IMG/VR virus record: IMGVR_UViG_3300037067_027643 | Coordinates: 160,001-224,000 of that record | Strand: one strand, 5' to 3' | Length of the DNA: 64,000 nucleotides | DNA from: a virus | Taxonomy: Duplodnaviria; Caudoviricetes | Shown here: positions 1-64,000 of the stretch, one piece after another | Layout of the letters: each line of letters starts with the position of its first letter | How positions within the stretch are numbered: the first letter of the stretch is position 1 | The notes under the pieces: generated by a model | Database searches by the model: none | What the model was told of the DNA's origin: nothing | What the model saw: only the letters and a program-made list of their open reading frames with translations | Program-made: the position numbers and the translations under genes

Positions 1-1481
1 TAGAAACTTATAGTGATTTAAATTTAGATCCAACCAGTCCTAATTATATCTGTAGAGTAATAGGTGATAAATATCCTACTTTTACAGTTGATACTGAAGG
101 AATGAGTAGAATTATAATGACAGGAGATTATGATAATAAATCTAAATATATTAGAATAGTAATAGATGATAATGTAAAATATCAAGCTTACGATGCTTCA
201 TTAGTTCCTTGGGGATTTAAAGCTTATTATACTCCATTTAATGCAACTGCGTTAGGTAGCAATACCGTTCCTCCAGTAACTTATACAACAGATCAAACTT
301 ATAATTCTGAATACAATAGTAGAGTATACTATGGATTTAATTTTGATTTTGTAAACACTGATAACGATTATTATTTAAATCCAATTCCAAGTGGTTCTAC
401 TGTAGGTGCTAATATTGATTTCAACTTAGATAATATGACTGGTAATGTCGATAGTGGTTTTACTGGTTCATTATCAAGTGCTAGTTCGTTATTAACTCAA
501 AGAAAATTTGCTGTAGCATTCCAAGGTGGATTTGATGGTATTAGTCCTTCTAAACCAAAAGCAACTGCTGGAGATATTACTGCGACTAATACAATGGGAT
601 ATGATTGTTCTACTGCTACAAGTGCTGGAACAAAAGCTTATAGTTATGCTTTAGGATTATTAAGTAATCAAGATGAATATGATGTTAATATGTTACTAAC
701 ACCTGGTATTATAAAACAATTACATCCATCAGTTGTAAGTAAAGGTATCGACATGGTAGAAACAAGAAGTGATGTATTTTATATATTTGACTTAGTAAAA
801 TTAACAGAAACTAATCTTGGAACAATTGTAAATGAAGTATTAGGTTTGGATTCAAGTTATGCAGCAACTTACCATTGTTGGTTAAAAGTATTAAATAGTG
901 ATAGTAATCAACAATTTTGGGTACCACCATCAGTATTGTTAGCAGGTGTAATTGCTTATAATGATAAAGTAGCTTACGAATGGTATGCTCCGGCTGGATT
1001 AAATAGAGGAGGTATTACTGCTGCTGTTGATATTTATACTAAACTTTATCAAAGTGATAGAGATACATTGTATGACAACAGAATTAATCCAATCGCTTCA
1101 TTTCCTAATACTGGTATAGCTGTTTGGGGACAAAAAACATTACAAGTAAAAGCAAGTGCTTTAGATAGAATAAATGTAAGACGTTTATTAATAAAAGCTA
1201 AAAAATATATTGCTTCTATATCTAAGTATATTGTATTTGAACCATCTGTTAATGCTACATGGAAACAATTTTCTAATAATGTTAATCCATACTTGGAAGG
1301 AATACAATCAAAATATGGTTTATATACATTCAAAGTACAAATGGATGCAAATAACAATACTGGAGATGTAATTGATAGAAATGAAATACTCGGGCAGCTA
1401 TGGTTACAGCCCACAAAATCCGGCGAAAAAATTATTTTGGAATTTAATGTAACAAATACTTCTGCAATTTTTAACGGTTGA
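1..1481 (+). CDS. Contractile tail sheath protein (T4 gp18-like), 5'-truncated by window edge
   Basis: Frame is open from position 3 (ETYSDLNLDPTSPNYICRVIGD...). Sheath C-terminal motifs WYAPAGLNRG, RDTLYDNRINPI, WGQKTLQ, LDRINVRRL, FEP. Confidence 0.95.
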   Translation, partial: ETYSDLNLDPTSPNYICRVIGDKYPTFTVDTEGMSRIIMTGDYDNKSKYIRIVIDDNVKYQAYDASLVPWGFKAYYTPFNATALGSNTVPPVTYTTDQTYNSEYNSRVYYGFNFDFVNTDNDYYLNPIPSGSTVGANIDFNLDNMTGNVDSGFTGSLSSASSLLTQRKFAVAFQGGFDGISPSKPKATAGDITATNTMGYDCSTATSAGTKAYSYALGLLSNQDEYDVNMLLTPGIIKQLHPSVVSKGIDMVETRSDVFYIFDLVKLTETNLGTIVNEVLGLDSSYAATYHCWLKVLNSDSNQQFWVPPSVLLAGVIAYNDKVAYEWYAPAGLNRGGITAAVDIYTKLYQSDRDTLYDNRINPIASFPNTGIAVWGQKTLQVKASALDRINVRRLLIKAKKYIASISKYIVFEPSVNATWKQFSNNVNPYLEGIQSKYGLYTFKVQMDANNNTGDVIDRNEILGQLWLQPTKSGEKIILEFNVTNTSAIFNG

Positions 1482-1509
1482 TAATCAATTAGTTACATAT
1501 TGACCTTAG

Positions 1510-1547
1510 AAAAGGATATAATTAAGTTTATATCCTTTTTTATTTTT
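1510..1547 (+). terminator. Intrinsic terminator after sheath gene
   Basis: 12-bp stem AAAAGGATATAA/TTATATCCTTTT followed by a T-rich tract. Confidence 0.8.
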
Positions 1548-1557
1548 ACTATTTATA
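1548..1557 (+). promoter_or_regulatory. ACTATTTATA motif (putative late promoter)
   Basis: One of 8 intergenic, sense-oriented copies. Upstream of ORF 1584. Confidence 0.65.
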
Positions 1558-1583
1558 TATAATAAACAAATAACAATTATATC

Positions 1584-2069
1584 ATGTCAGTTAATGAAAC
1601 TATATCAATATTTACAAATATATTCAAAACAGAAAAATTTACATTATTACCAAAAATAAGTCCAAAACAAGGAAGACCACCATCTAAAAATAGAAAAAAG
1701 AGAAGTCCTAAAACTGGATATTATTTTAGCAAGATATTAAATGAATGGATTTGGTGTGATAGCAGTTGGGAAACAGCATGGATTATTTTCCAAGAGGATC
1801 ACAATATTCCATTTCAAAGAAACTATGATAAATTTCCTTATCAATATAAAAACAGAACACATCACTATATTCCTGATTTTAAGTTACCTACGGGTGTATA
1901 TATAGAAATTAAAGGAAGAGAATATGAACAAACTCCATATAAATATACAGCAATACCTCAAGAAAAACTTACCATTATTCGCAAAAAAGAAATGAAGCCA
2001 TATTTAGATTATGTAATTAACAAATATGGAACCGAATATTGGAAATGTTTAAAAGACAAAATAGAATAA
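1584..2069 (+). CDS. PD-(D/E)xK endonuclease (TnsA/endonuclease I-like, possibly homing)
   Basis: DSSWE...YIPDF...YIEIKG motif with a basic N-terminal region. Confidence 0.75.
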   Translation: MSVNETISIFTNIFKTEKFTLLPKISPKQGRPPSKNRKKRSPKTGYYFSKILNEWIWCDSSWETAWIIFQEDHNIPFQRNYDKFPYQYKNRTHHYIPDFKLPTGVYIEIKGREYEQTPYKYTAIPQEKLTIIRKKEMKPYLDYVINKYGTEYWKCLKDKIE

Positions 2070-2086
2070 AAATTTGTTAAAATAAA

Positions 2087-2118
2087 TTTGGTAGTCTAAA
2101 ATTTTTTACTTATTTTTG
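2087..2118 (+). promoter_or_regulatory. Bacteroidota-type primary sigma promoter (early)
   Basis: TTTG(2087-2090)-N20-TATTTTTG(2111-2118). Confidence 0.8.
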
Positions 2119-2134
2119 TAAAAAATTAAAATAC

Positions 2135-2632
2135 ATGACTACTAAAAATGTTATCATAAAAACATGCAAACTTCACGGTATTACTGAACATTATCATCAT
2201 AAAACATCAGTTGTATATAAAAATAGTACATTTAAATATCGAGATGACTGTATTAAGTGTAAAAAGAAAAAGAGTAAATATTGGAGAGAGTTAAAAAAGC
2301 TAACATCCGATCCTAATATTCCACATGATAAAAATTATCATATAAAAGTACATAGTCTTAAACAAAGAATTAAATACTACACTGATATAAATGAAAATAA
2401 AAGAGTAAGATCAAAAGCTATCGAATATAATAAATCTCATCCAAAAGACAAAACTTATAATAAAAATAAATATCAAATACAAAAAGAACGTTATCATAAA
2501 GATCCAAAAATTAGAAAACGTAGAACGGAAATAAATATAAATTGGCAAAAGAAAAATTGGGATAAAATTCAAGAATATCATAAAGAATATTATAAAAACA
2601 ATCCAGATAAATATCACAAATCAAAGAAATAA
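2135..2632 (+). CDS. Basic Cys/His-containing protein resembling the N-terminal region of homing endonucleases
   Basis: CKLHG...CIKC and Lys/Arg/Tyr-rich repeats. No nuclease motif visible. Confidence 0.45.
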   Translation: MTTKNVIIKTCKLHGITEHYHHKTSVVYKNSTFKYRDDCIKCKKKKSKYWRELKKLTSDPNIPHDKNYHIKVHSLKQRIKYYTDINENKRVRSKAIEYNKSHPKDKTYNKNKYQIQKERYHKDPKIRKRRTEININWQKKNWDKIQEYHKEYYKNNPDKYHKSKK

Positions 2633-2960
2633 TGAAACAACCAATCCACTTAATAGATGACTTCGGAACTGTTTACTCCATTGTTAAAGTTCGAAAAGAT
2701 AGATTAAATATATACCAACTTAATTCTATCTACATAGATAAAAGTAATTACAAAATAAAATTCAAACTTTCTGAATGTAATAAAAATTATATTAAACAAT
2801 GTGGAATTAAACTTAAAGAGTGCAATCGAGAAACAGTATTGGAATATATAAAAAGAACTTGGAATCAGGTAAACCCAACTTATCCGGATTGGAATGAAAA
2901 GATTGAGATACTTTATAAGCAATTAAATAACCCACAACAATAAATTAAAAATGAATTAAA

Positions 2961-3413
2961 ATGATAATAACCAAAGAAGATATATTAGAAGGTAATAAAC
3001 TATTAGCAGAATTCAAAGGATATAAATATTATCTTATAACAGAAGTAGAAGATACATATCATGCTGGATGGAAATTGACAAAGAATGCACATAGTTTGGA
3101 TAAATATGATACTACAGCTGGAAATGGACCATTTAAAAGATATTTAACTAGGAGCCACAATGGTTTACGATTCTATAATTCTTACGACTGGTTAATGCCT
3201 ATTTATTTAGAAATTAAAAATAATCATGAATATGGATGTCAATTATTTTGTATTTCAACTGATTATATAGAAGTAATAATAAATGATTTAAACTTAGGAA
3301 AATCAGTAATTACAAAATATTATTATAAAGATTTTTATTCAGAACTAACTGCATTGTGGTTTGCAATTGTAGAATTTATTAAGTGGTACAATAATTGGAA
3401 TAATTTAAGATAA
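2961..3413 (+). CDS. Hypothetical phage protein, paralog of 3421..3858
   Basis: Shared motifs N(K)xxAEF, S(Y/F)DWLMP, EFIKWYN. Confidence 0.7.
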   Translation: MIITKEDILEGNKLLAEFKGYKYYLITEVEDTYHAGWKLTKNAHSLDKYDTTAGNGPFKRYLTRSHNGLRFYNSYDWLMPIYLEIKNNHEYGCQLFCISTDYIEVIINDLNLGKSVITKYYYKDFYSELTALWFAIVEFIKWYNNWNNLR

Positions 3414-3420
3414 ATAAAAA

Positions 3421-3858
3421 ATGAAAACAATATTAACACAACAAGAAATAATAGAAAGTAATAAATCAATTGCTGAGTTTATAGATTTGACACCACATAA
3501 TATGTTTCCCGATGAATTACAAGCACCTGATAATTTTGCATGGATGGCGATAAATGTAAATATTAATGCCGATTATCAAAAAGAATATAATGAATTTAAA
3601 GGATTTGAATATTTATTTAAATTTCATTCATCGTTTGATTGGTTAATGCCTGTTGTAGAAAAAATTGAATCATTAGGATTTCAATTTGATATCATTGGAA
3701 GACTATTACCAAATAGTAAAGAAAAAATGCATTTTATTTGGTTGTGGGACGATAACCAAGAAATTCATATTGAATGTCCCGAAATGGAAACTAAAAAAGA
3801 AGCAATTTATATTGGTTGTATCGAATTTATCAAATGGTATAATAATAAAAATAAATAA
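3421..3858 (+). CDS. Hypothetical phage protein, paralog of 2961..3413
   Basis: FHSSFDWLMPVVEKIE and CIEFIKWYN motifs. Confidence 0.7.
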   Translation: MKTILTQQEIIESNKSIAEFIDLTPHNMFPDELQAPDNFAWMAINVNINADYQKEYNEFKGFEYLFKFHSSFDWLMPVVEKIESLGFQFDIIGRLLPNSKEKMHFIWLWDDNQEIHIECPEMETKKEAIYIGCIEFIKWYNNKNK

Positions 3859-4030
3859 TAACAATGGGAATACTTATAGAAAAAGCAGTTGAAGTAATTG
3901 AAACAATCAAAAATAAAGATTATAAAATAGATAATATAGAACAATTTTGTAAACAATATAAATTAACAAAACATGAATTTGATTTTCTATATAATTGTAG
4001 CAAACCAAATAATAAAGAAGAAAATAAATA

Positions 4031-4432
4031 ATGAATACACTTTTATGGTTAGATGATTATCGTAATCCATTTGAAAATGATTGGTTGAATTTTAGTCCTA
4101 TACCACAACCGTTCACTATAATTTGGGTAAAATCATATAAACAGTTTGTCGATTATATTTACGATAATGGATTACCAACAGCAATCTGTTTCGACCATGA
4201 TCTTGGATTAGAAGTAGCAATTAAGGCTAGAGAAAAAGGAATGAGTAAAAGAGCAAGTAGAAAATTAAAACAATTAGAAAAGACTGGATTCGATTGTGCT
4301 AAATTTTTAGTCGATTACTGTATTGATAATCAATTAGATTTACCTAAATGGAATATACAATCTGCTAATCCAGTTGGCAAAGAAAACATTAATAGTTTGC
4401 TACTAAATTATCAAAAATTCAAAAATAAATAA
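4031..4432 (+). CDS. Cyclic-phosphate processing receiver-like domain protein
   Basis: LWLDDYR, ICFDHDLG, TGFDCAKFL, IQSANPVG motifs typical of this phage receiver-like family. Confidence 0.75.
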   Translation: MNTLLWLDDYRNPFENDWLNFSPIPQPFTIIWVKSYKQFVDYIYDNGLPTAICFDHDLGLEVAIKAREKGMSKRASRKLKQLEKTGFDCAKFLVDYCIDNQLDLPKWNIQSANPVGKENINSLLLNYQKFKNK

Positions 4433-4439
4433 AAATAAA

Positions 4440-4471
4440 TTTGGTGGAGTGAAATATTTTTATTAATTTTG
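4440..4471 (+). promoter_or_regulatory. Bacteroidota-type early promoter
   Basis: TTTG-N20-TAATTTTG. Confidence 0.8.
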
Positions 4472-4769
4472 TATTCTTAATTCTAAATTTTAATTAAATC
4501 AAAATAAATTAAAAAGTAAAAATATGTCAAAGAAAAATAATTCTGAAAAAGTGATACGTTATCCAAATTATATATGTCTTTATTGTGGTAAAGACAAAGA
4601 AGAAAAATGGGATGATCATGAATCATATCATGAATGTGATTGTGATGATGCAAAAGAAGTTCGTAGAATTGATGAAGAAATTAGAAGACTAGAACAGCAA
4701 AAACCACAATATAAATATCGTTTAGATAAACAAATTGTTTTAAACAAAATAAACTAAAAAAGTAAAAAT

Positions 4770-6929
4770 ATGATTGAATTTAATAATCAAGTCCAAGCAC
4801 AATTCAATAAAATGTGTGCAACAGGAAAACTGTTTAGAAGTAGTTTAACAGGACATCAAATCTGGGATCTTTATATTAATAGTTTTACCAAAGAACAAAA
4901 CCCAATATTCAGGGATCCAAGTAGTTCAACACATAATTGTAATTTATGTAAAAATATCATTCGTAGATACGGGAATATTGTAGCAATAGACGAAAATTAT
5001 GACATAATGACAATGTTTGATGTAACTGTCGATAAAGATAGTGAATATATTAATGTTGTTAAGATATTGAGTAAAGCAATTAAAAACGCTCCTATTTCAG
5101 AAGTATTCTTTGAAACATTTGATGAACTTAATTCATTACCTTACGAAAGTTGTTCTAAAAATCAAGAACGTTTTAAATTAGGTATTGACAAAAATGTTAA
5201 AAGATATACCAAAGAAGAAGCTGAATTGTACGGTGTGGTTAAACCAAATGAAATTCGTACATTTAATCATTTTCATTTATATTTACCAAAACAGTTTGTT
5301 GATATGAGTGGAAAGTCTGTAGAATCCTTAATGGGAGAATATAGAGATGCTAAAAATGTTTTTGAACGTGCTATGTTAGAAATTCCGGAGGATACATTAA
5401 ATCTTGTAAGAGACTTAATTAATCAAGGAAGTTTATTAGATGGACAAACTCATTTATACAAAATAGAACAGTTTATTCCGTTAAAACATCAATATGATAG
5501 ATTATCGGGTTCTAAATATACTTCTAAAATACAATTAAATAACTGGTGTTGGGAAACTAGTTACAAACTTCCATTTGCTAAATTTAAAAATGAACTTATT
5601 GGAGTATTGTGTAGTGAATTAGCAGAAGGTGAAGAACTTAATAAAGCTTGTCAAGCTTGGAATAAACGTGTTGACCCTGTTAATTACATGAAAACTACTG
5701 CCCCTATTACCAAGAAACAAATAGAAGAAGCTAAACAATTTGTTGAAGAAAACGGTTATACAGAATCTTTTAATAGAAGATTTGCTACTATTGATGATAT
5801 TAAGGCTTCTGAAATTAAACATATTAACGTAGGTGATGGAAAATTAAAATCTGTTTCCATATTTGATAATGTTAAATCGACAAGTACAAGACACAAAAGA
5901 AGTGAATTTGATGGAGTAGAAGAAGTAAGTATCGATAAATTTATGAGTGATATTTTACCATCTTGTACTTCTGTAGAAGCATTTCTGACAAATAAACATG
6001 ATGGAAATATGGTTTCACTTACTACAGCAAATGATAAAGAAAGTAAACCTATTTTCAAATGGAATAATAATTACTCTTGGACATTTAATGGAAACCTAGC
6101 CGGAAAAAGTCAAATTAAAGATGCTGTTGAAACTAAAGGAGGTAAAGTAGATGGTGTATTAAGATTTTCTATTATGTGGGGAGAAAATGATCCTTCTGAT
6201 AATTCTGACTTAGATGCATGGGCAAAAGAACCAAATGGAACGCAAATTGGATTTAATTCTGGCTATAGAAAAGATAGAGATAATAGAAGAACTACTATGT
6301 CAGGACAATTAGATATTGATATTATGAATCCAAATTCATTTCATAATAAAAATATTGTAGAAAATATTGCTTGGTCTAATTTATCTAAAATGCAAAATGG
6401 AGTTTATAAATTTTGGGTAAATCAATTTAATAACAGAGGTTCAAAAGGTTTTAAAGCTGAAATTGAATTTAATGGAGAGATTTATTCTTACGAATACAAT
6501 AAACCAGTAGCAGGTAATATAATGGTAGCAGAAGTTACTCTAAATAATGGAGAATTTAGCATTAAACATTTATTACCAGAAACAGCAAGTTCTAAAGATA
6601 TTTACGGATTACAGACTAACGAATTCCACAAAGTCAATTTAGTTTGTTTAAGTCCTAATCATTGGGATACAAATAATGTTGGCAATAAACATTACTTCTT
6701 TATGTTAGATGGATGTAAGTGTTCTACATCTATTAGAAGTTTTCATAATGAAAACTTAATACAGGAATTATTAAATCATAAAAGAGTATTAGAAATATTA
6801 GGAGCAACTAATATGATTAATCCTACAGACAAACAACTAAGTGGATTAGGATTTAATGCTACAATAAAAGATGAATTAATAGTAAAATTAAGTGGAAGTC
6901 ATAAACGAGTAATAAAAATAAAATTTTAA
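4770..6929 (+). CDS. Large conserved phage protein with N-terminal CxxC and C-terminal YfaP/DUF2135-like domain
   Basis: HNCNLC, LRFSIMW..DLDAW..P, GQLDID..VENIAW..GVYKFWVNQF. Confidence 0.6.
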   Translation: MIEFNNQVQAQFNKMCATGKLFRSSLTGHQIWDLYINSFTKEQNPIFRDPSSSTHNCNLCKNIIRRYGNIVAIDENYDIMTMFDVTVDKDSEYINVVKILSKAIKNAPISEVFFETFDELNSLPYESCSKNQERFKLGIDKNVKRYTKEEAELYGVVKPNEIRTFNHFHLYLPKQFVDMSGKSVESLMGEYRDAKNVFERAMLEIPEDTLNLVRDLINQGSLLDGQTHLYKIEQFIPLKHQYDRLSGSKYTSKIQLNNWCWETSYKLPFAKFKNELIGVLCSELAEGEELNKACQAWNKRVDPVNYMKTTAPITKKQIEEAKQFVEENGYTESFNRRFATIDDIKASEIKHINVGDGKLKSVSIFDNVKSTSTRHKRSEFDGVEEVSIDKFMSDILPSCTSVEAFLTNKHDGNMVSLTTANDKESKPIFKWNNNYSWTFNGNLAGKSQIKDAVETKGGKVDGVLRFSIMWGENDPSDNSDLDAWAKEPNGTQIGFNSGYRKDRDNRRTTMSGQLDIDIMNPNSFHNKNIVENIAWSNLSKMQNGVYKFWVNQFNNRGSKGFKAEIEFNGEIYSYEYNKPVAGNIMVAEVTLNNGEFSIKHLLPETASSKDIYGLQTNEFHKVNLVCLSPNHWDTNNVGNKHYFFMLDGCKCSTSIRSFHNENLIQELLNHKRVLEILGATNMINPTDKQLSGLGFNATIKDELIVKLSGSHKRVIKIKF

Positions 6930-6967
6930 AATCAAAGTAAATTAATAACAATTAAAAAATTAAAAAC

Positions 6968-7339
6968 ATGTACAAACAAGCAAGTAAATTAAATTTAAGA
7001 TATCAAACAACAGTTGGAATGGTATCTACAGATCAATTATGGGATCTAAATCAAAATCAATTAGTAAATGCTATCAAAGCAGTTAAAAAAGTACTAAAGA
7101 AAGATAATGATGATGAATTATCTTTTCTTGAAGATAATAAAACAGTAGATGTAGAAAATCAACTCAGATTTGATATATTAAAAGATGTTTATTTAACTAA
7201 AAAGAAAGAAGTCGAAGAAATCAGAAACGCGGCTGATATTAAAGCACATAATCAAAAAATTGATACATTAATTGCAGAAAAACAAGAAGGTATAATGAAA
7301 GATATGTCAATTGAAGATTTAGAAAAACTGAGAAAATAA
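6968..7339 (+). CDS. Conserved phage hypothetical protein (partner of 4770..6929)
   Basis: ASKLNLRY..G.VSTDQLWDL N-terminus, coiled-coil C-terminus. Followed by a terminator. Confidence 0.65.
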   Translation: MYKQASKLNLRYQTTVGMVSTDQLWDLNQNQLVNAIKAVKKVLKKDNDDELSFLEDNKTVDVENQLRFDILKDVYLTKKKEVEEIRNAADIKAHNQKIDTLIAEKQEGIMKDMSIEDLEKLRK

Positions 7340-7350
7340 TAAAACTATTT

Positions 7351-7395
7351 TAAAAAGTAGAAGTATATCAATTTATATTTCTACTTTTTATTTTT
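7351..7395 (+). terminator. Intrinsic terminator
   Basis: AAAAAGTAGAAGTATA/TATATTTCTACTTTTT inverted repeat plus T tract. Confidence 0.75.
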
Positions 7396-8640
7396 AAGAT
7401 TAATTAAAAAATTATACTATGAAGAAATTTGATGTTTACCATATATTTCTACTTGATACATGGTTATTTAATATTGCTGTAGGAGACTATAACATTTTTA
7501 ACGAATGGATAAAAAAGAATAATTATAATATTGAATACTTTGATAGATTTGATTTAGTTGAAGAAGACTATGAACAAATAATGTATGACGGAGAATTATT
7601 AAATTTATATAAAATTATTTCGAATAATCCAGAATAATTTTGTATATTAAAAATTAAAACAAAATTTTATGAAAACAATTAAAGATTTTAAATATTGGTT
7701 GAAAGGTTATTTAGATGAAGCTAAGAAAAATAATTTTACTATGGATAAAATTATTGATGATATAGCTACTCAAGTAGAACAGTTAACAGATGAATTAAAT
7801 ATAAATAAAATAGAAAAAATTGTTAAAAAAGAAATAGATAAAATTCCATATAAACCATTTGAATTTGATAAAGACATTCCAAATCCATATAACAATATAG
7901 TTACGATGTATGGTTGTAATCCAAGTCCATTTAAATTTAATGATGGACATACATCTATAACCAGTACAAATTATAATTCAGATAATGATAAAAATAATAT
8001 TGAATAATTTATGGAAGAACAAGAAAATATGACTCATTTTAAATCAATTAGAGAAATAATTGAATATATTTTTACTTATCAAACTAAAAAATATTCTGTA
8101 GAAGATAAATATATTAATATGATTCCAACTAAAGAATTATTAGAATTGTTAGAAGCAACAGAAGATAATGGTTTAGATATTTTTGAAAAATAAATTAAAA
8201 ATTTAAAATAATGGAAACAAACAACAAAGAAATAATATTTAATATTCCAACCGGATATGAAATAGATAAAGAAAGAACAACAGATAAACAAGTTGTATAT
8301 AAATATAAACAACAAAATGTTGAACTAGAAATCACAGAATTTTTATTTGAATTGTTTAATGGACTAACAATCGATTTGAAATATAATACAGATTATATTA
8401 CTTACAAAAAAGATGGATATATTTACTTACAATATAATTTAAGAGATAAATGCTTATATTATAATTATATTAAAATTTATTCAGTTTTAGAAAAAACATA
8501 TCAAATTAAAGATATAGATATCAATAAATTAGTAGGTTGTATAGTGTTTAACATATTAAAATTGAAGGCTGACTTGATTAAATTTTGTTAAGCATTCTAA
8601 AAATAATAAAAACATTTATTGTTAACTAAATAAAATATTA

Positions 8641-9474
8641 ATGAAAATATTAAAACCTTTAATAAAACTGCTAAAATATTTCTTAAACCCTCTTTTAAAA
8701 CCAACAGAATTAATTGATAGATATCCAACTAATGTCACGTTAGACTATAGAATATCAATGGTTAAATATCACTGGGGAGAAATAGAACATTATATATTAT
8801 CTATTGCAAAAATAAAATGGAAACTATTTCTTAAATATGGATGGAAATACTTTGTATTAAAAACATCAAAAATAATAGTATTATTAACAATTGGTTTCTT
8901 CTTAGTATTCTTTATTTATAAAGCAGCTAAACCAAAAATTATAAATATCTATCATACTGATTCTTTCGAAAGTAAAATAGAAAAAGATAGTATTATAATA
9001 ATAAGGGATGTAGTTAACCCACAACTTAAAAAATATTTTGATTATATAGCAGCTACAGAAGTACCTATTAAAAATGGAGATACATTATCAAGTTATCAAG
9101 TAAGATGTTATGACAGTACATCAAGTGCTATTGGTAGATATCAAATGGTAAATGCTGCTAGAACTCAAATAGGATTAGGAGGTGTATCAGATCAGGTATT
9201 TTTAAACAATCCAGAATTGCAGGATGTAGCTATGTACTTATTAATTAAAGATAACTATCGAGCAATGAAACCATTTATAGATGAATATGATGGAAAGATT
9301 ATAAATGGATATTTTTTAACTGAACCTGGAATGTTATCATTAGCACATGCTTTAGGAGCTAGTGGAGCGATGACATGGATTAAAAATGGTTGTAAAGTAA
9401 ATCAACTTCCAAGTGGAGCACCTAACGCTGATAGAAGACTTACATTTCAAAAATATAAAATAAAATTTAAATAA
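8641..9474 (+). CDS. Membrane-anchored lysozyme-fold / lytic transglycosylase-like protein
   Basis: TM helix (IIVLLTIGFFLVFFIY), then IAATE...AIGRYQM...FLNNPELQD...LAHALGASG. Confidence 0.6.
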   Translation: MKILKPLIKLLKYFLNPLLKPTELIDRYPTNVTLDYRISMVKYHWGEIEHYILSIAKIKWKLFLKYGWKYFVLKTSKIIVLLTIGFFLVFFIYKAAKPKIINIYHTDSFESKIEKDSIIIIRDVVNPQLKKYFDYIAATEVPIKNGDTLSSYQVRCYDSTSSAIGRYQMVNAARTQIGLGGVSDQVFLNNPELQDVAMYLLIKDNYRAMKPFIDEYDGKIINGYFLTEPGMLSLAHALGASGAMTWIKNGCKVNQLPSGAPNADRRLTFQKYKIKFK

Positions 9475-9486
9475 ATAATAAAAATT

Positions 9487-10113
9487 ATGAAAATAATAAA
9501 ACCAAAATATATAATACTATCAACAATTAATGGTATAGATATTATAAAAAATATTGAACGAGCTGGAAGAACTTGTTATAAAAGTGAAGATAAAATAACA
9601 GATGATAGTGCAGCTAAATTTATAAGAATGCTATTAGAAAGAGGTCATGAATCTGTTCTTGAACATCAAACACTATCTATACTTTTCGTTAATGATAGAG
9701 GAGTTAGTCACGAAGAAGTTAGACATAGAATAGCTAGCTTCTCACAGGAGAGCACAAGATTCATCAATTACACTAAGGAAAATAAAGGTGGAGAATGTAC
9801 TTTTATTGATATTAAACCTCATTTAATTAATCCAGCTGTATCTTTTGATATTTGGTTTAATACTATGTTATATTGTGAAAATTCGTATAAATTAATGATA
9901 GATGCTGGAGAAAAACCAGAAATAGCTAGATCAGTTTTACCAAATTCTCTTAAGACGGAAATCGTAATATCAGCTAACATGAGAGAATGGAGAACAATAT
10001 TTAAACAACGTACATCTAGTAAAGCACATCCACAGATGAGAGAATTAATGTGTCCATTATTGGATGAACTTAAAACAAAAATACCAGTTATATTTGATGA
10101 CATAAATTATTAA
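9487..10113 (+). CDS. thyX: Flavin-dependent thymidylate synthase
   Basis: GHESVLEH, RGVSHEEVRHRIASFSQESTRF (ThyX RHRxxSxxQxSxR signature), ARSVLP. Confidence 0.95.
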   Translation: MKIIKPKYIILSTINGIDIIKNIERAGRTCYKSEDKITDDSAAKFIRMLLERGHESVLEHQTLSILFVNDRGVSHEEVRHRIASFSQESTRFINYTKENKGGECTFIDIKPHLINPAVSFDIWFNTMLYCENSYKLMIDAGEKPEIARSVLPNSLKTEIVISANMREWRTIFKQRTSSKAHPQMRELMCPLLDELKTKIPVIFDDINY

Positions 10114-10420
10114 AATCATGAAACCTTGTACAATTATTTTAGACAATGATATTCAAATATCAGCTAATATAGAAACTCCACTTCCAAAAATTAAGGAAGA
10201 TAATACTTGTGAATGTATGACATTGCATTGTGAAGATATAATAACATTTCAGACATTTATTGATTCTATTGTTAAAGATTTAAAAATAATTGTAAAATAC
10301 GATTGTGGTACATGTACAATTAGAAATTATGATTTATTAGATATATCTAAAAATTATAAAGATTTAAGTATTATGTTACGTTTTAAAGAGATGTTAACCA
10401 GTTTTGAATAGTAAGTACAC

Positions 10421-11335
10421 ATGATAGAAAATAATACAATAGCAGTTGTTATATCAACTCACAATAATATAAATTATCTAAAGTTATTATATAGTTCAAT
10501 TATTAATAATTTTACAATTGTTGATGATATAATTATATATGCAGAAAATTGTACAGATGGAACAAATGAATGGTTGAGTAATATTTTTGTAACAAAGGAT
10601 AAACCTAGTTTATATGTATATATTCAAAATGATGTGATTAATCCCGGAATTTCCAGTGGAATTAATAAAGCCATTAGTATGGTAGATACAGATTATTTCA
10701 TCTTACTTCATTCGGATATGTATGTAACAAAAGGATATGATATAGAACTGTATAATTACTTTACAAAAGAAGAATATCGAGATAAAAGATTAATTGTTTC
10801 AGGATGGAGAGCAGAACCAAATATATGGGGAAATAATAGTAATACTCCTGGATTAGTTACCGCCCCAATTTCTTATTTTGGAGAATATTATCATAATTTT
10901 AGACAAGAGTTATTTAATGAATGGGCAATAATATTTTCAAAACAAAATCGAGATAAAACAATTAGAAACATGATGGGTGCTGGAGGATACATGATGAAAA
11001 AATCTGATTGGGATTACTTAGGAGGAAATGATGAAATTTTCAACCCAGCTTGTTATGAGGACATTGATTTATGTTTAAGAGCTCAATTAAAAGATTTTGA
11101 ATTAATTACAACATGCAATACACTAATTTATCATTTCTCGGGACGGGGATCATGGTATCCTACTGATAACATTGGAAAGAAAAGTGAAAGACAACAAACA
11201 GCAGAACAAACTGGAATGATTAAATGGTTAAATAAATGGGGAGAACGTTTTGAAAGAGATGAAAGCGATTGTCCAATATTAACCAAAACAATGAAAAACT
11301 TTATTTTGAAAAATAGAAACAATTTTGTATATTAA
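10421..11335 (+). CDS. Glycosyltransferase family 2
   Basis: VVISTHNN, ENCTDGT, LLHSDM, GGNDE...YEDIDLCLR, IYHFSG. Confidence 0.85.
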   Translation: MIENNTIAVVISTHNNINYLKLLYSSIINNFTIVDDIIIYAENCTDGTNEWLSNIFVTKDKPSLYVYIQNDVINPGISSGINKAISMVDTDYFILLHSDMYVTKGYDIELYNYFTKEEYRDKRLIVSGWRAEPNIWGNNSNTPGLVTAPISYFGEYYHNFRQELFNEWAIIFSKQNRDKTIRNMMGAGGYMMKKSDWDYLGGNDEIFNPACYEDIDLCLRAQLKDFELITTCNTLIYHFSGRGSWYPTDNIGKKSERQQTAEQTGMIKWLNKWGERFERDESDCPILTKTMKNFILKNRNNFVY

Positions 11336-11349
11336 AAATAAAATATAAA

Positions 11350-12429
11350 ATGAAAACAGTTTGTATATATCATAGTGCAGATTTAGATGGTTGGTGTTCC
11401 GCTGCCATAGTTAAACATTGGTATATTAAAAATAATAAAGATTGTATTATATTTAATAAATCAAACTCAAATATAATGACTAATGAGGATAAAATTGTAT
11501 TTGATGATAGAGTTCAAGGAAAAGAAAATGAATCCGAATTATACTTCATTGGTTATAATTATGGAAATGAAATTCCAGATTTATCTGAATATAATCGAGT
11601 AATAATGTGTGATATAAGTTTTCCAGCTAATATAATGAAACAACTCCATAGAAAACTAACAGCACAAAAGGGTTATGTGGGAAATGGAAAAGAAAAAACA
11701 CTCGATAATTTTATTTGGTTAGATCATCATATATCAGCAATAAAAGATATGGAAAAGGAATACCCAGTAGGTAATAGTGTTCCTATATCATTACCATCAG
11801 GACTAAGGGATACAAAATTTGCAGCATGTGAATTAACTTGGAGATACTACTTCCCTAAAAAAGAGATGCCAGAACTTGTAAGATTACTAGGTAGATACGA
11901 TTGTTTTGGCCACAGAGGGAGTAGCGAAGAACAAACTGTATTTGAATTTCAATACGGAGCAAGAAGTGTGATTAGTAATTATAATGAATGTTTTGATGTT
12001 TTAACTGATAATATATATTATGGAAATGAAACTATAGAAAATATTTTATCTGATGGACAGTCAATATATAGATTTTTATGTACTGATGCAATAGCTAGCT
12101 ATAAAAATGGTTTTAAAGTAATATTATCAGAAGAAGTAGCTGGATGTACAGAAGATCCAAATAAACAATTTGAAGATAGAGAATTCATTTGTATTAATAA
12201 AGAAAAATTTAATCCTATTAATTTTGGAATAAATTATCACAAGGATGGCTATGATGGTTGTATGTGCTTCTATTTTGATGGTAAAGAATATAATTGTAGT
12301 ATTTATAATGACAATGGAAAAGTAGATTGTTCTGTTATAGCTAAAGGGTTTGCGGGAGGTGGACATCAAGGAGCTGCTGGTTTTCGTTTGAATCGACAAC
12401 AATTTGAAGAATTAATTAAAAACAAATAA
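11350..12429 (+). CDS. DHH family phosphoesterase
   Basis: YHSADLDG, WLDHH, GGGHQGAAGF. Confidence 0.9.
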   Translation: MKTVCIYHSADLDGWCSAAIVKHWYIKNNKDCIIFNKSNSNIMTNEDKIVFDDRVQGKENESELYFIGYNYGNEIPDLSEYNRVIMCDISFPANIMKQLHRKLTAQKGYVGNGKEKTLDNFIWLDHHISAIKDMEKEYPVGNSVPISLPSGLRDTKFAACELTWRYYFPKKEMPELVRLLGRYDCFGHRGSSEEQTVFEFQYGARSVISNYNECFDVLTDNIYYGNETIENILSDGQSIYRFLCTDAIASYKNGFKVILSEEVAGCTEDPNKQFEDREFICINKEKFNPINFGINYHKDGYDGCMCFYFDGKEYNCSIYNDNGKVDCSVIAKGFAGGGHQGAAGFRLNRQQFEELIKNK

Positions 12430-12435
12430 TAAATC

Positions 12436-13197
12436 ATGAAATATTTCTATGACATCGAATTTATCGAGGGAACACAAGATAAAACCATATTTGGGTTAGT
12501 TTATAAAGTTACCAAACCTACAATTGATATAATTTCAATTGGAATTATTAGCGAAGACAATAGAGAGTATTATTCTATTAGCAAAGATTTTAATCTCAAA
12601 GAAGCTTGGAACAGATATGACATCAAACAAGAGTGGTATTCTATTGATGAAAATACTCAATCTACAAGAAATGTAAAAGTTTACTGGATTCGAGAAAATG
12701 TTCTAAAACCAATATTCGAAGAACTGTCTGTTAGATTTTGGGGACTCACTAATATTTTTGGAAATAAACATGAATTCGAATATAGTAAATTAGAATTTCT
12801 TATTAATACTTACGGTAAACACAATGAAGAAATAGCAAATGAAATAAAAAACTTTGTTAATCCAAGTAAAGAAGAAGTAAATAATATATCATTTAGTGAA
12901 TATCAAGAAAAATATAGTAAAAAAGAATTATATGGTTATTATTCCTCTTACGATCATGTAGCACTTTGTTGGTTATTTGGTAAAATGATTGATCTACCAA
13001 AAGGTTTCCCAATGCACACAATTGATCTCAAACAGATATTAGACGAAAAACAAATATGGAATGAAAAAACTGGGTATTATAAAACACTAGATCAAATAAA
13101 ATCATTACCAAATTATCCAACCCAAGAAAATGAGCATAATTCTTTGGAAGACGCTAGATGGAATAAAAAACTTTATGAATTTTTAAAAACAATATAA
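12436..13197 (+). CDS. DEDDh 3'-5' exo(ribo)nuclease (Rv2179c-like)
   Basis: YDIEFIE, YYSSYDHV, DLKQ, HNSLEDA. Confidence 0.85.
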   Translation: MKYFYDIEFIEGTQDKTIFGLVYKVTKPTIDIISIGIISEDNREYYSISKDFNLKEAWNRYDIKQEWYSIDENTQSTRNVKVYWIRENVLKPIFEELSVRFWGLTNIFGNKHEFEYSKLEFLINTYGKHNEEIANEIKNFVNPSKEEVNNISFSEYQEKYSKKELYGYYSSYDHVALCWLFGKMIDLPKGFPMHTIDLKQILDEKQIWNEKTGYYKTLDQIKSLPNYPTQENEHNSLEDARWNKKLYEFLKTI

Positions 13198-13889
13198 ATG
13201 AGAGACGCAGCTATAATAGAAAAAGATACCACTTGTCCATTATGCAATAAGGAAATAACAGTTGAAGTAGAAATAGATCAGTATGACGTTGAAACAGTTA
13301 TCGATAACATGCATGAATCAACAAAAGAAGACATAGTAGAATACTGTGACATTTATAGAGATGATCATGAAACTGAATTGGGAGATGTTTTAAATTTTTT
13401 ATATAAATGTAGTAAATATGATAAATTAGAAATATTAGAAAATTTAAACGATGAAGGAATATCTTATATATCAATTTATTCATTAGATGATCAATATAAA
13501 TTACAAGCTATAAAAGAAATCTGGAACGATATTACAGTTGAACAATTAGAATCGTTTTGTAATAATTTTAAAATTGAATTAAAAAGTAAAAGAAAATGAC
13601 AACAATTTCAAAAAGTACAGATATTGATATTGAGTTAAGTGATGTAATAGATTTTATTGATGATGCAAAACACTATGAAATAACTGATATTATAAAACAT
13701 TGTAAATATTTTATCGAAGATAATTTAGAAGAATTTATAGATGTAGACGATTTTGGTATAATAACAAAAACATTAAATGATCAATTTAAATTACAAGCTA
13801 TAAAAGAAATTTGGGAAGATTTGAATGTAGAAGAAGTTGAAACATTTGTAGAAAATTTTAAAACTATATTAAAAAATAGAAGAAAATGA
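13198..13889 (+). repeat. Tandem paralogous ORFs 13198..13599 and 13596..13889
   Basis: Shared DQ(Y/F)KLQAIKEIW, encoded by nearly identical DNA (gatcaatWtaaattacaagctataaaagaaatYtgg). Confidence 0.75.
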
Positions 13890-14419
13890 AAAAGGAAAAT
13901 AAAATTAACATAATTATAAAAGGTTGTTGCGGTAGTGGTAAATCAAGAATTTTATATCTTATTAAAAACACATTAAGAAAAGAAGGTTTTGAAGTCGATC
14001 ATGAATTAAATGAAGATTTTGATAACGAAAAAGATTTTAATGAAATAATGGAATCAAATTATCAAAACTGTTTAAACACAATAAAATCAAGAACCACAAT
14101 TACTATAAAAGAGAAAAATAAAATTCACGATTTGACTAAAGATCTAAATGAAGAATAAATCAAACTCTTATTATATATTTCTTCCAGAAGATGATTTAGA
14201 AGATGTAGAGTACGACGAACACTTACTTGGAGAAATTGATTGTAACAATACATTCTGGACAGGAACAGGTATAAGAATATTAATGAATATAACTAAACAG
14301 CATCCAGAATTAATTGAATCTGTTATTATCAAAGACCAAAATAATAAAACAATAACAGTTGAACAATTTATGAAAACAATCGAAAAATTAAAAATAAAAA
14401 ATAGCATTTAAACAATATA

Positions 14420-14929
14420 ATGCCAAAAAAATATATATTCTTCTTAGAAAGTGATATTAAACGAGCAATGAAGTGTACACAGTCTAATATGGCCGCTGCT
14501 CGTTATCTTGGTATCAACTATCTTACTTATAAGAAATATGCTAAGATGTATTTTGACGAAAATGGAGTCTCATTATTTGACTTACATTTAAATCAATCTG
14601 GGAAAGGAGTAGTAAAACCATGGATGAGTGGAGGTTCTCATAATAAAACATTTCCGATACACGGTATATTAAATAATCAGTTTCCAAAATATCCATTACA
14701 AAAATTAGGACAAAGATTAATAAGAGAAGGAGTAATGTTACCTAGATGTGCTTTATGTGGATGTGAAGAATTTAGAATTACTGATAAAAAATATCCATTA
14801 ATATTAACTCAAAAGAATAATGATGAACATGATTATAGAATTGAAAATTTAGAATTTTTATGTTATAATTGTTATTTTTTAACTGTAGGTAATTTCGATA
14901 AAACTTTATTAAAAAATATGAAGGGATAA
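14420..14929 (+). CDS. HTH plus degenerate HNH/Zn-finger protein
   Basis: SNMAAARYLGINYLTYKKYA (HTH-like), CALCG...NLEFLCYNC. HNH His not conserved. Confidence 0.6.
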   Translation: MPKKYIFFLESDIKRAMKCTQSNMAAARYLGINYLTYKKYAKMYFDENGVSLFDLHLNQSGKGVVKPWMSGGSHNKTFPIHGILNNQFPKYPLQKLGQRLIREGVMLPRCALCGCEEFRITDKKYPLILTQKNNDEHDYRIENLEFLCYNCYFLTVGNFDKTLLKNMKG

Positions 14930-16152
14930 AATATGAACAAAGAAGAGGTAGCTAAAAAAGTAATTGACATAATTAACAATGCAGACTATGTTGATCCGGC
15001 CGAATACATTTATGATGGTCAAAAATTTTTAGATGTTACACTACGAAGAGGAGAAGATGTTTCTGGACATTTATTTGATTTATATAATACATTATTAGAT
15101 CCGAATTCTTGGTGTGAAATTGATAATTCTTTACAACCTGCTATAGATTTATTAAAACAGTATTTTGATGAAAATCCATATAAAAATACAAACGAAACAA
15201 ACATTAATTTTCATCAAGTTGTCGAAAATAGTCAATGTTTTGATAGTTTAGAACAGATATTAAATTATGTGTCATTTATTAGTAAAGATGAATATCTAAA
15301 AATAGGGTTAGAAAATACTATTAAAAATGGATATAAATTAGTAAAGGAATAAATATGTTAATAACTTTAGTATTTGTTTTTTGTATGTTATATTTAGTTA
15401 TTTTAATTAACATAAGAAGATCAAAATATTGTGATTTATATATTAATATTAATAAATTATGTAGCGAATATAATCAGTGGCAATTTAGAAATGGATTAAA
15501 TTATTTTGATAATAAATTTGAAAACGCGTATCACTTTTGTAGAAATGAATTCCCCTTAGAAATTACTAATAAATTATTGTTTTCACTTAAAAAATTAGAT
15601 ATGAAAACATTATTTACTAATGATATGAAAATCAAATTTGAAAAATATTTAATGGATAATAGATAATAATTAAAATATAATTTTACAAAATGGAAGAAAC
15701 ACCAAATAATAAAAAATCAAAACGACCAGTAAATACAAATACTACAAAAGATAATAGATTGTCAGATAAAGATATTAATCAAATAACAGCTACTAAAATA
15801 ATATATAGTAATGCTAATGAACTACATAAATTCTTTGAATCAAATAAGGATAATACCAAAGAATTTATTATAAAAGAAATAGCTAAAAATTTAAATAATA
15901 TTAAAAAACAAGATATTATATTATTTGAACTGGAAAGTGTAATGTATAATAATAGTAATATTGTTTTGAACTTACCAAGAACTGAATGGGTAAATGCGTT
16001 GGAAGATATACGTAAATATTATGAAAGTAAATTAGAATCGATTAATGCACAACAAACCGATTTTGAAAAATGTACAGAAATAAGAGAATTAATAAAAAAA
16101 TTAAATAGAAAAATAAATAAAAATAACAAATTAAAAAAGGAGAAATAAAATT

Positions 16153-16383
16153 ATGAGAACAGACGAATTTATCTATTACAATGTAAATGTAAGTTTTAAA
16201 GTAGAAACAGATGAAGGTAAAGAAAAGAAAATCAAAGAAAAATATCTTGTAAAAGCCATCGGATGTACCGACGCAGAAGCAATAGTTACTAAAGAGTTTA
16301 CTGGTACAAACGATTTTAAAGTTGAATCAATTGCAGAAACTAAAATTATCAATGTTTTAGAAGCCGATATGAAAGATGAATAA
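16153..16383 (+). CDS. DUF4494-like protein (Bacteroidota family)
   Basis: GKEKKIKEKYLVKAIGCTDAEA...FKVESIAETKI pattern. Confidence 0.65.
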   Translation: MRTDEFIYYNVNVSFKVETDEGKEKKIKEKYLVKAIGCTDAEAIVTKEFTGTNDFKVESIAETKIINVLEADMKDE

Positions 16384-16789
16384 TAGTGAAGCAACTATTC
16401 GATTTGAAGAATTTTTAAAATCAATTGGAGGTATAGAAAATGGGATGTATCTCAATAGACCTCCAATTGTTGTTCGTTATTTCTTTTCTGTAGGAGATGG
16501 TTGGTTACCAATGATTCAAGAACTTATCGAAAAACTTATTCTTTTAGGTTGGGATAAAAAGATTTGTCAAGTTAAAGAAAAGTTTGGTGGACTTAGATTT
16601 TATGTAGTTAATAATACCAAAGAAATTTCTGATTTAATCAAAGAATACGAAGTAAAATCATTTAAAATTTGTGATGTATGTGGGTGTGACATTTGTAAAA
16701 CGAGTTCTGTAAATGGCTGGATATATTCTAGATGTGAAAAACATAGACCAGAAGAACTTACATCGTGTTTACAGTCAAAAGATAACTAA
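16376..16789 (+). CDS. Conserved phage hypothetical protein
   Basis: VGDGW...QVKEKFGGLRFY...ICDVCG motif common in large phages. Confidence 0.6.
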   Translation: MNNSEATIRFEEFLKSIGGIENGMYLNRPPIVVRYFFSVGDGWLPMIQELIEKLILLGWDKKICQVKEKFGGLRFYVVNNTKEISDLIKEYEVKSFKICDVCGCDICKTSSVNGWIYSRCEKHRPEELTSCLQSKDN

Positions 16790-16791
16790 CT

Positions 16792-17655
16792 ATGAAAAAT
16801 ATATTTATAAAAAATTGTTGTGATGGATTGTATAATTCATTTGATGTGCATTTTACAAGTGTTTGTGATAATAAATGTAATCATTGTATTGATTTAAAAT
16901 ATAATGGTTTTGGAATTAAAAAACCAGATGTAGATTCAATAGTAAATACAATTATTGAAAATCAAAATGGATATGATGATGTTTTATTTTTAGGAGGAGA
17001 ACCATGTATTTATTTAAAGGAATTGGTTGATTGTATAGAACAAGTAAAATCAAAAACAAATTTAAAAATATATGTAACAACATCTGTTCCTAAAATATGT
17101 AAAGATCGATTTGATTTATTTACGAAACTACTCGAATTAGTTGATGGAATAAATTTATCAGTACAACATTATAAAGAAGAGATTGCAGATAAAATTAGAA
17201 ATGTATCATCAAAATATAATAGACAAGAATTTTATAATAGTTTATCTTATAAAGAAAAAATAAGAATAAATTTAAATATTGTAAAACCATATTTATATAC
17301 AAAAGAAGATATTACAAATTGTTTGATACATTATGATAAAATGGGATTTAATGAAATAAAACTTTCAGAAATACAACATGGAAAAGATTATTATGTTTCT
17401 TTTGAAAAGATGTTTAATATTAAGTTAGGATCACCATTTTATAGTGGTTGTCAAAAATATTTAAAAATGGATAAAATAATTCCAAATTTTAAAACACCTG
17501 TATTATTAAAACGTTCATGTTTTATGTGCGAAGAAACATTGAAAGCTTCTTTTATGGACGGTGTAAAAGTTGGATATAGATTATTTAGACCAAATAACAA
17601 AAATAAATATGGTGTTATTTATGAAAATGGATGTTTAACAAATAAATGGAGATAA
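16792..17655 (+). CDS. Radical SAM enzyme
   Basis: CxxxCxxC (CDNKCNHC), FLGGEP, additional Cys at NCCDG, SGCQ, RSCFMCE. Confidence 0.9.
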   Translation: MKNIFIKNCCDGLYNSFDVHFTSVCDNKCNHCIDLKYNGFGIKKPDVDSIVNTIIENQNGYDDVLFLGGEPCIYLKELVDCIEQVKSKTNLKIYVTTSVPKICKDRFDLFTKLLELVDGINLSVQHYKEEIADKIRNVSSKYNRQEFYNSLSYKEKIRINLNIVKPYLYTKEDITNCLIHYDKMGFNEIKLSEIQHGKDYYVSFEKMFNIKLGSPFYSGCQKYLKMDKIIPNFKTPVLLKRSCFMCEETLKASFMDGVKVGYRLFRPNNKNKYGVIYENGCLTNKWR

Positions 17656-17659
17656 AATT

Positions 17660-17767
17660 ATGTTTACAAGAATTTTAAGAAAAGTAGTAAAGAAATTAGA
17701 AAATAGTAGAAACGGACATTGTTCTGGTGATATTGATGGAGGTGGTGGAACTGGACATTGTTATTAA
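17660..17767 (+). CDS. Unannotated 35-aa peptide MFTRILRKVVKKLENSRNGHCSGDIDGGGGTGHCY (candidate RiPP precursor)
   Basis: ATG 4 nt after the rSAM stop in an A-rich start context (aaatt-ATG). Basic helical leader and Gly-rich core with two GHC motifs. Fills the gap exactly to the convergent baseplate gene. Confidence 0.75.
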   Translation: MFTRILRKVVKKLENSRNGHCSGDIDGGGGTGHCY

Positions 17768-19653
17768 TAGTTCCGTACCCGTCCGTATATATCGCTTTGA
17801 GGGAAGCGAATTTCCCAGATCGATGGATCGGCCGATGTGTAAATTATGCCGTTTCTTTTGGAAGTCTCTAAATTGTAAATGTTTGGAACATAGCCCTTTA
17901 GCTGATCAAATTGATTGTAAAAGCGAAGAGAAATCACACTTTGAACTCCCACAGTATTAGCAATTACTTGAACTACTTCGTTTTTTATGATTGGCTGATT
18001 GATTTGCCATTTATCTATATCAAAGTAAGATTTTACATTATCTATCGCTCTTAATAATACTTCACTTGCAATATAGTTACTTAATACAGTTATTTCAAAC
18101 GACACAGCAATATTAATTACAAAGGCATCCTTTATATTAATACTATCAGTTAACATTTTAAATTTACTTAGATAAGTTTTTAAATTTTCTTTAATGGCTG
18201 TATTTGTTTGTACCAGTTGTTTCTGACTGTTATAAGATAATATATATAAATTTAATGCTAATGGATTTGCTATTCGTTGACTATAATCAAAAAAGTTTAA
18301 TTGATCATCTTGAGTAATATATGCTTTAGCTATGCTTCCAAATTTAGCTGGCATAGAATAAGTTCTGATAATATAATCTTCCAATGTAACAGCTCTATCT
18401 TGAGCAATAAAGAAACTCATAGCATTATCTCTTATCTCATCTACTGATTCAGCTCCTCTACCACCTGTAGCATTATTTAAATTGGTACATGATACTGATT
18501 GTTTTATTAATGCTAATACATTTGGGTTAATAGATTGATCACTTGTAAAGTATTCTATATTAGAAATTGTTTGAAGTGTATTTGCTGGAGTATTTGATTG
18601 TATCCCTCCTCCTACTGTATATTTTACTGTTAAAGTAGTATTAACTGGAACCTGTCCATAACTCTTTGTATATAAGAAATTAGCTGGATCCCATGTAGTA
18701 TTGATTTTACTTAAACCACCCATAAATGGAAGTCCTACATTATCTGGATTAGGAGTAATTATCTCATCTGGCATTACACTATTACCACTTCCAAATCTCA
18801 GTTCCAGTTTATTATCTGATGTATATCTTGTTATAAATCTTTTGCTTACTTTTAATTGTTTTAATAGATAAGGAGTTTGATTTTTATATGTTGCTAGTTC
18901 TGGACTGTTAGTTGTTGTATTAGGTTGATCTATAAATATTGTATCCTGTGCTAAGAAAGGAACTTCATACCAATTATTACCATTACTATCTACCACACTA
19001 TCAATTGATATAATACTGGTATCTGGTATTGTTACTGATATATAAGGATCACTAGCACCGAAGTTGAATTGAATTGTTTTCTGAACTCCAGCTTCTACTT
19101 GTACTTGTTTCATTAACAAATAGTAATCTATTATCCCTGTTGTTTCGTTTAATTTATATACAGTAATATCAGTAGAATCATTTGAACCAGAAACAGCAAA
19201 GTTAATTGTATCTGTGGTATGAAATATTACCTGACTATTTTCATTAGAAGTAATTTCCATATTAGGTTTAATAGCTAAAGCATAACTCCAATCCGGTGTA
19301 GTTGAATTTGCTATTTGTATTGATGGTATTATTTGATATATGTTTAAAGTTGTTCTTGCTGGATATGTAGGTCTTGGTTTATATCCCATTGATTGAGCTA
19401 TATCTAATATGTTTGCTCTTTCTGTTGTTTGGCTAAATAAGTTTTCTTTTAAATTATAATCAGTATAATAAGATAACACATCACCAATATATGATCCCAT
19501 TTCTATGAACATCATATTTGGATCACCTTCGTTTAAATCATTGAAAGTGTTCTTATAGTAAGTCTTAGCAAACGCTATAAGATTTTCTTTAAACTGATTA
19601 AAGTCTTTCCCTAGGTAATTAATGTCTTTATTATTTTGATTATTGTTTGCCAT
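17764..19653 (-). CDS. Baseplate wedge protein (T4 gp6 / J-like)
   Basis: YLGKDFNQFK, YIGDVLSYY, GYKP, RFGSG, GGGIQSN, ATGGRGAES..IR, QDRAVTLEDY. Confidence 0.92.
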   Translation of the reverse strand: MANNNQNNKDINYLGKDFNQFKENLIAFAKTYYKNTFNDLNEGDPNMMFIEMGSYIGDVLSYYTDYNLKENLFSQTTERANILDIAQSMGYKPRPTYPARTTLNIYQIIPSIQIANSTTPDWSYALAIKPNMEITSNENSQVIFHTTDTINFAVSGSNDSTDITVYKLNETTGIIDYYLLMKQVQVEAGVQKTIQFNFGASDPYISVTIPDTSIISIDSVVDSNGNNWYEVPFLAQDTIFIDQPNTTTNSPELATYKNQTPYLLKQLKVSKRFITRYTSDNKLELRFGSGNSVMPDEIITPNPDNVGLPFMGGLSKINTTWDPANFLYTKSYGQVPVNTTLTVKYTVGGGIQSNTPANTLQTISNIEYFTSDQSINPNVLALIKQSVSCTNLNNATGGRGAESVDEIRDNAMSFFIAQDRAVTLEDYIIRTYSMPAKFGSIAKAYITQDDQLNFFDYSQRIANPLALNLYILSYNSQKQLVQTNTAIKENLKTYLSKFKMLTDSINIKDAFVINIAVSFEITVLSNYIASEVLLRAIDNVKSYFDIDKWQINQPIIKNEVVQVIANTVGVQSVISLRFYNQFDQLKGYVPNIYNLETSKRNGIIYTSADPSIWEIRFPQSDIYGRVRNY

Positions 19654-19659
19654 TTAGTT

Positions 19660-20085
19660 TTATCCGTTGGTAATTGGTAATGTCAGAGTATCTTTTTTAT
19701 TATATAGTTCAACTGAAAATTCAATATGTATATTTAATGTGTATTCTATTTTTGGATCGTTTGTAATTGAAATATCATCTATTGTTACAAATGGCATCCA
19801 TCTCGATACAGAATTTCTTACTAATGTTTCTATATCTATTTTATTTTTATTAGTGTCGTTTTCAAATAACCTTCTTCTTAATCCACATCCATATTCTGGA
19901 AGCATTATTCTTTCTCCTGGTTCTGTAAGTAGTAGATTTTTTAAATTGGTTTTTATTTGATCAAATGTTAAATAGTTACTCTTGAAATTCATATTGTTGT
20001 CAGTAGTAATAGGTAATGATAATCCGATAGCTATATCAGTTTCAAAATCTAAGGGATTAATACGAGTTTCAACAATATTTGACAT
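19660..20085 (-). CDS. Baseplate protein gp25/GPW-like
   Basis: IKTNLKNLLLTEPGERIMLPEYGCGL..LFE, RWMPFV. Confidence 0.92.
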   Translation of the reverse strand: MSNIVETRINPLDFETDIAIGLSLPITTDNNMNFKSNYLTFDQIKTNLKNLLLTEPGERIMLPEYGCGLRRRLFENDTNKNKIDIETLVRNSVSRWMPFVTIDDISITNDPKIEYTLNIHIEFSVELYNKKDTLTLPITNG

Positions 20086-20088
20086 TGG

Positions 20089-20685
20089 TTATTTATTCAA
20101 TTTATTAAGAATATTTCTTATTTTATTTTCTATTAATTTTTCTAATTTTATTTGTTTATTTTCATATTGTGTTGGTTTACTTGTAGTATCATCTGGATCT
20201 TGGTTTGTTCCTTCTTGTTGATCTAAATTAATAAAATCTAACCAATGTTGATCAGTTTCATAATCCCAGAATATTTTACAATGTGGATGACTATCAACAA
20301 ATTGTTTTACTTCTTCATATAATAATTTTGGAGTTCTTTTACACTTCAACACTTTTAACCCTTCTAAATTCCAAATGGGTTTTAAAGTTTTTACTAATGA
20401 AAAAGTAATATCCAAATATTCTAAATCTTTACTATTCTTAAAACAGTCTAAACTTTCTATTGATGTATTATTAAATATAGCTTTCTTTAATTTAGTCAAT
20501 CTAAATAACGGAGAGATATTAACTAAATCAAAATGACTAGCATCTATCGACTCTAAATTTATCATCTTGACAATATCTTCTACTGTAGGTTTAGTCTTTA
20601 TACCAATAGCATTCTTTAAGACACATTTTAAGTCCTTGTCTAAGGAGTTCCACCACACAATTAAATCTTTTTTATTAGCTTCCAT
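20089..20685 (-). CDS. Leucine-rich repeat protein
   Basis: LxxLxxLxxLxL-type repeats (ISPLFRLTKLKKA, LEYLDITF, LKPIWNLEGLKVL), N-terminal WWNSL. Confidence 0.75.
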   Translation of the reverse strand: MEANKKDLIVWWNSLDKDLKCVLKNAIGIKTKPTVEDIVKMINLESIDASHFDLVNISPLFRLTKLKKAIFNNTSIESLDCFKNSKDLEYLDITFSLVKTLKPIWNLEGLKVLKCKRTPKLLYEEVKQFVDSHPHCKIFWDYETDQHWLDFINLDQQEGTNQDPDDTTSKPTQYENKQIKLEKLIENKIRNILNKLNK

Positions 20686-20686
20686 T

Positions 20687-21286
20687 TTAAAATTCGGGCA
20701 AGCCTCCTTTCTTTTTATAATTATCTACCTTGTATGTCTTAGTTAATGCATTCTGTAAAAATGACGGAATAGCATTTGTATCTACTTTACCTTTTAAATC
20801 TTCTGGGATCATCTCGTTAATATTATTCTTACGTTTTTGAAATACTTGATTCAGACTTGGGATATTAGCAGAAGCTACTAATGGTTCTCCATCTTCATTC
20901 ATATTTACAACTGGAATATTTTGTTTCATTGATGGCCAAGATTGTGCCATATTAGCGGTAAACGTTTCTCCTCCAGCTTGAATATTTTGCCAATTTCCTT
21001 CGTTATATGTTTCTTGTAATATATTATTAAACATTGGATTTTTTGTATTTACTGGTAGTGGTTTTTTAGTATTGGTATTAGTATTAAAATTTGCTGGTTT
21101 TTTATGATTAATAGTATTGTCTTCTATTCTCATCATTTCTTTAAAAGTAGAAACTGGTTTCTTAGTGGGTTTAGTTTTCGTTTCCGATAAAAGTTTTTGA
21201 AATTCTTTAGCTACTTGAGTTTCAATTTTAATATCAACATATTCTTTTATGAACTTAATTATTTGTTTCTGTTCCTGAGTTGTCAT
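20687..21286 (-). CDS. Hypothetical late/virion protein (start corrected to ATG 21286, 199 aa)
   Basis: Upstream extension of the track ORF overlaps promoters. ATG 21286 lies 32 nt downstream of the ACTATTTATA motif. Confidence 0.6.
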   Translation of the reverse strand: MTTQEQKQIIKFIKEYVDIKIETQVAKEFQKLLSETKTKPTKKPVSTFKEMMRIEDNTINHKKPANFNTNTNTKKPLPVNTKNPMFNNILQETYNEGNWQNIQAGGETFTANMAQSWPSMKQNIPVVNMNEDGEPLVASANIPSLNQVFQKRKNNINEMIPEDLKGKVDTNAIPSFLQNALTKTYKVDNYKKKGGLPEF

Positions 21287-21318
21287 GGTATAAAAATTAG
21301 AAATTTGTTTTATATTTA

Positions 21319-21381
21319 TATAAATAGTTAAAAAATAATTTAAAATAAATTTGGTAATGTGAAATATTTTAGTTAATTTTG
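21319..21381. promoter_or_regulatory. Divergent promoter pair: ACTATTTATA (minus, 21319-21328) and TTTG-N20-TAATTTTG (plus, 21350-21381)
   Basis: Both motifs read directly from sequence. Confidence 0.75.
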
Positions 21382-21738
21382 TGTTTAAAATAAAAAATAA
21401 ATATGAAAACAAATTATTAACGAAAAATTTTAATTAAAATGACAAAAAAAGAAGTAAAACTAAAAGCAGAAACACTACTGAAAGAAATCAGTTTTAAAGC
21501 ACCTTTACATTATGAAGAATGTATTGAATTAGCATTGTTAATAGTAGATAAGATTTTAGCTGAACAACCAACATATAAATATTGGGAAACACACGATGAT
21601 GAAACACCGTCTGCTGTTACAGTTTGGAATGAAGTAAAATCTGAATTAGAAGCACTAATGTAGTATCAGTACTAACAACTATATAAAATCAGTATTATAT
21701 ATGAAATATTTTAGTTAATTTTGTGTTTAAAATAAAAA
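21360..21738 (+). repeat. 37-bp perfect direct repeat (21360-21396 and 21702-21738) flanking ORF 21439..21663
   Basis: TGAAATATTTTAGTTAATTTTGTGTTTAAAATAAAAA twice. Confidence 0.9.
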
Positions 21739-22240
21739 TAATTATAAATAATTTAAAATTAAACAAAATGAAAAATGTATTAATTAGTATCGGAATTACT
21801 ATTGTTATGATTTTTAGCAATATAATTCTTTGGAACAAAACAGCTTACAGAGATGTAGAACTGTTGAAAATTAAATCACCTAAATTTATTCAAGAACGCG
21901 GTTTTAAAGTAACTTCTTACGATGGATATGAAGGATCAATGATTCATGGTGGGTATACTTGGTATCAAGTTAGAGATTCATCTAATTATCTTTATAATAT
22001 GGCTATTGGTGAATGGAGAGGTGAATTAATGATTTACAATCAAACTTGCTTAAATGCTGTTCAGAATAGCAAATAGTTATTAAAAATAATAATATAAAAA
22101 CTATTAAAATATGGAAGAGATATTTAAAAGATACGAATTACTTAGTAAAGAGGTAAAATATATAATTCCTTTTGTTTCCAATTGGGAAGTATTTGACTTT
22201 GAGAATTTACAAAAATTTTTAGACGAAATGAAACAAAACA

Positions 22241-23281
22241 TTGATTAACAACACCCTTATATCTAATCTTCAACATATCTTAGGTCCCGGAACTCTTAAT
22301 AAAAAAGGACAGATTAAATTCTTCTGTCCCGTCTGTCATCATCATAAACAAAAATTAGAAGTATGTATTGATGATAGTCTTCCAAAATATCAAAATTGGA
22401 ATTGCTGGACATGTGGTCAGCAAAAAGGAACAAAAGGTAAAAGTATATTAGCTTTATTTACAAAATTAAATGTAACTGATAATAAACTATTAGACTATGC
22501 TAAAAGTATTAAAAAATCATCTCCTAGTAATAATAAACCAATAATTACTATCGATAAAGATGCTCAAGGAAATGAAAAAAAGGTAATAGATTTATTCGAA
22601 CCAAAAAGAAATAATACAAACAATAAAAAAATTAACCTACAACTCCCAAAAGAATTTATTCCTTTATATCGAGAAAGCAAACATAATATAAGAACTAATA
22701 TAGAGTATAAAAATGCTTTATATTACTTATTAAATAGAGGAGTAACTAAAGATGATATAATTAGTTATAGAATAGGATATTGTGATAATGGTGATTATAG
22801 TAATAAAATAATCATACCAAGTTTTGATAGTAACAATCAATTAAACTTCTTTGCTGGAAGAGCTTACTATGAAGATGATCCTATAACTCATAAAAATCCA
22901 CAAATATCAAAAGATATAATAGGGTTTGAAAATAGAATAAACTGGAATTATCCAATTACATTAGTAGAAGGAGGTTTCGATGCAATTGCTACTAAAAGAA
23001 ATGTTATTCCATTATTTGGTAAAACTATTTGTGAATATTTAAAGTTAAAAGTTATTGAAAATAATGTCTCTGATATTTATATTGCCTTGGATAATGATGC
23101 TATTAATGATGCTATAGAAGTAATTAAATATTTCATGAGTAATGGTATTAGAGTTTTTACTATAAGATTAGATGTTAAAGATCCAGCTAAAATAGGATAT
23201 TATGGTATGATAACACTTATTAATAATGCTAAACAAACAACATTTAAAGACTTAATAAAAATGAAATTAAATTTAAAATAA
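22241..23281 (+). CDS. DNA primase (DnaG-type, Zn finger plus TOPRIM)
   Basis: CPVC...WNCWTC, IIIPS..FFAGR, LVEGGFD, IALDND. Confidence 0.9.
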   Translation: MINNTLISNLQHILGPGTLNKKGQIKFFCPVCHHHKQKLEVCIDDSLPKYQNWNCWTCGQQKGTKGKSILALFTKLNVTDNKLLDYAKSIKKSSPSNNKPIITIDKDAQGNEKKVIDLFEPKRNNTNNKKINLQLPKEFIPLYRESKHNIRTNIEYKNALYYLLNRGVTKDDIISYRIGYCDNGDYSNKIIIPSFDSNNQLNFFAGRAYYEDDPITHKNPQISKDIIGFENRINWNYPITLVEGGFDAIATKRNVIPLFGKTICEYLKLKVIENNVSDIYIALDNDAINDAIEVIKYFMSNGIRVFTIRLDVKDPAKIGYYGMITLINNAKQTTFKDLIKMKLNLK

Positions 23282-23282
23282 A

Positions 23283-23314
23283 TTTGGATATTAAAAATAT
23301 TGTATTTATATTTG
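23283..23314 (+). promoter_or_regulatory. Bacteroidota-type early promoter
   Basis: TTTG-N20-TATATTTG. Confidence 0.8.
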
Positions 23315-23553
23315 TAGAGTAAATTTAAACAATTAAAAATATATATTATGAAAAAGAAAAAATTAAGTAGACCAGAAATTCTTAAAACAGTTGCAACATT
23401 AACTGAATATTCTTTACCACATGTTTATAATGTTAATAATGGAAAGAGACATAATAGACTTATCAGTAATATGATCATGGATATCAGTAATTTAAATAAA
23501 TCAAAATCAAAAGTTTTACAACCAAAGTAAAATAATTAATTTTAAATATAAAA

Positions 23554-23611
23554 ATTATTAGTGTTGTTAAGATCACATCAGCACTAATAATACTTATAAA
23601 TATATGTGATC
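23554..23611 (+). promoter_or_regulatory. Predicted H-type RNA pseudoknot in leader of the vWA/PurA-like operon
   Basis: Stem1 23554-23566/23579-23591 (13 bp, one G-U). Stem2 GATCACAT 23571-23578/ATGTGATC 23604-23611 (8 bp). Confidence 0.65.
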
Positions 23612-23633
23612 AAAAATTTAAACTATTTAAAAA

Positions 23634-23996
23634 ATGGAAACAGAAAACATTGAAAAAACAGAAGAAAAAAATGAAGGAGCTTTTTATAGTTCTTTAAAAA
23701 GAAACAATAAACAAATCAGAGACGATCGTGCATTAGCGATAGTTGATATTGCACAATTGAAGTACAAAAGAAAAGTTGAAGATTTAGAACTATCTATTAA
23801 AGACATGAAAAGAGAACAAGATAATATGCTTGATCTTTCTCCAACAAATTCTCAAAGTCTTATTATTGCTAGTGATTTTAATGCCGATGCTTATATTACA
23901 AAAGATTTAGAATTAGGAGTAAAAATCCGCAATGAAGAAATTAAATTTGAAATCGCAACTAAAAGATATGAATATTTATTTGGAGGAAACAAATAA
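23634..23996 (+). CDS. Coiled-coil hypothetical protein, first gene of the vWA/PurA-like operon
   Basis: Helical, charge-rich. Stop overlaps next start (TAATG). Confidence 0.7.
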   Translation: METENIEKTEEKNEGAFYSSLKRNNKQIRDDRALAIVDIAQLKYKRKVEDLELSIKDMKREQDNMLDLSPTNSQSLIIASDFNADAYITKDLELGVKIRNEEIKFEIATKRYEYLFGGNK

Positions 23997-24874
23997 TGGG
24001 GTATGGTAGTTATTCATTAAATGATAGATCTGTAAGAGCCGATAGTATGGGTTTTTATACTAAATCTATAAGCGAAGTATTTGAATCCAAAAATCTTAAT
24101 GAGAGTATGAATCCTAAAAATGTAACATTAAGGGAATCAAGAGATTCAAAAGAACATCCAAATAGTATAGCAATTATACTTGGATTAGATGTTACTGGAT
24201 CAATGGGATATATTCCTCAAGAACTTATTAAAGATGGCTTACCTACAATTATGGCAAATATTATTGAACATGGTAATCCAGATCCACAGGTAATGTTTCT
24301 TGCTATTGGAGATCATAAAGTTGATAGAGCGCCGTTACAAATATCACAGTTTGAATCAAATGATGAACTTCTCGATCATTGGTTGACAAAAACTTGGTTA
24401 GAAGGTGGAGGTGGCGGAAATGATGGAGAATCATATTCTCTAGCTCATTATTTTGCTGCTAAACATACTGTAATTGATTGTCTAGAAAAAAGAAATCAAA
24501 AAGGATTTTTATTTACTATTGGTGATGATAAACCACATACTCATTATTCTTCAGAAATATTAAAAAACTTGTTAGGTGATACTGATATTAAAAATAGCTA
24601 TAGTGATGTAGATCTATTAAAATTAGCTCAAGAAAAATATCATGTTTATCATATTCATGTAGGACCACAAGAAGCTAGTAATGGAGTTAAAAATAGATGG
24701 AAAGAATTACTTAATGAAAATTGTCTTATTGTTCCAAATTATAAAGATGTTGCAAAAACTATAGCAGAGACAGTAGTAGCTAATACAAGAACATCAGTAA
24801 AATCTACTTGGAATGATGATGTAATTGTAAATAAAGTAAAAGAAGAAACAAACGAAACTGATATTATTTTATGA
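23996..24874 (+). CDS. von Willebrand factor A (vWA) domain protein
   Basis: MIDAS-like LGLDVTGSMG, GGGGGNDGESY, FTIGDD. Confidence 0.85.
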   Translation: MGYGSYSLNDRSVRADSMGFYTKSISEVFESKNLNESMNPKNVTLRESRDSKEHPNSIAIILGLDVTGSMGYIPQELIKDGLPTIMANIIEHGNPDPQVMFLAIGDHKVDRAPLQISQFESNDELLDHWLTKTWLEGGGGGNDGESYSLAHYFAAKHTVIDCLEKRNQKGFLFTIGDDKPHTHYSSEILKNLLGDTDIKNSYSDVDLLKLAQEKYHVYHIHVGPQEASNGVKNRWKELLNENCLIVPNYKDVAKTIAETVVANTRTSVKSTWNDDVIVNKVKEETNETDIIL

Positions 24875-26004
24875 TTAATAAAGCAGTAATTGGATTAGGT
24901 TTTGGTGACGAAGGTAAGGGTATAACAACCGATTACCTTTGTTCCAATACCCAAAATTCAGTAGTTATAAGATATTCTGGAGGACAACAAGCTGGACATA
25001 CAGTTGTTGTTAATGGAATAAAACATGTATTTTCTAATTTTGGTTCTGGAACATTAAGAGGAGTTCCTACATATTGGTCTAAATTTTGTACTATAGATCC
25101 ATTTGGAATAGTAAATGAATTAAATATTTTACTTAAAAAAGGAATTAGTCCATTATTATATATAGACGAAAGATGTCCAGTAACTACACCATTTGATATT
25201 TATTATAATCAACAAACAGAACAAATTAATCAACATGGAAGTTGTGGGGTTGGAGTTGGATCGACTTTAAGAAGAGAGGAACATTATTACTCATTAACAT
25301 TTAAGGATTTATTTTATCCTTGGGTATTAACTACAAAATTAAATGCTATTAAACAATTTTATAATTTTAAAGAAGATGTATTAATAGATGAATTTTTAAA
25401 TAGAGTAAATATTGTAATTAATTCTCCTTATATTAAATCTATATTTGGCATTCCTGTATGTTGTAATAGAATATTTGAAGGATCACAAGGATTATTGTTA
25501 GATCAACATATTGGTTTTTTTCCTAATGTAACTAGATCAAATACCGGAACTAAAAATATATTAGAAATAGAAGATGAATCAATAGAAAAAAGTATTTATT
25601 CTACTCAAATTTATTTAGTTACAAGAGCTTATCAAACAAGACATGGGAATGGTCCAATTACAAATGAAAATATTCCAAATAATATTAAAATAAATGAACA
25701 TGAAACAAATAAACCTAATATGTATCAAGGATCTTTTAGACGTTCATTATTGGATTTAGATTTACTGGAATATGGAATTAATAAAGATGAATATATAAGT
25801 CAATACTGTAATAGTGAAAATTTAAATCTAGTAATTACATGCTTAGATTATGTTGAAAATGATTATCAATTTACATATAAAGGAGAAATAATAAGTTCAT
25901 TAAACGAGGGAGAATTTATTAATAAAATAAGTAAAATACTTAATATAAATAATGTATATATTAGTAAAACTAATGAATCTAAAAATATAATTAAATTTAA
26001 ATAA
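24871..26004 (+). CDS. Adenylosuccinate synthetase-like protein (divergent PurA family)
   Basis: GFGDEGKG, GGQQAGHTV, FEGSQGLLLD, PNVTRS, TRHGNGP. Canonical TTGRxRR loop absent. Confidence 0.85.
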   Translation: MINKAVIGLGFGDEGKGITTDYLCSNTQNSVVIRYSGGQQAGHTVVVNGIKHVFSNFGSGTLRGVPTYWSKFCTIDPFGIVNELNILLKKGISPLLYIDERCPVTTPFDIYYNQQTEQINQHGSCGVGVGSTLRREEHYYSLTFKDLFYPWVLTTKLNAIKQFYNFKEDVLIDEFLNRVNIVINSPYIKSIFGIPVCCNRIFEGSQGLLLDQHIGFFPNVTRSNTGTKNILEIEDESIEKSIYSTQIYLVTRAYQTRHGNGPITNENIPNNIKINEHETNKPNMYQGSFRRSLLDLDLLEYGINKDEYISQYCNSENLNLVITCLDYVENDYQFTYKGEIISSLNEGEFINKISKILNINNVYISKTNESKNIIKFK

Positions 26005-26047
26005 ATTTTTACTATTTATATTTGTTTTTTATGTGGAGTAGTATGAA

Positions 26048-26521
26048 ATGACATTAAACAATGAATACAACAAAATTAGATTAAATCTAATCATAAATCA
26101 TTTTTCAAAAGAATGGTTTGAATTTAAGACTATATTATTAATTGGATTTAAAGATGATTATGTAGTTAATCGTTTGGTAGAATTGAAAGCAAATATAATT
26201 AATACGGATTATAAAAATGTAAAATTTGATTTAATAATAAATATAAATTCATTATCTAATAACAATTGGCAAAATGAACTTCAACATTATTTATCTAAAT
26301 GCAACAATTTAGTTTTAGAAACAGAATTAATTGATTTTGGAAACAATAGTGAAGAGGATGTTGTGTATACCGAATATAATGAAAACGATGTAATATTATC
26401 AACTGAATCAATTGAACATATATTTAAAGACGACGATTTTAATTTTAAACGATATAAAGATAAATTATTAAACAACATTAATAAAACAAACAGATTTTGG
26501 ATCAGTACTAAAAATAATTAA
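26048..26521 (+). CDS. Hypothetical protein, possibly degenerate methyltransferase fold
   Basis: KTILLIG..., FDLIININSL, NLVLETE pattern. Preceded by ACTATTTATA (26011-26020). Confidence 0.35.
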   Translation: MTLNNEYNKIRLNLIINHFSKEWFEFKTILLIGFKDDYVVNRLVELKANIINTDYKNVKFDLIININSLSNNNWQNELQHYLSKCNNLVLETELIDFGNNSEEDVVYTEYNENDVILSTESIEHIFKDDDFNFKRYKDKLLNNINKTNRFWISTKNN

Positions 26522-26674
26522 AATGGAAAGACCGTTAAAGAAATTAAAAGATGATGAATTAATTAAATTATTAAAAATTTATTCTAGATGTACTAATTGT
26601 ACATATAAATTACAACAAGTATCAATTGAAATTTGTTATAGAACAATATTTGAAAATTTTAAAATAACTAACAA

Positions 26675-27199
26675 ATGAAAAAGATAATTCCAATTTATGG
26701 TAGCAATGACATTACCATCTATAAAATATCATATCCAGAAAAAGACATTAATAGTTTTATCTACACCCACGAAACTAGATATGAAGGTAAATTTGTAGCT
26801 GTCTTACCTTATAAAATAATAGAAGATCGTATTCAATATTTATTAAAAAAAGATATGGTATATTGTTGGTCAGATAAACAACCAATATTATATCCTATCA
26901 ACTATGGATTTGAAAGTAAGAAATTTGAAAATATGGAAGTATCTATAAGAAATAAAATATTTGAAGAAATAGGTTATAATATAGATATTAATAATGACAT
27001 AATAGATTTAGGAACTGCTTTCAATAATACATCCAGTGATAGTGAATATTATTTATTTGCAATAGATTTAACAGATATAGAAAAAAGTAAAACAGTTAGT
27101 TCAACATGTATCTGGGTTGATAGTATTGAAGATGCTAATGATACGATTTCTTATACTCTTCATTATAAATTATTAAGATACCTTAAACAAATTGATTAA
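26675..27199 (+). CDS. Degenerate NUDIX-fold protein
   Basis: VAVLPY..., IRNKIFEEIGY, IIDLG, YYLFAIDLT. Confidence 0.5.
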   Translation: MKKIIPIYGSNDITIYKISYPEKDINSFIYTHETRYEGKFVAVLPYKIIEDRIQYLLKKDMVYCWSDKQPILYPINYGFESKKFENMEVSIRNKIFEEIGYNIDINNDIIDLGTAFNNTSSDSEYYLFAIDLTDIEKSKTVSSTCIWVDSIEDANDTISYTLHYKLLRYLKQID

Positions 27200-27408
27200 T
27201 ATATTATGAAAAAAGAAGATTTGATTCAACAATTAAATGAGTGTCCAGGTAATCCAGAAATATTCTTTGTTTCTCAAAAAACTCATGTTGTAAGTGGAAT
27301 AGATGAATTAGAAATACAAGAGATTAAAGATGAAGAAACTGGAGAAGTAGCAGATATATGTATTACCTTATTTGAAAACGGACAACCAACAAATTTAGAA
27401 TAATAATT

Positions 27409-27786
27409 ATGATAGTGATTTTAGATTTTGATGGAACCGTTGTCAGTCATGAATTTCCTTTAATCGGTAATGATATAGGAGCTGTTCCTGTTTTAAAAAC
27501 TTTAATAAACAACGGTCATAAATTAGTATTATTCACAATGAGATGCAATAATTATCTAGAAGAAGCTGTACAATGGTTTAGAGTTAATGATATTCCTTTA
27601 TACGGAATCCAAACAAATCCAACTCAATCCAAGTGGACGAGTTCCCCGAAAGCACATGGGCAGCTGATTATTGATGATATTGCAGCTGGGTGTCCTTTGA
27701 AATATGATTCTAAAATATCAGAACAACCATTTGTTGATTGGGACAAAATGAAACAAATATTAATAAATACAGGATGGATAAATTAA
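27409..27786 (+). CDS. HAD-superfamily phosphatase
   Basis: LDFDGT, LFTMR, K..GQLIIDD. Confidence 0.85.
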   Translation: MIVILDFDGTVVSHEFPLIGNDIGAVPVLKTLINNGHKLVLFTMRCNNYLEEAVQWFRVNDIPLYGIQTNPTQSKWTSSPKAHGQLIIDDIAAGCPLKYDSKISEQPFVDWDKMKQILINTGWIN

Positions 27787-27787
27787 T

Positions 27788-27952
27788 ATGAAAACAAATA
27801 AATCTACAAAATCAAAAATTCACAAACTAATAAAATCTGATATCAGAAAAGATTTTATCAAACAAGGTGGTTTAGATGGTAGATTTAAAGAAAAAGTTAT
27901 ACCAAACAAAAAGAAACAATATAAAAGAAATAAAAAGATAGAAGAAGACTAA
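27788..27952 (+). CDS. Unannotated 54-aa basic protein
   Basis: MKTNKSTKSKIHKLIKSDIRKDFIKQGGLDGRFKEKVIPNKKKQYKRNKKIEED, directly after the HAD gene. Confidence 0.6.
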   Translation: MKTNKSTKSKIHKLIKSDIRKDFIKQGGLDGRFKEKVIPNKKKQYKRNKKIEED

Positions 27953-27984
27953 TCTTGCTTAAAATATTCATGAAAGAATGTTTT

Positions 27985-28020
27985 AAATCCTGTCAATTAA
28001 TTTTGATGGGATTTTTTATT
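27985..28020 (+). terminator. Intrinsic terminator
   Basis: AAATCCTGTCAA/TTGATGGGATTT stem followed by a T tract. Confidence 0.7.
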
Positions 28021-28125
28021 TGGATTATTTCAATAAAACAATAAATTTTAATTAATTTTTTACTATTTATATAATGAAATAAAAATCCTATAAATCTTAT
28101 GTCCTGTAATTAAATCCATACAATA

Positions 28126-29430
28126 ATGAACATTATCCAAAAAGAAGAAACAATCAATTTTCAATTCGATAAAAATACAAATTTAAAAAGATTTTTGGAT
28201 AAGTTTAAAGACAAACAGATAGTAAGATTTTCGGTTGTAAAATCAAATAACCAATCGGATAAAATAATATGTGACTATGCAGTAGCGGAAAACATCTCTC
28301 ATCCAATTAAAAACATATTTGAATTTAATAAAAGACAATTTGTAAATAACAGTCAGTTTAATGCTGTAATGATTATTCCAACTGGTATTGGTGTAGAAGT
28401 TGGTGGAGATAGTGGTGATGGAAATGTAGCAGCTCGTTTAATAGGTTCGGTAGTAGATAATCTGATTACGCACCCAAACGTCGTAAATGCTGCCGATATA
28501 AATGAAATGACACCAAATACTTTATATGTAGAAGGAAGTGTATTAAATTGCTTTATATTAGGTAATATAGGGTTAAATAAAAGTAAAGGAAATAAAATAC
28601 TATTGTTATATGACAATTTAACACATGATGGAAGAGAAATAAATAATACTATAAAATCATGTTCTATTAATGCAGCTTCTAGTTTAAGAGTTACTTTGGG
28701 AAATAATATTGATGTATGTCCAATCGATCTTCCACCTAAATATGATTGTTACTTTAATGATAGAAATATGGCAGTTGGAACGGTTTATAATATTGAATAT
28801 TTAATTGATATAATTGATAAGTATAAAAATGATTACGATTGTTTTGCTCTCCATACTATTATGAACATGGAAGACAAAGATGTTTCATTTAAATATTTTA
28901 ATGAAGAAAGTATTGATGTTAATCCTTGGGGAGGACTGGAGGCAATGATATCACATACCATATCAAACATATTAGATATTCCTACAGCACATGCACCTAT
29001 GTTAGCAGATGGAACTTTTGATTATGAATATGGTATAGTAAATCCGACAAAGTGTCCAGAAACATTATCTAAAACGGAATTGTACTGTATTTTAAAAGGT
29101 TTATCATATTCACCAAAAATAATAACTGATAAAAATTTATTCAATAGAAATAGTGTATTAACAAATGAAGATATCAGTTGTTTAATTATTCCAGATAGAT
29201 GTATTAACCTACCTGTATTAGCAGCTTTAGAGCAAGATATACCTGTTATTACTATTAGTGATAATAAAAACATAATGGAAAATGATATAGATCTATTACC
29301 ATGGAAAGAAGGTAAATACTTCAAAGCTAAAAATTATTTAGAAGCAGTTGGATATATCGAATGTTTAAAACAAGGGATATCACCTTTTAATTTACAAAGA
29401 CCAATAAAAGCAACAAAAATTATTAACTAA
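28126..29430 (+). CDS. DUF3326-family protein
   Basis: IIPTGIGVEVGGDSGD, LITHPNVVNAA, LYVEG, PWGGLEAMISH, PTAHAP, CILKGL..SP, YLEAVG. Confidence 0.75.
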   Translation: MNIIQKEETINFQFDKNTNLKRFLDKFKDKQIVRFSVVKSNNQSDKIICDYAVAENISHPIKNIFEFNKRQFVNNSQFNAVMIIPTGIGVEVGGDSGDGNVAARLIGSVVDNLITHPNVVNAADINEMTPNTLYVEGSVLNCFILGNIGLNKSKGNKILLLYDNLTHDGREINNTIKSCSINAASSLRVTLGNNIDVCPIDLPPKYDCYFNDRNMAVGTVYNIEYLIDIIDKYKNDYDCFALHTIMNMEDKDVSFKYFNEESIDVNPWGGLEAMISHTISNILDIPTAHAPMLADGTFDYEYGIVNPTKCPETLSKTELYCILKGLSYSPKIITDKNLFNRNSVLTNEDISCLIIPDRCINLPVLAALEQDIPVITISDNKNIMENDIDLLPWKEGKYFKAKNYLEAVGYIECLKQGISPFNLQRPIKATKIIN

Positions 29431-29453
29431 CAGTAAACAAGGAATTAAACGTA

Positions 29454-30275
29454 ATGGAAAACAAATATAATGATTTAACTTCTTTGATAGAAGAATGGAG
29501 AAACTTAATTGATTGTGATGATGTTGAAAGAGACATCTGGGAGCGAAAACTTTTAGATTTTATTTATCCAATTAGATTTAAAGAGATTGATGAATTAGAT
29601 GAGTTAATATTTTTCATGAGAAACAATGATAAGAGTTGGAAGTTTTTACCCGGTAAACCATCATCTAGTAAGTATTTTGAAAAACAACACTTTAATAGTT
29701 TTATGGATTATTTTACTAGACGATTATCAACTGATACAACACAAAACATTCAAAATAAAATAATTAATTCATCATTAATAATACCTTGTGAATGTGATAT
29801 TGAATCAATTGGAAGTGTTATTGATACAAGCAAAATAATTAGACTTAAAAAGAATAGTGAAAATGTTGTAAATACACTTAAAAAATTAGGATTTAATAAT
29901 ATTGACAATTATGGATTTATTAACATGAAATTATTATTAACTTATTATCATAGAATTCATAGTCCTATTGATGGTATTGTTAAACAGATTATTCCTATAG
30001 AACAAGAAGATAACTTTTTTGGTGATAATTCTTTGTGGATTGTAGATATAGAAAACAAACAGTTTGGAAATGTTTATATGTTATTAGTAGGTGAAAGTTA
30101 TATACAAGATTTCTCTTTTAAAATTAAATTAGGAGACTGTATAAACAAATTTGATGAAATAGGAAATTTTAATTGGGGTAGTCAAACTGTAATGCTGTAT
30201 GATACGACTAAATTTAATAATAATATTTTAGCCAAAGAAAAAGAACATTATTTTGTGGGTGATTTTATTTTTTAA
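29454..30275 (+). CDS. Phosphatidylserine decarboxylase-like (pyruvoyl) protein
   Basis: FNSFMDYFTRRL, IIPCE, YYHRIHSPIDG, MLLVG, EIGNFNWGSQTVML (self-cleavage GS motif). Confidence 0.75.
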   Translation: MENKYNDLTSLIEEWRNLIDCDDVERDIWERKLLDFIYPIRFKEIDELDELIFFMRNNDKSWKFLPGKPSSSKYFEKQHFNSFMDYFTRRLSTDTTQNIQNKIINSSLIIPCECDIESIGSVIDTSKIIRLKKNSENVVNTLKKLGFNNIDNYGFINMKLLLTYYHRIHSPIDGIVKQIIPIEQEDNFFGDNSLWIVDIENKQFGNVYMLLVGESYIQDFSFKIKLGDCINKFDEIGNFNWGSQTVMLYDTTKFNNNILAKEKEHYFVGDFIF

Positions 30276-31223
30276 TAATAACGAGCACATCCACCTTTAT
30301 TTAATCTTTTAGCATATCTTGCTGTTGCTTTATCTAATCTTATTTGTGAATTTTTAGAACCCCATCCTTTAGAAATATGTTCTGTATCTTTTGGTTTTGG
30401 TTTGCATTCTTTCTTATAAGTTATTCTATCATCTTCGATTTGATAAATAGAAATTTCAGTTGTATTGCAAAACGCTGGACGTGGTTCTTGATATAAATTA
30501 TCTAATTCTTTTCTTAATTCGCGTATCCATTCTATTGGAAAATTTGGATATATTCCGTTTTGGAAAATTGGTCTTATATAAATATATCCTTTCATTGATC
30601 CGGATTTAACGATTTTAACAGAAGTTTTAATTCCTAATTCGTTAAATATTTTCGTTTGGATATCACTTACTTTCATTTTATTATTTTTTAGAAATTATAG
30701 TTATCTTTTGAGTAATTTTTCATCGATTGGATGTTCTTGGTTATAATATCGAATAACCAATTCAAAAATTTCTTTATCTTCTATTTTTGTAGGTTTATAA
30801 GGTTTATAATTATTATCAAATACTCTTATGTTTAATCTTTGATTTTTATACCAATCATTACTATGACAAACATCATATTCTACAATTAATTCTTGTCCTT
30901 CTTTATTTTTATATATACAAACGCTCATATTATTTATTATTTAATTTTTTGTTTAATCTTATTTGATATATTTCCTGTTTTATATTCTTTGGAATTGTAG
31001 AATTAAATTGTCTTAATAATTGAAATGCTTTATTATAGTTTCTTTTTGCTTCTTTGTATTTATCACTATTTTTAACCACATCATTTACAAGTCCCATCTC
31101 ACCTCGATTACCAGCGATAACATTTTGTAATATTACATTTGCGTCATCTACCATTTTATTATAAAACTCACTTAATTCAAAATATTTTTTAATTGTCATC
31201 ATTGTTTTAATTATTTAACATTA

Positions 31224-31255
31224 CAAATATACAACAATTATTTCATATAACCAAA
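31224..31255 (-). promoter_or_regulatory. Bacteroidota-type early promoter
   Basis: TTTG-N20-TATATTTG on minus strand, driving small ORFs 30272-31202. Confidence 0.8.
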
Positions 31256-31256
31256 T

Positions 31257-32084
31257 TTATTTTGAAAAATATTTACCTTTTAATACCCATGTACCTTTAA
31301 TTGGACTTTCTCCTGCTGGTTTCCAAACAAAATGATAAATTTTATTAACTATTGGGTTTACTTTTTCAAGTTCTGATTTATAAGTTGAAAATGCACTATT
31401 CATTTTAGTAGCATAATTATTTATAATATTTGCACCTACACCTCTTGCTTCTGGTGATTTTTTTCTAAATTCATCCCGTTGAATGCATAATTGAGGATCT
31501 ATTTCTAAATAAATAATCGAATTTAAATAATCTTGTGTAGCTGTTTCTTTAAACCTTTTCAATACAAAATCAGGATAAGCAGCTACTGTATCGTATATAA
31601 TATTATGTCCGCTTGTATAAATTTTATCTTGAAATATTTTATCTGATTCTTGCCTTGCAAAATCTCTGATATCAAAAAAATTAGAATAATATGATTTATT
31701 TATCTTATAATAGTTATGAAACTTAGATGAATAATTTAAATTTTCATTATTTTTAAACCAGTTCCAATCAGTTTTTATTTTTTGATTTACTTTTCCATTA
31801 TCTTCATATTGCATCGAATTCAAAACTTCATTAAATTTAAATTCTAATGATTTATCAAACAAATCATATAAAATCGAATAATCACTTTGTGCTGTCCTAT
31901 ATTGTAGTTCCTTAACTTGATTATCAGAATTAACAACATGATAAGAACTTAATTCTGGAAAATATTTTTTAAGTTCATTATTTATAAATGTAGATTTTCC
32001 TGACGCCGGTAAACCCATTAAAACAACAAGTTGAGGATGAATTCCACTTAGAGCTTCTATTAAAATTTGTTTTAGACTTATCAT
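31257..32084 (-). CDS. P-loop kinase (AAA_33/zeta-toxin/Pnk-like)
   Basis: Walker A GLPASGKST, VVNSD, IIYDT, CIQRD..R. ACTATTTATA 5 nt upstream of ATG. Confidence 0.75.
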   Translation of the reverse strand: MISLKQILIEALSGIHPQLVVLMGLPASGKSTFINNELKKYFPELSSYHVVNSDNQVKELQYRTAQSDYSILYDLFDKSLEFKFNEVLNSMQYEDNGKVNQKIKTDWNWFKNNENLNYSSKFHNYYKINKSYYSNFFDIRDFARQESDKIFQDKIYTSGHNIIYDTVAAYPDFVLKRFKETATQDYLNSIIYLEIDPQLCIQRDEFRKKSPEARGVGANIINNYATKMNSAFSTYKSELEKVNPIVNKIYHFVWKPAGESPIKGTWVLKGKYFSK

Positions 32085-32110
32085 ATTTATATAAATAGTA
32101 AAAATAAATT

Positions 32111-33655
32111 TTATTTTTTGGTAGAGTGTTCATATAATGGATATCCTTTTATTTTTGCAATTCTTTGATTAAATTTAGCCCACAAATCTAAATCTTTAAA
32201 CTCAATATGTAATGTTCCTTTCTTATATGCTTTAACCCTAAAATAAGTCCAATCAAAACATTTACCCCATTCTATATTACGTTCGAATAATTTACTATTT
32301 GGATAATCTTTTATTTTATTAGTAATATAATCTAATTTATTATTTCTAATAGTAACATCAAAATCATAATTTTTCTCATTAAGAAAATTACCTTTATCAT
32401 CGACTAAAAAATATTTATTTGAAATAAAATCATCCAACGAAACTAAATTACTATAATTATCTCCTGATATATAACATAATGCTTTAACAAAATCTTCAAT
32501 TAATTCAAATGTTGATGAAGAATAAGTACTTCTACTAATTTCTCCACTCCAACCAGGACTAATACAATAAGGTGTTATGAATTTTTTATTTAATAAATAA
32601 TAACTATTTGTTTTCCATCCTTCAACATGATATTTATTCTCATCGTAATGTTGAGTTATTTTATCAAACACTTCTAACAAGGCTTTATCCATTCTTTGTC
32701 CTGTTGTACCAATTATTACTTCTACCATTCTATATATGTTTTTCATAGTAAATGGAAAATTCTGTTGTTCTTCAATAAATTTATTTATATCTTCTTTAAG
32801 ACTTTTAGTACTATATTTCTTTAAGTTAAATTTGTCAAATAAAAACTTCCAAGCTGATTTTTGTAAATCCTTTTTAAATTCACTTCTTTTAATTTCTTTA
32901 TCTCCATTCTTACAACTAAAAGCAATAGTCGAACTATAAAATCCACTGAGTACACTATTTAATTCTACAGCTGATTCAATTTGTTTATCATAAATTTTAA
33001 CAGCCTGTATATATCGTTGAACTATATCTTTTACAAAGTCATATTTTACTAATCCATTTCCTTGAGCTGTTTCTGGTTCATCTTCCATAAAAAATCCTTC
33101 GAACTCAGTATTGTAATCGCTTGATGGTTTTGTTAATTTAACGCAACTAATATTTATATTTGTCTTTCTTTCTGCTGTTGAGAAACAATCTCCTAAATCT
33201 TCTGAGTAACCATAGTTATTAATAATTTCTTTGAGTTCTTGTCTTGTACTACTATATCTATCATTTTTAATTGTTTCCGTATTACATAATGAAATGATCT
33301 TACAACCTTCTGGAGCTATTTGCCAAGCATGTAATATATGCCGTTCATCAGCACTAAAAGGTGGGTTCATTATTATATAGTTAATATGACTCACATCTTC
33401 TGATTTTACTTTTAAAAAGTCATCACTAATAAATGTACTTATTGGTTTAAGAATAGTAATAAATTCTGGAACTCGTTCACAAGTTAATACCTGTTTAGTA
33501 TTATGCTTACTACAATACCGAACAATATCACCTATACCAGCACTTGGTTCTAATACCACTTTATCAGTTAAATCAATATCAAATAAAATATGATCTAATA
33601 CTGATTCTGGAGTTGGAAAGAAATCTTTGTTAAAAATTGAATATTTATCGTTCAT
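32111..33655 (-). CDS. N6-adenine DNA methyltransferase with DUF4942-like C-terminal domain
   Basis: DFFPTP, VLEPSAGIG, IIMNPPF, GWKTN, YFRVKAYKKGTLHIEF. Confidence 0.88.
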   Translation of the reverse strand: MNDKYSIFNKDFFPTPESVLDHILFDIDLTDKVVLEPSAGIGDIVRYCSKHNTKQVLTCERVPEFITILKPISTFISDDFLKVKSEDVSHINYIIMNPPFSADERHILHAWQIAPEGCKIISLCNTETIKNDRYSSTRQELKEIINNYGYSEDLGDCFSTAERKTNINISCVKLTKPSSDYNTEFEGFFMEDEPETAQGNGLVKYDFVKDIVQRYIQAVKIYDKQIESAVELNSVLSGFYSSTIAFSCKNGDKEIKRSEFKKDLQKSAWKFLFDKFNLKKYSTKSLKEDINKFIEEQQNFPFTMKNIYRMVEVIIGTTGQRMDKALLEVFDKITQHYDENKYHVEGWKTNSYYLLNKKFITPYCISPGWSGEISRSTYSSSTFELIEDFVKALCYISGDNYSNLVSLDDFISNKYFLVDDKGNFLNEKNYDFDVTIRNNKLDYITNKIKDYPNSKLFERNIEWGKCFDWTYFRVKAYKKGTLHIEFKDLDLWAKFNQRIAKIKGYPLYEHSTKK

Positions 33656-33678
33656 TTTGTTTGTTTTAAATTATAATA

Positions 33679-33710
33679 CAAATGTACAAAAAAGAAATTA
33701 CATTACCAAA
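33679..33710 (-). promoter_or_regulatory. Bacteroidota-type early promoter for the methyltransferase
   Basis: TTTG-N20-TACATTTG. Confidence 0.8.
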
Positions 33711-33720
33711 TTTATTTCAA

Positions 33721-33756
33721 TAAAAAAGACTACCAACCTAAATCGATAGTCTTAAA
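33721..33756 (-). terminator. Intrinsic terminator (minus strand)
   Basis: AAGACTAT.../...GTAGTCTT stem followed by TTTT on the minus strand. Confidence 0.6.
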
Positions 33757-33787
33757 ATGAATGAAAATATAAAAAACAAAATCCTAA

Positions 33788-34114
33788 TCAATAATCGTCA
33801 TTATCATTACCCTGACTATTGTGACCGTATTTATCTTCGTCAACAATATCAAACTCTTCTTCAATATCATCATAACTCCTGTAGTTCATATCTGGTAGAT
33901 ACAGTTGTCTTAGGTCATATAACTGTTCTATACCATTATCTATTTCATCATCTGTATCAAAATATCGATTACAGAAATCTGTTATTTCTTTGTCTGTTAA
34001 TTCTTCTATACAGTCAAACATGTAAGAATAAAATTCTGGTACATTGTATTCATAATGTTTTGCTTCTACTATAATAGTTAGAAAGTCATCTATGTTAGCT
34101 TTTACTACTCTCAT
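33788..34114 (-). CDS. Highly acidic small protein
   Basis: About 30 Asp/Glu in 108 aa. Confidence 0.6.
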   Translation of the reverse strand: MRVVKANIDDFLTIIVEAKHYEYNVPEFYSYMFDCIEELTDKEITDFCNRYFDTDDEIDNGIEQLYDLRQLYLPDMNYRSYDDIEEEFDIVDEDKYGHNSQGNDNDDY

Positions 34115-34484
34115 CTTCCTTGTTGTTTAAATAGTTTTCTTTTAATGTTTCAATTAATTTAGTTATTTTTTCTTGTGTATTAGCGTTTGGTTGTCCGATT
34201 AGCATTTTAATAGCACAGTTTATACAATATGATTGTGGTACAATTACGCAAGCATTATTAATATTAACTATTTCTATTTCTTTATTAGCTATAGCATTTT
34301 GTAATGTATCTGGTATATCATTTACACTAAATATATTATTTCCAATTATACCACCTCCGGTATTTCCCGGTATAACTACATTTCCTATGAACTCTAAAAA
34401 ATCTTGTGGGTTTTCTGATTCATAGTTACATTTGTCACAAATGTATATTTCTTTATATCTTTTCATTTTTATTGTTTATTTATT

Positions 34485-34991
34485 TTAATTTTTATTATAA
34501 ATGCGTCTTCCATATTCAGCTATTAAAATTCCATCTGCGTCTTTGTGCTTCGTTATTAAAGTTTCATGTTCTGGAAATAATCTTTTTCCTATTGTCATGC
34601 TATCAATTTTTAATTGTTCTTTTGTAGATCCTATCGGTAATAGCATTCGTTGAAATAGCTTTGAGTCAGTATATTCGTATGAATATTTTAATTGTTCGAT
34701 TACAATTAATGTTGATTCCAATGCTCTTACTCCAGAAATAGTTGCAGAAAATCTTGCTGGATTGACAAGTGGGCGCTCTAATAATACATGACATTTATAT
34801 TCTTTAAATTGTGCTAAAAAATTATAAAGCTCATCATGTTTAATTCTACTGATATTTCCCTTTTTCTTTGTATAGTTTTGTGAAGAAAATGATGGAGTTT
34901 TGATAAAATATGTTTTGCCAGTAACACAATTAATAACACCAATGCTACCCGAGGTACCGTTATCAACGCCAATTACAATTTCGTATAACAT
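34485..34991 (-). CDS. RuvC-like Holliday junction resolvase
   Basis: IGVDNGTSG, LLERP, DADGILIAEYG. Confidence 0.8.
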   Translation of the reverse strand: MLYEIVIGVDNGTSGSIGVINCVTGKTYFIKTPSFSSQNYTKKKGNISRIKHDELYNFLAQFKEYKCHVLLERPLVNPARFSATISGVRALESTLIVIEQLKYSYEYTDSKLFQRMLLPIGSTKEQLKIDSMTIGKRLFPEHETLITKHKDADGILIAEYGRRIYNKN

Positions 34992-34995
34992 ATAT

Positions 34996-35754
34996 CTAAA
35001 ATTTTATAATTGAATAAGTTAATCCCAAACCCAAAAATATCTGTGCTTTTAAGTTACCTCCTAATCCAACTCCTACAAACGGACCTAATCCAAATCGTTT
35101 TTTATTAGCTACTTTTTTAAGTTCTTTACTATCATTTATATCTATTATAGCACCATCTAAATGAGTAATTGTAAAACCTGGATAATCACTTCTCACATAT
35201 ATTTCTAATTTACCTTTATTTTCTTTAATACCTGTTATTAAACTTATTCCAATTTCATTCTTAGTAAGTAATGTTCCTTTTGATGTTGGAGGTAAAATTT
35301 TACAATCTAATACAGTCTGTCCATTTAATATTTGATAGTTTAATTTATCTTTGGTAAAGTATTCACTGTAATCCCATTTTACTAAATATTTATCATTACC
35401 TAATGAAATAATAGTATCATGAATATATATAGTATCATGTACAATTTTAATTATTTCTTTTATAATTACTTTTACTTTACCCTTTTCTAGTTGGAGTTCA
35501 TTATATAAATCTTTATTTTGTTTTTCTAAGTTAGATTTATCTGTAATAAGAATAGTTCTATCATATTCCAGTTTTCCATTTTTAGTTCTTTCTGTTCGTA
35601 AACTGTCAGTGTAATAATCTATATTGTTTTGAATTTGTGCTTTATACTGATTGGTTTTAGAACATTGTCTAAAGAAGAGTACTATAAATACAACGGATAT
35701 TATTAATAATATAAATGTATAATTTTTTGTAATGTAATTAATTATTTTTTTCAT
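34996..35754 (-). CDS. Spanin-like lysis protein
   Basis: N-terminal TM followed by RQCS, coiled coil, DTIYIHDT, C-terminal KRFGLGPFVGVG...LGLGLTYSIIKF beta-hairpin typical of Bacteroidota phages. Confidence 0.55.
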   Translation of the reverse strand: MKKIINYITKNYTFILLIISVVFIVLFFRQCSKTNQYKAQIQNNIDYYTDSLRTERTKNGKLEYDRTILITDKSNLEKQNKDLYNELQLEKGKVKVIIKEIIKIVHDTIYIHDTIISLGNDKYLVKWDYSEYFTKDKLNYQILNGQTVLDCKILPPTSKGTLLTKNEIGISLITGIKENKGKLEIYVRSDYPGFTITHLDGAIIDINDSKELKKVANKKRFGLGPFVGVGLGGNLKAQIFLGLGLTYSIIKF

Positions 35755-36017
35755 GTTTTATTTTTGATTTTTAATAAAATTAATAAAATCTATTTTTAAT
35801 TTATCGCCTATAAGTTCATATATTTTATTATATTCTAATTCATTAAACATTTCTATATCTTGTTGTGTTTCAATAGACCAAGCAAATGAAATTAATTTTT
35901 TTGATTTAAAATTATATGGATCGTGTATACATTCTCCAATTATAAATTCAAATTTCCCATCGATTGAAGGAATGTTATCTTTGTTAATTTTTAATTCTAC
36001 TGTTTCCATAATTTTAT

Positions 36018-36680
36018 TTATTTTTTATTCTTTTTAAACTTAATCTTAAATGTTGATAAAAGTAACGTCTGAAATTTAACACCAATTTTATTCGACCAAA
36101 TCTGATTTCCATTTCCGTTCATCGGAGTATTTGAAATTATTACGACTTTATTATTGCTTTTAAATATTGGCAATAAATCTATTAACATTAACTGATTTTC
36201 ATTAAAGTCATCAAATACAAATATAGCATTTTCGTATTGAGCTATTAATTGAGAATAGGCTTTTATTTCTGAGTCTTCAATAAATGTAATATAACTATTA
36301 TATTCTAACAAGTCAATTCCAATAGGAGAAAAATCTACATTATTTTCATTTGCTAATAACGATAATAATATTTTTTTAGTCATTACTATGTTAGGAGAAT
36401 GGATAATTATATTTCGATTAGTTAATGTTTTACAAAGATATAATACATACAATAGTGATATTGTAGTTCCACCTATCTGTTTTGATTTAAGTAAAAATAA
36501 TTTATCGTAAGCTAAAAGAAATTTTAAAAACTTTAGTTGATGTTTATAAATTGTAATATCATACATATTAGCAAGAGATGGATTTGTTAAATCTGGTACT
36601 AATATCTTAAACATAGAAGATATTTCACTTGCTACTCGTTTTGTAATTTTATCAAATTTTATGGATTTAAAGAAATTCAA
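36018..36680 (-). CDS. Degenerate terminase-large-subunit-like ATPase domain
   Basis: YKHQ (Q motif), LLKSKQIGGTT (cf. KxRQxGKT), IFVFDDF, IISNTPMNG. No nuclease domain. Confidence 0.55.
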   Translation of the reverse strand: MNFFKSIKFDKITKRVASEISSMFKILVPDLTNPSLANMYDITIYKHQLKFLKFLLAYDKLFLLKSKQIGGTTISLLYVLYLCKTLTNRNIIIHSPNIVMTKKILLSLLANENNVDFSPIGIDLLEYNSYITFIEDSEIKAYSQLIAQYENAIFVFDDFNENQLMLIDLLPIFKSNNKVVIISNTPMNGNGNQIWSNKIGVKFQTLLLSTFKIKFKKNKK

Positions 36681-36739
36681 TTGTTAAATAATTTAAATTT
36701 TTATTTTAATATACAAAATTATTTTTGAATTTCCAAAAT

Positions 36740-37069
36740 TTAAATAGCAACATCGTCAAAATTATTAGTTGGTGGAACATCTGTAGTAGAATCAGTAAGT
36801 AATTCTTTTTTACTTGTTTTTCTTCTTTTTGGAGTGTTATTATCTGTATAGTCGACTGTTGGATAGATTGTTTTATCTTTATTAAAAAATGTAGCAATTG
36901 TTTCTAATCCAATCATTGATGCACTTATTCCTAACGCTGTTAATACAGTAGCATCATACATACCCAATGATATTAATATCATACTCCATATAAATCCAAT
37001 GCCACCAAATACCCGTTTAGATGATATTTTACCATGACTACTAAATATTTGAAATAGAATTTTATTCAT
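36740..37069 (-). CDS. Holin-like membrane protein
   Basis: GKISSKRV followed by two hydrophobic helices and a charged C-tail. Confidence 0.55.
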   Translation of the reverse strand: MNKILFQIFSSHGKISSKRVFGGIGFIWSMILISLGMYDATVLTALGISASMIGLETIATFFNKDKTIYPTVDYTDNNTPKRRKTSKKELLTDSTTDVPPTNNFDDVAI

Positions 37070-37078
37070 AATTTTAAA

Positions 37079-37807
37079 TTATTTAAATATGTATCCGTGA
37101 AATGATTTATTAGATAGATTACCATTTACATTCTTTAAAGACTGTTCCATACGAACTAAAAATGATTCCATTGATACTGCTATTGGTAATAATACTGTAT
37201 ATACTCTAATTAAATTGTTTTCATATATTGGTGATGTTAATATATCTTTTAATCCATTTACACCTATATCATTTTGATTTTCGTTATATGATTTCCAAAC
37301 TGAACTTATTATAAATGATGCTATTCTACGTTCTTCTTCTGTTCTCGCATCTTTTTCAAAATCAATAATACATTGTGTTATTCCATTATAAGATATATCT
37401 ATTATAATTTGTTCTAATTCATCGGTTCTTAAGCATTCTAAATCTTCTCTTAATATAAGTTCTTTAATACTTTTTTCGATAAAATTAAGTCTGTATTTCA
37501 TTAATAATTTTATAGTATAGTTTCTAGCATCGTCTCCAAAATTTAGTATATTAAGTTTTATATTTCTTAAATAATTTAAATGTGTAAAGAAATAATGTTT
37601 TTCTAAATCCTTTTTTGTTATTTTATATTCCTTGGATATACTTCTTATATTTTTTATCCATTTAAATATATTATATTTTTCTAAATATGCTAAAAATTTA
37701 TTTAGATATTTAAGTAACAATATAATAATAACAATTATTCCAATATATAATATAATATTTGGTGAAAAATTTGTCGTTAAATAGTCAAACATTTTATTCA
37801 AATCCAT
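37079..37807 (-). CDS. N-terminally anchored membrane protein (possible holin/antiholin)
   Basis: TM IILYIGIIVIIILLL. Preceded by ACTATTTATA (37833-37842). Confidence 0.5.
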   Translation of the reverse strand: MDLNKMFDYLTTNFSPNIILYIGIIVIIILLLKYLNKFLAYLEKYNIFKWIKNIRSISKEYKITKKDLEKHYFFTHLNYLRNIKLNILNFGDDARNYTIKLLMKYRLNFIEKSIKELILREDLECLRTDELEQIIIDISYNGITQCIIDFEKDARTEEERRIASFIISSVWKSYNENQNDIGVNGLKDILTSPIYENNLIRVYTVLLPIAVSMESFLVRMEQSLKNVNGNLSNKSFHGYIFK

Positions 37808-37856
37808 CTCTTAAATTTTTATCGATTTATAATATAAATAGTAAATTTTTATTTAA

Positions 37857-39134
37857 TTAATTTTTAACAATTCTAGAACCAATTTCATATAGATACCCAA
37901 CAATTTCTTCACTTTGCTTTATTAATAATTCATTAATTTTTTCGACTTGTTTTTTTTGTACCTCTATTATTTGTTTTTGATTATCAATTACTCTCATTCT
38001 ATTAATTACAAATATTATAAAAATTATTAATAATAATATAATTATAATAATAAATGTAATTATTATTTTTTGTTGATGATTTTTATTGTACTGAACTTGA
38101 TTTGTTATTGTAAGATTTTTAATCAAAAGTAAATTCTTTTCTGTTTGATATTGTGTTTCTATTTTAGCTATGTTTTTTTGATATGTTTCATTATTTATAA
38201 TATCAAATAAAGTTTTACATCTTTCATACGATTCTAAAGACGCTTTATAATTTCCTTTAGCTTTATAAGCCATCCATAAATATTGTAATGCCCACGCTTC
38301 TTTATCTTTTGCTTTTATTTCTTGTGCTAAATCAATACTTTTATTTGCATATTCTATTACTTTATCATAATTTTGTTCTTTAATATAACAAAGGGATATT
38401 AATCCATAATAAACTGACAATTTATTTTTATTATTTATTTCTTTACTTATTTGTATTGCTTTGTTATAATAATAATGTGCTATATCATATTTATTATTAT
38501 CCATATTTGTAACAGCTATACTATTATAACAATTAGCTATTCCATTTTTATCTGATAGTTGAATAAATATTTTTAACGCTTTATTATAGTATATTATTGA
38601 CGTAAATTTTAATATTTTATCTGCCTTGCTTTGTTCGTGTAATAATAATCCATATCTATGATATAAATTTGCTAAACCATTTAAATCATTAATTTCTATA
38701 TAAATATTTTTTGATTGATTATAATAATATAATGCTTTTTTAAAATTTTTAGTGGAAAAATAATAATAACCAATATTCATATTCACATCTGCAATACCTT
38801 TTTTAAAATTAATACCTTCAAATATTTTTATTGATTTAAGAAAGTATTCCATCGCTTGATTATAATTACCAATATTATAGTGGGCTTTTCCTATATTTAA
38901 ATAAAACGAACCAATACCATTAATATAATGAAATTGTATAGCATATTTTAATCCTATATTTCCAAAATAAATTGCTGTATCTGGATTGGAATTTTGATAT
39001 TGTTCACATAAATTAAGATATATATTCACCTGAATTATTTTATTAGAATCAGCTGGATAATGTTGATTGTTTGAATATATATTATTTGCTAATAATATAA
39101 ATATAGTAATTATTATTATTTTAATTAATTTCAT
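37857..39134 (-). CDS. TPR-repeat membrane protein (sensor-like, no catalytic output domain)
   Basis: Signal peptide, about 6 TPRs (NIGKAHYNIGNYNQAMEYF...), IETQYQTEK, TM helix, short coiled-coil tail. Confidence 0.8.
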   Translation of the reverse strand: MKLIKIIIITIFILLANNIYSNNQHYPADSNKIIQVNIYLNLCEQYQNSNPDTAIYFGNIGLKYAIQFHYINGIGSFYLNIGKAHYNIGNYNQAMEYFLKSIKIFEGINFKKGIADVNMNIGYYYFSTKNFKKALYYYNQSKNIYIEINDLNGLANLYHRYGLLLHEQSKADKILKFTSIIYYNKALKIFIQLSDKNGIANCYNSIAVTNMDNNKYDIAHYYYNKAIQISKEINNKNKLSVYYGLISLCYIKEQNYDKVIEYANKSIDLAQEIKAKDKEAWALQYLWMAYKAKGNYKASLESYERCKTLFDIINNETYQKNIAKIETQYQTEKNLLLIKNLTITNQVQYNKNHQQKIIITFIIIIILLLIIFIIFVINRMRVIDNQKQIIEVQKKQVEKINELLIKQSEEIVGYLYEIGSRIVKN

Positions 39135-39141
39135 TTTTCTT

Positions 39142-42100
39142 TTAATCTGTTATGTTTACAAAATGTAATATATCTGTTCCATCGTAATAATTTAATCTAA
39201 ATGTTCCATCACTTTTATTATAAATTGTACAATTATAAGCTCCATATACATAAGTTGCCGATGTAAAATCTATATTATTAGGACAATATTCAATATTATT
39301 TGATTGAAAACTATCTCCAATTATATTTGAATTAAAACCATCTCTAATATTATTTGATTGAAAACTATCCCCGATTGTATTTAAATAAAAACTACTTCTA
39401 ATATTATTTACAGAGAAGCTATTTCTAATATTATTTGAATAACAACCGTCTCCAATTATATTTGAATTAAAATACTCTCTAATATTATTTGATTGAAAAC
39501 TATTTCCGATTGTATTTGAATAGAAGCTATAACCAAATATATTTGTATTTCCAATTGTATTCGATTGAAAACTATCACCAATCGTATTCGATTGAAAACT
39601 ATCACCAATTACGTTTGATTGAAAAAGTCTTCCAATATTATTTGATTGAAAAGTATCACCAATTACATTTGAATAACAACTAATTCTAATTGTATTTGAA
39701 TAACAACTATCACCAATTGTAATAGTATAACCATCAGATTTAATATTATTTGAATAGCAAGTACTTCCAAAAACAATATTATTTAGTCTTGAATAGTATC
39801 CATTATTGTCAAAGCTAATTATATTAATATGATTATCATAACAATATTCATCGTAAGGTGTAAATGTATAATAATCTAATGGGTCACTCATTGATAGATT
39901 AGTTGTTGTAATATCACCGACACTAAATTCACTTGGTGTAGATGTCCAACTATAGTTTTTAAAATTATTTAACCAAAATTGCCAATTAACAGCATCGGAA
40001 CTAGGATCTGCAATTGATTCACTGTGAGTTGTTTTTGCTTTGTATAAATAATCATTACTTCCTGATACTATATCTTTAGCTGTATAACTACCGGATGAAA
40101 CCCATCCTGTAGCATTTACTTTCCATCTTCTAAAAATTATATTTCTAAAATCATAATAGCATTCATTATTTCGAATAGTATCCTTACGATATGTAATTAA
40201 TCCTTTGAATCCATTTACAGGCAATAATTCCGGAGTTATTAAATTCCAACTTGTTCCAGAAAACATATATGTATTTGTATTACTTGTAACATACGCATAT
40301 TCATTTATAGACGCAGATGCATAAGTCCAATTACTGCTAATATATGTTGTTATTTGATGTATATGAGTATTCCAAGGCGATGGAGATCCTGGTAATATTA
40401 CTACAGAATAACCTTCTGGTGGACCCAGTGGAATTGAATTATTAATATCATCAACTGTATAAGTTGGCGGAGGAACACCTACTCCAAAGAAAGCAATATC
40501 TCTTGTATCTCCACCAGTAATATCATAATAAATTGTATCTTGTGGATATACGGTAGAAATCGCAGTTTTATCAATAGAACCAGTCGATATAGAAAATACA
40601 ACTAACGGTTCAATACTTCCGGTATGTATGTCACTTGTAATTGTATTACCATCTAATATATTATGTACTGTTTGATAATCTGTTATTTTATAATGTTTTC
40701 CGGTTGTTAATGTTTGATTGTAAATTGATGAACTTAATTGAGAATATGTAATATTAATTAATTCGGAACTACTCATATCTAATTGATCAATTCTATAATC
40801 AAAACTACTGCTATCACTAACATAAGATTGCGAATATATATTAAAATCAGCACTCAATAAATAATTGCTCTGTGAAAGATATGTATTATTTATATTTGTA
40901 TTAAAAGAAGAACTATCTAAAGAGTAATTTGTTTCGAATGTATATAATGATTGTGAACTTGCAAAGCTGGATGTATTTAAAAATATCAATCCATTTTCTG
41001 CTGGGTTTACTTGTGGAATATAATTAGCACTTGAAGAATAACTATTAGGAACATCTAATAAATTTGTAAAATATGTAGATCCAGCACTACTTGATGGAGG
41101 TGATCCAATCCATTTACTACCAGAAACACTTAATACATATCCATTTGGATAAACACCTAAATCAATTACATTATTTAAATCTCCAAGATTAACAGGAATA
41201 CTGCTACTAAGATTAACATCGGTAATATAACAGCTTTGACTTAATAAATATACAGAACTCGATGTATTTAATTGAGTATTATAAAATGATGTTGATACAG
41301 AACTACTTAAATTGGTAACAGATGTATAAACACTACTTGATAAACTCGTTATATTACTATTAGTTGTATTTATTCTGCTGTTAAAGCTACTTGATATGTT
41401 GGTTTGATTTAATTCGTATGTATAGAAACTACTAGAATAAACATATTTAGTATCTTCAACAAATACTGTTTTATCACTTCCGGAATTAACCATCAAAAGA
41501 ACAGAATAATTTGGACTTTGTGACTTAACATCTAAATAACTAGTGGGGCAATCAGTTAATTCTAGTAATGTAGTTGCCCCACTTAAAGCACTACTTGTTA
41601 TATGTGATAAACTTTCAGAAAAACTAGAACTTAAATTATAAACAGTTGTATATTCACTTGCACTTAAATTATAAATTGAGGTATAAACACTCTGCGAATA
41701 AGAAGCAGTCCAGGTATTAACGCTTTCAGAATGAATATTTAAATAACCAATGTTTGTATTATTACTGGCTGTATATTGATTTATTAACTGTTCATAACTA
41801 TTAACAGATGATGTAAATTGATTAAATGTATTAGTATTGGCAAAGCTTGAAGTTGATATAAAATCTATTTTGGAACCACTTATCTGAAGTATTTTTCCAT
41901 CTTGTCCGGTATAAGAATTATTAGCAACATCATTTAAATTGATAAATGATAATAAAGTATTTAAACTTCCTGTTGATATGTTTTCCCAATTAAAGGTAGA
42001 AGAATTATAAGCTAGTAAATTGAAATTTCCAGGTGTGGTTATTGTAACATCTAAAAGATTTGGTAAATTATCTGCATAATAAGGTAATTGACTGTATGTA

Positions 42101-42261
42101 TGAACTCCGTCACCAATCTTAATCCTTACTGATTCGCTTGGATTTAAATATAAACTTGAACTATTATATTCTAAAACAAATTCACCTTGTGCTAATACCA
42201 TTGATCCACTATCTACCCAAGAAGCTATTGAATCACGTCTAATCTGAATTTGAGCATACAT
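39142..42261 (-). CDS. Mosaic tail fibre / receptor-binding protein
   Basis: Mtd_N-like N-terminus (IQIRRD..W..VLAQGE..KIGDG..LPY), Ser-rich shaft, DUF2793-like and CBM5/12-like segments, C-terminal 9-aa repeats. Confidence 0.75.
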   Translation of the reverse strand: MYAQIQIRRDSIASWVDSGSMVLAQGEFVLEYNSSSLYLNPSESVRIKIGDGVHTYSQLPYYADNLPNLLDVTITTPGNFNLLAYNSSTFNWENISTGSLNTLLSFINLNDVANNSYTGQDGKILQISGSKIDFISTSSFANTNTFNQFTSSVNSYEQLINQYTASNNTNIGYLNIHSESVNTWTASYSQSVYTSIYNLSASEYTTVYNLSSSFSESLSHITSSALSGATTLLELTDCPTSYLDVKSQSPNYSVLLMVNSGSDKTVFVEDTKYVYSSSFYTYELNQTNISSSFNSRINTTNSNITSLSSSVYTSVTNLSSSVSTSFYNTQLNTSSSVYLLSQSCYITDVNLSSSIPVNLGDLNNVIDLGVYPNGYVLSVSGSKWIGSPPSSSAGSTYFTNLLDVPNSYSSSANYIPQVNPAENGLIFLNTSSFASSQSLYTFETNYSLDSSSFNTNINNTYLSQSNYLLSADFNIYSQSYVSDSSSFDYRIDQLDMSSSELINITYSQLSSSIYNQTLTTGKHYKITDYQTVHNILDGNTITSDIHTGSIEPLVVFSISTGSIDKTAISTVYPQDTIYYDITGGDTRDIAFFGVGVPPPTYTVDDINNSIPLGPPEGYSVVILPGSPSPWNTHIHQITTYISSNWTYASASINEYAYVTSNTNTYMFSGTSWNLITPELLPVNGFKGLITYRKDTIRNNECYYDFRNIIFRRWKVNATGWVSSGSYTAKDIVSGSNDYLYKAKTTHSESIADPSSDAVNWQFWLNNFKNYSWTSTPSEFSVGDITTTNLSMSDPLDYYTFTPYDEYCYDNHINIISFDNNGYYSRLNNIVFGSTCYSNNIKSDGYTITIGDSCYSNTIRISCYSNVIGDTFQSNNIGRLFQSNVIGDSFQSNTIGDSFQSNTIGNTNIFGYSFYSNTIGNSFQSNNIREYFNSNIIGDGCYSNNIRNSFSVNNIRSSFYLNTIGDSFQSNNIRDGFNSNIIGDSFQSNNIEYCPNNIDFTSATYVYGAYNCTIYNKSDGTFRLNYYDGTDILHFVNITD
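39289..39760 (-). repeat. About 16 imperfect 27-bp coding repeats (FQSNxIGDS) forming a beta-solenoid
   Basis: Repeated ttgattgaaaactatc units, translated as (F/C)(Q/Y)SN(N/T/V)I(G/R)xx. Confidence 0.85.
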
Positions 42262-42294
42262 GTATTAAAAATATTATTAGTTTCTTACTAAAAA

Positions 42295-42339
42295 TATAAA
42301 TAGTAAAATAATTTAAAATAATTTTCAAAACTATTTATA
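42295..42339. promoter_or_regulatory. Back-to-back ACTATTTATA motifs (minus 42295-42304, plus 42330-42339)
   Basis: Between divergent structural genes. Confidence 0.75.
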
Positions 42340-42354
42340 TAAATATAAAACATC

Positions 42355-44172
42355 ATGGCAAAAAATATTCTAATTAGACATAATCCTCAGACATCAGATT
42401 GGGAACATTGGGAATCAGATAACGAATCTACTGGTTATTGGCTTCCTGGTTTATATGGAAAAATATTTACTCCGTTTGGAACATTTAAAAAAGATACTTA
42501 TATAACAGATGTTAAAAATGATAACGGAACAGTTAATATATTTGAATTTAATACTGGTATAGTTAATACAAATATTTCAAAAACAAATACTAATATTGAA
42601 AAATTAAAGAAAGTAAAAAATATAAATATTACTGAATTAATTGATACTCCAGAAGATAATAGTCAATATACTCCTGTTGTAATTAAATTTACTAATAGTC
42701 AAGAATTACAAGTTGTAAAAGATACCACGTTAAATTTATCAGTAACTGTTTATAATCCAGTACTAAATTCAATATTAAGATATACTTGGAATGCGGATGG
42801 TAATGTAGTAAAAGAAAATAGTACAGATAATACTTATAGTCAATTAATTGGTATAAATAATAATATTACTATATATAGTGAAATTACAAATGGTATAGAA
42901 AAAACAAAAACACCAGAAATTCAAATCAAACCAATTGATTTAAATAAAGATCCTTTATTTGGAAAGAACTTAATTAAAAATTTTGATGGAAGTATAGGAT
43001 TATCTAATTGGGTAACAGTTAGTGGTATTCCAAGAACAAATTCAAAGTGGAATCAACAAACTCAAGAAGGCAAAAGTGATGAAACAACAGCATTTAATGG
43101 TTCTACCGATTTTCCAAATGAATTAAGCAGAAATGATTTTAATGAAATAGGTCCCTATTATAAATCAATAATTTCTGATTGGAATTACAATAGTTTTTTT
43201 GAAGGTGGAATTGATAGTGTTTCTAACAAAACAGAAATGTATTATGATATAGATGTATCAAATGCTATAGATATAATCGATAAAAATGTTCAAAATGTTA
43301 ATACTGTAAGAGGACAACTTTTTGCTTATATGGGTGGAGATGGACAGATTAAATTTTATAATCAACCGACATTTGATGATATGTGGTTTCAATGGTGGTC
43401 ATTTGATAGAACGACTATAAGAATTGAATTATTGGATGAAAATAATAATATTTTGAATAGAGATTATTATATTTATAATCCAGCTCACAGTAGATACCGT
43501 CCATCATTATTTTTAAGAAACATTGATTTTTATATTCCTATAGGAACAAGAACAATTAGAGTTTGGCAAACGTATGAAAGATTTCATGATTATACAAGAA
43601 CAGCAGTAATTTATGGAACTAACGGTCAAACAAATTATAATAGAATTACACCTATTCCAGATAAAAATAGAGGATATGGTTTTGAAAACGAACAATTTGT
43701 ATTCAGACATTCTACAATGAATACATTGATAAATTTATTTTTATATGTAGATAATTATATAACTATAGATCAAAATAAAATAAAAACTGATTTTACAAAC
43801 TATAAAAAAATAATTAATAAATTTGATGAATCTGTTCCTTGGGGATATAATAGCAGCATGATAAGAGAAAAACAAAGTGTATATTCTTCGTTAAACGATA
43901 AGATTCAAGAATTAAGAAATGGTCAATTTGCTAATGATCAAATAATAAATATTATAAAAAGTGATAGTTGGTTTAAAACTATGTATTCTGAAAATGAAAT
44001 AAATAAATTAGTATATAATCAAGATTTAACAAACGAATACGATTATCGAGTAACATCAAAGAATACTTACTCTTGGAACGGAAAAGTTTTAGATTTATCA
44101 CCTAATGTAACTCAGATGAATCAAAATAATACTATTATAATTGAAGAACAGCCAATAACAACAATATCATAG
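42355..44172 (+). CDS. Putative virion structural protein (Ig-like plus carbohydrate-binding-like domains)
   Basis: LRYTWNADG Ig-like segment, KNLIKNFDG..W, IPIGTRTIRV. Late motif upstream. Confidence 0.55.
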   Translation: MAKNILIRHNPQTSDWEHWESDNESTGYWLPGLYGKIFTPFGTFKKDTYITDVKNDNGTVNIFEFNTGIVNTNISKTNTNIEKLKKVKNINITELIDTPEDNSQYTPVVIKFTNSQELQVVKDTTLNLSVTVYNPVLNSILRYTWNADGNVVKENSTDNTYSQLIGINNNITIYSEITNGIEKTKTPEIQIKPIDLNKDPLFGKNLIKNFDGSIGLSNWVTVSGIPRTNSKWNQQTQEGKSDETTAFNGSTDFPNELSRNDFNEIGPYYKSIISDWNYNSFFEGGIDSVSNKTEMYYDIDVSNAIDIIDKNVQNVNTVRGQLFAYMGGDGQIKFYNQPTFDDMWFQWWSFDRTTIRIELLDENNNILNRDYYIYNPAHSRYRPSLFLRNIDFYIPIGTRTIRVWQTYERFHDYTRTAVIYGTNGQTNYNRITPIPDKNRGYGFENEQFVFRHSTMNTLINLFLYVDNYITIDQNKIKTDFTNYKKIINKFDESVPWGYNSSMIREKQSVYSSLNDKIQELRNGQFANDQIINIIKSDSWFKTMYSENEINKLVYNQDLTNEYDYRVTSKNTYSWNGKVLDLSPNVTQMNQNNTIIIEEQPITTIS

Positions 44173-44174
44173 AG

Positions 44175-47100
44175 ATGAATAAAAACGATATTATACTAAA
44201 TAATTCATATCCAACTACACCAGATCTAAATTCAAATACTGGACAGATAAATTCTGCTATAATAAATAATTTAACTCAATCTAAAGCTAATTTATTAACT
44301 GTTTCTAATATTATTAATACTATAAGTGGAAATGAAAATTTAGAGTATCATGTTTATCAAAGTAATATTTTAGCAACTTCTATATATAATGGATTTGATT
44401 GGAATTTAGATAATACTAAAAAAACTAAACAAACTACATTAAATACAAATAGCCAAAGACATTTAAACGAACTTGGATTTAGTCAAGGACAATTTGATAT
44501 CACTTATAATGTATATAAAAAATTATTAGGTAGTCTAACAGAAACCACTTTAATTGTCGATGAAATATCTCAAACTAAAGAAGAAATAAGGTTAAAATTA
44601 TTTGATGTTTCCGTTGAAAATTTAAATCAGTTAAATAAAATTGGTAATTTACCCAAACAAGATATAAATGGTAATATAATAAATATTCAATTAAATTTTG
44701 GTACTAATAATATTTTTACCGCTGTTAATTGGAGAATGGATCCAAATATTGAAAATAGTATTGTATTTAAATTAATCAAACCTATTCCAGATACTGTATT
44801 TGTTGAAGTAAATAATTTAGCATTGGTATGTGTGCCTGTAATAGATCCTATAAATGTTACTGTTAATTTATTTACAAGTGAACCAGGGCAGGAAGCCGTA
44901 TTATTAAGGAATCCAAATTGGACAAGTCAATTTAATATTAAAAGTAAAAAAGAAACTGATTTTTATAATTGGGATACTTTACTTTCTACTAATTCTACAA
45001 GTTCTTATCAACTTATAAATAAGCATCTTAGTGGTAGCCTATCTGGAATTGATTTAAATATAGACCATTCTTCGTATAGTAATTTTGTATTTTATAGTTC
45101 AGCTGAACAACGTCTTAAAAATTTTTATTATAAACTCGGTTTGGTAGAAAATTATAACGGAGTTTTATCTACATTACATACACAATACTCTACTTCATTT
45201 GGAATAGATCAAGTTACTGTAAATAATAATATCGTTAAATATAATAATAGATTAAATAATTTATTCGGTACTTTTGATAATTACGAAAAATATTTATACT
45301 ATGAAAGTGGTTCATCTGTTGATATAGAATCTTCTACATGGCCAAAATCTAATACTACTTATCCTTATACATTATATTCAATAAATACTAATACAGCACA
45401 AGATTGGTACGAATCACAATTATATACTGCTTCTCTTTATGATGAAAATAATGTAAATAAATTAACCAATACAATTCCATACCACATTAGTTCAGATGAA
45501 AGTAATATTGGTTATGTTACATTTGTAGAAATGTTAGGTCAACACTTTGATATATTGTGGAGTTATGTAAATCATATGACATCTATTTATAATAGGAAAG
45601 AATCAATTTATGAAGGATTGTCAAAAGATTTAATTTATCATGTTCTTCAATCATTTGGATGGGAACCAGAATTTGGAAATCAATTTGAAGATTTATGGCT
45701 AAGTAGTTTTGGTGGTAATAAATATTCATCTTCACTATATATACAAGCAGAAGAAGAACAATCATATCCAACTCCATACGAGGATATTAGTAAACAAGTC
45801 TGGAAGAGAATATTAAATAATTTACCTTACTTATTAAAGAACAAAGGAACAGCGGAAGGTATAAGAGCTTTAATCTGTTGCTATGGAATTCCAGATACAA
45901 TATTAAGAGTTAAAGAATATGGCGGACCAGATAAATATACAGTTAAATCAAAATATAAATATAATAAATTTTATTACGCTTGGAATCCAACTGGATCAAG
46001 TGATTCTAATTTTTTAACTGTTAGTGGATCTACTTATCCAAATGGATTAGAGTTTAGATTTAAAACTAATGAAAATTTTAATGGTAATTTTATAGAACTA
46101 AGTAGAAGAGAACAAGTATTATTTACAAATTTAAGTGGATCTCTTGCACAATCACTTGGAAGGATTACTTATATAAATAATCAATTTGGAAACTTCGAAT
46201 TTTTAATTAAAGATACCATATTACCTACATATCACATTCATCAGATACAAAATATACCAATATTAGATGGAGCTTGGTGGAGTGTATTATTAAATATAAG
46301 TAATGAATATTCATGTTCCATGTTTGTAAAGAAAACAGAAAATGATAATGAATCAATTACACACGCTTATTCATCTAGTTTTATTTTAACTGATAGTGAA
46401 ACAGGAAGTTTAGATTATTGCTATATAAATTTTCCTGGTAATGTATCATCTTCTATACAACCAGCAACCTATGTATTTAATCAATTTAACGGAGAATTAC
46501 AAGAACTAAGATTTTGGTCTAGTTCATTAAATGAGTTATCTTTTAACAATCATGTACTTTCACCAATTTCATATAATAGTAATACAATAACATCTTCCTA
46601 CAATGATTTACTTTTTCATTTACCATTAGGAAACGATGTAAATTTAAAATATGACTTAATTACATTATATACTAATTCTGTTGATGTTTCTTACTATACA
46701 AGTTCCTCACATCCAAATCAAAATATTAATCTATACTCTGTAATTGCTCAACCATTAACAATGAGCTTTGTTCAACATACAGAACATTTTTCTACAGAAT
46801 GGCCAGATGTAAGTGCTAATAGAATTATATCAAATAAAATTAGAATAGAGGAAAATAATGCTTTTAGTGGTAATACATTAGATTTAAAACGTAGAAGTGA
46901 AATAAGTGCTAATGATTTATATCCAACAGATACAACTAAAATTGGAGTTTACCTATCACCAACAAATGAAATAAATGAAGATATTGCTAATCAGTTTGGT
47001 GGATTTAGAATTGATGATTATATCGGAGATGAAGAAGATTATTATACAGACGAATACGTAGATTTAATTGCTTTAAGAAATGAATACTTTAAAAAATATA

Positions 47101-48359
47101 ATGGAAGATTTAAAATAGCTGATTATGTAAAACTACTAAAATATTATGATAGTTCTTTATTTAATCAAATTAAAAAAATGGTTCCTGCAAGATCGAGATT
47201 GTTAACTGGATTAGTAATTGAACCATCCATATTAGAACGTCCTAAGATTAAAACAATAAGTAAACCTACTTATGAAGTATTAGAAAAATATGTTACCTTA
47301 AATGTTACATCAAGTAATCAATTAACAGGAACAATAAATAATCTAACATCTTCGTTTTCAACTAATATTTATCAATTAAGTAGTGATTATAATGAACTAA
47401 TATCTAATCCAATAGTACATACTGCTTCTTTAAGTGGAGATACGTTAAACTTAGAAACTACATTAGATTTTACTGATATGTATTTAATGAATTCTAGTAG
47501 TGTACTCAATACTGTTATAACCAGTTCTGTACAATCGAGTAGAAAACAAATCAAAACATTATACATTAGTAATACTGGATGGTTAGAAGGCTATACAGCA
47601 TATTCAATTCCATTTGTAAATGATTTATTAGTTGGACCAAATGCGTATGCAGAAAAACCTTGGTTAAATCCTAAATATGCTTGCGTAGATGATACTAATT
47701 ATTCTCAAATAGATACATCTCCTTCAAAATATGTTACTACCGCCTCTTATGAAACGAGTGAATTATTAAATGTAGGTGGTTATGGAATATCTAATCAAAT
47801 TAATTTTCAAGATGTACATTCTGTAAGAGGAATAAAACTCAATATTAAAAAACGTAGTGCTGATATAGATGTAAATAGACATACTACAGATTATATTGTA
47901 AAATTAAATCCTAATGGATTTGTCGATGAAAGTTTTATAAATAAACAAACTGGAATTAATAGAGCCGATATTAGTACATATTGGAAAGATGATGCTATAC
48001 CGACTAGTAGCTATTATGGAAGTCCGGAAGATAATTGGGGTTATCCTTCTATGTGGAATAAATTAAATGTAAGAACATTTTTTGTTGGAGTATCTTCTCT
48101 TAATTATTATTACAATGTATTTGATAATTTAAGACCTCAAGTTAATTGTATATTAGCGGATATTTATTTTAATAAAATACAATACAAAACAGCAGAGATA
48201 CAAGATTTTGAACCTACTGATTGGGCTAATCTAAAATATAATGGTTGTAAATTGGAAAGTGCTGGATTTAATCAATTAGCAAGTGATGGATTGCCAGTAG
48301 TTGATTTTTGGATAGTAAATAGTAATGAAACAACTGTTGAATCAGCTATTAAGGTTTGA
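44175..48359 (+). CDS. Large baseplate/tail-associated structural protein (LamG-like domain)
   Basis: FVFYSSAEQRLKNF, MLGQHFDILW, NNLPYLLKNKGT..I, FNGELQELRFW, VPARS..GLVIEP..LER motifs typical of large myovirus wedge proteins. Confidence 0.7.
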   Translation: MNKNDIILNNSYPTTPDLNSNTGQINSAIINNLTQSKANLLTVSNIINTISGNENLEYHVYQSNILATSIYNGFDWNLDNTKKTKQTTLNTNSQRHLNELGFSQGQFDITYNVYKKLLGSLTETTLIVDEISQTKEEIRLKLFDVSVENLNQLNKIGNLPKQDINGNIINIQLNFGTNNIFTAVNWRMDPNIENSIVFKLIKPIPDTVFVEVNNLALVCVPVIDPINVTVNLFTSEPGQEAVLLRNPNWTSQFNIKSKKETDFYNWDTLLSTNSTSSYQLINKHLSGSLSGIDLNIDHSSYSNFVFYSSAEQRLKNFYYKLGLVENYNGVLSTLHTQYSTSFGIDQVTVNNNIVKYNNRLNNLFGTFDNYEKYLYYESGSSVDIESSTWPKSNTTYPYTLYSINTNTAQDWYESQLYTASLYDENNVNKLTNTIPYHISSDESNIGYVTFVEMLGQHFDILWSYVNHMTSIYNRKESIYEGLSKDLIYHVLQSFGWEPEFGNQFEDLWLSSFGGNKYSSSLYIQAEEEQSYPTPYEDISKQVWKRILNNLPYLLKNKGTAEGIRALICCYGIPDTILRVKEYGGPDKYTVKSKYKYNKFYYAWNPTGSSDSNFLTVSGSTYPNGLEFRFKTNENFNGNFIELSRREQVLFTNLSGSLAQSLGRITYINNQFGNFEFLIKDTILPTYHIHQIQNIPILDGAWWSVLLNISNEYSCSMFVKKTENDNESITHAYSSSFILTDSETGSLDYCYINFPGNVSSSIQPATYVFNQFNGELQELRFWSSSLNELSFNNHVLSPISYNSNTITSSYNDLLFHLPLGNDVNLKYDLITLYTNSVDVSYYTSSSHPNQNINLYSVIAQPLTMSFVQHTEHFSTEWPDVSANRIISNKIRIEENNAFSGNTLDLKRRSEISANDLYPTDTTKIGVYLSPTNEINEDIANQFGGFRIDDYIGDEEDYYTDEYVDLIALRNEYFKKYNGRFKIADYVKLLKYYDSSLFNQIKKMVPARSRLLTGLVIEPSILERPKIKTISKPTYEVLEKYVTLNVTSSNQLTGTINNLTSSFSTNIYQLSSDYNELISNPIVHTASLSGDTLNLETTLDFTDMYLMNSSSVLNTVITSSVQSSRKQIKTLYISNTGWLEGYTAYSIPFVNDLLVGPNAYAEKPWLNPKYACVDDTNYSQIDTSPSKYVTTASYETSELLNVGGYGISNQINFQDVHSVRGIKLNIKKRSADIDVNRHTTDYIVKLNPNGFVDESFINKQTGINRADISTYWKDDAIPTSSYYGSPEDNWGYPSMWNKLNVRTFFVGVSSLNYYYNVFDNLRPQVNCILADIYFNKIQYKTAEIQDFEPTDWANLKYNGCKLESAGFNQLASDGLPVVDFWIVNSNETTVESAIKV

Positions 48360-50017
48360 AATTAAATCTTTATATATAGTTGTTAATATTATTTTTGCTT
48401 TGACTTAATAATGATAATCAAATTTACAAGTTGCTTCATTATATAAATAGAAACAAGTCACCCACTTTTCCACATTAATTGATTCTTCGTATGTTAAAAC
48501 CTTACAGTTATCAATATCAATTTCTTTAATAATTTGTGGGTGATAATCACAATCGAAAAACCGATGTTGTTCTTCATATACAACATCGTCTACTTTTAAA
48601 GTTTTTAATAATTGTTTAAATTTATCTCTATTATTTTTTAGATTGTTCGACTTATTTTCTGTTTCTAAAATTTCCTCTCTATAATTCATATTTTGCTTAT
48701 TTTAAATCCATTTAATTCAACTGGTTCTATTACATACTTATTTATTTCATCTTCATAAACAATAGCAATTTCTTCTTGTGTTTCTTTTTCATCATTATAT
48801 TTTATTAAAACATTTTGAAGAACTTCGTTTATCTCTGATAATACTATTATACCATTATTTATTCCAACTGTTTCTAAACTGGTTCTTCTTCCTCCACTAC
48901 TAAATAATTCCATTCTCATTTTTAAATGATATGTATATTGATTATCAATTATACGTGTTTTAACAATATTGATAATAAGAGTTAATTTATATTTCTTGTT
49001 TTTAATATTGTCTACAATTTTATAATCTTGTTTCCAAAACGGTTTAGAATGAAAACTATTTAATAGATTGTCAATTAGCATGGATATCAGTTTTAATTTG
49101 TTTATTTTCTTTGTTTCTATTTTTAAATTCTGTGACTATTATCACTTTCTTTTCTGTAAGACTTTGAATTTCGTTAATAATTTTATATTTATTCCAAAAT
49201 AACTTAAATGGATAAAATAACATTTTATTTGAAAAACCCATTTTATGTTTTATTCCATCTTCTCTTAATGCAGTAATAAAATTAATATTGTACGGTGTAT
49301 GCTCTATGTTTAGAATAACACGAATAAACATAGTATCGTGATGAGCATAACTTTGTTTTTCTTTTTCTTTGGTTACTTCTTTAATTGCCTCTTTTAGTTC
49401 TTTTAGTAATAAATTCATATCTCTTTTAAAATTTTTTCTATTTTAGTTTTTAATTGTAATTTTTCGTAATTGGATATTTTAAGTTTATTTATTATGTTAA
49501 AATATTTATTTTTAATATCTGTATTATCTGTTTCAAAAAATTCATTTTGTTCTAATAATTCGTTTTTAAAATCTTCAATAATATAATTGTGTTTTGGTTG
49601 CGAAGGTATTGATATTGGTGGAGGTTGTGATATCTGTCCTGGAATAATAATTTCCTTTTGTGGTTGTATTTTTACTTCCTTCTTTTTCTTTTCTTTCTTA
49701 ATTTTATTTACAACGATATCAGGTTCTGTTAATTTAATAGTTGGTTTAATAATTTCTTTTATTTTAGTTAGATATATTCTATGAACCTGATTATTATGTT
49801 CTACAACATTTTTATCTAAATAAATTATATTACCAACAATATTTATAATAAGGAATGTTTCGTTTTTGACGTTGACATTATAGTCTTCTCCTATATTATA
49901 ATAATCAAAAAATTTTTGATTTAATTTGACAATATCGTTAATTTTAAGTATTTCAAATAGTCTGTAAATCTCTTCTTTTTCTTCCAATGAGTTAAATTTA
50001 ATTTTGGATAACTTAAA

Positions 50018-50049
50018 CAAAAATAAGTAAAATTTTTCACTTATCCAAA
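50018..50049 (-). promoter_or_regulatory. Bacteroidota-type early promoter
   Basis: TTTG-N20-TATTTTTG. Overlaps the track's TTG start of 49415..50020, so the true start is likely downstream. Confidence 0.75.
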
Positions 50050-50053
50050 TTTA

Positions 50054-50635
50054 TTATGTTATTCTTAAAAAATTTTTAACTTCATTCCAATCTAAACAAG
50101 TCCAGCCAGTCCAATTTTTATTCCAGCTATATCTTTTACCAAACGAAATTTTACAGCCGGCATTTGAACTCATTAAATTATCATTATTGTCATCTAACAG
50201 CCACCCATCATCCATATTAACAATTGATTTATCCATTTTGCAACCATTATTTGTTAATAAAACATATTGTTGAATACAAGGTAAATGTTTTTGTAACCAC
50301 AATGATTTTAAATATAAATTTTTTGGAGTCCCTATTGAACAAATATACACATTATAATTTTTACACACTTGTTCTATTACTTCTTTGGTATTTTCATTAA
50401 TAAATTCTAAAGTTTTAAAGAATAATTCATGTTCAAAAAGTGGATATACCCATTCATGTTTCCCTTCTAACAATGGACAAACATCTTCAAAATTATAAAC
50501 ATTCGATAAAGTCCAATCGGCTTTAACCCAATTTTTATTAAAGCAATACGATAGATTATATACATTACAGAAAGCTTTAGTAGAATTTACAATAGTATTG
50601 TCAAAATCCAAAATTAATTTTTGTTTATTTTTCAT
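50054..50635 (-). CDS. 5'(3')-deoxyribonucleotidase (HAD, NT5C-like)
   Basis: LDFDNTI, K.LWL..HLP, DKS, LLDDN. Confidence 0.8.
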   Translation of the reverse strand: MKNKQKLILDFDNTIVNSTKAFCNVYNLSYCFNKNWVKADWTLSNVYNFEDVCPLLEGKHEWVYPLFEHELFFKTLEFINENTKEVIEQVCKNYNVYICSIGTPKNLYLKSLWLQKHLPCIQQYVLLTNNGCKMDKSIVNMDDGWLLDDNNDNLMSSNAGCKISFGKRYSWNKNWTGWTCLDWNEVKNFLRIT

Positions 50636-50829
50636 ATTTTACTTTTTAATTATTTAAACCAACTTACTTTATATTTCTTTTGGCATTTTAAACAATAAAA
50701 TTCATTATCAATTATACACCAATTATCAATTGCGTTTGAAACTTGAGTTTCATAATTACATTTATCACATTTAACAAAGTCAGTTGAAATTGTTGTAGTT
50801 ATTTCTTTTTTAAAAATTTTACTCATAAT

Positions 50830-51075
50830 TTATTTTTTAATAATTTCGTAACCAGCTCTTTCTAATACGGTAATCATCTTATTCAAATCTTTGATATAGT
50901 TAATTTTATACAATTGAAATTTTCTATATAAAGTTCTGATGTTGATTCCAGTCAGCTTCGAAATTTCTGTAACTGTCGTTCCTTTTGCTATTAAATAGTT
51001 TAAAATTTCTTCTTCTAATTTAGTAATTTCAAACGTCGGTAAACAACCAATGTCAAATTGTTTATTTTGTTTCAT
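50830..51075 (-). CDS. HTH DNA-binding protein
   Basis: GTTVTEISKLTGINIRTLYRKF. Confidence 0.7.
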   Translation of the reverse strand: MKQNKQFDIGCLPTFEITKLEEEILNYLIAKGTTVTEISKLTGINIRTLYRKFQLYKINYIKDLNKMITVLERAGYEIIKK

Positions 51076-51688
51076 TATTTATCGAATTTAAAAAGTTAGT
51101 CACCCATTTATTTGATTCTAAACATCTAAGTAATTCTTCATCATATTGTTTTTGATAACGAACTAAATCTTCTTCATACATTTGAATTCTATCTTTCCTT
51201 ATTAATTTAGGATCGATATTCTTCAATTCTTTTTCAATTCTTTCAAGTTTTTGAACATGGTACTCATCATCACAATCCCATTTGATAGTATCTGTTATTT
51301 GTTGAATCATAAATTCTTTAATACCAACATGTTCTTTTGTTGGTGGAATATAATCTATAGCATGATTTAACATAGTTGTTAATTTATCTTTAAGAACCTT
51401 TATTTCCTTTATTTTATTAATATTATATTTTTTATCATTGTTTAATTGCCTTGTAACAGACTTGATAATTGAATCGTTAGATTGTTTTTTAATATTAATT
51501 AATTTCTTTTTGGTTTCCTCTATATTTTCTAAATAATAATTACTAACTTTTCTTGGTTCATATTCAATATCTAAATTTTCATCACGCATGTGAATAGTGG
51601 CACCAAATGCTCTCATACATAATTTTGCAAAATCTGGAAATGTATTTATTTTTCCATCTATAATTCCTGATGTGTATCCTGTAGGCAT
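51062..51688 (-). CDS. Conserved phage hypothetical protein (MPTGYT family)
   Basis: MPTGYT...F..LCMRAFGA..HMRD, PPT.EH..IKEFM..QI. Confidence 0.6.
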   Translation of the reverse strand: MPTGYTSGIIDGKINTFPDFAKLCMRAFGATIHMRDENLDIEYEPRKVSNYYLENIEETKKKLINIKKQSNDSIIKSVTRQLNNDKKYNINKIKEIKVLKDKLTTMLNHAIDYIPPTKEHVGIKEFMIQQITDTIKWDCDDEYHVQKLERIEKELKNIDPKLIRKDRIQMYEEDLVRYQKQYDEELLRCLESNKWVTNFLNSINNETK

Positions 51689-53299
51689 AATTTTAATTTT
51701 TTATTTATTTATAATTTATTTGATTTCATATAAAAATTCATTTGTTTTTGGATGAAATAATTTTTCAATTTCTTTTCCTGTTAAATCATGATTACATTTA
51801 TTACAACTAAAAATATCAAAATTAAATCCATCTTCATTTGATTTATAAACTTTGATTTTAATTTTACCCTTATCACAATTTGGACATTTTATTATGTGCG
51901 TTTTCATATTATTGTTCTATTAAATCCAATATATAAATTTCAAAATTGTTTAAATATATTTCGCCAAAAAATGATTTAGTTTTGTAGCTTCTTTTCCTAA
52001 TTAAGCTACCCTGATATTCTTTATCGTAAGTAATAACTTTATCTTCTATTAATATAACATTTTCACTTTCTCCAAATCCACACCACTTATCTAATTCTTT
52101 AATAGCTAGTTCTTCTGAAACAGCAGAAATAATTGGTTCTGAAAAATCTTCATCTACATCAATTACTATAAATATTGATTTCATAATTCTATATTAAATT
52201 TTTTTAATTGTTTAATTAATTTATTTTTTGTTTCCTGTTTTTCATCCATTAAAATTCCTAATATTCTTAACAGAGTATTAACAGATTGTTTTTGATTAAT
52301 TTCATAATCATATTTTATTTCTTTTTTATTTTCTTTACCTGTAGTATGTATAATTATAGAAGACCAAGGAAATGTGGAATCAGGTTTATTATCTTCACTA
52401 TTTAGATTTATTAATGAACCATCTTCATCTAATATAGATTTCTTAGTTCCTTCTTTTTCTTTTTTAGTTAGATCCTTAATCTTTAAAATAAATTCATGTT
52501 CAAATGATTGGTTTCCAACATTAGCTATTAATAGAGCCATTTCATTAATATCCTTTATTTCTACATCTAAAACTTTAATCTTTTCGACAAGTTTAGAAAC
52601 CTTTTCTATTTCTTTTATATTCATTTTTATATTTAAATTAAATGTAATTTTTCTGCTTGAGTTTTAGTAAGATAAATGATTTCATTATCCTTGGGATCCC
52701 AACTTTCGTTTCTAGCATATTCGTTTGTTCCTGTTACATCACAATAATCTAACCAATCACATTTAGTTCTTATTTGATACCAATTAATTGGAATATCTTT
52801 TTCTTCTTTAACTGTTTCTTGTTCAAATGGATAATTGTTTAAAAAATAATCAAATAGGAAATCATTATACAATGGAGACTCTTTGATATCATAATCGCTA
52901 ATTTCTAAATTACTAAAATATTCTAAATCTTCTATTACTTTACCTGGATAATAATTATCGTCATCATGTACGTTTTTGGTAGCTATACATAAATAATTAT
53001 AACCAAATTTCGATTTATCCAAACGGATTAAATATGCTAATTGATTATAACCAAGCGCTGCGTTTGTTTCGTATATTTTCATAAATTATTTTACCTCTCT
53101 ATAAAATTCGTTATTAATTATTTTATATTTTAAATTATTTAATATTGCTATTTTTGATTCCTCTTTAAATACAGATTCGTCACTTGTCCAATGTTCGTAA
53201 TATATTCCATCTATATTTCTATATTTATTAGAAGAATTTTTTACTTTATTTTGATTATAATTAAACTTTGGTTTCATTTATTGTTTTATTTTAACAATA

Positions 53300-53331
53300 C
53301 AAAATTAATAAAAATATTTCATGCTACCAAA
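53300..53331 (-). promoter_or_regulatory. Bacteroidota-type early promoter
   Basis: TTTG-N20-TAATTTTG. Confidence 0.8.
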
Positions 53332-53620
53332 TTTATTTTTAAAGTTCAAATAATAATTTACTATTTAATCTTTCGTAAAAATGTTTCTTACTAGTAAAAC
53401 AATTAGTATATATAGTTACTCCTTGGTTGTTTACTAATTCAGAAAAATCTTCAAATCTTAAAAAGTAACCATTTTCATTTTCTTCAAATGTATACTCGGA
53501 AAATAATTTTTGTAGTTTATTTGCTTTATGTCCAATGTAACCTAAAGAGAAACTTAATCCTGGATTTTTAATTTTATGCTTTTTCATACTGTTTTATTTT
53601 TAGTTTTTAATTTAACAGTA

Positions 53621-53713
53621 CAAAGATAATAATAATTTTTGACATTACCAAATAATAATTTAAAATAATTTTAAAAATAAATTTGGATATATAAAATAAT
53701 TTACTTAATTTTG
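53621..53713. promoter_or_regulatory. Divergent pair of early promoters (minus 53621-53652, plus 53682-53713)
   Basis: Both TTTG-N20-TAnnTTTG, at the strand switch between two small-ORF blocks. Confidence 0.8.
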
Positions 53714-55678
53714 TATTCTTAAAATATAAATTTATGTCCAAAGCGAAAAATAATAATATTAACTTAGTCATTCACAAATGGATGATGACAAAAGAAGTCA
53801 AAAGAAAAAAGAAAGTCAAACCAATAGAAGAACGGTTACTAATTAATTTAGTAAAACCAAAAGTAATTAAAAAGAAATCTAAAAAAGTAAAGATATGAGT
53901 TACATTCCTAACATTATAATAGTAAAAGAAGATTTAGAAAAACATTCATTTGAATTAGAAAATTCTTATATGAACGTATCACCTAAACAAAGAGAGATTC
54001 TCGAATATTTAAATGATGTATTAAAACATAATTATGAAATTCATGTTGGTAGGCAAATATTACTTTTATGTCAACCAGATATTTCTACATTTAATAATGA
54101 TGTAAGAGAACAATTGGATAAATGGAATGTAGAGTATGGAATATCAAATTAATTAAAACATTAAATAAATTATGAAAAAATACTTGGTTATATCAAAAGA
54201 AGAAAACGAAATAGAATTTATAATTCTAAAAAAGAAAAATAAGATATCATTACTATCATCTGATTCTACTGTTTGGAATGAATGGTTTAGAAATACTAAA
54301 TTAATATCATTAATAGATAGTGGAAATGATATTAAAATAAAATGGTATGAAAAAATAAATAAAAATAAATTAGACTATTCACAAGAACAATATCTAAGGA
54401 TAATCTTAAATTTTCACGATAAACAATTAAATTTACCAAGTAAATACAAATTTTTAAAATCTAAATAATATGAAATCAATAAATAATAAACAATATAAAG
54501 AAGCTAAAATATTAGCATTAACTACAAACGAAAAATTAACAGATAGCGCACTATTTATAAGAACTCACGATGTATTTGGTAGATATATTAATAGTGCTAA
54601 TTTAGAATATTCTTTAAATCAAACATATATTAATAATATTCAACTTATAAATGATAGAAAAGCAGCAACTAATTGTTTGGATAAATATATTTTTTATAAC
54701 CTTTATATTGTTTCCAATGATAAAGTAAATGATTTTGATTGGGTTTACGATAAAGGAAATAATCGTGTAATCCAATTACAAATATCAAAAGATACAAATA
54801 TTTCTAATTATGTTAAAGTTATTGCTTCTAATGACCCACAATTAAAAAACCTACCGATAATTAATAATGATTTTATTAATGAATATGTAAACGAGTATAA
54901 TCAAAATAATAAATTAGAAACAGTTTTAGTTAAATATGAAAAAGGATTAAACGGAGAACGATGTAATATGGAATTTTTTGAAAGACCTACAATTAATAAA
55001 AAAGATAATTCAATTACAATTAAAAGGATAAAAGAAAATTATTCCAAGGAAGAAGTTAAAGATTTAATTCTTAAATTTGCAACAAAAGTATTTAGTGAAA
55101 AATTTGAAATATTAGATATAAATAATTGGATAGAAGAAAATTTATAAAAGTTAAATAAATGAAAAGAGAACCTAAAATTAACGAACAAATATATGTTCCA
55201 ACATCACTTCATGTTTATAGAGGATTTGATGATTATATTGGTGGATTAGCCACAATAACAGATATCGAATATAAAAAACATTTACCTAAAGATCATTATA
55301 ATTATTGTTTTGTTGAAATCAATAATATAAAAGGATCAACTTATAATTGGAACTATTTGTTAGAACAACAAGAATCATTAAAAGAACAATTTGGAAATCA
55401 AGTAGCTTATCCAGATCCAGATTTAAGACCAGAATTTAACGATGACGAAGAAGGATGGAGATAATATATGAAGACACCAAAAACAGTAAAAGGATATTTA
55501 AAAATGTTTGTACAAATAGCAAATGAACAATCTTGTGATTTAAATTTAAGTAGAGGAGTCACAGACGAAGAAAGAAAATTAATAGCATATTGTAGAGGTG
55601 CTATACAAAATGAGTTAGGTGATAAAGAATTTAAGCACATATTAGAAAAATATGGATTGCATTATCCTTAAAAATAAA

Positions 55679-55710
55679 TTTGGTAGTATGAAATATTTTA
55701 CTTATTTTTG
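55679..55710 (+). promoter_or_regulatory. Bacteroidota-type early promoter
   Basis: TTTG-N20-TATTTTTG. Confidence 0.8.
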
Positions 55711-58700
55711 TAATCTAAATTTAAAACTTATACGAAATGAAAACTATATCAGAAATTCCAACTAAAAAACAAGTAATAGTAGCTATTATATATTTAGTAG
55801 CGGTATTTACATTATTTTATTTCACAATAACAATTTTTGGATAGAATGGAAATAACAAATAATTATTTTAGTCTAAATCCAGTAATCAAAGTTAAAGAAA
55901 GTTTGTTACTTCCTTACGATGAAACTGTAAGGGTTTATGATATAAAAACTCATGAAGGAATATCTGTATTAACAGGAAGGAAAATTAATTGTATAAAGAT
56001 AAATGATAATGAATTAATAGTTAGTAAAGAATTATATAACCAAATTTCAAAGATTTAAAATATGGACAAAATAGTTTTTAATAAAGACATACCGTATTTT
56101 ACCAATAACGAAAATTTTAGATGGTATGTATGTAAAGAGCTTCAACGATATATTGAAACTAAACAAACAGAAAATCTACCAAAATTAATAGGGTTTGGAT
56201 GTTTCATTGTAAAGGGTAAAGATATTGAGGATTATGTATTAATTGATAATAAACAAAATATAATCGGTAGTTATCCTTATACATTAGAAGGATTTGGTCA
56301 AATGGAAGCAAAAATAAATATAATTAAAATTTCTAAACATTATGATGATTATGAAAAAGAAAACAAAATTTAATGAATTTTGTCACATGCATTGTGATGG
56401 ACTATACGATCCAAATTTTCCAGATGATGTACAATGTACTGGATACAAACAATTAAAGAAAATGGTTAAAGAAAAAATTAAACCGGCTTCTTTAGAAGAA
56501 ATTGAAAGGTGGGAATCCGAACCAACAAAAGAAGAATTAATGGCTACACCAGATATTAAATATTTAAGGTTTCTACATCCGGTATTAAGACCTTATATTA
56601 TTGAAAATTGGGATATAATCAAAAAATTAAAATAACATGAACGAAATAGAAAAATTAAGATGTAATGAGCTAAAAAATTTAGGAATGATGTTTAGCTTCA
56701 AAGAAAATGGTTTTATAGGAAAAGAAGATGATATAAGTGATTTCTATATTCCTACATTTGATGTTCGATTTAGCGACGATCGAAAATGGGATAAAATAAT
56801 TAAAGAATTAACAACAGAATTAAACAATAGGAGATCTTCAAAAATGAATAATGAAATAAAAACTCACATAGTAATAGATTGTACTAATTTAAAGATTAAC
56901 AATAATAAAGTATTTGTAGGAACTTATCAAGAATGTATTAATTACATAGACAGTAACGAAATTGATTATAAAATAGTTCCGATGACAAAAAAAGAATTAA
57001 AATTATATAATAACAAATAAATAAAAAATATTTCAAAACATGAACCCAATTAAAGATAGCATTCCAAGTAAATGCAAATTATATAAACCAGATCTAACCA
57101 AACCTATTCACGCAAATTGTGAAAAATTAGGAATATTATATGAGTGTAAAAATAATACAATACCCGATAATATATTCTGTTTAGGTTGTAAACATATTAA
57201 AGACATTAAATTTAAATAATTATGGAAACAACAAAATTACTAAAAGAAATAATTCAATTAATAGAAACTAATCCAAATGATTCTGATTTAGGAAAAGCTA
57301 TTAGAAAGTTATATACCAAATATAAAACTAATAGTGAATTATTAGATACAGATGACTTAGGAGAAATTAATCGTTCTAATTCAATAAATGATTAACAAAA
57401 ATAAAATTATGCAATCAATTATTCAACTTAAATTATTCGATGATTTTGTCTTTTATGATAAACGACAAATAGATACGATTACCAAACAAGGTAAAAAATT
57501 TACTAAACAGTATAAGAAAAAACTAAAAATATTAATATGAAAAAAGAATATGTAATTTGTTTTGAAAATAAAGGATATAGTGGCGTAACTAATTTATATC
57601 CATTTTTAAATAAAACATTTAAAACAATTGATATAGCAGAAGCAACAATATCAAGTTTATTAAATGATAAAAATAATACAGAAAAAAGATATTATATAAT
57701 TCCATGCTATACAAAAGATTAAAATAAATAATTATGAATAAAAATGAACTAATCAACATAGATTTAAATGAATATGATTATCAATGTTCAGATGGATGTT
57801 GTACAAACTATGGAACTATTACAACAGTAAACGGAAAAGAATTGGAATGTCATAATCAAGACGCATCTACAATAGTAAAACAAGTATTAGAACATTTAGG
57901 ATATACTAATGTAAAAGTAACCAATAGTTATAATGGTGAAATAATTAGCAAAGTTTAAAATATGACAGAAAAAGAATTAATGAAAACTGCTTATATAGCA
58001 GCAAGAAAAGAATTTGATATAATTCCAAGTAGATGTGAAGAAGCATTCGAAGAATATTATTTAAAAGAAGGAATATTCTTAATCACCAAAAATGTTTTAG
58101 AACGACAATCTCTATCAGATAATGATATATTTAATACAAAGTTAGATAATCAAATAGCATATATAGAGGCAATAAATAAAATAATGGAAGTTCCAATATC
58201 AAAGTCAATTTTAAATAGTCTAAAGGAATTAAAAACTATTAAGCAAAAACAAATAGAAAATTTAAAATAACTAAATTAAAATTATTGTGGAATATAATTC
58301 AATATTAGAAAATGTACTAATTGATATTCAAATAGACATTCAAAATGAAATTCTAAATCAATGTAAAAAATGTAATCTAGATGATTTACAAACTGATATT
58401 ATAAATGAAAATGTAATATCAACTTTTAATTTAAACAAACAAAAATATATTAAACAATTAAATAAAACAAGTGAAACATTATTAAAAAGATATATTAAAC
58501 ATATCAAAAATCACGAAGGAATAGATTATATAGATAATATACATGACTATAGTGATGATGTACATTTTAGTGAAGAAGAAATTAAACTACTTGAAACATT
58601 ATCAAATGATTAAAAAACTAACAAAACAACAAAAAATATTATTAACACTATTAAGAGACTCTTATTTAACATTAGGTGATATAACTAATAGATTTTATTC

Positions 58701-60531
58701 TATACATACACCAAAATCTAACAAACCACAATTAAATAATATAATGAAAAGAAATTCAAAAATGAGTGGATGGTTAAATAATTTGTGGAATAAAGAATTA
58801 ATAGAAATTGATCACTGTTCAGATGATAATAGATATAGAGTAACTCAAAAAGCAATAAACTTATTAAATTTATAAAATTATGAAACATAAAGAAATAACA
58901 GATTATAGCACTCAATATTTTAATTCAGATTCTGTTAATAATATGAAATTACCAGAAGTAAACGTTCGTAAACAAACAAGTAAACAACATCAAACTAAAT
59001 TAAAATTAAGAATATTAGAATATATTAAACTATACGAAATAGAAAATAATTATCAATTTGAAATTTATGAAATAGATAATATATTATTAGAAATAGTAAA
59101 ACATCATCATGAATCATATTTAAATACAAAATTTGGATATGATACAATTTAATCAAAAATAAACTTATTAAATTTATAAATTTATGAAAAACAAAGATAT
59201 AAATGAAATCTTAAAAGATATTTTAGGAACAGAAGCTATTAATGACAATAATATACAAATATCAGAAAATACATCAAAGTTAGTTAAAACAATAAATTAT
59301 TTAATTACACAATTAGAAATAATTAAGAGAGAGTTTAATCCAGAATGTGATAATTCATATTTAATGGAACATATTGATTCAGTAATCAATAATACAAAAG
59401 AAATTTTATCAGAAAATAAATAATTAAAATATGAAAATAGAAAAAATTAATTCACAAACCAGAAGAGACTTTTATGCTGATATGATTTGTGAACATTGTG
59501 GACATATAGAAAAGAATGTAAGTTGTTACGATGATGATTACTTTCATCAAAATGTTATTCCAAATATGACTTGTAAACAATGTGGTAAAAATTCTGGAGA
59601 GGATTATAGACCATTAGCAACAAAATATAAATCGGACGAAGTAATATAAAAATAAAATTATACAATGTATATAGATTTAAAAATAGAAAAACCAAAAGAA
59701 AGTGATAAAATTTTAGTAGGAGTAAACGCATACCCAATGAATCCAAGAATAGCTATTTATAAAAAAGATAAATTTTGGGATATTAGTGATACAAAAATAG
59801 AATTATTCCCTACTCATTGGAAATATCCAGAAGTTCCATTTATGTTTTAATTTAATATAAACAATTGAAATATGAAAAAGAAATTATATTATGAATTTAG
59901 TGATAACGGAGATATTAGTAAAATAGTAATGTGTTTAGAAGATTGTATGGAGTGGATAAGATCAGAAACAGAAAATGTATTAGATGAATATTCAGATGAT
60001 GTAGAATATACTATTATACCTGTTTGGATGACAGAAGAAGAATTTAAAAATTTACCAGAAGCTTGTATTTAAAAATAAAATCATTAACACTTAAACGAAG
60101 TCTTGCATACATAATAGATAAGCAAGAAGGATACCTAAATGGATTTAATCCTTACGACTTTTTATGGGACTATTCCAATCCAACATGGATATAAATATTA
60201 CAAAATTTTAAATTAAAAATAAATTTATATATGTACGAAAAACTATTTGAAAGAAATCAAAAAGCATTACTCTTTATAAAAGAAAAAGAAGGTTTAACTA
60301 ATGACGAAGTAAATTCTTTATTACCCATTTGTAAAACCAAATTATATAGTAAAACAATTGTAGGTATAGCCGATCTAATGACTGAGTATTCTGAACATTT
60401 AATTAATGAACAAAAAGAATCGTTATTACTACTCGATTTCGCTAATCATTTAAATGAAGCTAGTGGGTTCGCTTTAAACTCAGAAGGATTTGAAGAATAC
60501 ATAAAAGAATTTTTAAACAAACAATAGTATT

Positions 60532-60816
60532 ATGAAAAAACAATTGAAATTAATTGAAAATTCAAATATTTTTCCTTCAACAGATGAATTAAATATAAAT
60601 ATTGTTATGAATAGTACATTACCATGCCCATTTTGTGGAAAACAACCAAATTTTGGATATTATCGTAATGAATATAGAGAAGATATTTTTTACTTAAAAT
60701 GTAACAAATGTAATGCTAAATTTTTTGAATGTAAATTTGAAATTTTACATCAACCACCTTATATTGAAATTGTAAAAAAATTAGTGAATAAATGGAATAA
60801 AAGATATAGTTTATAA
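60532..60816 (+). CDS. Lar-like (restriction alleviation family) Zn-ribbon protein
   Basis: LPCPFCG...CNKC...KWNKR. Confidence 0.6.
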   Translation: MKKQLKLIENSNIFPSTDELNINIVMNSTLPCPFCGKQPNFGYYRNEYREDIFYLKCNKCNAKFFECKFEILHQPPYIEIVKKLVNKWNKRYSL

Positions 60817-60851
60817 AATTAATAGAATGAATATTTATATAGAACGATAAT

Positions 60852-61274
60852 ATGAATAACAATACAATATTATATGCAGCTTTTTGTGGAACAGGTAAAA
60901 CATATATTTGCGAAAATAATACAGATATAAAATCTATTGAAATAGAATATTGGAAATATAAAGATAAAGGATTGCAAAAACAATATATCAAAGATATAAA
61001 GAAACAGTTTAGACGAGTTGATTATATTTTTATTGCTACCGACCCAGAAAATTTAAAACTTTTATATAAAGAAGGATTTGATATAACAGTTGTTTATCCA
61101 GAAAATAAATTGAGAAATGAATACTTAGATAGATATATTAAACGAAATAGTTCTTGTGATTTTATAGGAACATTTATGAAATATTGGAATCCTTGGATTG
61201 ATGAACTTAAAGAACAAAAATATTGTAAACATATAATATTAAAATCTGGACAATATTTACAAGATGTTATATAA
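60852..61274 (+). CDS. Small P-loop kinase-like protein
   Basis: AAFCGTGKT, VVYP...EYLDRY..R. Confidence 0.6.
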   Translation: MNNNTILYAAFCGTGKTYICENNTDIKSIEIEYWKYKDKGLQKQYIKDIKKQFRRVDYIFIATDPENLKLLYKEGFDITVVYPENKLRNEYLDRYIKRNSSCDFIGTFMKYWNPWIDELKEQKYCKHIILKSGQYLQDVI

Positions 61275-62398
61275 TATTATTAACTTTTAAATAATATGAA
61301 ACCAAACAAAAAGAAATTAAAAAATAAAATTATGAAAATAACAAACTTTAAAAAAGGTGATTTAATCACAAGAATAAAAGTATCGGATGAATATACATCT
61401 GAACCTAAATATGAATTAGATTCATTTATATTTAGTGAGATATCTAATGGTAAAATTTGGCTTATTCATTTTAATGAATGTAAGGACTATGAACTTGAGA
61501 TATTTTCTGAAGTATTTGAAAAAAGAAAAGAAGATGAGTGGGAATATTATATCATTCCAGATATTCTAACAGATTTACTTTTAGAACAAATGTGTAAATC
61601 AAAATTATTACTATGTAAGTTATTAAGAAAACATTTAATTAAAAACAGTAATATAACAACTTATGAAAACAAACAAAGAAATCTTAGAATCTTATCTAGA
61701 TAGAGAACTGTTTTCACTTGGAGAAAATCTATCCGATAGTAATATATTAGATTGTATGAAAGAAGCACAAAAACAAACTAAAATTAAATATAAGAAAAAG
61801 ATAAATAAGATCGAAAAACAATATTACGACAAAGGATATACTAAGGGTTGGACAGAAGGATTTAATTAAGCAAAACAAGAAATTTAAAACAAATATATAT
61901 AACATGAGAAAAATCATTAAAGAAGATTATGGAATCGGAGTAGTAAATGCAAGTGAAAATAAACACCATTACTACATAGCAAAAAGATTATCAAATGAAC
62001 AGATAAATAAATTTGTCCAAGCTAAAACATTAATTGGATATGAAGTTGATGTTCTATATCGTAAAAAACAAAGAAAATGTATAATAGTTGCAGTCTCACT
62101 TCCAGACAAAGAACAAACCGTATATACATTCAAGGATGGTAGTAAACAAACCTATTCAAACTTTCCATTTAGTATATTTCTTTGTATAGAAGATGGTAGA
62201 CTACAAGGTAGATGGTTTAATAATATAGACTCTTTTAACTTTGATAATGCAATATATAAAGGTGTTCATTTCGAAACACATGGAACAGAATATACAGTAA
62301 TTAATAAAAATTTTGATTGTGTTGAATTGATATATGATTATAATAGTGGGCATTTAGAATTACCATGTGCTTAGTCTTATAACTTGTATGTGACAAAC

Positions 62399-62966
62399 TA
62401 TTTTAAAAAACGAAAATTAACCTCGATAAAATATGAATAAAATACACACGAAACGAGACGCAGAATCATTAATATTTTTATTACAAAAATTAGGATATAT
62501 AAATGCTAAATTAATTGGTTCATTTGGTAATGGAAAAGAAACTTCAGAACATGATATAGATGTTTATATACCAAAATTACCAGGATTTTTAAGTAAAAGA
62601 TTTAAGAGTAAACAATTTGCTGATACTATGAAAAATTTATTAGATGCAGAATCTTATGAATATACAGATATGGAAAGTTGGTATTTTACAAATACATTTT
62701 TTGGTGATGTAGATATGTTTCACAATATAGATCATTTTGATTATTAAATATTATGTTAAAAAGTATAAGAAGTATTGAAAATTTATTTTTTATTTTTTCT
62801 ATACATACACTGATTATAGACTATTTTGAAAATTATAAAAACTGATATAACATATTAGTAATAATAGAAGATATATTATACAATGACTGGAATTGATATT
62901 AAACTATTAAACTAGGGTTATTTTTATGTTATTAAGTATTTTGAAAAACCAAAATTAACCTCGATA
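62399..62966 (+). repeat. 30-bp imperfect direct repeat (62399-62428 and 62937-62966)
   Basis: TATTTT(A/G)AAAAAC(G/C)AAAATTAACCTCGATA, 2 mismatches. Confidence 0.8.
62433..62747 (+). CDS. Minimal nucleotidyltransferase (Pol beta superfamily)
   Basis: LIGSF...HDIDVYI...DVDMF (GS-x-DxD...D). Confidence 0.7.
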   Translation: MNKIHTKRDAESLIFLLQKLGYINAKLIGSFGNGKETSEHDIDVYIPKLPGFLSKRFKSKQFADTMKNLLDAESYEYTDMESWYFTNTFFGDVDMFHNIDHFDY

Positions 62967-64000
62967 TGAAAACGTATATGTCTCATTTCTCAATCTATCA
63001 TCACCCAACGTCAAAAGTGAATCATCAAATTTTTGCGAAATAGATTTTTAAATCGATACTTCGATACGGTTATAAAAATAGTGATGTTACATAATAGGGT
63101 TTTATGTAACGACAATTTAAGATAGGTTTAATAAAATGTAAGTAGATTAATAGATCATTGTTTAAATCTATTTAAAATAGGTTAGAATAATATTAGTTAT
63201 AATATACAATAATAAAATTTACATTAATTTCAACATTATTTCTTTAGATTTATTTTCTATTTGGTAATACTTTTTCTTGTTTGTTAACTATAATATTAGA
63301 TAACTCTATAACCTTATCTTCTAACCAATGAACATATTCTGGATTATAGTTAGATGATAGTATATCAAAAGATTTACCTGTTTTTGTATAGAATTCTGAT
63401 CTTATATCGTCTTGAAACATAATTTTATTTATTTTTATTTTTTATAATTAGTTTGAAATATTTTTTCTAGTTCTTTTCTTTTATCAAATTCTGGTTCCCA
63501 ATCTATACTATGACTATAATTTATTTTTCGTTCCCACCAACTGTTAGATTTGGTATTTCTTCTGTATTGTTGTTCTATATCGTTTTCTACAGTATCAACA
63601 ATAAAATATTCTACGAGATGGATGCCTGTGAGTTTCATTATTATTTATTTTTAACTAGTTCAACAATCCATCTATCATCAAAATCAAACCAACATCCACT
63701 ACATCTAATTTGTTTATTTTTTGTATCTAATGTAGCGATATCGTTAATTTTACAATATCTTTCTGATATTGGTGTTTGTAAAACTTTTACTTTCATGATT
63801 TATATTATTATTTAAAAATTTACCATGTTGCTTAGGTTTGTATCATCATTACCTTTATTTTTAGATAATGCTATTCTTGCTATTAATGTTCCAAATACTA
63901 AAACAAGTATTGACATTTTAATACCTTCTAAAATTGTGATAGGAGTTTTGTCTACATGATATCCAATTGGATAGATGATATAAAAGAATATTAAAAACAT

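What the first reader, a model, noticed from the sequence alone, without database searches (positions are those of the whole stretch)
16792..17767. Radical SAM enzyme plus hidden 35-aa GHC-repeat peptide: candidate phage-encoded RiPP system
Seen: the rSAM gene (CDNKCNHC, GGEP, extra Cys clusters) stops at 17655. An ORF missed by the track starts at 17660 and encodes MFTRILRKVVKKLENSRN-GHCSGDIDGGGGT-GHCY. It has a basic amphipathic leader-like half and a Gly-rich core with two GHC motifs, it is unusually GC-rich for this genome, and it ends 4 nt into the convergent baseplate gene. Known: rSAM maturases of sactipeptides, ranthipeptides and cyclophanes sit next to short leader-core precursor genes and crosslink Cys/His/aromatic residues. 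Inference: the phage makes a post-translationally modified peptide (for example His-Cys or Cys-Calpha/beta crosslinks, or a metal-binding peptide) for signalling, competition or anti-defence. I do not recognise the GHC-x10-GHC core or this short, non-SPASM rSAM as a described class.
Basis: partly seen in the sequence, partly recalled or inferred. Interest (0 to 1): 0.92.

Follow-up and report, generated by a model that had tools for sequence, protein, structure and literature searches.

The report
Phage radical-SAM enzyme with cysteine-motif peptide
This giant phage has a two-gene unit, a compact iron-sulfur "radical SAM" enzyme followed by a 35-residue peptide with two Gly-His-Cys motifs; the pairing recurs in about 70 other phage contigs, up to Lak megaphages, so it is probably an undescribed enzyme-plus-substrate system that makes a modified peptide.

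Summary
A 287-aa radical SAM (rSAM) gene lies at 16792-17655. A 35-aa ORF at 17660-17767 follows it, with a basic helical N-terminal half and a Gly-rich tail carrying two GHC motifs.

- **Recurrence.** Of 72 phage or MAG loci with a homologous rSAM, an automatic rule finds a Cys-motif ORF beside the enzyme in 68, and about 71 by eye. Other small ORFs match the rule in only 19 of 4241 cases.
- **Motif range.** All rSAMs at 53% identity or more have GHC...GHC peptides. More distant ones have GCH variants. Others, including Lak megaphages, have 90-170 aa proteins with GGCG repeats ending in Cys.
- **Gene architecture.** One locus has two tandem precursor genes. A small subclade has the tail fused to the enzyme.
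- **The enzyme.** It has no SPASM or RRE domain. It has three extra universally conserved Cys (C10, C220, C243).
- **Predicted binding.** A complex prediction supports binding (0.78, best control 0.01). The leader lies on helix 254-265 and the first GHC lies near C10 and Q195. Q195 switches to Phe in the His-less class.

Best reading: a leader-guided, Cys-directed peptide maturase. The chemistry and the biological role are unknown.

I found no description in the literature or in family libraries. This scan has reported the same family before on other DNA (e1-3506680, e1-4111224, e1-3418501).

The parts
16792..17655 (+). Radical SAM enzyme gene, 287 aa, stop included
16864..16887 (+). C25-x3-C29-x2-C32 motif, which ligates the SAM-binding [4Fe-4S] cluster
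   Evidence: Invariant in 51 distant family members and in every peptide class.
16993..17004 (+). G68-G69-E70-P71 SAM-binding motif
   Evidence: Invariant in alignments A1 and A2.
16819..16821 (+). Cys10 within the invariant N8-x-C10-D11 motif; inferred ligand of a second (auxiliary) cluster
   Evidence: Invariant across the family. Residues 9-10 touch peptide residues 19-21 in the predicted complex. The ligand role is inference.
17449..17451 (+). Cys220; inferred auxiliary-cluster ligand
   Evidence: Invariant across the family and in every peptide class.
17518..17520 (+). Cys243; inferred auxiliary-cluster ligand
   Evidence: Invariant across the family. The adjacent residues 244-246 touch the leader in the predicted complex.
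17374..17376 (+). Gln195, an enzyme position that covaries with the peptide's motif type
   Evidence: It is Q in 38 of 38 enzymes paired with His-containing peptides and F in 11 of 12 paired with His-free GGCG proteins. It touches the core in the predicted complex.
17521..17592 (+). Residues 244-267 (strand plus helix 254-265), the predicted leader-docking surface
   Evidence: The lowest-error contacts in the complex prediction are with leader residues 2-14. D256 and K259 are invariant or nearly invariant.
17648..17652 (+). GGAGA Shine-Dalgarno-like site for the peptide ORF, inside the rSAM's last codons (W286-R287)
   Evidence: Read directly from the sequence. A similar GGAG or GGA site lies before the peptide ATG in most related loci.
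17660..17767 (+). Precursor peptide gene, 35 aa, stop included
   Evidence: ORF. Conserved partner of the enzyme. Alignment A3.
17660..17713 (+). Leader, residues 1-18 (M-F-T-R-I-L-R-K...), a basic amphipathic helix
   Evidence: M1 is invariant and T3 nearly invariant, within the consensus MxTKxLRKI. Docks on rSAM residues 244-267 in the model.
17714..17722 (+). First Gly-His-Cys motif (G19-H20-C21)
   Evidence: H20 and C21 are invariant and G19 nearly invariant in 23 peptides. Synonymous codon variation at these positions. Contacts rSAM residues 9-10 and 195.
17753..17761 (+). Second Gly-His-Cys motif (G32-H33-C34), one residue from the C-terminus
   Evidence: Invariant in 23 peptides. In all classes the last Cys lies 0-3 residues from the end.
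17764..19653 (-). Convergent baseplate-wedge gene (context, not part of the unit)
   Evidence: PHROG 219 and 10646, baseplate wedge subunit, 3.5e-20. The neighbouring gene matches gp25.

Best explanation
This is a dedicated two-gene enzyme-substrate unit. The 35-aa product is a leader-core precursor. Its N-terminal amphipathic helix docks on the C-terminal helix (residues about 244-267) of a minimal radical SAM enzyme, which has no SPASM or RRE domain. That docking brings the Gly-rich core with its Gly-His-Cys motifs to the active site. There the enzyme uses SAM-derived radical chemistry to modify the core at or through its cysteines. The enzyme has the canonical CX3CX2C cluster plus three more universally conserved Cys (C10, C220, C243). 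I infer that these hold a second [4Fe-4S] cluster with one free iron, and that a substrate Cys binds that iron, as in the sactipeptide/ranthipeptide synthase CteB. The most likely single chemistry is therefore Cys-S to carbon thioether crosslinking, about 35-40% within this reading. Alternatives are Cys oxidation, epimerisation, or modification of the C-terminal Cys. No protease or exporter travels with the pair. The product therefore probably acts inside the infected cell or is released at lysis. A metal-binding (2 His + 2 Cys) peptide is a plausible end product. What is shown: the genes, their conservation, their pairing, and selection on the peptide. What is supported by a model only: binding and its geometry. 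What is inferred: the auxiliary cluster, the chemistry and the biological role.
For: Pairing. All 14 close relatives, 68 of 72 wider loci by rule and about 71 by eye have a same-strand Cys-motif ORF at the enzyme's 3' end. Elsewhere the rule matches 19 of 4241 small ORFs. Host-contig GC ranges from 0.24 to 0.56, and no other neighbour is shared across the loci.

Selection on the peptide. His is encoded CAT 49 times and CAC 17 times, Cys TGT 38 and TGC 28, and the preceding Gly by all four codons.

Substrate-like behaviour. The leader is conserved while the core spacer varies from 2 to 17 residues. Motif number is 2 or 4. One locus has two tandem precursor genes with different cores (L034 = L012). 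Motif variants are HC, CH and GCG.

Enzyme-core covariation. G12, S16, D26, L67, T96, Q195 and Q221 are fixed with His-containing cores and switch to Q, E, P, S, I, F and K with His-free cores.

Predicted complex. The score is 0.78 against a best control of 0.01. That mark was reached by 58 of 80 solved complexes and 2 of 110 mismatched pairs. The runs agree in at least 41% of contacts and the partner's pLDDT is at least 55. My own alignments and riding ligands were used, so the calibration holds only roughly.

Confidence: 0.7

Rival explanations
1. Carrier-peptide or cofactor pathway. The enzyme works on the C-terminal Cys (with its neighbour), and the modified end is then cut off as a small molecule or redox cofactor, as with mycofactocin (MftA/MftC), PQQ (PqqA/PqqE) or the pearlin carrier peptides. 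It may be linked to NAD metabolism.
For: In every class the last Cys lies 0-3 residues from the C-terminus. In the GGCG clade, and in L074 and L081, the enzyme sits beside NadR-type (CTP_transf_like + AAA_28) and PnuC (NMN_transporter, 1.9e-40) genes. Fused enzyme-tail forms suit a low-turnover pathway. Earlier scan notes e1-5011714 and e1-2860438 report the same NAD neighbourhood.
Against: No peptidase or further tailoring gene is conserved next to the pair. The window's own genome has neither PnuC nor a NadR-like gene. Motifs come in 2 to 8 copies per precursor, not only at the end. The last residue after the Cys is variable (Y, S, N, G, D, F, H).
Confidence: 0.12
2. The small protein is not a substrate but a subunit. 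Its Cys/His pairs complete or regulate the enzyme's second cluster, or deliver metal or sulfur to it, and the true substrate is something else, for example a nucleotide as in viperin or MoaA.
For: The closest solved structures by sequence profile are viperin-like enzymes, and MoaA is tied in fold score. MoaA also has a three-Cys auxiliary cluster (general knowledge). Natural fusions exist. The binding prediction fits a subunit equally well. The NAD-salvage neighbourhood in some clades points to nucleotides.
Against: Scores against the curated viperin, MoaA and activase models are far below their cut-offs (29.7 vs 180, 22 vs 284, 30 vs 131). Variable spacer length, variable motif number, tandem paralogues with different cores and a hypervariable core beside a conserved leader are typical of substrates, not of cluster-ligating subunits.
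Confidence: 0.12
3. The 35-aa ORF is a chance reading frame in the gap between convergent genes and is not translated.
For: It is short. No RNA-holding run was listed, so expression is untested.
Against: The frame, the leader and both motifs are conserved in dozens of phages with GC from 0.24 to 0.56, with synonymous variation at the key codons and an upstream GGAG. It is unique in the genome.
Confidence: 0.01

Closest known systems
Ranthipeptide (SCIFF) and sactipeptide systems: CteB/CteA, PapB/PapA, SkfB/SkfA, AlbA/SboA
   Same: A radical SAM enzyme sits next to a short leader-core precursor with a Cys-containing, Gly-rich C-terminal core. CteB (5WHY) is the top Foldseek match, and SkfB and SuiB are also high. 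An extra cluster with a free iron that binds the substrate Cys is inferred here and known for CteB.
   Different: There is no SPASM domain; only three extra conserved Cys are present, one of them N-terminal (C10). There is no RRE/PqqD-like leader-binding domain; the leader is predicted to bind a C-terminal helix instead. The enzyme is 287 aa against roughly 400-450. The core motif Gly-(His)-Cys at the very C-terminus is different. There is no match to NCBIfam precursor or maturase models. The system is carried by phages with no protease or exporter.
Mycofactocin MftA/MftC and PQQ PqqA/PqqE
   Same: A radical SAM enzyme acts on the C-terminal residues of a small ribosomal peptide encoded beside it. 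The product is used inside the cell rather than exported.
   Different: Those enzymes have SPASM domains and need a separate PqqD/MftB chaperone. Their targets are Val-Tyr or Glu...Tyr, not Cys motifs. Further processing enzymes are clustered with them, and none is conserved here. PqqE scores 16.5 bits against a cut-off of 381.
Borosins (OphMA and the split bacterial systems)
   Same: One family has both architectures: the core fused to the C-terminus of its own modifying enzyme, or encoded as a separate precursor.
   Different: Borosin enzymes are SAM-dependent N-methyltransferases, not radical SAM enzymes. The likeness is architectural only.
Methanobactin-type chalkophores (analogy only)
   Same: A short ribosomal peptide in which two Cys-derived units give a two-nitrogen, two-sulfur metal site. 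Two His-Cys pairs would give the same donor set.
   Different: Methanobactins are made by MbnBC (a non-radical-SAM iron enzyme). No homology was found. Metal binding here is a guess from composition.
Glycyl-radical-enzyme activases (PflA, NrdG), the name given by automatic annotation
   Different: Scores are far below the curated cut-offs (NrdG2 30.1 vs 131; PFLA 21.3 vs 232). No glycyl-radical enzyme is nearby. The three extra conserved Cys and the C-terminal domain are absent from PflA.

Membership tests
Radical SAM superfamily (PF04055) | CX3CX2C motif for the SAM-binding [4Fe-4S] cluster | tested here: met
   C25, C29 and C32 are invariant in 51 distant members. The Pfam score is 44.8 bits against a cut-off of 29.5.
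Radical SAM superfamily (PF04055) | GGE SAM-binding motif and partial TIM-barrel fold | tested here: met
SPASM/twitch RiPP maturases (sactipeptide and ranthipeptide synthases) | C-terminal SPASM domain with the seven-Cys motif binding two auxiliary clusters | tested here: not met
   There is no SPASM Pfam or NCBIfam domain hit. Beyond the SAM cluster only C10, C220 and C243 are universal.
SPASM/twitch RiPP maturases (sactipeptide and ranthipeptide synthases) | N-terminal RRE (PqqD-like) leader-recognition domain | tested here: not met
   Only 24 residues precede the CX3CX2C motif and no PqqD-like hit was found. The leader is predicted to bind residues 244-267.
SPASM/twitch RiPP maturases (sactipeptide and ranthipeptide synthases) | Adjacent leader-core precursor with Cys in the core | tested here: met
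   68 of 72 loci by rule, about 71 by eye.
SPASM/twitch RiPP maturases (sactipeptide and ranthipeptide synthases) | Product with a Cys-S to carbon thioether bridge | not testable with these tools
   This needs mass spectrometry or NMR of the co-expressed peptide.
SCIFF precursor family (NCBIfam) | Match to the curated precursor model | tested here: not met
   The 35-aa peptide matches no NCBIfam family even at E = 1 and no PHROG.
Glycyl-radical-enzyme activases (PflA/NrdG) | Score above the curated family cut-off, with a glycyl-radical enzyme partner | tested here: not met
   NrdG2 scores 30.1 bits against 131, PFLA 21.3 against 232 and PFLE_PFLC 20.4 against 174. No GRE gene is in the flanks.
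Viperin (ddhNTP synthase) | Score above the curated family cut-off, and the C-terminal nucleotide-binding extension | tested here: not met
   NF038283 scores 29.7 bits against 180 and TIGR04278 scores 17.8 against 450. The profile match to solved viperins covers only core residues 16-188.
MoaA (GTP 3',8-cyclase) | Score above the curated family cut-off | tested here: not met

The most novel reading that the evidence does not exclude
A virus-borne class of ribosomal modified peptides, found from about 55-kb phages to 550-kb megaphages. In it a minimal radical SAM enzyme, lacking both SPASM and RRE domains, recognises its leader through a C-terminal helix. It uses a three-Cys second cluster to carry out a reaction not yet described on Gly-(His)-Cys motifs. 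One example would be building a two-nitrogen, two-sulfur metal-binding peptide or a C-terminal Cys-derived cofactor that the phage needs during infection, in some lineages together with NAD salvage.
Probability: 0.4. Interest if true: 0.88.

Novelty: new variant of a known kind. Interest (0 to 1): 0.8.

Why it matters
Radical SAM peptide maturases have so far been described almost entirely from bacterial gene clusters, and they rely on SPASM and RRE domains. Here the same job appears to be done by a 287-residue enzyme with neither domain. It is paired with the shortest of precursors and spread across hundreds of uncultured phages of very different size and base composition.

If the pairing is what it seems, three things follow:
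- It gives a minimal, portable scaffold for studying leader recognition and Cys-directed radical chemistry.
- It shows that phages routinely make post-translationally modified peptides of their own.
- It opens the question of what such a peptide does during infection: metal capture, counter-defence, or a link to NAD salvage.

The system is only two small genes, so the question can be tested directly by co-expression.

Tried and rejected
- **Expression.** No RNA-holding run was listed for the stretch; only two DNA metagenomes hold it, groundwater and landfill. Laying their contigs showed an identical copy of 17545-17818 in the landfill run and many diverged homologues of the enzyme's motif regions. 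It said nothing about expression.
- **RNA and signal scans.** Rfam found nothing in 15000-20000. The promoter/terminator scan gave no terminator, and promoter-like sites were at the shuffled rate (67 against 61).
- **Family libraries.** The peptide matches nothing in PHROGs or NCBIfam.
- **Genome search.** A genome-contig search with the wide alignment A2 failed for lack of a conserved stretch. The closer alignment A1 gave 7 MAG contigs, and the six with enough sequence after the enzyme gene all carry the peptide.
- **NAD link in this genome.** No PnuC or NadR-like gene is present.
- **Neighbourhood.** The baseplate adjacency was considered as a hint to a virion role. It recurs in the GGCG clade (gp25 downstream), but most loci have unrelated neighbours, so I do not build on it.
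- **Literature.** Nine full-text searches found no description of this pair. The library is incomplete, so this is not proof.
- **Model coordinates.** Coordinates of the predicted structures were not available, so cluster-ligand and SAM-to-substrate distances could not be measured.

Full report
**What is there.** The window is part of a 285,744-bp virus record with 25.5% GC.
- An ORF of 287 aa lies on the + strand at 16792-17655. It matches Pfam Radical_SAM (2e-11) and Fer4_12 (2e-07).
- It carries C25-x3-C29-x2-C32 and G68-G69-E70-P71.
- Four bases after its stop, an ATG at 17660 opens a 35-codon frame ending at 17767.
- The product has a basic N-terminal half (residues 1-18), then G19-H20-C21, a Gly-rich spacer, G32-H33-C34 and Y35.
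- A GGAG lies 8 nt before the ATG, inside the enzyme's last two codons.
- The stop overlaps by 4 nt the end of a convergent baseplate-wedge gene (PHROG 219, 3.5e-20), which is followed by a gp25 gene.
- The local GC rise (0.40-0.44) mostly belongs to the end of the baseplate gene.

**Is the small ORF real?** Yes.
- A first collection of 14 IMG/VR loci whose enzyme is 64-79% identical all have a small ORF at the same place. It has the same start (M-[Y/F/W]-T-[K/R]-x-L-R-K) and two (G)HC motifs, the second one residue from the end.
- A wider collection used a profile of 51 representatives at 27-64% identity. Together with MAG contigs it gave 72 loci with a full-length enzyme.
- I applied an automatic rule: same strand, starting from 60 nt before to 1100 nt after the end of the enzyme match, at most 140 aa, at least two Cys motifs, and the last Cys within 3 residues of the end. 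It is met in 68 of the 72 loci.
- The same rule is met by 19 of 4241 small ORFs elsewhere in those loci.
- One of the 68 (L059) is a spurious overlapping ORF; its true partner lies just downstream. Three of the four misses are explained by eye: L030 has the peptide fused by a 1-nt run-length difference, L079 has it upstream, and L082 has a four-motif CH peptide. Only L081 shows nothing.
- Host-contig GC ranges from 0.24 to 0.56, and no other neighbour is shared across the loci.
- In 66 HC motifs of 29 distinct peptides, His is CAT 49 and CAC 17, Cys is TGT 38 and TGC 28, and the preceding Gly uses all four codons. Selection is therefore on the protein.
- In the window's own genome this is the only ORF with the leader, and one of three meeting even a loose tail rule among 3276 ORFs.

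**Shape of the family.** An exhaustive profile-free search finds 304 clusters (at 50% identity) with E up to 0.001, and 171 up to 1e-10. The word-indexed search finds 936 proteins. Nearly all are unnamed, or carry automatic names such as 'organic radical activating enzyme'. The ESM Atlas clusters nearest to it are 100% viral. In the collection of deposited phage genomes only the Lak megaphage MAGs carry it, at 35-37% identity.

The partner changes with enzyme divergence:
- **(i) Identity 53% or more, and some at 34-35%.** Peptides of 25-38 aa with two HC motifs, or about 60-72 aa with four. The spacer is 2-17 residues.
- **(ii) Several lineages at 33-39%.** The order is swapped: G-C-H...G-C-H at the very end, or mixed GCH...GHC.
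- **(iii) A clade at 39-46%, L077, and Lak-B1 and Lak-C1 (read with TAG as a sense codon).** Proteins of about 90-170 aa with a helical N-terminal part and a Gly/Ser-rich tail. The tail carries 2-8 G-G-C-G-type motifs and ends in Cys.

The common denominator is Cys in a Gly-rich tail, with the last Cys at or next to the C-terminus. His is clade-specific.

Two further architectures matter:
- L034 (= L012) has two tandem precursor genes with different cores.
- A small subclade has the tail fused to the enzyme. P0125 (346 aa) and P0271 (358 aa) are 50% identical to each other, and both end in D-C-H...G-H-C after a roughly 60-residue helical linker. P0238 ends in two GCH motifs.

**The enzyme.**
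- Across the 51-member alignment the invariant residues are N8, C10, D11, the three SAM-cluster Cys, GGEP, P100, S123, E193, C220, C243 and K259.
- Exactly six Cys are universal across all partner classes. I therefore infer a second cluster held by C10, C220 and C243 with one free coordination site.
- No SPASM or PqqD-like domain is detected.
- The AF2 model is confident (pLDDT 95, pTM 0.91).
- By sequence profile the nearest solved proteins are viperin-like enzymes (5e-17), but only over core residues 16-188.
- All curated NCBIfam models score far below their cut-offs. The enzyme belongs to no described family.

**Do the two proteins meet?** I ran the complex prediction with both alignments, two 4Fe-4S clusters and SAM.
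- The score was 0.78 (three runs: 0.75-0.79) against a best control of 0.01.
- That mark was reached by 58 of 80 solved complexes and 2 of 110 mismatched pairs in the tool's calibration.
- The runs agree in at least 41% of their contacts, and the partner's pLDDT is at least 55.
- Because my own alignments and riding ligands were used, the calibration holds only roughly. The model supports binding; it does not show it.
- Confident contacts put leader residues 2-14 on enzyme residues 244-267 (with 273 and 285). They put G19-H20-C21 against residues 9-10 and 195.
- This agrees with two independent observations. D256 and K259 on the docking helix are conserved. Q195 is Q in all 38 enzymes with His-containing partners and F in 11 of 12 with His-free partners. 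G12, S16, D26, L67, T96 and Q221 switch in the same way.
- Enzyme residues next to the predicted core site thus covary with the core motif. That is what an enzyme-substrate pair would show.

**Most likely mechanism.** The leader helix docks on the C-terminal helix. The core threads to the active site. A core Cys binds the free iron of the second cluster. The 5'-deoxyadenosyl radical abstracts a hydrogen from a nearby residue. A Cys-directed modification follows.
- Thioether crosslinking is the best single guess. It rests on the analogy with CteB-type enzymes, the Cys-plus-Gly composition, and the frequent pairing of motifs.
- Oxidation, epimerisation or C-terminal Cys chemistry are not excluded.
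- Because His-free classes exist, a His-Cys crosslink cannot be the general reaction.
- Two His-Cys pairs would give a two-nitrogen, two-sulfur metal site, so a metal-binding product is plausible. This is inference from composition only.

**Rivals.**
- *Carrier-peptide or cofactor pathway acting on the C-terminal Cys.* Evidence for it: the strict C-terminal position, the fused forms, and the recurrent neighbourhood of NadR-type and PnuC genes in the GGCG clade, L074 and L081. Earlier scan notes reported the same neighbourhood. Evidence against it: no processing enzyme is conserved, the window's genome has neither NAD gene, and internal motifs are multiple.
- *Subunit reading: the peptide completes the second cluster and the substrate is a nucleotide.* It fits the viperin/MoaA likeness and the fusions. 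It does not fit variable spacers, variable motif number and tandem paralogues.
- *Chance ORF.* Excluded.

**Novelty.** Nine full-text searches found no description. No family library has a specific model. This scan has reported the same family on other genomes (e1-3506680, e1-4111224, e1-3418501), and my independent tests agree with those reports. Radical SAM enzyme plus precursor is a known kind of system. The enzyme architecture, the leader-docking mode, the core motif and the viral carriage are new, so I rate it a new variant of a known kind.

**Habitat.** The stretch is held by a groundwater metagenome (probably its source) and, identically over 17545-17818, by a landfill metagenome from another study. 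Both also hold many diverged homologues. These settings are plausibly low in oxygen, which suits an oxygen-sensitive enzyme; that is inference.

Noticed in passing
window 16376-16789 (+): The 137-aa gene just upstream ends 2 nt before the rSAM ATG. It has a C-terminal Cys cluster (C-x2-C-x-C-x2-C ... C-x-K-H). It has no Pfam or PHROG match and only a weak NCBIfam LIC10235 hit (E 0.0025). It is not a conserved neighbour of the enzyme in other loci.
   Followed up: partly
L030 (= L010) about 2799-2942: One extra A in an A-run shifts the end of the rSAM frame so that it reads through into the peptide, giving a 324-aa fused ORF. The sister contigs L028 and L043 have the two genes separate. It is probably an assembly or homopolymer error, but it shows how the natural fusions could arise.
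   Followed up: partly
L034 (= L012) 2858-2938 and 2952-3050: Two tandem precursor genes lie behind one enzyme gene. Each has its own GGAGG site. Their cores differ: HC-SST-GHC-S against HC-x10-GHC-Y.
   Followed up: partly
L051-L064 and L083; also L074 and L081: In the clade with GGCG-repeat partners the enzyme lies between a PnuC-like NMN transporter plus a NadR-like gene (upstream) and a gp25 baseplate gene (downstream). The NadR/PnuC neighbourhood recurs in two more distant lineages.
   Followed up: partly
L015 (Lak-A2) 3395-3739 against L017 (Lak-C1): The Lak partner gene reads through to a ...SGGCG...SGGC end in Lak-C1 and Lak-B1. In Lak-A2 it is broken by a 1-nt difference in an A-run, and the Cys tail continues in the +1 frame. 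This is either an assembly error or a frameshift.
   Followed up: partly
L040, L041, L044-L047, L078: Partner peptides of 57-62 aa (72 aa in L078 if read from an upstream start) look like an internal duplication: two HC pairs separated by a conserved S-G-E-T-[L/F]-Y-R-K-[IV]-G linker. These loci lack a GGAG before the start codon.
   Followed up: no
window 16809-16892, runs X1 and X2: In both metagenomes several other contigs, at up to five times the depth of this phage, match the enzyme's N-terminal motif region at about 85-90% identity. Many different carriers of this family therefore coexist in the same samples.
   Followed up: no

What the first reader, a model, noticed from the sequence alone, without database searches (positions are those of the whole stretch)
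23634..26004. Translationally coupled coiled-coil / vWA / divergent adenylosuccinate synthetase module
Seen: three overlapping genes (TAATG, ATGA). The PurA-like protein keeps the catalytic GDEGKG Asp and AGHT His but lacks the TTGRxRR aspartate-binding loop (it has ETNKPNMYQGSFRR instead). Known: true PurA needs that loop, PurZ has Ser in place of the Asp, and vWA MIDAS domains are metal-dependent protein-binding adaptors. Inference: this is not housekeeping AMP synthesis but a GTP-dependent ligase that may join a different amine, or a protein presented by the vWA subunit, to a purine nucleotide. It could be a nucleotide-modification or anti-defence system.
Basis: partly seen in the sequence, partly recalled or inferred. 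Interest (0 to 1): 0.72.

Follow-up and report, generated by a model that had tools for sequence, protein, structure and literature searches.

The report
Phage vWA plus PurA-like enzyme cassette
A giant phage carries a tightly packed three-gene cassette (a small helical protein, a metal-binding vWA protein and a re-tooled cousin of the AMP-synthesis enzyme PurA) that recurs in hundreds of phages and bacteria, is neither PurA nor PurZ, and makes a product that nobody has yet identified.

Summary
Three same-strand genes overlap (TAATG, ATGA) in a 286-kb, 25% GC myovirus from groundwater. They encode a 120-aa helical hairpin, a 292-aa vWA/MIDAS protein and a 377-aa PurA-family enzyme.

The enzyme keeps the GTP and 6-oxopurine-activating core. 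It has family-wide replacements at the aspartate loop, at three IMP-phosphate contacts and at the dimer arginine. It scores far below the curated PurA and PurZ cut-offs. It forms its own clade. In five bacterial genomes it sits beside a normal purA.

The vWA gene lies directly upstream in 121 of 122 loci with enough flank. This holds for Bxz1-like mycobacteriophages, Rhizobium and Vibrio phages, cable bacteria, Methylococcales and Bacteroidota. The helical protein is one of several interchangeable third partners; elsewhere a J-domain pseudokinase takes its place.

Best reading: a vWA-bound, GTP-dependent purine-nucleotide ligase that uses a nucleophile other than free aspartate. Its product and role (nucleotide or NAD rescue, or a conflict effector) are unknown.

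I found no paper describing it. This scan has already flagged the same module many times on other DNA, so this is another instance, here in the helical-protein variant.

The parts
23634..23996 (+). Accessory gene: 120-aa helical-hairpin protein ('cc'), the third partner in the type-1 form of the module
   Evidence: ORF. The AF2 model shows helices 16-24, 30-64 and 84-116, pLDDT 83. No Pfam, PHROG, PADLOC or NCBIfam hit and no fold match. It is 37-73% identical to the aligned homologues and lies directly upstream of the vWA gene in 48 IMG/VR and 29 bacterial loci. The family has 731 representatives at 50% identity with E<=0.001.
23994..23998 (+). TAATG junction: the cc stop overlaps the vWA start by 1 nt
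   Evidence: Sequence read directly.
23996..24874 (+). vWA/MIDAS protein (292 aa), the obligate partner of the enzyme
   Evidence: AF2 pLDDT 91, pTM 0.88. Foldseek matches integrin beta-I, VWF A1/A3 and NorD at probability 1.00. phrog_2971, E 1e-38. Invariant in 56 homologues: M1, G2, R46, E47, D50, D65, T67, G68, M70, G105, D106, E145, D177.
24188..24202 (+). MIDAS motif D65-V-T67-G-S69 of the vWA protein
   Evidence: Alignment A2 shows D65, T67 and G68 invariant and S69 in at least 90% of sequences. The motif sits at the end of the first core strand of the model.
23996..24016 (+). Invariant N-terminus of the vWA protein (M-G-x-[GAST]-x-[YW]-[SD])
   Evidence: All 56 aligned homologues, plus the Vibrio, Rhizobium and Rizal phage proteins at 31-39% identity, start with MG.
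24871..24874 (+). ATGA junction: the vWA stop overlaps the start of the PurA-like gene by 4 nt
   Evidence: Sequence read directly. Across 116 loci the median vWA-to-PurA-like gap is 7 nt, and 67 loci have 20 nt or less.
24871..26004 (+). PurA-family enzyme (377 aa) of the vWA-linked clade
   Evidence: PF00709 E 2.4e-41. phrog_1211. Best PDB sequence matches are bacterial AdSS, E 1e-21 to 1e-24, and no PurZ chain appears at E<=0.001. NCBIfam PurA models give 118 bits against 402, and the PurZ model 41 against 300. It falls in a separate clade, SH-aLRT 95.
24904..24921 (+). P-loop GDEGKG (G12-G17) with the catalytic Asp13 and Lys16
   Evidence: Kept in 125 of 127 family members.
24991..25002 (+). 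AGHT (A41-T44) with the catalytic His43 (E. coli His41); preceded by the family-specific Gln40 (E. coli Asn38)
   Evidence: His is kept in 127/127 and Gln40 in 126/127. Inteins are inserted exactly after this His in homologues.
25702..25743 (+). Rewritten 'aspartate loop' E278-R291 (ETNKPNMYQGSFRR)
   Evidence: E. coli T300 becomes Y/W/F. T301 becomes Q in 127/127. R303 becomes variable (E/K/H/A/N/S). R304 becomes F/L/Q. One Arg/Lys is kept. The loop is one residue shorter.

Best explanation
The three genes form one translationally coupled cassette. Its conserved core is a complex, or at least a functional pair, of a MIDAS-bearing vWA protein and a third branch of the adenylosuccinate-synthetase superfamily.

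The enzyme most likely still binds GTP and still phosphorylates the 6-oxo group of a purine nucleotide, as PurA does. That step is inferred from conserved residues. It then hands the activated purine to a nucleophile that is not free L-aspartate, giving an N6-substituted or simply aminated adenine nucleotide rather than adenylosuccinate. The identity of the nucleophile is unknown.

The vWA protein is an obligate partner that presents, regulates or assembles the enzyme. The 120-aa helical protein is an exchangeable accessory. In other lineages its position is taken by a J-domain pseudokinase, a Met/Gly-rich protein or an Nampt gene.

Shown: the gene organisation, the conservation, the folds, the residue pattern and the paralogue status. 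Inferred: complex formation, GTP use, the altered nucleophile and any physiological role.
For: Gene organisation:
- The genes overlap.
- In 121 of 122 loci with at least 1.3 kb of upstream sequence, a vWA gene lies directly upstream on the same strand. The median gap is 7 nt.
- The pair co-occurs in about 200 Bxz1-like mycobacteriophages, 10 Rhizobium phages and 6 Vibrio phages.
- Flanking genes are not conserved.

Catalytic core kept in 127 family members: D13, K16, H41, Q224, T239, one loop Arg, D333 and S414. PurZ, which uses ATP, has lost D333.

Family-wide changes at substrate contacts:
- N38 to Q (126/127)
- T129 to C (110/127)
- R143 to P/F/H/Y
- S240 to R (104/127)
- V273 to H (127/127)
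- T300 to an aromatic residue
- T301 to Q (127/127)
- R303 variable
- K331 to C (125/127)
PMC8342488 states that R303 contacts both the IMP O2' and the aspartate substrate, and that the equivalent loop tip is strictly conserved between the two PurZ enzymes compared, S-2L and phiVC8.

Family placement:
- It scores below the curated PurA and PurZ cut-offs.
- It forms a separate clade with a branch length of 1.69.
- Five bacterial genomes hold a canonical PurA (545-601 bits) plus this paralogue (129-154 bits).

The vWA fold and MIDAS motif are confirmed.

Inteins sit at the catalytic His of homologues, which is typical of functionally important phage enzymes.
Against: - There is no biochemical, structural or genetic datum for any member.
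- Physical interaction of vWA with the enzyme rests only on gene adjacency. I found no genuine fusion; P0123 and P0127 look like frameshift or assembly artefacts.
- A conserved Arg/Lys and new invariant polar residues (Q286, H258, N283) could in principle rebuild an aspartate site.
- The loop alignment contains a one-residue indel, so the residue equivalences at 303-306 are not exact.
Confidence: 0.45

Rival explanations
1. It is a regulated conflict-system effector. The PurA-like enzyme depletes GTP or IMP through a futile 6-phosphoryl-IMP cycle, or makes a toxic or signalling nucleotide. The vWA protein plus the helical protein (or the J-domain pseudokinase) act as sensor and brake. Bacteria use it for defence, and phages for superinfection exclusion or counter-defence.
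For: The module is a mobile three-gene cassette with unconserved flanks. It is shared by phages and by scattered bacteria that are mostly filamentous or multicellular: Electrothrix, Crenothrix, Saprospiraceae and Desulfamplus. In other lineages the accessory gene is a J-domain plus a kinase-like domain that lacks the catalytic Asp. vWA plus kinase pairs are typical of TerY-type signalling triads (own knowledge). In six Electrothrix loci a separate DnaJ-domain gene lies next to the module.
Against: None of the three proteins hits a PADLOC model. The bacterial contexts examined are ordinary chromosomal genes, not defence islands. The module is syntenic within Electrothrix and Dyadobacter, which suggests a stable cellular role. 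The pocket has its own invariant residues, which argues for a defined second substrate rather than a water-driven futile cycle.
Confidence: 0.2
2. It is a one-step or alternative-donor AMP-forming enzyme: IMP plus ammonia or another small amine, with GTP. It rebuilds adenine nucleotides, and indirectly NAD, when the pools collapse during infection or defence. It would work alongside Nampt and NMNAT-type salvage genes.
For: Nampt homologues lie immediately upstream of the vWA gene in L028 and L127, next to the module in L110, and 5.8 kb away in L027. A NUDIX family recurs in 8 loci. The Rhizobium phage module follows NMNAT/NUDIX and phosphoribosyltransferase genes. This phage carries an Nampt-like gene, but 30 kb away. 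It has no PurB of its own. The loss of the Asp-specific Arg fits a small nucleophile.
Against: This does not explain the obligate vWA partner or the third partner. NAD genes are adjacent in only a few per cent of loci. In this window none is adjacent. The three changed IMP 5'-phosphate contacts are not needed for a mere change of amine.
Confidence: 0.12
3. The amine is the vWA protein itself. After Met removal, its invariant N-terminal glycine attacks the 6-phosphoryl purine nucleotide, so the enzyme attaches a purine nucleotide through N6 to its partner.
For: Every vWA homologue starts with Met-Gly, including those at 31-39% identity. Glycine is aspartate without the side-chain carboxylate, which the lost Arg303 would have bound. 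The genes are translationally coupled, which suggests 1:1 production. vWA residue 6 (Y or W) and enzyme loop residue 285 (Y/F or W) differ together between the two main clades.
Against: The Y/W co-variation is clade-level, not a set of independent events, and has exceptions. An earlier check in this scan priced the idea at 14/100 because the N-terminus hardly varies. A conserved N-terminus can have many other reasons. A single-turnover substrate is an odd use of an enzyme.
Confidence: 0.1
4. It is an ordinary adenylosuccinate synthetase carried as an auxiliary metabolic gene to boost AMP synthesis, and the vWA gene is an unrelated neighbour.
For: It has the PF00709 fold, its catalytic residues are intact, and its best PDB sequence hits are bacterial AdSS. 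Databases and a 2025 preprint treat non-PurZ phage PF00709 genes as PurA.
Against: The aspartate loop, the IMP-phosphate contacts and the dimer Arg143 are replaced in the whole clade. It scores 118 bits against a cut-off of 402 on the PurA equivalog model. Carrier bacteria keep a canonical purA as well. The vWA linkage holds in 121/122 loci.
Confidence: 0.08
5. It is a PurZ-type enzyme that makes the precursor of 2-aminoadenine (Z) DNA.
For: It is phage-borne and PF00709-positive, and PHROG labels the family with the PurZ-derived name.
Against: Asp13 is kept where PurZ has Ser. D333 is kept where PurZ has Asn. The PurZ NCBIfam model gives 41 bits against 300. phiVC8 PurZ lies far outside the clade. 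No PurZ PDB chain matches. The module also occurs in bacterial chromosomes.
Confidence: 0.02

Closest known systems
Adenylosuccinate synthetase PurA (EC 6.3.4.4; PF00709; E. coli 1ADE/1CG0)
   Same: It has the same fold over the whole length. It keeps the P-loop GDEGKG with Asp13 and Lys16, the catalytic His41, Gln224, Thr239 and the guanine-reading Asp333. It therefore probably shares the first half-reaction, GTP-dependent phosphorylation of a 6-oxopurine.
   Different: The aspartate loop is rewritten (T300/T301/R303/R304) and one residue shorter. The IMP 5'-phosphate contacts N38 and T129 and the trans-subunit R143 are replaced. V273 is an invariant His and K331 an invariant Cys. The protein is about 55 aa shorter. 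It scores far below the curated cut-offs. It is always paired with a vWA gene. In bacteria it is a second copy beside the real purA.
PurZ (N6-succino-2-amino-2'-deoxyadenylate synthase of Z-genome phages; NF038379; phiVC8 6FM1, S-2L)
   Same: Both are phage-borne, short members of the same superfamily with altered substrate choice.
   Different: PurZ has Ser at the Asp13 position, keeps the Thr-rich aspartate loop, has lost Asp333 (it uses ATP) and travels with DatZ and MazZ. The present enzyme has none of these features, and the two are very distant in the tree.
TerY-P-type triads (vWA protein + Ser/Thr kinase + PP2C phosphatase; Anantharaman, Iyer and Aravind 2012, cited from my own knowledge)
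   Same: In the sister form of the module, a vWA/MIDAS protein is genetically coupled to a kinase-fold protein, in mobile cassettes of bacteria and phages.
   Different: This window has no kinase and no PP2C; a 120-aa helical protein takes that place. Where a kinase fold is present it lacks the catalytic Asp and carries a J-domain. No Ter-type system contains a PurA-family enzyme.
MoxR-vWA remodelling pairs (CbbQ-CbbO, NorQ-NorD, RavA-ViaA)
   Same: A MIDAS vWA protein acts as an adaptor for one specific enzyme; NorD is among the fold matches. In the sister form, a chaperone-recruiting J-domain could play the part of the AAA+ motor.
   Different: No AAA+ ATPase is encoded in or near the module. 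The client would be a nucleotide ligase. This is an analogy only.
Phage NAD+ reconstitution genes (NARP2-type Nampt + NMNAT/NUDIX)
   Same: They are occasionally adjacent to the module (L028, L110, L127, Rhizobium phages). This phage has an Nampt-like gene.
   Different: They are not adjacent here (30 kb away) and there is no sequence relationship. The link is a neighbourhood hint seen in a small minority of loci.

Membership tests
PurA (adenylosuccinate synthetase, EC 6.3.4.4) | PF00709 fold with the P-loop GDEGKG (Asp13, Lys16), His41 and Gln224 | tested here: met
   PF00709 E 2.4e-41. The residues are kept in 125-127 of 127 family members.
PurA (adenylosuccinate synthetase, EC 6.3.4.4) | L-aspartate loop G-x-T-T-G-R-x-R-R with Thr301 and Arg303 | tested here: not met
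   The window has Y-Q-G-S-F-R-R. In the family T301 is Q in 127/127, R303 is variable, and the loop is one residue shorter.
PurA (adenylosuccinate synthetase, EC 6.3.4.4) | IMP 5'-phosphate contacts Asn38, Thr129, Thr239 and Arg143 from the second subunit | tested here: not met
   N38 is Q, T129 is C and R143 is Y (P/F/H/Y in the family). Only T239 is kept. The residue roles come from my own knowledge of the E. coli structures.
PurA (adenylosuccinate synthetase, EC 6.3.4.4) | Score above the curated equivalog cut-offs (NF002223, TIGR00184) | tested here: not met
   118.5 bits against 402, and 103.1 against 395.55.
PurA (adenylosuccinate synthetase, EC 6.3.4.4) | It is the genome's AMP-branch enzyme (single copy, catalyses IMP + Asp + GTP) | tested here: not met
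   Five carrier bacteria each have a canonical PurA (545-601 bits) plus this paralogue (129-154 bits). Catalysis itself cannot be tested with these tools.
PurZ | Ser in place of the catalytic Asp13 | tested here: not met
   The window has GDEGKG; phiVC8 PurZ has GSTGKG.
PurZ | ATP-type donor pocket (Asp333 lost) and a score above the NF038379 cut-off | tested here: not met
   D333 is kept in 124/127. The score is 41.2 bits against 300.
PurZ | Z-cluster neighbours DatZ and MazZ | not tested
   Neither is seen among the ORFs flanking the module. I did not search the whole genome for HD or MazG families.
vWA / MIDAS domain proteins | Rossmann-like vWA fold | tested here: met
   AF2 pLDDT 91. Foldseek probability 1.00 to integrin I and beta-I domains, VWF A1/A3 and NorD.
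vWA / MIDAS domain proteins | MIDAS residues D-x-S/T-x-S plus a downstream Thr and Asp | tested here: inconclusive
   D65-x-T67-x-S69 and D177 are invariant or nearly so. The usual Thr position appears to be taken by E145/S146. I could not inspect coordinates.
vWA / MIDAS domain proteins | Match to Pfam vWA models or to any solved vWA by sequence | tested here: not met
   No Pfam hit at E<0.01. No PDB chain at E<=1 with a 56-sequence profile. Membership rests on fold only.
TerY-P triad | vWA protein plus an active Ser/Thr kinase plus a PP2C phosphatase | tested here: not met
   No kinase or PP2C lies in or beside the cassette. In sister loci the kinase fold lacks the catalytic Asp: H-x-G-I-x-P-E-S, or HGAITPDN in Rizal.
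J-domain pseudokinase / vWA / PurA-like module (the form described by earlier reports of this scan) | J-domain (HPD) plus a kinase-like gene directly upstream of the vWA gene | tested here: not met
   In this window the upstream gene is the 120-aa helical protein. Profile comparison finds no homology to the J-pseudokinase family (hhalign probability 0.4%). No DnaJ domain is found anywhere in the phage genome. The vWA and PurA-like core is shared.
Known anti-phage defence systems (PADLOC 2.0) | A match of any component to a PADLOC model | tested here: not met
   No hit at E<=0.1 for cc, vWA or PurA-like, from the window or from Dyadobacter.

The most novel reading that the evidence does not exclude
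The enzyme uses its partner as substrate. It activates a 6-oxopurine nucleotide with GTP and couples it through N6 to the invariant N-terminal glycine of the vWA protein. This would create a protein-nucleotide conjugate of a kind not described before, and the vWA/MIDAS domain and the exchangeable third partner would then deliver or read it.
Probability: 0.1. Interest if true: 0.9.

Novelty: new variant of a known kind. Interest (0 to 1): 0.6.

Why it matters
Only two chemistries are known for the adenylosuccinate-synthetase fold: PurA for AMP and PurZ for the Z base.

This is a third, large and coherent branch. Its substrate pocket is rebuilt and it has an obligate vWA partner. It is present in hundreds of large phages, including the heavily studied Bxz1-like mycobacteriophages, where it is annotated simply as 'PurA-like'. 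It is also present in cable bacteria, methanotrophs and Bacteroidota.

Databases currently name it adenylosuccinate synthase or, wrongly, a PurZ-type enzyme. Working out its product would add a new nucleotide-ligase reaction. It would also show whether the module serves nucleotide or NAD rescue, a conflict function, or a protein-nucleotide modification. Tractable test systems exist: M. smegmatis phages and cultured Dyadobacter and Neolewinella.

Tried and rejected
I took contexts from the search for related loci and the genome search instead.
- Literature searches found no description of the module: adenylosuccinate synthetase + phage + von Willebrand; PurA-like + phage; adenylosuccinate synth + vWA; + jumbo phage; Arg303/Asn38.
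- The helical protein gave nothing. It has no family hit. The ESM Atlas scores of 0.79 or less are below the chance level. There is no Foldseek match at E<=0.001.
- hhalign of the helical protein against the J-pseudokinase family gave probability 0.4%. The short similarity of EIKLEIAxxRYxYLFGG to the kinase alpha-F region is chance.
- The search for fusions was negative. P0123 (vWA + PurA-like) has a junk-like Arg/Gly linker typical of a frameshift. P0127 (cc + vWA) has an internal deletion and a duplicated segment. Long cc-containing proteins carry unrelated HNH or chimeric N-termini. None counts as a Rosetta-stone fusion.
- The promoter and terminator scan is uninformative in 25% GC DNA: 29 promoter-like sites against 34 expected, and no terminator.
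- No RNA holder is listed for the stretch.
- The TROVE/Ro link occurs in 8 loci but is absent from this phage, so I did not pursue it.
- The careful ML tree did not finish. I used the quick IQ-TREE result. No archaeal PurA was included.
- I could not model the enzyme or any complex because the two fold jobs went to the partners.
Full report
**What is there**

The window is bases 160001-224000 of a 285,744-bp, 25% GC virus record. It encodes a tail sheath and a baseplate wedge, so it is a giant myovirus. Its DNA occurs in a groundwater metagenome, and a near-identical copy occurs in a landfill metagenome.

They are joined by TAATG and ATGA overlaps.

**The enzyme**

The 377-aa protein matches Pfam Adenylsucc_synt (E 2.4e-41), but only over profile positions 1-313 of 416. 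Its best matches among solved structures are bacterial adenylosuccinate synthetases (E 1e-21 to 1e-24). Archaeal PurA matches weakly, and no PurZ chain appears.

I aligned 127 members of its family from IMG/VR and GTDB loci with E. coli PurA.

- The machinery for the first half-reaction is intact: G12-D13-E14-G15-K16-G17, H41, Q224, T239, the guanine-reading D333 and S414 are all kept.
- Positions that hold IMP's 5'-phosphate and the aspartate are changed in the same way throughout the family: N38 to Q (126/127), T129 to C (110), R131 to V/L, the trans-subunit R143 to P/F/H/Y, S240 to R (104), V273 to H (127/127), T300 to Y/W/F, T301 to Q (127/127), R303 to anything, R304 to F/L/Q, and K331 to C (125).
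- The loop is also one residue shorter.

The roles of these E. coli residues are from my own knowledge of the Honzatko and Fromm structures. PMC8342488 confirms that R303 contacts both the O2' of IMP and the aspartate, and that the equivalent loop tip is strictly conserved between the two PurZ enzymes it compares, S-2L and phiVC8.

Curated NCBIfam models place the protein far below both families: PurA 118.5 bits against a cut-off of 402, and PurZ 41.2 against 300. phiVC8 PurZ has Ser for D13 and Asn for D333, and the present family has neither change.

A quick maximum-likelihood tree puts all 40 vWA-linked sequences in one clade (SH-aLRT 95). These include the Mycobacterium, Rhizobium and Vibrio phage proteins. 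The clade sits on a branch of length 1.69 away from six canonical PurAs, and PurZ lies far outside. The careful search did not finish and no archaeal PurA was included.

Five bacterial genomes that carry the gene each also have a full-length canonical PurA (545-601 bits), against 129-154 bits for the paralogue. So the gene is not the housekeeping enzyme and is not PurZ.

**The vWA partner**

The 292-aa protein has no Pfam hit and no sequence match to any PDB chain, even as a 56-sequence profile. It folds with pLDDT 91 into a vWA domain. Foldseek gives probability 1.00 to integrin I and beta-I domains, VWF A1/A3 and NorD. It carries an invariant D65-x-T67-G68-S69 plus D177.

About 55 residues precede the domain. 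This extension is itself highly conserved (RESRDSxEHPNS). Every homologue begins Met-Gly, including those at 31-39% identity in cultured phages.

**The third gene**

The 120-aa protein models as a helical hairpin. It has no recognisable relatives of known function.

It is nevertheless well conserved, at 37-73% identity to the aligned homologues. It forms a family of 731 cluster representatives. Proteins in which it appears fused to something else look like HNH-gene read-throughs or chimeras.

**Linkage**

tblastn in cultured phages finds the vWA and PurA-like genes together in about 200 Bxz1-like mycobacteriophages, 10 Rhizobium phages and 6 Vibrio phages.

| Collection | Loci examined | vWA gene upstream | cc gene before vWA |
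|---|---|---|---|
| IMG/VR | 57 | 54 | 48 |
| GTDB genomes | 80 | 75 | 29 |

In IMG/VR, the three loci without vWA are two truncated contigs and one gene fragment.

Over all loci with at least 1.3 kb of upstream sequence, the vWA gene is directly upstream on the same strand in 121 of 122. The median gap is 7 nt (corrected). Flanking genes are not conserved.

The bacterial carriers are cable bacteria (every Electrothrix and Electronema genome returned), Methylococcales/Crenothrix, Desulfamplus, Saprospiraceae/Lewinellaceae, Dyadobacter isolates and some Patescibacteria. The contexts I checked are ordinary chromosomal genes. They are syntenic within Electrothrix and within Dyadobacter. The module is therefore not only a phage gene set.

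**Alternative third partners**

In 26 bacterial loci and in mycobacteriophage Rizal (gp250), the gene before vWA is not the helical protein. It is a protein of about 290 aa in bacteria (376 aa in Rizal) with two parts:

- The N-terminus is a J-domain. The HPD motif is invariant, and 15 of 19 members hit PF00226.
- The rest is kinase-like but lacks the catalytic Asp: H-x-G-I-x-P-E-S, or HGAITPDN in Rizal.

Profile comparison finds no homology between this protein and the helical protein.

The Vibrio and Rhizobium phages use yet another upstream protein, which has a Met/Gly-rich tail. In L028 and L127 an Nampt gene sits directly before vWA.

The window's phage has no J-domain, PurB, TROVE or NUDIX match by Pfam. 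It has an Nampt-like gene 30 kb away.

**Interpretation**

The invariant core is vWA plus the PurA-like enzyme. The conserved residues argue that the enzyme still uses GTP to phosphorylate the O6 of a purine nucleotide. The systematic replacement of the aspartate loop argues that the second substrate is not free L-aspartate.

Loss of the trans-subunit Arg143 and of two other phosphate contacts suggests that the nucleotide is held differently. It also suggests that the homodimer-built site of PurA is no longer used, which would fit a heteromeric enzyme. These are inferences; nothing has been measured for any member.

I put 0.45 on this general reading and spread the rest as follows:

| Reading | Confidence |
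|---|---|
| Regulated conflict effector | 0.20 |
| Small-amine AMP-forming enzyme tied to adenine or NAD rescue | 0.12 |
| vWA's own N-terminal glycine as acceptor | 0.10 |
| Ordinary PurA | 0.08 |
| PurZ | 0.02 |

The glycine idea is attractive because Met-Gly is invariant. Also, vWA residue 6 (Y or W) tracks enzyme loop residue 285 (Y/F or W). But that co-variation is between two clades, not repeated events. An earlier check in this scan priced the idea at 14/100, and I lowered my estimate accordingly.

**Novelty**

I found no paper that describes the module. A 2025 preprint groups non-PurZ phage PF00709 genes with PurA and shows that such contigs are not Z-modified.

This scan has already reported the same module many times on other DNA, in both the J-pseudokinase and the helical-protein forms. 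My independent tests agree with those reports. They add the following for this instance:

- the residue census;
- the paralogue check;
- the tree;
- the three alternative partner architectures;
- the intein after the catalytic His, read in P0121;
- the family size of the helical protein.

Noticed in passing
P0121, P0122, P0124, P0125 (homologues of window 24871-26004): PurA-like genes of 800-830 aa carry an intein (PF14890 + LAGLIDADG PF14528). In P0121, the only one whose sequence I read, it is inserted right after the catalytic His of AGH|T. HNH endonuclease genes are also often adjacent to, or mis-fused with, the cc gene. The module is a hotspot for homing elements.
   Followed up: partly
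window 28126-30275: A DUF3326 protein (434 aa, E 9e-72) is followed 24 nt later by a phosphatidylserine-decarboxylase-like protein (273 aa, E 5e-17). This is an unusual pair for a phage, and neither has a PHROG match.
   Followed up: no
window 27409-27786; L019:7245-7715: A small protein (125 aa; phrog_1238, labelled 'phosphoheptose isomerase'; no Pfam hit) lies 1.4 kb downstream of the module. A 45%-identical homologue lies directly after the PurA-like gene in another giant-phage contig.
   Followed up: partly
G000:C1:153108-153977 (outside the window, 30 kb upstream of the module): The phage encodes an Nampt/NAPRTase-family protein (497-aa frame, E 7e-39). Homologues of it sit immediately upstream of the vWA gene in L028 and L127 and next to the module in L110.
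   Followed up: partly
L001:4036-4749 and L008:2777-3568: The Vibrio phiKT1024-type and Rhizobium Y65-type phages share a different upstream partner. It is a 240-260-aa protein with a conserved N-terminal region (FRKVDGVVWDMM...) and a Met/Gly-rich tail. They also have a small extra ORF near the vWA gene. This would be a third architecture of the module.
   Followed up: no
L007:3965-5020 (Mycobacterium phage Rizal gp251): The annotated GTG start is probably 12 codons too far upstream. A Shine-Dalgarno sequence (AAGGAG) precedes the ATG at L007:4001, which gives the family's invariant MG N-terminus.
   Followed up: partly
L070 (Ca. Electrothrix aarhusensis), L087, L058: The module shows signs of decay or exceptions. 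In L070 the vWA match is truncated and cc is a 22-codon remnant. L087 has 2.3 kb upstream of the PurA-like gene with no vWA match. L058 holds only a C-terminal fragment of the PurA-like gene.
   Followed up: no
L070:10090-11679 (-) and five other Electrothrix loci: A 529-aa DnaJ-domain protein (E 6.5e-13) and a TPR protein lie convergently, right after the PurA-like gene, in six cable-bacterium loci. This echoes the J-domain of the pseudokinase form of the module.
   Followed up: partly
L001, L010, L011, L013, L024, L025, L028, L045: TROVE (Ro60-like) proteins are encoded within a few kb of the module in eight phage loci. The window's phage has none.
   Followed up: partly
window 39142-42261 (-), 42355-44172 (+), 44175-48359 (+): Three large ORFs (1039, 605 and 1394 aa) have no PHROG match at E<=1e-5. 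They lie near the tail and baseplate genes of this myovirus.
   Followed up: no
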